This document shows, piece by piece, positions 1-32,000 of a stretch of DNA of 32,000 nucleotides (position 1 is its first letter; the number at the start of each line of letters is the position of its first letter). The translations under genes and the position numbers were made by a program. The notes under the pieces were generated by a model, which worked only from the letters and a program-made list of their open reading frames with translations, did no database searches and was not told the DNA's origin. Source of the DNA: Faecalibaculum rodentium (GTDB lineage Bacteria; Bacillota_I; Bacilli_A; Erysipelotrichales; Erysipelotrichaceae). Location: the NCBI RefSeq assembly GCF_001564455.1, contig NZ_CP011391.1, forward strand, positions 2,430,001 to 2,462,000, in the 5' to 3' direction.

Positions 1-115
1 TGGCGGTATCGACGGCTGTCGGGGCGGAACAGTGTTCTTATTTTTCGGGAATCCTTCTCAAGTGTTTCGTTTCGCCGGATAATACCAGGGAAGAAAGAAA
101 GTAGAGGGACTGGGA

Positions 116-946
116 ATGCTGACGGATTATCATGTGCATTGCGAGTTTTCGGATGACTCGGTATATCCCATGGAGGATGTGGTGAGGGACGCCATTGGCC
201 TGGGGCTGGAGGAGATCTGTTTCACGGATCACGTGGATTACGGGATCAAGGTGGACTGGGACAGCGGGGAGGAAATACGGTGGCGGAATGGCGAGCCGTT
301 TGCGAATGTGGACTATCCCCGGTACTTTGCGAAGATTGCCGACCTGCAGGAGAAATACGGGGACCGGATCCGGATCCGCCGGGGTCTGGAGCTGGGGGTG
401 CAGTCGCACACGATCGATGCGTACAACCGGCTGACGGAGAAGTATCCCCTGGATTTTGCGATCCTGTCGATTCACCAGGTGCATGACCAGGAGTTCTGGA
501 ATGGAGAGTTCCAGGAGGGGCGCACGCAGGGGGAGTACAACGAGGAATACTATCGGGAGATGCTGCGGGTGGTGCAGAGTTTCAAGCACTACAGCGTGCT
601 GGGGCACATGGATCTCATTGTACGGTATGACAAGGCGGGGGTGTATCCCTTTGAGAAGGTGAAGGACCTCATCACGGAGATTTTGAAGGTCGTCATTGCG
701 GATGGAAAGGGCATCGAGCTGAATACCTCGTCTGTGCGCTATGGTCTTTCGGATACGCAGCCGTCGCGGGATATCCTGCGGCTGTACCGGGAGCTGGGCG
801 GGCGGATCATTACCCTGGGGTCCGACAGCCACCGGCCGGATCATCTGGGGGCGCATATCGCTTCGTCGATGGAGCTGCTGAAGGAACTGGGGTATGAGGC
901 GTTCTGTACGTTCGAGAACGGCCGGCCGGTGTTTCATCCGCTGTAA
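116..946 (+). CDS. Histidinol-phosphatase, HisJ/PHP family
   Basis: N-terminal DYHVHCEFSDDS motif and overall PHP-domain pattern (FTDHVDYG, LSIHQV, LGHMDL, GSDSH). GAGGGA-type RBS sits upstream of the ATG at 116. Confidence 0.8.
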   Translation: MLTDYHVHCEFSDDSVYPMEDVVRDAIGLGLEEICFTDHVDYGIKVDWDSGEEIRWRNGEPFANVDYPRYFAKIADLQEKYGDRIRIRRGLELGVQSHTIDAYNRLTEKYPLDFAILSIHQVHDQEFWNGEFQEGRTQGEYNEEYYREMLRVVQSFKHYSVLGHMDLIVRYDKAGVYPFEKVKDLITEILKVVIADGKGIELNTSSVRYGLSDTQPSRDILRLYRELGGRIITLGSDSHRPDHLGAHIASSMELLKELGYEAFCTFENGRPVFHPL

Positions 947-1080
947 GGGCTGAGTCTGGCTGGGCCGGCATCGGCTGTGGCTGGCTTGCTGAAGCGGGCT
1001 GCGGGTTTGGCTGCAGGGACGGAATCTGGCGGGAACAGCCGGCGGGAATATCTGGAGGAATATACAGAAGGAGACTCAGC

Positions 1081-1916
1081 ATGCTGAAACTGGAACTGGT
1101 GCTGCAGGGAACGGGTCTGTCTCCTGCAGAGAGCGGTGTGAACAACTATGTCCTGTCCCATGTGGATGACCTGATGCACATGACGATCCGGTCGCTCGCG
1201 GAGGCGTGTTACACAACACCGACGACGGTGATCCGGTATTGCCGGAAGATCGGGTATTCTGGCTTCGAGGAATTCAAGATCCGGATCCGGCAGGACCTGA
1301 GCCGGTCTGATTTCGAGAGCTACAGCATCCGGCGGGGGAGAAGCCCGTGGAGGTGATCAACAAGCTGCGGGTCATGCACGCGGATGTCATCAGCAAGACC
1401 GTGGACCTGATTTCCATTGGCCAGCTGGAGGCGATCGTGCGGCGGATCCGGGAGGCGAGTGTGGTGGATATCATTGCGTTTGACGTGAATGCCGCCCTGG
1501 CGGATTATGCCAGCCAGTATTTCTTTCAGGTGGGCAAGATCTGCAATGTGTATGAGGACATCAACCAGCAGCTGATGCTGGCGATGTATGCCCGTCCGCA
1601 GGATCACGTGATTTTCATTCTCTCGCGCTCGGGTCTATCCCCGCGGGTACTGAAGACATGCCGGCAGCTGAAGGCCAACCGGCAGTATGCCGTGGCGGTG
1701 ACGGGGCAGCCGGGGGACGAGCTGAACTGTTACTGTGCACATGTACTCCATGCGCTGTTCAAGGATGATTTCCGGGAGATGGGGGATCTGACGTTTTTCA
1801 CCTCCGCGAAGTTTCTCTTCGACTGCCTGATCAATTTGTACTGCACGGCGAATTACGACGAGGTGCTGGAGAAGGAAAAGCGCTACAACGACCTGTACAT
1901 CGAGGAGCCGTTCTGA
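1081..1916 (+). pseudogene. RpiR/MurR-family transcriptional regulator (HTH_6 + SIS), split by a frameshift in a G5 run
   Basis: ORF 1081..1356 encodes the RpiR HTH (TIRSLAEACYTTPTTVIRYCRKIGYSGFEEFK). ORF 1347..1916, in another frame, encodes the SIS domain (ILSRSG...AVTG). The frames join across ggggg at 1334-1338; one extra G would give ...SIRRGEKPVEVINK... and a single protein of about 279 aa. Confidence 0.75.
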
Positions 1917-1923
1917 GAAGGAA

Positions 1924-1985
1924 AAACCGCCTGTGGCGGGGATGGACGAACTTGTGTCTGTCCCGCTGCAGGCGGTTTTTTTGTG
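1924..1985 (+). terminator. Rho-independent terminator after the RpiR gene
   Basis: aaccgcctg ... caggcggtt stem followed by a T7 run, immediately after the stop at 1916. Confidence 0.6.
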
Positions 1986-2019
1986 TTGTGTTCCGGGTGG
2001 TGTGGGGAGATTGGGAGAC

Positions 2020-2042
2020 TGCCGATGATGGATGGGAGGGGC
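2020..2042 (-). repeat. Copy 1 of the CCATCATCGGCA element (left inverted repeat of the ATPase module)
   Basis: Plus strand reads TGCCGATGATGGATGGGAGGGGC. The 12-mer is perfect, and 19 of 23 positions match the reverse complement of 3627..3649. Confidence 0.7.
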
Positions 2043-2128
2043 AGTTCCTGAAACGCGGATGGAGGGCTGCGCTGGGTCTGTACGATGAATCAGCTGCAGG
2101 ATGGTCCCGATAGGCGGATGGAAGGCTG

Positions 2129-2290
2129 TATCCGGCGGAATTCGTGCGGTGTATAACCGACAAAAGTGGTGGATTCCGGAAATTTGTCGGTTATAACCGA
2201 CAAAAGTATGAAAACGAGGAATTTTGTCGGTTATACTGGACAAAAATCAGATTCCGGGGAGTTTTGTCGGTTATAATAGATAAAATCAGA
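2129..2290 (+). repeat. Four tandem 40-bp repeats, each carrying a 22-26 bp palindrome (TTTGTCGGTTATAACCGACAAA core)
   Basis: Rows of 40 nt starting at 2131, 2171, 2211 and 2251 align column for column. Unit 2 holds a perfect 22-bp palindrome at 2183..2204. Palindrome centres fall at 2153.5, 2193.5, 2233.5 and 2273.5. The last unit contains TATAAT (2272..2277), about 50 bp before the ATPase ATG. Confidence 0.85.
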
Positions 2291-2327
2291 GTGCTGATGA
2301 CGTGTCCGGACTGAAAGGAGAGATGAC

Positions 2328-3539
2328 ATGATTCCAAGAGAACTATACATGAAGCAGATTCGACCATTTATCGATCAGGATGTCATCAAGGTTCTGACCG
2401 GTGTCCGACGGTCGGGAAAATCTGTGCTGCTTTCACTGATTCAGGAAGAACTGAAATCCAGAGGTGTTTCTCCCTCACAGTTTGTCCGTTTCAATTTTGA
2501 ATCCTTTTCCAATGAGAAGTTCAAAACTGCCGCATCACTCTACGAGGAACTCATGGACAGGATTTCTCATACAGATCAAAGAGTCTATTTCTTTTTTGAC
2601 GAAATCCAGGAAGTCAAAGACTGGGAAAAGTGCATCAATTCTCTGCGTGTAGACTGTGACTGTGATATCTATATCACCGGGTCAAACGCAAAACTGCTGG
2701 CAGGAGAACTGGCCACATACCTGGGCGGACGGTATGTGGAAATCCGGGTGATGCCGTTTTCTTTCGGTGAGTACATGACTGCACAGAAACAAAAGAACTC
2801 CCGGCTTTCTCTTTCAGAATCATTTCAGAACTACCTTGTGTTTGGCGGAATGCCCTTTCTGACCAATCTCTCAGGCCAGGCGGATTCTTCCCTGCAATAT
2901 CTGAAGGATATTTACAACTCTATATTGCTGAAGGATGTGATCCAGCGTCACAATTTTCGGAATACAGATCAGGTTGAGCGGATTATCCGGTATCTTGTGT
3001 CCAACATCGGCCAGCCATTCAGCGCTGCCAGCATTGCGAAATACATGAAAAATGAAGGACGCAAGATATCACGGGAATCCATACTGGAATACCTCAAAGC
3101 GTGTGAAGAGGCATTTCTGATTGAAAAAGTCCCCCGTGAAGACCTTGTGGGGAAAAAGCTGCTGACAGTGAATGAAAAATACTATTTGACAGACCACGGG
3201 TTCCGGGAAGCTCTTTTTGGATCCAATCAGCGGGATATAGGGCAGGTACTGGAAAATATTGTCTGCCTGGAGCTTCGGAGACGGGGGTTTGAGGTGCATG
3301 TGGGGAAGGCCGGGGACAGAGAAGTGGACTTCACGGCATCGCGCAGCGGGAGAAAACTGTATATACAGGTAGCGTATCTTCTTGCTTCGCCGGAAACCAT
3401 AGAACGCGAATTTGCGGTTCTGGAGAGCATTCCGGACAATTACCCGAAGCTGGTTCTCTCCATGGATGAAATTGACTTCAGCCGAAACGGAATCATCCAC
3501 AAAAACATTCGGGATTTCCTTCTCGAAGATGTGATTTGA
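2328..3539 (+). CDS. AAA+ ATPase of the AAA_14/DUF4143 (COG1373) family with a C-terminal PD-(D/E)XK-like domain
   Basis: Walker A GVRRSGKS and Walker B-like YFFFDEIQ are present. C-terminal LENIVCLELRRRGFEVHVGK..REVDF..YIQVAY resembles a restriction-endonuclease fold. AAAGGAGAG RBS. GC is markedly lower than in neighbouring genes (about 40 percent in sampled stretches). Confidence 0.85.
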   Translation: MIPRELYMKQIRPFIDQDVIKVLTGVRRSGKSVLLSLIQEELKSRGVSPSQFVRFNFESFSNEKFKTAASLYEELMDRISHTDQRVYFFFDEIQEVKDWEKCINSLRVDCDCDIYITGSNAKLLAGELATYLGGRYVEIRVMPFSFGEYMTAQKQKNSRLSLSESFQNYLVFGGMPFLTNLSGQADSSLQYLKDIYNSILLKDVIQRHNFRNTDQVERIIRYLVSNIGQPFSAASIAKYMKNEGRKISRESILEYLKACEEAFLIEKVPREDLVGKKLLTVNEKYYLTDHGFREALFGSNQRDIGQVLENIVCLELRRRGFEVHVGKAGDREVDFTASRSGRKLYIQVAYLLASPETIEREFAVLESIPDNYPKLVLSMDEIDFSRNGIIHKNIRDFLLEDVI

Positions 3540-3626
3540 CAGGTTGTATTTTTTATAAGAGGGACAAATTTCCAGACAGAATCCAGGAGAGCGCCTGTTG
3601 CAGGGGGTTCTCCTTTTTCGGTTTAC

Positions 3627-3649
3627 GCCCCTTTCCCCCATCATCGGCA
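3627..3649 (+). repeat. Copy 2 of the CCATCATCGGCA element (right inverted repeat of the ATPase module)
   Basis: Reads GCCCCTTTCCCCCATCATCGGCA. It lies in the convergent gap between the ATPase and cupin genes. Confidence 0.7.
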
Positions 3650-3723
3650 TGAATGAGTATGCGAAAAAACGGTCTGCGTTTTCCGCAAACCGGTTCGTGG
3701 GGGTCTGGTTCGGGATCGGTCTG

Positions 3724-4389
3724 TCACGCCTGATCCGGGAGTTCCATGAGGAGGGCCATGGTGAAGGGACCATCGGCGTAGACTCTGTGGCGGCCGCCGG
3801 CTGCGAACTTGAAGTTTTCGCCGGCATGCATCAGGTGTTCCTGGCCTTCGTAGCCAATGACGCCTGTGCCGTCGAGTCCAAAGAGCAGGGCTTCGCCGGG
3901 CGCAGCATGTTCACTCAGTCCGGTGCCTTCATCGAAGGACATGAGGACAAACTTGAGTCCGGGGTTTGCGGTGAGGTCCATGTTCACAATGCGCCCGGGC
4001 TGAACCGGCACACGGTCCTTGAGGACAAAGGGTTCATTCAGGGGCAGCGAGGAATTGAAGGACCCTGCGTGGAGCGTGAGCTCGAGATACACCACATCGG
4101 CATCGGATGCAAATCCCGCCAGGGTGCCGGGTTCCAGGATCAGGGCTTCGCCGGATTTCAGGGGAATTTCCTGTTTCTGCCGGGGTTCCTGTACGGTGAG
4201 GTTTCCGGAAAGGACCAGGATCAGTTTTGGCTGGCTGTAGGTCTCGGCACTGATGTCTGTATCTGCGGCCAGAGAGAATACCGTGGCGGTCGCGGCATCC
4301 GAGGCAATGAGGTCTCCGGAAATCGTGCATCCGGGGACGGGTTTGTATGTATCGGTGAGAGAGAACAGCTCTCCTGCTTTTGTGTTCAT
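3724..4389 (-). CDS. Bicupin (two cupin_2-like barrels) protein
   Basis: 221 aa with two repeats of the cupin pattern (G.LTV....Q.IPLKSGEALILEPG and G.GVIGYEGQEHLMHAGENFKFAAG..H). AAAGGAG RBS. Confidence 0.7.
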   Translation of the reverse strand: MNTKAGELFSLTDTYKPVPGCTISGDLIASDAATATVFSLAADTDISAETYSQPKLILVLSGNLTVQEPRQKQEIPLKSGEALILEPGTLAGFASDADVVYLELTLHAGSFNSSLPLNEPFVLKDRVPVQPGRIVNMDLTANPGLKFVLMSFDEGTGLSEHAAPGEALLFGLDGTGVIGYEGQEHLMHAGENFKFAAGGRHRVYADGPFTMALLMELPDQA

Positions 4390-4543
4390 GTTTCTTCACT
4401 CCTTTTTGTCCTGCCAATCGGGGATGGTCGCCGCCACGATCCGGTGGAATCTGGGGGCGGGCATCATCATCGGCGGTCCCTGGCATTTGGCCGGGACTGT
4501 TGTGTTTTACGGATTCATCATACTAAGATGCAGGGGACAAGTC

Positions 4544-4559
4544 TGTTGGAATTCCAACA
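4544..4559. promoter_or_regulatory. Perfect 16-bp palindrome TGTTGGAATTCCAACA just upstream of the Crp/Fnr gene RBS
   Basis: Read directly from the sequence. It ends 2 nt before the AGGAGA RBS of the ATG at 4571. Function is not established. Confidence 0.35.
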
Positions 4560-4570
4560 AAGGAGAACAT

Positions 4571-5224
4571 ATGGATACAAAATTTCTTGTCGGAACACGG
4601 CTGTTTCGGGGAATCCGGGAGGAGGAAGCGGCTCACTTGCTGGAGTGCCTGGATGCACAGGAGGCGTCTTTTGCGAAGGGTGACGTGATTTTTCATGCCG
4701 GGACGTCCATCAGCCGGATCGGACTGATCCTGTCGGGAAGCGTGAATATGGTGGTGCCGCTGTACTGGGGGTCGAGCCGGATTTTCGGGCATATGGAGAC
4801 GGGGGAGATCTTCGGGGAGAACTACGCTGCGGTGCCGGGGAAGGAACTGGTGGGGGATGTCGTGGCGGCGGAAGACACACGGGTGCTGTTTCTGGATCTG
4901 CAGAAAGTGTACACGGTGTGCCGCCATGGGTGTCCCTTCCATCACCGGCTGATCGAGAATATGCTTCTGATTTCGGCGCAGAAGAACCTCCAGCTGTCGG
5001 AGCGGATGCTGCATACATCGCCGCGGACGATCCGGGACCGGGTGCTGTCCTATCTCTCGGCAGAGGCCAGGGCACAGGGATCGGGGCATTTCACGATTCC
5101 CTTCGACCGGCAGCAGCTGGCGGATTACCTGGGTGTGGAGCGCAGTGCACTGTCGGCAGAGCTGGGGAAGATGAAGAAGGAGGGTCTGGTGTCATTCCGG
5201 AAAAACGAGTTCACCCTGCCCTAA
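4571..5224 (+). CDS. Crp/Fnr-family transcriptional regulator
   Basis: N-terminal cNMP-binding-like barrel (LF.G....E...LL......F.KGD.IF..G) and C-terminal HTH (RDRVLSYLS...FTIPFDRQQLADYLGVERSALSAELGKMKKEGLV). The start was moved to the ATG at 4571, which has an AAAGGAGAA RBS. The longer track ORF from 4253 overlaps the cupin gene. Confidence 0.85.
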   Translation: MDTKFLVGTRLFRGIREEEAAHLLECLDAQEASFAKGDVIFHAGTSISRIGLILSGSVNMVVPLYWGSSRIFGHMETGEIFGENYAAVPGKELVGDVVAAEDTRVLFLDLQKVYTVCRHGCPFHHRLIENMLLISAQKNLQLSERMLHTSPRTIRDRVLSYLSAEARAQGSGHFTIPFDRQQLADYLGVERSALSAELGKMKKEGLVSFRKNEFTLP

Positions 5225-5228
5225 AGCG

Positions 5229-5251
5229 GCCCCTTTCAGCCATCATCGGCA
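5229..5251 (+). repeat. Copy 3 of the CCATCATCGGCA element
   Basis: Reads GCCCCTTTCAGCCATCATCGGCA; 21 of 23 positions match copy 2. It lies in the convergent gap between the Crp and DUF438 genes. Confidence 0.7.
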
Positions 5252-5272
5252 TGAGTGTGCATTGTCTGCATG

Positions 5273-5336
5273 AAAAAAGAGCTGTCCGCATCTGCTGGAA
5301 GAAGGAGTGTCCGGCAGCGGTGGCAGCTCTTTTGTT
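5273..5336. terminator. Bidirectional rho-independent terminator between convergent genes
   Basis: AAGAGCTG (5277-5284) pairs with CAGCTCTT (5324-5331), and the interior is itself partly paired. An A6 run lies upstream and TTTTGTTGTT downstream. Confidence 0.6.
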
Positions 5337-5337
5337 G

Positions 5338-6852
5338 TTACTGTGCGTGCTGGAAGTGTTCCTTCGCGAAGGTCATGTCCTGCACGGCCTCGAGTGTCCC
5401 GAGGTAGTCACCGGTTTTCGAGCGCACCGCCATGTAGCGGACGTACATCGGCCGCCCGGCTTTTTCAACCCACACCGCGACTTCATCCCGGGTCCCGTTT
5501 TTGAACTCCTGAATGATGTGTCGGACCATGGGCTCGATTTTCGGGGGATGGCAGCTGTAGACCTCACGGCCCAGGGCTGCGAGGGGGCGCTTGAAGGCCT
5601 TCATGTCGGGTCCGTCGTTGAAATACCGGTTGATGTCGTGTCCGTCGACGAAGGTGAGTTCCATGGGGATGGTGTCAAGCATGGCTGTCAGTTCCGGGAG
5701 GGAGAGGCTGCCGCCGGAGATCCGGATGACGCCCTGGCTGAGGACCGGGGCATCGGGTCTCGTGAAGCTTTCGCCGGCTTCCCACATCAGGCGGGGGAGG
5801 CCAAAGATGGCGGGATACTGGCGGCTGTCCTGGTAGATCTGCTGCCAGTCCTGTTCCGTGAAGTGCTGGGCAGCAATGGGGTACAGGATGTTCTGTTCCT
5901 TGTAAATCATTTCCTTTGCCCGCTGGAGAATGGCATCCACGCGGATTTCCCAGTCAGTACCACGGTCCTGGACCGGGACCTTGTCGAGTTTTGCGAGTTC
6001 ATCCCGGATTTCGTCATCCACGGTCCACATCACGTCCGAGGGTCCGGAAATGCCGTAGTTCACCTTCAGGAGCGGGTACAGCAAGTCGCCTTTTTTCGCA
6101 TAGTGCACAGCCAGGTCCCGGATCTCGGAAAGGACCGATGTACGCCGGGTTTCCCTGAATGTGTCCATGAGCTGATCCAGTGCCTGGTTTTCGCGGGTGA
6201 ATGTCTGCAGGGGATGGCCTTCGATGTCCTCAAGCCGGGCGGCCATTTCTTTCCGTGACATCACAGGCGCTGCCTGGGGGGAACCTTGAGCGAGGGACCG
6301 TCGGACAGCGGCTTCGGCATTGGCGATTTTTTCCGCCCGGGTCAAGCCGTGGAAGAGCGCCGAGTGGACATCACAGAGGCGCTGGACTTCCTGAAGAGGT
6401 GTGCCTTCGGCCATGAGTTCCTGCTCCGCCCGCATGATTTCCGCTGCATCCACGTCCTGGAAATTCTTCACAAATTCCTCCTGGACCTGTGCCAGGTCTT
6501 CCCCGGACTTGAGTCTTGCAAGGTAGTCCTTCAAAAGCGCAATGCGGTCCTCTGTCTGAGCCGGCTGTTTTTCTGCAGGAATCCTGTGTTCCGCTTCAGC
6601 GGGCTCTGTCTGTGTTTCTGCTCGGGTGAGTCCCGTGACTTCAAAGCCGTGGTCCTGCAGTGTCTGGACCACCGCTGTCATATCTATCTGTTTGAGTCCG
6701 GCTCCTTTGGGAATGGTCATGATTCGTCCCACGGAGTCGAGCATCATGGGGTTGGTGATTTCCGTGAACCCCAGCCCATGCAGGATATCCTTCAGGTCCG
6801 GGTACTGGTTCACAAGATCGTGAACGGAGTGACGCAAATCGAGTGTTTTCAT
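5338..6852 (-). CDS. DUF438-family protein (DUF1858 + hemerythrin-like + DUF438/PAS)
   Basis: C-terminal signature FVDGHDINRYFN...CHPPKIEPMVRHIIQEFKNGTRDEVAVWVEKAGRPMYVRYMAVRSKTGDYLGTLEAVQDMT is typical of DUF438/PAS. N-terminal DUF1858-like MKTLDLRHSVHDLVNQYP. The start was set at the ATG at 6852, which has a GGAGG RBS. Confidence 0.8.
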   Translation of the reverse strand: MKTLDLRHSVHDLVNQYPDLKDILHGLGFTEITNPMMLDSVGRIMTIPKGAGLKQIDMTAVVQTLQDHGFEVTGLTRAETQTEPAEAEHRIPAEKQPAQTEDRIALLKDYLARLKSGEDLAQVQEEFVKNFQDVDAAEIMRAEQELMAEGTPLQEVQRLCDVHSALFHGLTRAEKIANAEAAVRRSLAQGSPQAAPVMSRKEMAARLEDIEGHPLQTFTRENQALDQLMDTFRETRRTSVLSEIRDLAVHYAKKGDLLYPLLKVNYGISGPSDVMWTVDDEIRDELAKLDKVPVQDRGTDWEIRVDAILQRAKEMIYKEQNILYPIAAQHFTEQDWQQIYQDSRQYPAIFGLPRLMWEAGESFTRPDAPVLSQGVIRISGGSLSLPELTAMLDTIPMELTFVDGHDINRYFNDGPDMKAFKRPLAALGREVYSCHPPKIEPMVRHIIQEFKNGTRDEVAVWVEKAGRPMYVRYMAVRSKTGDYLGTLEAVQDMTFAKEHFQHAQ

Positions 6853-7008
6853 CAGGAACCTCCTTTTTCTCTGTTGTACGGTTCCATGATAGGCGGATTC
6901 TGCGCCTTTGTATGTTGTTTTTCCAACGTTTTTATGATTTCTCCAACAAACTCTCGGCTGATTTCCTGTCCCCTGCCGATGGTGGGTGTTGCTTTCAGCC
7001 TGTTTCAG

Positions 7009-7042
7009 GGAAAACAAAAGCCGGTTTCGACAATAACCGGCC
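7009..7042 (-). terminator. Rho-independent terminator after the 96-aa gene
   Basis: Minus strand reads GCCGGTT-ATTGTCGA-AACCGGC followed by TTTTGTTTTCCC. Confidence 0.6.
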
Positions 7043-7099
7043 TCAGGCTGTCAGCGGTGAACGAGGACACATGTCCACCGGACTTTGTATGCATGTCAT

Positions 7100-7390
7100 T
7101 CAGCAGTACGCTCTGTTCATCCGGAGTCCATATCGTCCGGCTCCCATGTCCAGGGCCATTTTCCGGTAGACCTCTGCGTGAAGGCACTCCGGGTTGATGG
7201 CTGCCGCCTCTTCTTTTTTCTGCTCGGAAACACAGATGCGATCCATATAATACAGATATTCCCCGTGGTGGCAGGTGTAAATCATTGCGCCGATCATGCT
7301 GTCCAGCACGATGCAGTGCACGCCAATGGGCTTTCCGCTTCCTGTCACGATGGCTGCGAATTCTTCGGGTTCCAGGTGTACGATGGTCAT
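7100..7390 (-). CDS. Hypothetical small Cys/His-containing protein (96 aa)
   Basis: Strong RBS (AAGGAAGGAGA) precedes the ATG at 7390, and the gene has its own terminator. It has 5 Cys and several His (HC, CHH, RIC, PEC, terminal C). I do not recognise the family. Confidence 0.55.
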   Translation of the reverse strand: MTIVHLEPEEFAAIVTGSGKPIGVHCIVLDSMIGAMIYTCHHGEYLYYMDRICVSEQKKEEAAAINPECLHAEVYRKMALDMGAGRYGLRMNRAYC

Positions 7391-7530
7391 CTTGTGTCTC
7401 CTTCCTTGCTTGATGCACCATAAGTGTCTCCTGGAGCAGGACAATTTACGATTGATTTGACGCCTTTTCCGGATAAAAGTAATTCTAATCTTGCGAAAAC
7501 AAAAATGTCACTGCTTTCAGTTTTTGTTTC

Positions 7531-7570
7531 CAAAATAAAAACCGGAAATCCCCGCAGACTTCCGGTTTTT
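7531..7570 (-). terminator. Rho-independent terminator after the CDF transporter gene
   Basis: AAAACCGGAA (7538-7547) pairs with TTCCGGTTTT (7560-7569). On the minus strand the hairpin is followed by TTTTTATTTTGG. Confidence 0.65.
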
Positions 7571-7672
7571 GCAGCTTCCTCTTCTTCTGCCTTGCGGACA
7601 GGATCTTGCTCCATGCCCGGGGCTTCACAGCCCGGGTCGTATATCCGGTTTCACTTTGCGTAATCTGTGTGC

Positions 7673-24278: not shown

Positions 24279-24365
24279 ATTTGTATTGAAATCCAGAACA
24301 GAAGGCCATGCATTATAAACGTTTATCGAGAAACTGTGTGATAGTATGTTGCTTTTGCAATATAA

Positions 24366-24406
24366 AGCCCGTCAGAAACGAGGCAATCATGTGTTTCTGA
24401 CGGGCT
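24366..24406 (-). terminator. Strong hairpin (14-bp perfect stem) insulating the PTS operon from upstream DNA
   Basis: AGCCCGTCAGAAAC (24366-24379) pairs with GTTTCTGACGGGCT (24393-24406). On the minus strand it is followed by TTATATTGC. Confidence 0.5.
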
Positions 24407-24624
24407 ATGAAGATACAGACATGCCTCTGTGGGAGAGGGACGGGCAGTATATTTTCTGCAGGTCTTTGTCTTTATTTCTGTGCTCTCCAGTTCCAGATTA
24501 TTAGAATAAGCCGTAGACAGTGGGAAGTGGATGCTCTCTTCCATCTTCGGCTTTTTCACTCCGTTCAGTGTCTGGATCCAGCCTCTGCCTGTACTCGGAT
24601 AGCCGACCATGGCGTTCCAGATAG

Positions 24625-25067
24625 TCATAAGCTTACGGCTGTTGTCGATACCTTTTTAACTCCACTGTTCTCGCCTTTCCTGAAGCCGATGCTCTCGCCC
24701 TTTTGCAGGCCGGCTTTCCACATCTGCTCGGTTTGTCGTGCATCAGATATTCCAGAGCCATTTCCATCGTCTGATCCTCCCTTTTCATCCCTCGAAGCAC
24801 CTCCAGATCTGTATCCGTATGCTGTCATTCGCAATCAGGCCCGGATAGCGATCGCAGACTTCCGCTCCATAGAATTCCCGCAGCATTTTCGGACCCTTCC
24901 ACGGCTACTGTCCATAGTATAGTGTGACATTCAGTTCCAGAACCGGCAGCGGATGCAGATCTTCTGCTCTGAATCCCGGCAGCGGAATGCCTGTCAGTTT
25001 CAGGACATCCACCAACACATCCGCGAACTCCAGGAAATGCCGTTCCAGGATATCTTTCTCTGCCATT
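24625..25067 (-). pseudogene. Decayed remnant of an Rpn/PD-(D/E)XK-nuclease-type putative transposase gene
   Basis: A good RBS (AAAGGAGGAATTCA) precedes MAEKDILERHFLEFADVLVDVL..., which resembles from memory the N-terminus of that family. There is an early stop after 53 codons. Downstream frames carry family-like fragments (GYRSGGASRDE; MALEYLMHDK; GLQKGESIGFRKGE) separated by stops and frameshifts. Confidence 0.35.
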
Positions 25068-25212
25068 GAATTCCTCCTTTCTTTCCCGGCCCCCCTCACA
25101 GTCCACAGAGAAAACCGGTTCAGGACAGAACCCCCTGTTCATATATTCGCCAAACGGCCTCGTTTTTGAGGAAACTTATCATTTTTTCTTCAAAACCCGG
25201 TTTCACGCAAAA

Positions 25213-25252
25213 AACTCCTGCAGAAGCACAGAGTGATGCACATCCACAGGAG
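25213..25252 (-). terminator. Probable terminator after the methyltransferase gene
   Basis: Minus strand reads CTCCTG ... CAGGAG followed by TTTTTTGCG. The stem is short and the loop long. Confidence 0.45.
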
Positions 25253-25314
25253 ATTCATCCCGCAATCATTTCATTTGTCCGCAAACAGCGGCAGGATCCC
25301 GGAAAGCCCCGGCT

Positions 25315-25896
25315 TCACTTCTCCCGGCTGACTTTCAGCACCCAGAACCCCTTGTCCCGGTTCACGCGCTCCACCTGACATCCCAGGGACTCCAGGTGCT
25401 TCACGGCACTTTTCACGCCGTGATCCTTGCGCATCACGATCCAAAGCCTGCCCGCATCGGCCAGTGCCTGCACACATTCTTCAAGGAGGCGGTAGACCGT
25501 TTCCTTGCCCGTGCGGATCGGGGGATTGATCAGGATCGTCCCATACCCGCTGCCAGTCACGTGATTTGCCACCTGCACATCCACGGCCAGACCCGCTGTG
25601 TTTTCCCGGGCCAGACCAGCGGCTTTTTCATTGACGTCGATCGCCGTGACCGGAACCTGCCATTCCACGGCGAGCACCTTCGCCACGGGCCCGATCCCGC
25701 ATCCCATGTCCAACACCGGACCCGCAGGTTCGGCCTGCGTCAGCACGGTTTCAAGCAGTATACGGGTCCCTTCATCGAGTTTGTCCTTCGAAAATACCCC
25801 GGCATTGGACTGCATGTCATAGGTCCTGCCAGCAATATCAAAGGTAAACGAAGAGGGTACATCCGGAGTTTCTTCATTGGTATAGTAGTGACTCAT
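25315..25896 (-). CDS. Class I SAM-dependent methyltransferase, small-domain RsmC/RlmG-like
   Basis: Has the GVFS..K.D.GT..LL entry motif, the SAM motif VLDMGCGIGP and the catalytic NPPIRTG. AGGAGAA RBS. Confidence 0.8.
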   Translation of the reverse strand: MSHYYTNEETPDVPSSFTFDIAGRTYDMQSNAGVFSKDKLDEGTRILLETVLTQAEPAGPVLDMGCGIGPVAKVLAVEWQVPVTAIDVNEKAAGLARENTAGLAVDVQVANHVTGSGYGTILINPPIRTGKETVYRLLEECVQALADAGRLWIVMRKDHGVKSAVKHLESLGCQVERVNRDKGFWVLKVSREK

Positions 25897-25996
25897 ATCA
25901 TTTTCTCCTGAAAACAGCCGCAGTTTCCTGCGGCTGCTGTTGTTTCATGATTCTGTCTGTTGATTCTGTCTGTGTTGTGCCAGCCAGAGTGCGGAC

Positions 25997-27898
25997 CTAC
26001 GCTTTGGCTTCCTTTTTTGCCTTTGCATCGGCTTTCTTTGCCGGAGCTGCTTCGGGTTCCGGCTTCGGCGCCGGTGTATCGGCTTCGAAAATGCAGGCAC
26101 CCAGCGCAGGAACCGTCACTTCGAACAGAAACGGCTGGTGGTTCAGAGGCACCTTCACGCTCCATGCGGTCTGCGGGGTATCTGTATCCAGACTGCCGTT
26201 GTATTTCGCCCACTGGGTGTTGAGCACTTCCGTGAATTTTCCGCGGAATGGAACCCCGAAACGCTGCCTTACGCTGTTGGTAGAGAAGTTCAGCAGGATC
26301 ACATACGTTTTTTCCGCTGACTTCCGCATATAGGAGAACAGGTTCTGGGAGGCGTTGTCCGCGTCGATCCACTGAAAGTTCATGGGGTCATAGCCGTACC
26401 AGAATGCGCTGTCTTCTCCATAAATGTCTCCGAGGTCCGCGAAGAACTTCTCGAAGCCCTGGTGCATCGGGTATTCATCCAGGAACCAGTCGCAGCCGCG
26501 GCTTTCGTCCCATTCCCGCATCATGCCGATTTCGTTGCCCATGAAATTCAGCTTCTTGCCGGGGTGGGTATACATGTAGGTATACAGCGCCCGGGCCTGG
26601 GCGAACTTGTCTTCATAGCTGCCCCACATCTTGTCCACGATTGTGGCCTTGCCATGCACGACTTCGTCATGGGACAGAGGCAGAATGAATTTTTCGCTGT
26701 AGAAATATGCCATGGAGAACGTGATGTCATTGTGGTGCCACTGGCGGTAGATCGGGTCCTTTTTCAGGTAGGACAAGGTGTCATTCATCCACCCCAGATC
26801 CCATTTGTAGTCAAATCCCAGGCCGCCGTCCAGCGTCGGTTTCGTGACGTTCGGGAAATCCGAGCTGTCTTCCGCAATGAGCATGACACGGCCTTCCCAC
26901 CGCTTGTTGATGATGAAGTTCAGGCGCTTCATGAAGTCGCAGGCACCTTCGTTCACTCCGTTGCGCTTGTCGCCGTGCCAGAAAATCGCGTTGGCGATCG
27001 CGTCAAAACGCAGGCCATCCATGTGATAGACATCCAGCCAGAAGTTGGCGGCACTCATCAGGAAGGAACGGACTTCCTCTTTCCAGAGGTCAAAGTTGTA
27101 GGTATCCCACTGGCTGTGGGCGTCGCTGTCCTTGCTGTATTCGTAAAGGGGGGTGCCGTCAAAGCGCGCCAGGGCGAAGTTGTCCTTCACGAAGTGCACA
27201 GGCACGAAGTCCATGATCACACCGATGCCCGCATCATGGAGCTTGTTCACGAACTCCATCAGGTCCCGGTTTGTGCCATAGCGGGAGGTGCTGGAGAAAT
27301 ACCCCGTGGACTGATAGCCCCAGGAGCCATCGAAGGGGAATTCCGACAGAGGCATCACTTCAACGTGGGAGAAATGATATTCCCTGCAGTGGGCAATCAG
27401 GTCGTCCACGATCTGGCTGTAATGCATGAAATCATTGGGACCCATGTCCTCATCCCGTTTCCAGGACCCGACGTGCATTTCATAAATGTTCACCGGCTTG
27501 TCATAGCCTTTGGTGCGGGTCTTCATCCACTCCTGGTCCGTCCAGCCGTCAAAGGAGAGATCGGCCACCACGGAGGCGGTGTTGGGCCGTTTTTCGGAAT
27601 AGAAGGCATAGGGATCTGCTTTGTCCACCACATCTCCGGTGGCCTGCGTCACCCGGTACTTGTATCCGTCCCCGGGTCTGGCGTTTTCGACTGTCACCGA
27701 CCAGATTCCCTGGTCGTCCTTGACCATGGGAATCGGATCGGCTCCCCAGTCGTTGAAAGCGCCCACCACTTCAATTCTCTTGGCATGAGGGGCCCAGACA
27801 CGGAACGTTACGCCGTCCCTGCCCGGGTGTGCCCCGAATATTTTATATGCCTCGATTTCGGAACCCTGGAAAAAGGGCGTCGTATTGAGTTTGTCCAT
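25997..27898 (-). CDS. glgB: 1,4-alpha-glucan branching enzyme
   Basis: N-terminal FGAHP...GVTFRVWAP.A..V.VVG.FN.W. GH13 catalytic regions are present (DFVPVHF, GLRFDA, AEDSS, LSHDEV). AGGAGG RBS. Confidence 0.9.
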   Translation of the reverse strand: MDKLNTTPFFQGSEIEAYKIFGAHPGRDGVTFRVWAPHAKRIEVVGAFNDWGADPIPMVKDDQGIWSVTVENARPGDGYKYRVTQATGDVVDKADPYAFYSEKRPNTASVVADLSFDGWTDQEWMKTRTKGYDKPVNIYEMHVGSWKRDEDMGPNDFMHYSQIVDDLIAHCREYHFSHVEVMPLSEFPFDGSWGYQSTGYFSSTSRYGTNRDLMEFVNKLHDAGIGVIMDFVPVHFVKDNFALARFDGTPLYEYSKDSDAHSQWDTYNFDLWKEEVRSFLMSAANFWLDVYHMDGLRFDAIANAIFWHGDKRNGVNEGACDFMKRLNFIINKRWEGRVMLIAEDSSDFPNVTKPTLDGGLGFDYKWDLGWMNDTLSYLKKDPIYRQWHHNDITFSMAYFYSEKFILPLSHDEVVHGKATIVDKMWGSYEDKFAQARALYTYMYTHPGKKLNFMGNEIGMMREWDESRGCDWFLDEYPMHQGFEKFFADLGDIYGEDSAFWYGYDPMNFQWIDADNASQNLFSYMRKSAEKTYVILLNFSTNSVRQRFGVPFRGKFTEVLNTQWAKYNGSLDTDTPQTAWSVKVPLNHQPFLFEVTVPALGACIFEADTPAPKPEPEAAPAKKADAKAKKEAKA

Positions 27899-28005
27899 AT
27901 AAGAATGCTCCTCCTGTCATCAGGTTCATTTTATCGCATTTGCGCAGAGGTTTGTGAGCCATGGAAAGAATATGTAAGCGGTTTTTCGTCACTTCCGGGA
28001 ATCTG

Positions 28006-29106
28006 TCAATTGACAGCTGTCCCGTTGTGTTCTCCGGCACTGTTCTGTGTTTTCTGCAGCCGGTTTTCTTCACCAGTCAGGCCCTGTTTTTCGCCATCGG
28101 CAGGGGTCTGACCGGCATTTTCCTTCAGCGCAGCCTGGTCGGCTGTCCATAAGTCCAGATACTCCTGCAGTACGGCCTCGAGCTCCGGCAGAGACTGAAT
28201 CCGGCTCAGTTTGTCTTTGTATTTCTTCGCCCCCCGGAGCCCCTTGAGGTACCATGACGCAAGTCCCCGCATTTCCATCGCCGCAGTGCGTTCGCCCTTC
28301 AGCTCCGCCAGGCTCTTCGCATGTTCCATGCACAGGCCGATGCGTTCGGGGACCGAAAATTCGTGGTGTGTGCCGAAGTACGCGTCATTGCATTCCTGGA
28401 TCAGAAAGGGATTGCCCACAATGCCGCGGCCGATCATCACCGCATCGCAGCCGGTTTCGTCCATCATCCGCAGGAAGTCCTCCGCACTCTTCACATCCCC
28501 GTTGCCAATGACGGGAATCGACACGGCTTCCTTCACCTTCCGGATCCAGCTCCAGTCGGCGTGACCGTCATACATCTGACTCCGTGTCCGGCCGTGAATG
28601 GTGATGGCTCTGGCGCCCGCCGCTTCGCAGGCCTTTGCGAGCTGTACGCAGTTTTTGTGGTCATTGTCGTAACCGATGCGCATTTTCACCGTCACGGGCT
28701 TGTCCACGGCCTCCACCACGGCTTTCACGAGCTTCGCCGCATGGTCGGGATCGGTCATGAGCCAGCTGCCGGCATGGGCTTTGATGACTTTGTTCACGGG
28801 GCACCCCATGTTGATGTCAATGATGTCACACCCGGTTTCCCTGTCCAGGAACTTCGCGGCATGTACGACGGTGTCGATGTCATGGCCGAAAACCTGAAAC
28901 GACAGCGGGTGTTCATCGGGATCCGAAACGCACATCTTCCGTGTTTTCTCCGAGTCATACCACAGGGCTTTGTCGGAGACCATTTCGTTGCAGACAAGAC
29001 CTGCCCCGAATTTCCGGGCGATCCGGCGGAACGCCAGGTTGGAGATCCCGGCCATGGGGGCGGCGATCACCGGGGAGGGAATCGTCACATCACCGATTTC
29101 AAGCAT
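28006..29106 (-). CDS. dusB: tRNA-dihydrouridine synthase (DusB-like) with about 45-aa C-terminal extension
   Basis: Motifs [32 protein letters not shown] and NGD are present. The start overlaps the hslO stop. Confidence 0.85.
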
Positions 29107-29983
29107 TCATCTTGTCCAGGATCTTCTGGAGGTCATCTTTGTCGAAGTGGTATTCGTTGTTGCAGAAATTGCACGTGATGTTGATGCCTTCATCCTGCCC
29201 CATGAGTTCCTCGATGTCCTTCTTCGGGAGCGTCATGAGGACTTTTTCCGTCTTCTCGCGGTCACATCCGCAGTGGAACTGAATGTCCCGGGTTTCCAGG
29301 ATCCGTGCATCGTCGAACATGTCCTTCACCAGCTGGTCCAGGCTGGAATCGTCGTATTCCTGCATCAGGGTGGACATGGGTTTCAGGCCGGAGAGGACAT
29401 GTTCGCAGATCCGGATGTCTTCATCCGTGGCATCGGGCATCATCTGCAGGAGCATGGCGCCGGCGGATTCCACGTTGCCGTCTGTGCCGATTTTCACGCC
29501 CACACTGACAGCCGAGGGGGTCTGTTCGGACATCGTGAAGTAATACGCGAAGTCCTCCCCGATTTCCCCGGACTGCAGTTCAATGGTGCCTGTCCAGTTT
29601 TCCGCCATGTGCAGGTCCTTGGTCACGGTCATGGTGCCGTCTTTGCCCACGACGGCGCCGACATCCAGCTTGCCGGGGCCTTTGTATACATCCTCCACAT
29701 GAGGATTGGAGACAAAGCCGCGGACATTGTCGTTTGCATAGGCATCCACGATGATCGACCCGATGGGGCCGTGGCCGTTGATGGAAATCGTCAGCATCTC
29801 CTGGTCGCTTTTGAGCATGCTGCCCATAATGGATGCGATGGACAGCACACGCCCCAGTGCCGCGCAGGCAGTGGGATGGAGATCGAAGCGGTCCCTGGCT
29901 TCCTGGACCATATCCGTGGTCCTGTCGATATAAATTCTCACCCGTCCATCCAGGACAAAGGCTTTTACGAGCTGATCTTTCAT
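29099..29983 (-). CDS. hslO: Hsp33 redox-regulated chaperone
   Basis: Typical Hsp33 N-terminus (...RVRIY...T.MVQEA..R....PTA.AALGR). The C-terminal zinc centre is CGCDREK...CNFCNNEY. The start was set at the ATG at 29983 with a GGGAGG RBS. Confidence 0.9.
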
Positions 29984-30096
29984 GATCGTACCTCCCGGTT
30001 TGCATGTATTAACCATTCCTTATTATTGCGCAGTTGCTTCCTTTTTTCGAACGGGACGATGATACAATAAACAGCTGAAGGGAAACATAACGAATC

Positions 30097-30753
30097 ATGA
30101 AACAAAATACACTGACGAAGTTTCTCGCCGCAGCCGTGGTGCTGCTGCTGTTTGTGCTGTTCACTGTATGCCTCACCGGCGTCGACGTCCGGCCGGTGGG
30201 ACCGGAGAACTCCTATGTCGGTTTCGCCAGTCTCAATGACTGGGTCTTCAAACACATAGGCACCAGCGAGATCTGGGACAAAATCACCGATGTGATCGCC
30301 CTGCTTGCCATGGCCCTGGCGGCTGTCTTTGCAGGAACGGGTCTCTGGCAGTGGATCAAGGGAAAGAGCCTGAAGGCTGTGGATCCGTGTCTCATTGTCC
30401 TGGGGATCTTCTACATCATGATGGTGGCTTTCTATGTGGCATTCGAGTTCATCGTGATCAACTACCGCCCGGTGCTCGTGGACGGAGCGCTGGAAGCGAG
30501 CTATCCCAGCAGCCACACTTTTGTGGCGCTGTTCATTTTCTTCTCCGGCCTTCCCGTAGTCAACCGGCTGGTAAAAAAACAGACCTGGAGGATGTGGATC
30601 AATATCATGCTCATTGTTCTGTCGGTGGCGATGATGGTCGGACGTGTGCTCTCCGGCATGCACTGGACCACGGATGTGCTTGGTGCGTTCCTGCTGGCCC
30701 TGGGCATGGCACTGCTGTACGACGCCTTTGTGCTGTGGTGGAGAACGGAGTAA
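30097..30753 (+). CDS. PAP2-family membrane phosphatase
   Basis: PAP2 motifs are present (YPSSHT and RVLSGMHWTTDVLGA). Multiple TM helices. Confidence 0.8.
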   Translation: MKQNTLTKFLAAAVVLLLFVLFTVCLTGVDVRPVGPENSYVGFASLNDWVFKHIGTSEIWDKITDVIALLAMALAAVFAGTGLWQWIKGKSLKAVDPCLIVLGIFYIMMVAFYVAFEFIVINYRPVLVDGALEASYPSSHTFVALFIFFSGLPVVNRLVKKQTWRMWINIMLIVLSVAMMVGRVLSGMHWTTDVLGAFLLALGMALLYDAFVLWWRTE

Positions 30754-30796
30754 GCTGGAATATACTGCGATTGAATGCGGTTTACAAGGACAGAGA

Positions 30797-30842
30797 AAGG
30801 CTCTCGTGTGATGCGATTGTGATCACGCGGGAGCCTTTTGTG
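30797..30842 (+). terminator. Rho-independent terminator after the PAP2 gene
   Basis: AAGGCTCTCGTGTGAT ... ATCACGCGGGAGCCTT followed by TTTGTGT. Confidence 0.6.
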
Positions 30843-30870
30843 TATGGATGAATGAGGGTGGACAGGGAAG

Positions 30871-31075
30871 CGTACAATCGTTCGCTGATCGTACTCTATT
30901 CGTACTCTGTTCGTACTCATCATCCTTAATTCGTATTCTCATTGCTCTGAGGAAACGATTAGATTGGCTCCATTCATACTCTAGCCGTTCCCTATTCTTA
31001 CTCTATTCATATTCTAATCGTACTCATCGTTCTCAATTCGTACTCTAATTGCTCTCGGAAAATGATTCGATTGAA
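30871..31075 (+). repeat. Repeat field: CGTACTC-type short motifs, some at 11-bp spacing, nested in a roughly 107-bp tandem duplication
   Basis: CGTACTC starts at 30890, 30901, 30912, 31019 and 31039, with variants CGTATTC 30932, CATACTC 30975, CTTACTC 30997 and CATATTC 31008. Segment 30912-30966 matches 31019-31073 at 45 of 55 positions by my count. Confidence 0.75.
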
Positions 31076-31092
31076 GAAATAGATGTACAATT

Positions 31093-31689
31093 TCAAGACC
31101 ATTTCAAATAGATACCGAGTTCCTTTTCAGTTCTCTGGCGGATGCTTTCCGCCCTGTCCGCAGCTTCCTGAAGATCCAGTCCAGCCTGGCCAGCCACTGA
31201 GAGCAATTCATCCATGCCCGGATCTTTTCCATTTCCATGAATCATGGTGGCAGGTTCTCCACCCATGGAATTTGACCAGGTCAAATCATATGCAGGAGCC
31301 AGTTCCCAGTGGCCCTGTAAATACAGAAACGAAAAATTATTGGAATGATCATCCCGGTTATGAGCGAACACATTGCAACACATGAGAGAAAACATCTGCC
31401 AGACTTCTTCCCTGGATCTGGTGAGCAGCCAGGTCAGTTTCAGCAGCAGATCATAATCCAGGCTGGGGATCCGGTGACTGGTTTCAAGCAGTCCGGATAC
31501 AGAAACCATGTGGATTTTTTCGGTACCCTTTCTGTCAAACCGCCGGGAGCCAAAATATCCGCTGCATTTGTCTGAAGGAAACAGCTTCGTTTCTGTCACC
31601 GGAAAATACCCGATGATGAAGAGCCCCGGAAACAAGCCAAAAACGGGAAGCCATTTCCTTCGGAATGCGTCTTTCATTCTTTTCACCAA
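31093..31689 (-). pseudogene. HipA-family Ser/Thr kinase toxin, C-terminal catalytic fragment only
   Basis: FGSRRFDR, IHMVSVSGLLE, LDYDLLLKLT, FNVFAHNRDDHSNNFSFLY and LAPAYDLTWS match the HipA C-terminal domain. The N-terminal half (about 200 aa) is absent. The only in-frame start is a TTG lying inside the upstream terminator. Confidence 0.6.
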
Positions 31690-31717
31690 AATTGAAAAGC
31701 AGCCGTCCGGCTGCTTT
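31686..31717 (-). terminator. Rho-independent terminator of the upstream (partial) gene
   Basis: AAAGCAGCCG pairs with CGGCTGCTTT. On the minus strand it is followed by TCAATTTTGG, continuing the T-run. Confidence 0.6.
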
Positions 31718-31755
31718 CAATCTCTTCTCATTTCTGTATCCGTCTGGGTAACAGC

Positions 31756-32000
31756 TTATGCCTTCAATTCTGCCTGCAGCCCGCCTTCCATAAGCCCTTC
31801 TTTCCGGCCATCATTATAGATTTCTCTCGATACTTCACACATGGATGTTTCTCATTTCTCTGTACTCCTGATCTGCTTCATCAGCTGCTTCAGATATGTG
31901 TTTCTCATCGTTTCCGGATCTGACTGCCGGAAATCATGAGCCAGGTCTCCGGCTGTATCCGGTCCAGCACCAGATGAGACCGCTACACGTCCAGCCTTCC
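31756..32000 (-). other. 3' part of a gene running off the window, interrupted by an in-frame TGA
   Basis: Hand translation gives ...DPETMRNTYLKQLMKQIRSTEK-TGA(31852-31854)-ETSMCEVSREIYNDGRKEGLMEGGLQAELKA-TAA(31756-31758). The tail resembles the C-terminal (x)EG-repeat region seen in the remnant at 24625-25067. Confidence 0.3.

Follow-up and report, generated by a model that had tools for sequence, protein, structure and literature searches.

An ATPase gene of Faecalibaculum rodentium that is preceded by an array of palindromes and enclosed by two 23-bp inverted repeats raises the question of which DNA segment behaves as a unit here and what the palindromes are for. The locus lies in a 32,000-nt stretch of contig NZ_CP011391.1 (positions 2,430,001 to 2,462,000; here referred to as the window, with position 1 as its first nucleotide). 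A preliminary description had taken the interval 2020-3649 to be either a small mobile cassette with the repeats as its ends or a single-gene defense islet. The features of the locus are collected in Table 1.

Table 1. Features of the ATPase locus, in window coordinates
Feature	Position	Strand	Remarks
Left 23-nt copy of dispersed intergenic repeat, TGCCGATGRTGG-N6-GGGGC	2020..2042	+	Unchanged in empty alleles L006 and L010
Two 24-nt direct repeats containing GGATGG	2046-2069, 2105-2128	+	Repeat family D3
Outermost operator half-site (putative), TATAACCGACAAAA	2152..2165	+	Right arm only
Putative operator palindrome 1, ATTTGTCGGTTATAACCGACAAAA	2182..2205		11/12 pairs
Segment missing from empty alleles	2196..3561	+	"CT" in its place; BLAST segments stop at 2195 and restart at 3562
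Putative operator palindrome 2, TTTTGTCGGTTATACTGGACAAAA	2222..2245		9/12 pairs
Putative promoter-proximal operator 3, TTTTGTCGGTTATAATAGATAAAA	2262..2285		Left arm good, right arm degenerate
Ribosome-binding site, GGAG	2317..2320	+	7 nt ahead of ATG; read from sequence
ATPase gene, 403 aa	2328..3539	+	Pfam, PADLOC, AlphaFold model
Half-site-like TTATAAGAGGGACAAAT	3553..3569	+	Just 3' of the stop codon
ATPase gene terminator, hairpin plus T-run	about 3586..3618	+	In empty allele, stem remodeled but still paired
Right 23-nt copy of the same dispersed repeat	3627..3649	-	Sits between two convergent terminators (ATPase gene, cupin gene)

The inverted repeat itself is present as first described: its two 23-nt copies are complementary at 19 of 23 positions (83%) and share a perfect 12-mer core. 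This core belongs to a family with seven matches at ≤1 mismatch, compared to 0.24 expected, and the match between the two copies exceeds chance only because of this membership. Within the window, TGCCGATGATGG recurs at 5240-5251 (-) and 16537-16548 (+), and TGCCGATGGTGG occurs at 6974-6985 (+); the copy at 5240-5251 has ~26 nt in common with the right copy at the ATPase locus. Across ~42 kb of F. rodentium DNA there are seven copies of TGCCGATGRTGG, all of them intergenic, four of which run on into the N6-GGGGC extension. The five sites away from the ATPase gene are unrelated to DUF4143 genes, an outcome that the preliminary description had named as counting against its reading. The 23-nt copies are a scattered intergenic repeat and bystanders at this locus, not the termini of an element. 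Nor do they enclose only the array and the gene; both are there, along with the direct-repeat pair and the terminator hairpin.

The locus occupies the RpiR(SIS)-cupin intergenic region of F. rodentium. The gene is found in 19 F. rodentium contigs, in each of which this interval is 1880 bp long, and is missing from two (L006 and L010), where the interval is 489 bp. It is therefore optional in this species, consistent with the earlier view that it is accessory rather than housekeeping. The interval 2020-3649 is not lost as a unit, however. The missing segment begins inside the palindrome array, takes with it two and a half operator units as well as the entire gene, and ends 22 nt past the stop codon. 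The empty alleles retain both 23-mers (the right one differs by a 1-nt gap and a few base changes), one array hairpin, and the terminator.

These alleles bear directly on the idea of a transposon-like or mobilizable cassette with the 23-bp repeats as termini. The perfect core of the inverted repeat and the low GC of the interval agree with such an element, as does a block of raised divergence between occupied and empty haplotypes that roughly matches the interval (about 1955-3667; within it, 1996-2095 is 72% identical between the haplotypes compared to 100% for the flanking genes, and 2046-2128 is the most divergent stretch). Both repeats nevertheless persist where the gene is absent, which refutes them as the bounds of a mobile unit. 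As already noted in the preliminary description, there is no recognizable transposase (the gene matches AAA_14, DUF4143, and AAA_22 in Pfam, and its neighbors are SIS/RpiR and cupin genes) and no target-site duplication at the repeats. Homologous cassettes elsewhere also lack such repeats, and their conserved unit stops at the operators and the terminator. We consider a transposon of this kind extremely improbable, and the annotation should be corrected accordingly: the 23-bp inverted repeat is unsuitable for defining a mobile element here.

A sister species, whose cupin is 73% identical, has an empty-type junction and palindrome units but no ATPase remnant. We rejected it as an outgroup for polarizing the indel, because the shared empty-type junction fits an ancient loss and a later gain alike. 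The palindrome units that stand without a gene in the sister species and the empty allele may persist as long-lived relic operators or may serve some purpose that does not involve the gene. We also dismissed the idea that the module had swept recently, since SNPs among the occupied strains are patchy and the whole of 1001-4500, which extends beyond the module, is invariant. Contig L003 was rejected as a second insertion context: its interval length is identical, and its differing downstream gene is a gene-calling effect at the contig end.

The composition of the gene differs from that of its surroundings, as the preliminary description had proposed, although its figure of about 40% GC overstated the contrast. 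The gene has a GC content of 0.465 (GC3, 0.525), compared to 0.56 to 0.59 (GC3, 0.68 to 0.80) for the neighboring genes, and falls within the lowest 1.3% of 1212-bp windows for GC. These data support the view that the gene is foreign-looking and horizontally acquired.

The domain assignment made earlier was also upheld: AAA_14 (residues 20 to 150; 113 bits, cut-off 27; E = 1.2e-32) and DUF4143 (residues 202 to 349; 68.2 bits, cut-off 28.1; E = 9e-19) both exceed their Pfam thresholds, in that order, and the third Pfam match, AAA_22, is subthreshold. The protein additionally matches the PADLOC profile PDLC04787 (PDC-S01) with an E value of 8.1e-163 (residues 1 to 400 against profile positions 10 to 408 of 412). 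No match was found in NCBIfam, or in the PDB by sequence and by profile, and the matches from a BFVD fold search were weak and partial, with nothing better among them. The F. rodentium ATPase stands apart as a lineage of its own: identity to the nearest relatives outside the species cluster is ≤64%, which leaves no close relative for delimiting the cassette ends; P0002, which scored better, was discarded as a closer relative because it contains an internal duplication and is 53 to 58% identical. The P-loop NTPase motifs (Walker A, GxxxxGK[ST]; Walker B, hhhhDE) are intact. Among 70 homologues, residues G25, R27, R28, G30, K31, and S32 of Walker A and F89, D91, and E92 of Walker B are invariant. 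So are E315, D334, and Q347 in the C-terminal domain, but the xK position there carries no lysine (Q347-V-A349), and the absence of the canonical (D/E)xK lysine from its expected place makes nuclease activity uncertain.

An alignment-based AlphaFold model (pLDDT, 76.8) runs from an AAA+ module through a helical lid and a winged helix to a nuclease-like domain. The winged helix, which the preliminary description had suggested looking for, is modeled at ~213-290. The C-terminal DUF4143 domain (~300-400) is modeled with a PD-(D/E)XK-like alpha-beta-beta-beta-alpha-beta order over 304-393; the family appears in a survey of that fold (PMC3424549). We therefore refer to the product as a predicted Orc1/Cdc6-like AAA+ ATPase with a winged helix and a nuclease-like domain. 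Its best fold neighbors in the PDB are the archaeal AAA+ proteins SSO1545 and PABY2304, DNA-bound Orc1/Cdc6 and ORC, and DnaA, and the nucleases Can2, Cdn1, and VC1899 match its C-terminal domain weakly. Considering these neighbors, the phased repeats with an AT-rich center that adjoin the gene, and the occurrence of family members in 242 plasmid records, the locus might be an initiator with the relic of an origin, left by an integrated replicon. This is hard to credit. The TM-scores are low (0.23 to 0.36, with the Orc1/Cdc6 and DnaA initiators at 0.23 to 0.25), there is no Pfam or NCBIfam match to initiator families, and a C-terminal nuclease-like domain is foreign to initiators. Moreover, the cassette sits in an ordinary chromosomal context, without other replicon genes, in most of 80 homologue loci.

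The 40-bp array was confirmed and consists of three 24-bp palindromes and one right-arm-only half-site at a period of exactly 40 bp. The occupied allele thus carries one palindrome with 11 of 12 pairs and two with 9 of 12 upstream of the gene, starting at -146, -106, and -66 relative to the ATG, and within the window this palindrome is confined to the ATPase locus. The degenerate right arm of operator 3 overlaps a -10-like TAAAAT (2281-2286), a layout that agrees with the promoter-overlapping site of the homologues (TTATAAatgtgaTATACT), and by its position a putative promoter can be assigned here. The -35 region is poor; a generic sigma-70 scan gave no excess over shuffled sequences and a single weak candidate, ATGAAA-18-TATACT, at 2208-2237. 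No credible open reading frame for a small regulator was found in 1990-2327, where the only translations are artifacts of the repeats, and an Rfam scan of the window matched nothing in the interval, its sole match being a tRNA at 8932-9017.

We then compared the upstream regions of homologous genes. In 73 related loci from several phyla, the sequence upstream of the gene is enriched 114-fold in the 24-bp TATA-centered palindrome, with 3.68 sites per kb in -250..-24 compared to 0.032 per kb elsewhere (Fisher P = 2e-75). The palindrome starts at -95..-102 in 41 of 59 cases (modal start, -98 from the ATG), upstream of the -35 element in most homologues. Spacings between site centers are 40 bp (22 pairs), 80 bp (8 pairs), and 120 bp (3 pairs), and every other spacing occurs at most twice. 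In addition to the main palindrome, the homologues have a degenerate site that lies 40 bp farther downstream and covers the -35/-10 region, and a degenerate half-site ~40 bp upstream, which corresponds to the half-site at 2152-2165 and marks the left edge of conservation; a conserved site 3' of the stop codon was not found among them. In an unrelated metagenome, a DUF4143 ATPase of 22% identity has the identical 20-bp palindrome directly upstream of it. Among distant plasmid-borne relatives (40 to 46% identity), the motif is unclear, the AT content of the upstream regions being too high for a judgment, and an Ilyobacter plasmid alone carries a comparable TATA-centered palindrome, as judged by eye. 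The palindromes and their 40-bp phasing are thus conserved across the family. The array that had been described as internal and protein-binding is no transposon feature; it is the upstream control region that these genes have throughout the family, and the evenly spaced palindromes are probably the gene's own control sites. The conserved phased palindromes upstream of these genes are new in this analysis; we found no mention of an upstream palindrome array in the literature on DUF4143, COG1373, or PDC-S01.

The arms of the palindrome vary across the family in a way that suggests a link to the protein. F. rodentium has GTCGG arms where the family has ATCAG, and its array has grown to 3.5 units. 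Residue 250, at the start of helix 3 of the predicted winged helix, is Pro in proteins whose sites have CAG arms, Arg (the window) or Lys (L105) with TCGG arms, and His with GCGG arms. This apparent covariation, which includes the 22%-identical relative, is suggestive; it draws on about 11 lineages at 80% identity, and because site and gene are physically linked, shared ancestry could also yield it.

The palindromes could instead be targets of a host factor or form hairpins in DNA or RNA (for example, attenuators or REP- or MITE-like units), with no connection to binding by the ATPase, but such a role seems quite unlikely to us. Single-stranded DNA of the array does form long hairpins (-30.5 kcal/mol; z = -7.15), but any palindrome array folds strongly, and in most homologues the position of the main palindrome upstream of the -35 element would leave it untranscribed. 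The gene-less units of the empty allele and the sister species fit such a role, and so do similar pairs beside or inside unrelated genes: on a viral contig, one pair of the same type, 40 bp apart, precedes a peptidase_M15 gene, and further pairs lie inside YhcG nuclease genes (the exact window palindrome had no match in viral contigs). On the other hand, the arms change along with the protein lineage, the window has no scattered copies of the motif, and the homologues' hosts are labeled Bacillota, Actinomycetota, Fusobacterium, and Spirochaetales, a range that makes a common host factor improbable.

All-against-all BLASTN of the 80 homologue loci delimits the unit that moves. Many locus pairs are 85 to 92% identical, including cross-host pairs from hosts labeled Dysosmobacter/Oscillibacter, Lachnospiraceae, Eggerthellaceae, and Anaerovibrio, and homology usually ends ~97 to 138 nt upstream of the ATG and 0 to 50 nt past the stop codon. 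These alignments show the palindrome, putative promoter, gene, and predicted terminator traveling together between distant bacteria as a unit of ~1.35 kb. No recurrent partner emerged among 137 open reading frames neighboring the homologues (180 Pfam families), resolvases being present at 3 of the 137, and in the window the ATPase gene stands alone between terminators with no obligatory partner.

The indel junctions can be read in more than one way. On one alignment, both fall at TTATA (2191-2195 and 3553-3557), which could pass for a target-site duplication but belongs to the palindrome consensus, and an intact palindrome remains at the junction in the empty allele; other alignments are equally valid. 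The palindromes could then be recombination or homing sites, besides or instead of operators, with the cassette entering or leaving at the TATA center by the action of its own PD-(D/E)XK domain or of a trans-acting recombinase and the empty allele representing an unoccupied target. Several observations are compatible with this: the left edge of the homologues' conserved unit is the right-arm-only half-site, the sister species has its empty-type junction with no trace of the ATPase, the nonameliorated GC3 suggests that the gene arrived after the sister-species split, and the unit crosses genera with no recombinase inside. However, a second alignment, just as good, accounts for the empty allele by a deletion between 7-bp GGACAAA repeats, one in operator 2 (2238-2244, whose right arm, CTGGACA, is the sequence at the empty-allele junction) and one at 3562-3568, plus the loss of one 40-bp unit, and this repeat pair is a likely deletion or recombination junction. 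The occupied allele also keeps intact palindromes, so that insertion would spare the site, unlike classical homing. The right end is merely a degenerate half-site with no conserved counterpart downstream of the stop codon in the homologues, the catalytic motif is noncanonical, and a fixed position relative to the promoter is how an operator behaves. Recombination or homing at the palindromes is accordingly unlikely, though it deserves some weight. A broader version, in which the TATA-centered palindromes are both operators and DNA substrate, is rather doubtful. COG1373/PDC-S01 genes may on that account be self-mobilizing "operator-plus-gene" cassettes that are inserted at, or lost from, palindrome centers in a cycle resembling homing that leaves relic landing pads. 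If true, it would explain how a recombinase-free unit of this size crosses distant bacteria, why such genes sit embedded in other loci, and why gene-less phased pairs occur in empty alleles, the sister species, and a phage-like contig.

We consider it reasonably probable, although well short of certain, that 2152-3618 is a self-contained, autoregulated, single-gene accessory cassette of the COG1373/PDC-S01 type whose own winged helix would bind its operators. In this cassette, phased 24-bp TATA-centered palindromes with a 40-bp period, the last overlapping a weak putative promoter, are followed by the ribosome-binding site, gene, and terminator. The winged helix of the ATPase would bind the palindromes as dimers, and cooperative binding over the 40-bp-spaced sites would act back on the promoter; from their positions, activation could come from the upstream site and repression from the one that overlaps the promoter. 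In any genome that the cassette enters, such feedback could fix the amount of an ATP-driven nuclease that is potentially toxic. Co-transfer of the sites with the gene across several phyla, the ATPase being the only product that travels with them, together with the covariation at residue 250, offers indirect support for binding of the sites by the product. Self-binding and autoregulation are inferred here, as would be any anti-phage role.

The suggestion of a single-gene defense islet fits the catalog, since the gene belongs to the single-gene defense candidate PDC-S01 of PADLOC, which is a candidate only. [quoted passage not shown] A single PDC-S01 representative assayed in Escherichia coli B against T4, T5, and T7 was not among the four candidates reported as protective (10.1101/2024.09.26.614923), and we found no positive phage assay for PDC-S01/COG1373 in the literature. 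The phased palindromes that travel with the gene now provide a defined candidate DNA ligand for binding, ATPase, and nuclease assays, and the natural pair of occupied and empty strains in a cultivable mouse-gut bacterium can be used for phenotype tests.

Among known systems, the cassette most resembles other PDC-S01 members, with which it shares a nearly full-length HMM match, the same domain pair, a single gene with its own promoter and terminator, and a patchy, horizontally spread distribution; it differs in the isolation of its protein, its changed arms, and its longer array. The likeness to insertion sequences and MITEs is limited to an imperfect 23-bp inverted repeat around a low-GC segment that is variably present between strains, as the repeats lie off the indel boundaries, persist in empty sites, and belong to a dispersed motif, and neither a transposase nor a target duplication accompanies them. 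Like a homing endonuclease, the locus has a nuclease-fold gene variably present at a palindromic site, which on one reading is intact in the empty allele where the gene otherwise sits, but the occupied allele still has recognition-type sites, the protein has an atypical catalytic motif, and a microhomology deletion accounts for the same data. With Orc1/Cdc6 and its ORB sites, or DnaA and its DnaA boxes, it shares the predicted order of AAA+ module, lid, and winged helix and iterated putative sites adjoining its own gene; in contrast to these initiators, it is not a member by sequence, has an extra PD-(D/E)XK-like domain, and is encoded by a dispensable, polymorphic gene. The C-protein/C-box circuits of mobile restriction-modification loci have tandem palindromic operators before and over the promoter. 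Here, the presumed DNA-binding domain is fused to an ATPase-nuclease rather than being a separate small HTH protein, and there are up to 4 to 5 sites at a spacing of 40 bp. As in the C boxes, however, at least two palindromes stand at a fixed spacing with one predicted from sequence to overlap the core promoter, a layout that would fit positive and then negative feedback moving along with the genes.

The preliminary description had placed the ATPase gene in a module running from 2020 to 3649 and bounded by 23-bp inverted repeats. Its coordinates and features were correct, as all of them were found in the sequence and the open reading frame encodes AAA_14 and DUF4143 (see the table). The locus sits between the terminators of an RpiR-type gene pair and of the cupin gene, and for an empty-site comparison we used contigs encoding exactly the SIS or cupin protein. 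In the occupied state, 19 contigs carried an identical 1880-bp interval (at most 1 SNP), while in the empty state, found in two contigs (L006 and L010), the SIS-cupin distance was only 489 bp. The empty alleles match the window through 2195, then have "CT", and resume the match at 3562, so that the DNA present or absent as a unit is 2196-3561 and not 2020-3649. They keep the left 23-mer unchanged and the right one with few differences, and also retain the half-site, the first spacer, one palindrome, and the terminator. The core 12-mer TGCCGATGATGG is present in the window also at 5240-5251 (-) and 16537-16548 (+), with a G-variant at 6974-6985 (+), and at ≤1 mismatch the window holds 7 matches versus 0.24 expected. 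Across ~42 kb, made up of the window and upstream DNA taken from other contigs of the species, TGCCGATGRTGG occurs in 7 copies, all intergenic and in both orientations (~1 per 6 kb); 4 of the 7 extend into N6-GGGGC, those outside the window lie at L004 6818 (-) and 8599 (-), and apart from the two at the ATPase locus none is near a DUF4143 gene. This ~23-nt repeat, TGCCGATGRTGG-N6-GGGGC, had no Rfam match and is not palindromic. The 23-mer is a generic intergenic repeat, the inverted pair is a bystander, and a module bounded by it is not supported. Both copies persisting in strains without the gene and the scatter of the repeat are two outcomes that the preliminary description had itself listed as refuting it.

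Features of the ATPase locus (window coordinates) and palindrome arrays (nt relative to the ATG)
Feature	Position	Strand	Remark
HTH_6 of RpiR-type regulator gene pair	1081-1356		left flank
SIS of RpiR-type regulator gene pair	1347-1916		left flank
23-nt motif, left copy	2020-2042	+	
Two 24-nt direct repeats	2046-2069, 2105-2128		GGATGG-containing
Operator half-site TATAACCGACAAAA	2152-2165		
Three 24-bp palindromes	2182-2205, 2222-2245, 2262-2285		exact 40-bp period
Ribosome-binding site GGAG	between last palindrome and ORF		
ORF, 403 codons	2328-3539	+	AAA_14 + DUF4143
Terminator hairpin	~3586-3618		3' of ATPase ORF
23-nt motif, right copy, inverted	3627-3649	-	
Cupin gene	3724-4389	-	convergent, right flank
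Window array	-146/-106/-66		plus half-site
L097 array	-216/-176/-136/-96		
L086 array	-139/-99		
L052/L084 arrays	-130/-90		

The ATPase gene has a GC content of 0.465 and a GC3 of 0.525, versus 0.56-0.59 and 0.68-0.80 for six neighbor genes, and ranks in the bottom 1.3% of windows of its length for GC. The contrast noticed earlier therefore holds, although the figure of about 40% was too low, and this compositional difference suggests that the gene came from a donor of lower GC. Mobility was assessed by all-against-all BLASTN of homolog loci. Many pairs from different genera were 85-92% identical in nucleotide sequence, with the similarity extending only from ~97-138 nt before the gene to 0-50 nt past it, between unrelated flanks, so the spreading unit is a cassette of ~1.35 kb comprising operator, promoter, gene, and terminator. 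The idea of a small mobilizable cassette survives in spirit, but with another unit and other ends than 2020-3649. Family members were found in 242 plasmid records and 18 phage or phage-like records. The immediate neighbors of homologs are mostly ordinary genes (137 ORFs match 180 Pfam families); YchF-type GTPases and MerR regulators recurred a few times each and resolvases 3 times. In four genomes (L040, L065, L076, and L079), a YchF-type GTPase gene comes right after the cassette, and in two others (L055 and L067) the cassette itself comes right after a tRNA gene, with no palindrome between; such sites may be preferred insertion neighborhoods.

Our main result beyond the preliminary description is that the palindrome array is, judging from sequence comparison, a family-wide control region. 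A genome-collection scan yielded 80 loci encoding 55-61%-identical relatives, from hosts labeled as Lachnospiraceae, Oscillospiraceae, Negativicutes, Erysipelotrichaceae, Atopobium, Eggerthellaceae, Bifidobacteriaceae, Fusobacterium, and a spirochaete, and in most of them TTTTATCAGTTATAACTGATAAAA or a near variant lies upstream of the gene. In the 73 loci left after near-duplicate removal, TATA-centered palindromes with ≥9/12 pairs occurred at 3.68 per kb in the region from -250 to -24 versus 0.032 per kb elsewhere (114-fold; Fisher p 2e-75), and 41 of 59 sites started at -95 to -102. Site centers located with a half-site matrix were spaced by 40 bp (22 pairs), 80 bp (8), or 120 bp (3), with any other spacing seen at most twice, and the same spacing scan of control regions gave nothing. 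Arrays occur in independent lineages (L097, L086, and L052/L084). Alignment of 35 upstream regions revealed three conserved elements. The main palindrome lies shortly before a TTGAgT -35 element. About 40 bp upstream of this palindrome, conservation begins on the left with a degenerate half-site of the right-arm type, and 40 bp downstream of it a third, half-degenerate site is placed between the -35 element and an extended -10 (TGnTATACT). The last site of the window, TTTTGTCGGTTATAATAGATAAAAT, shows the same design as this third site, and the window array is an expanded version of the conserved, 40-bp-phased array of probable operators. The 12-nt spacers at 2166-2177, 2206-2217, and 2246-2257 alternate between two types, ..GATTCCGG.. 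and.TGAAAAC.AG., both of which recur in an outgroup relic array (L119, about 7040-7110), suggesting that the array grew by duplicating an 80-bp unit. The literature found on DUF4143, COG1373, and PDC-S01 (a PADLOC single-gene phage-defense candidate family) describes no such array.

Similar palindromes were also seen in other settings. On a viral contig (L112 9477-9540; IMGVR_UViG_3300045988_177205), the family-type palindromes CTTTATAAGTTATATCTTATAAAA and TTTTATCAGTTATAACTGATAAAA, spaced by exactly 40 bp, immediately precede a peptidase_M15_4 (endolysin-like) gene, with no ATPase homolog within the 12.6 kb examined. In three JGI metagenome contigs (L108 434-493, L109 248-307, and L110 947-1006), the window's exact palindrome and a second one 36 bp away lie inside YhcG/DUF1016 PD-(D/E)XK nuclease coding regions, in frame, as "..SVITDK.."-type peptides.

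Several lines of evidence point to the ATPase itself as the protein that would bind the palindromes. The conserved unit leaves no room for another gene, nothing else co-travels with the sites, and the region upstream of the window's ATPase (1990-2327) contains no credible small ORF. Binding by a host factor common to these phyla is unlikely; the window has the motif nowhere but at the ATPase locus. The palindrome center GTTATAAC is nearly invariant and the inner arms vary by lineage, and the arm type goes with the identity of residue 250, where the third helix of the winged helix begins: proteins with Pro here have (T/A)CAG arms, those with His have GCGG arms, and the window protein, with Arg, has TCGG arms. 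As an independent check, the exact 20-mer of the window was searched for in metagenomes; one exact and one variant copy turned up directly upstream of the gene for a DUF4143 ATPase with only 22% identity to the window protein and with Lys aligned to residue 250. This covariation, in few independent lineages and with site and gene linked, is suggestive of self-binding. By geometry, the upstream site would suit an activator and the downstream site a repressor, and the most likely mechanism is that the protein regulates its own gene by means of its winged helix. Overall, we consider it fairly probable that the locus is an autoregulated accessory cassette whose palindromes are bound by its own winged helix. 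We give little credence to the palindromes being recombination or homing substrates as well, which would be an interesting outcome if true.

The occupied and empty alleles are old. In the flanking genes, L006 matches the window at 99-100% identity (100% across 900 bp of the RpiR genes), but identity drops to 72-85% over ~200 bp to the left and 100 bp to the right of the indel, and the terminator stem of the empty allele is remodeled yet still pairing. The most divergent intergenic part, 1996-2150, is 72% identical between alleles, versus 100% for the flanking genes; it holds the two direct repeats, whose units appear shuffled between alleles. Diversity among occupied strains is low over the entire 1001-4500 region and not specifically in the module, which gives no indication of a sweep confined to the module. 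A sister species (cupin 73% identical) retains Crp-cupin synteny and two decayed palindrome units adjoining the cupin gene, with the same spacer types as the window array; it has the same "empty" junction (GGACAAAAATTTCTGGAC versus GGACAGAATTTCCAGAC) and neither an ATPase nor a remnant of one by tblastn. An ancient deletion between 7-bp GGACAAA repeats (2238-2244 and 3562-3568), with loss of one 40-bp unit, fits the data, and in its favor an operator of the family-specific type and a terminator are left in the empty alleles, resembling a cassette shell. Later re-entry, with the gene joining a relic array once the two species had separated, fits as well, and is favored by the non-ameliorated GC3 and by the empty junction common to the outgroup. 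The L006/L010 strain background also lacks a 5.7-kb segment (9066-14775) starting just past a tRNA gene (8932-9017); with a response regulator, a histidine kinase, an ABC ATPase, and a 759-785-aa protein without Pfam matches, it looks like a BceAB-like module.

No solved structure was found for the ATPase by sequence or profile search. An AlphaFold model built on 70 homologs (pLDDT 76.8; pTM 0.71) predicts a P-loop AAA+ core, with low confidence in the first ~30 residues and in loop 121-133, followed by a helical lid, a winged helix (helices 213-225, 233-242, and 249-261, then a beta wing), and an alpha-beta-beta-beta-alpha-beta C-terminal domain. The Walker A and B residues are invariant among homologs, as are E315, D334, and Q347 of the nuclease-like domain, in which the canonical lysine is absent from the expected position. 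The top structural neighbors are the archaeal AAA+ proteins SSO1545 and PABY2304, followed by DNA-bound Orc1/Cdc6 and DnaA and then by the PD-(D/E)XK nucleases Can2, Cdn1, and VC1899, all with low TM-scores, as expected for a multidomain query. The PADLOC PDC-S01 model PDLC04787 matches the ATPase over nearly its full length (E 8e-163). PDC stands for "phage defence candidate"; PMC12988326 traces such candidates to a "guilt-by-embedding" approach, places PDC-S01 4th in frequency across prokaryotes, and characterizes it as an ATPase-PD-(D/E)XK fusion. [quoted passage not shown] In the single phage test found for the family, a PDC-S01 representative was one of 8 candidates assayed against T4, T5, and T7 in E. 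coli B and fell outside the 4 reported protective (10.1101/2024.09.26.614923). The locus is ordinary in kind, yet it supplies a defined candidate DNA ligand for a widespread gene family, and the occupied and empty strains offer a natural knockout pair for it. The F. rodentium ATPase is a new, rather isolated member of the known, abundant PDC-S01 candidate family.
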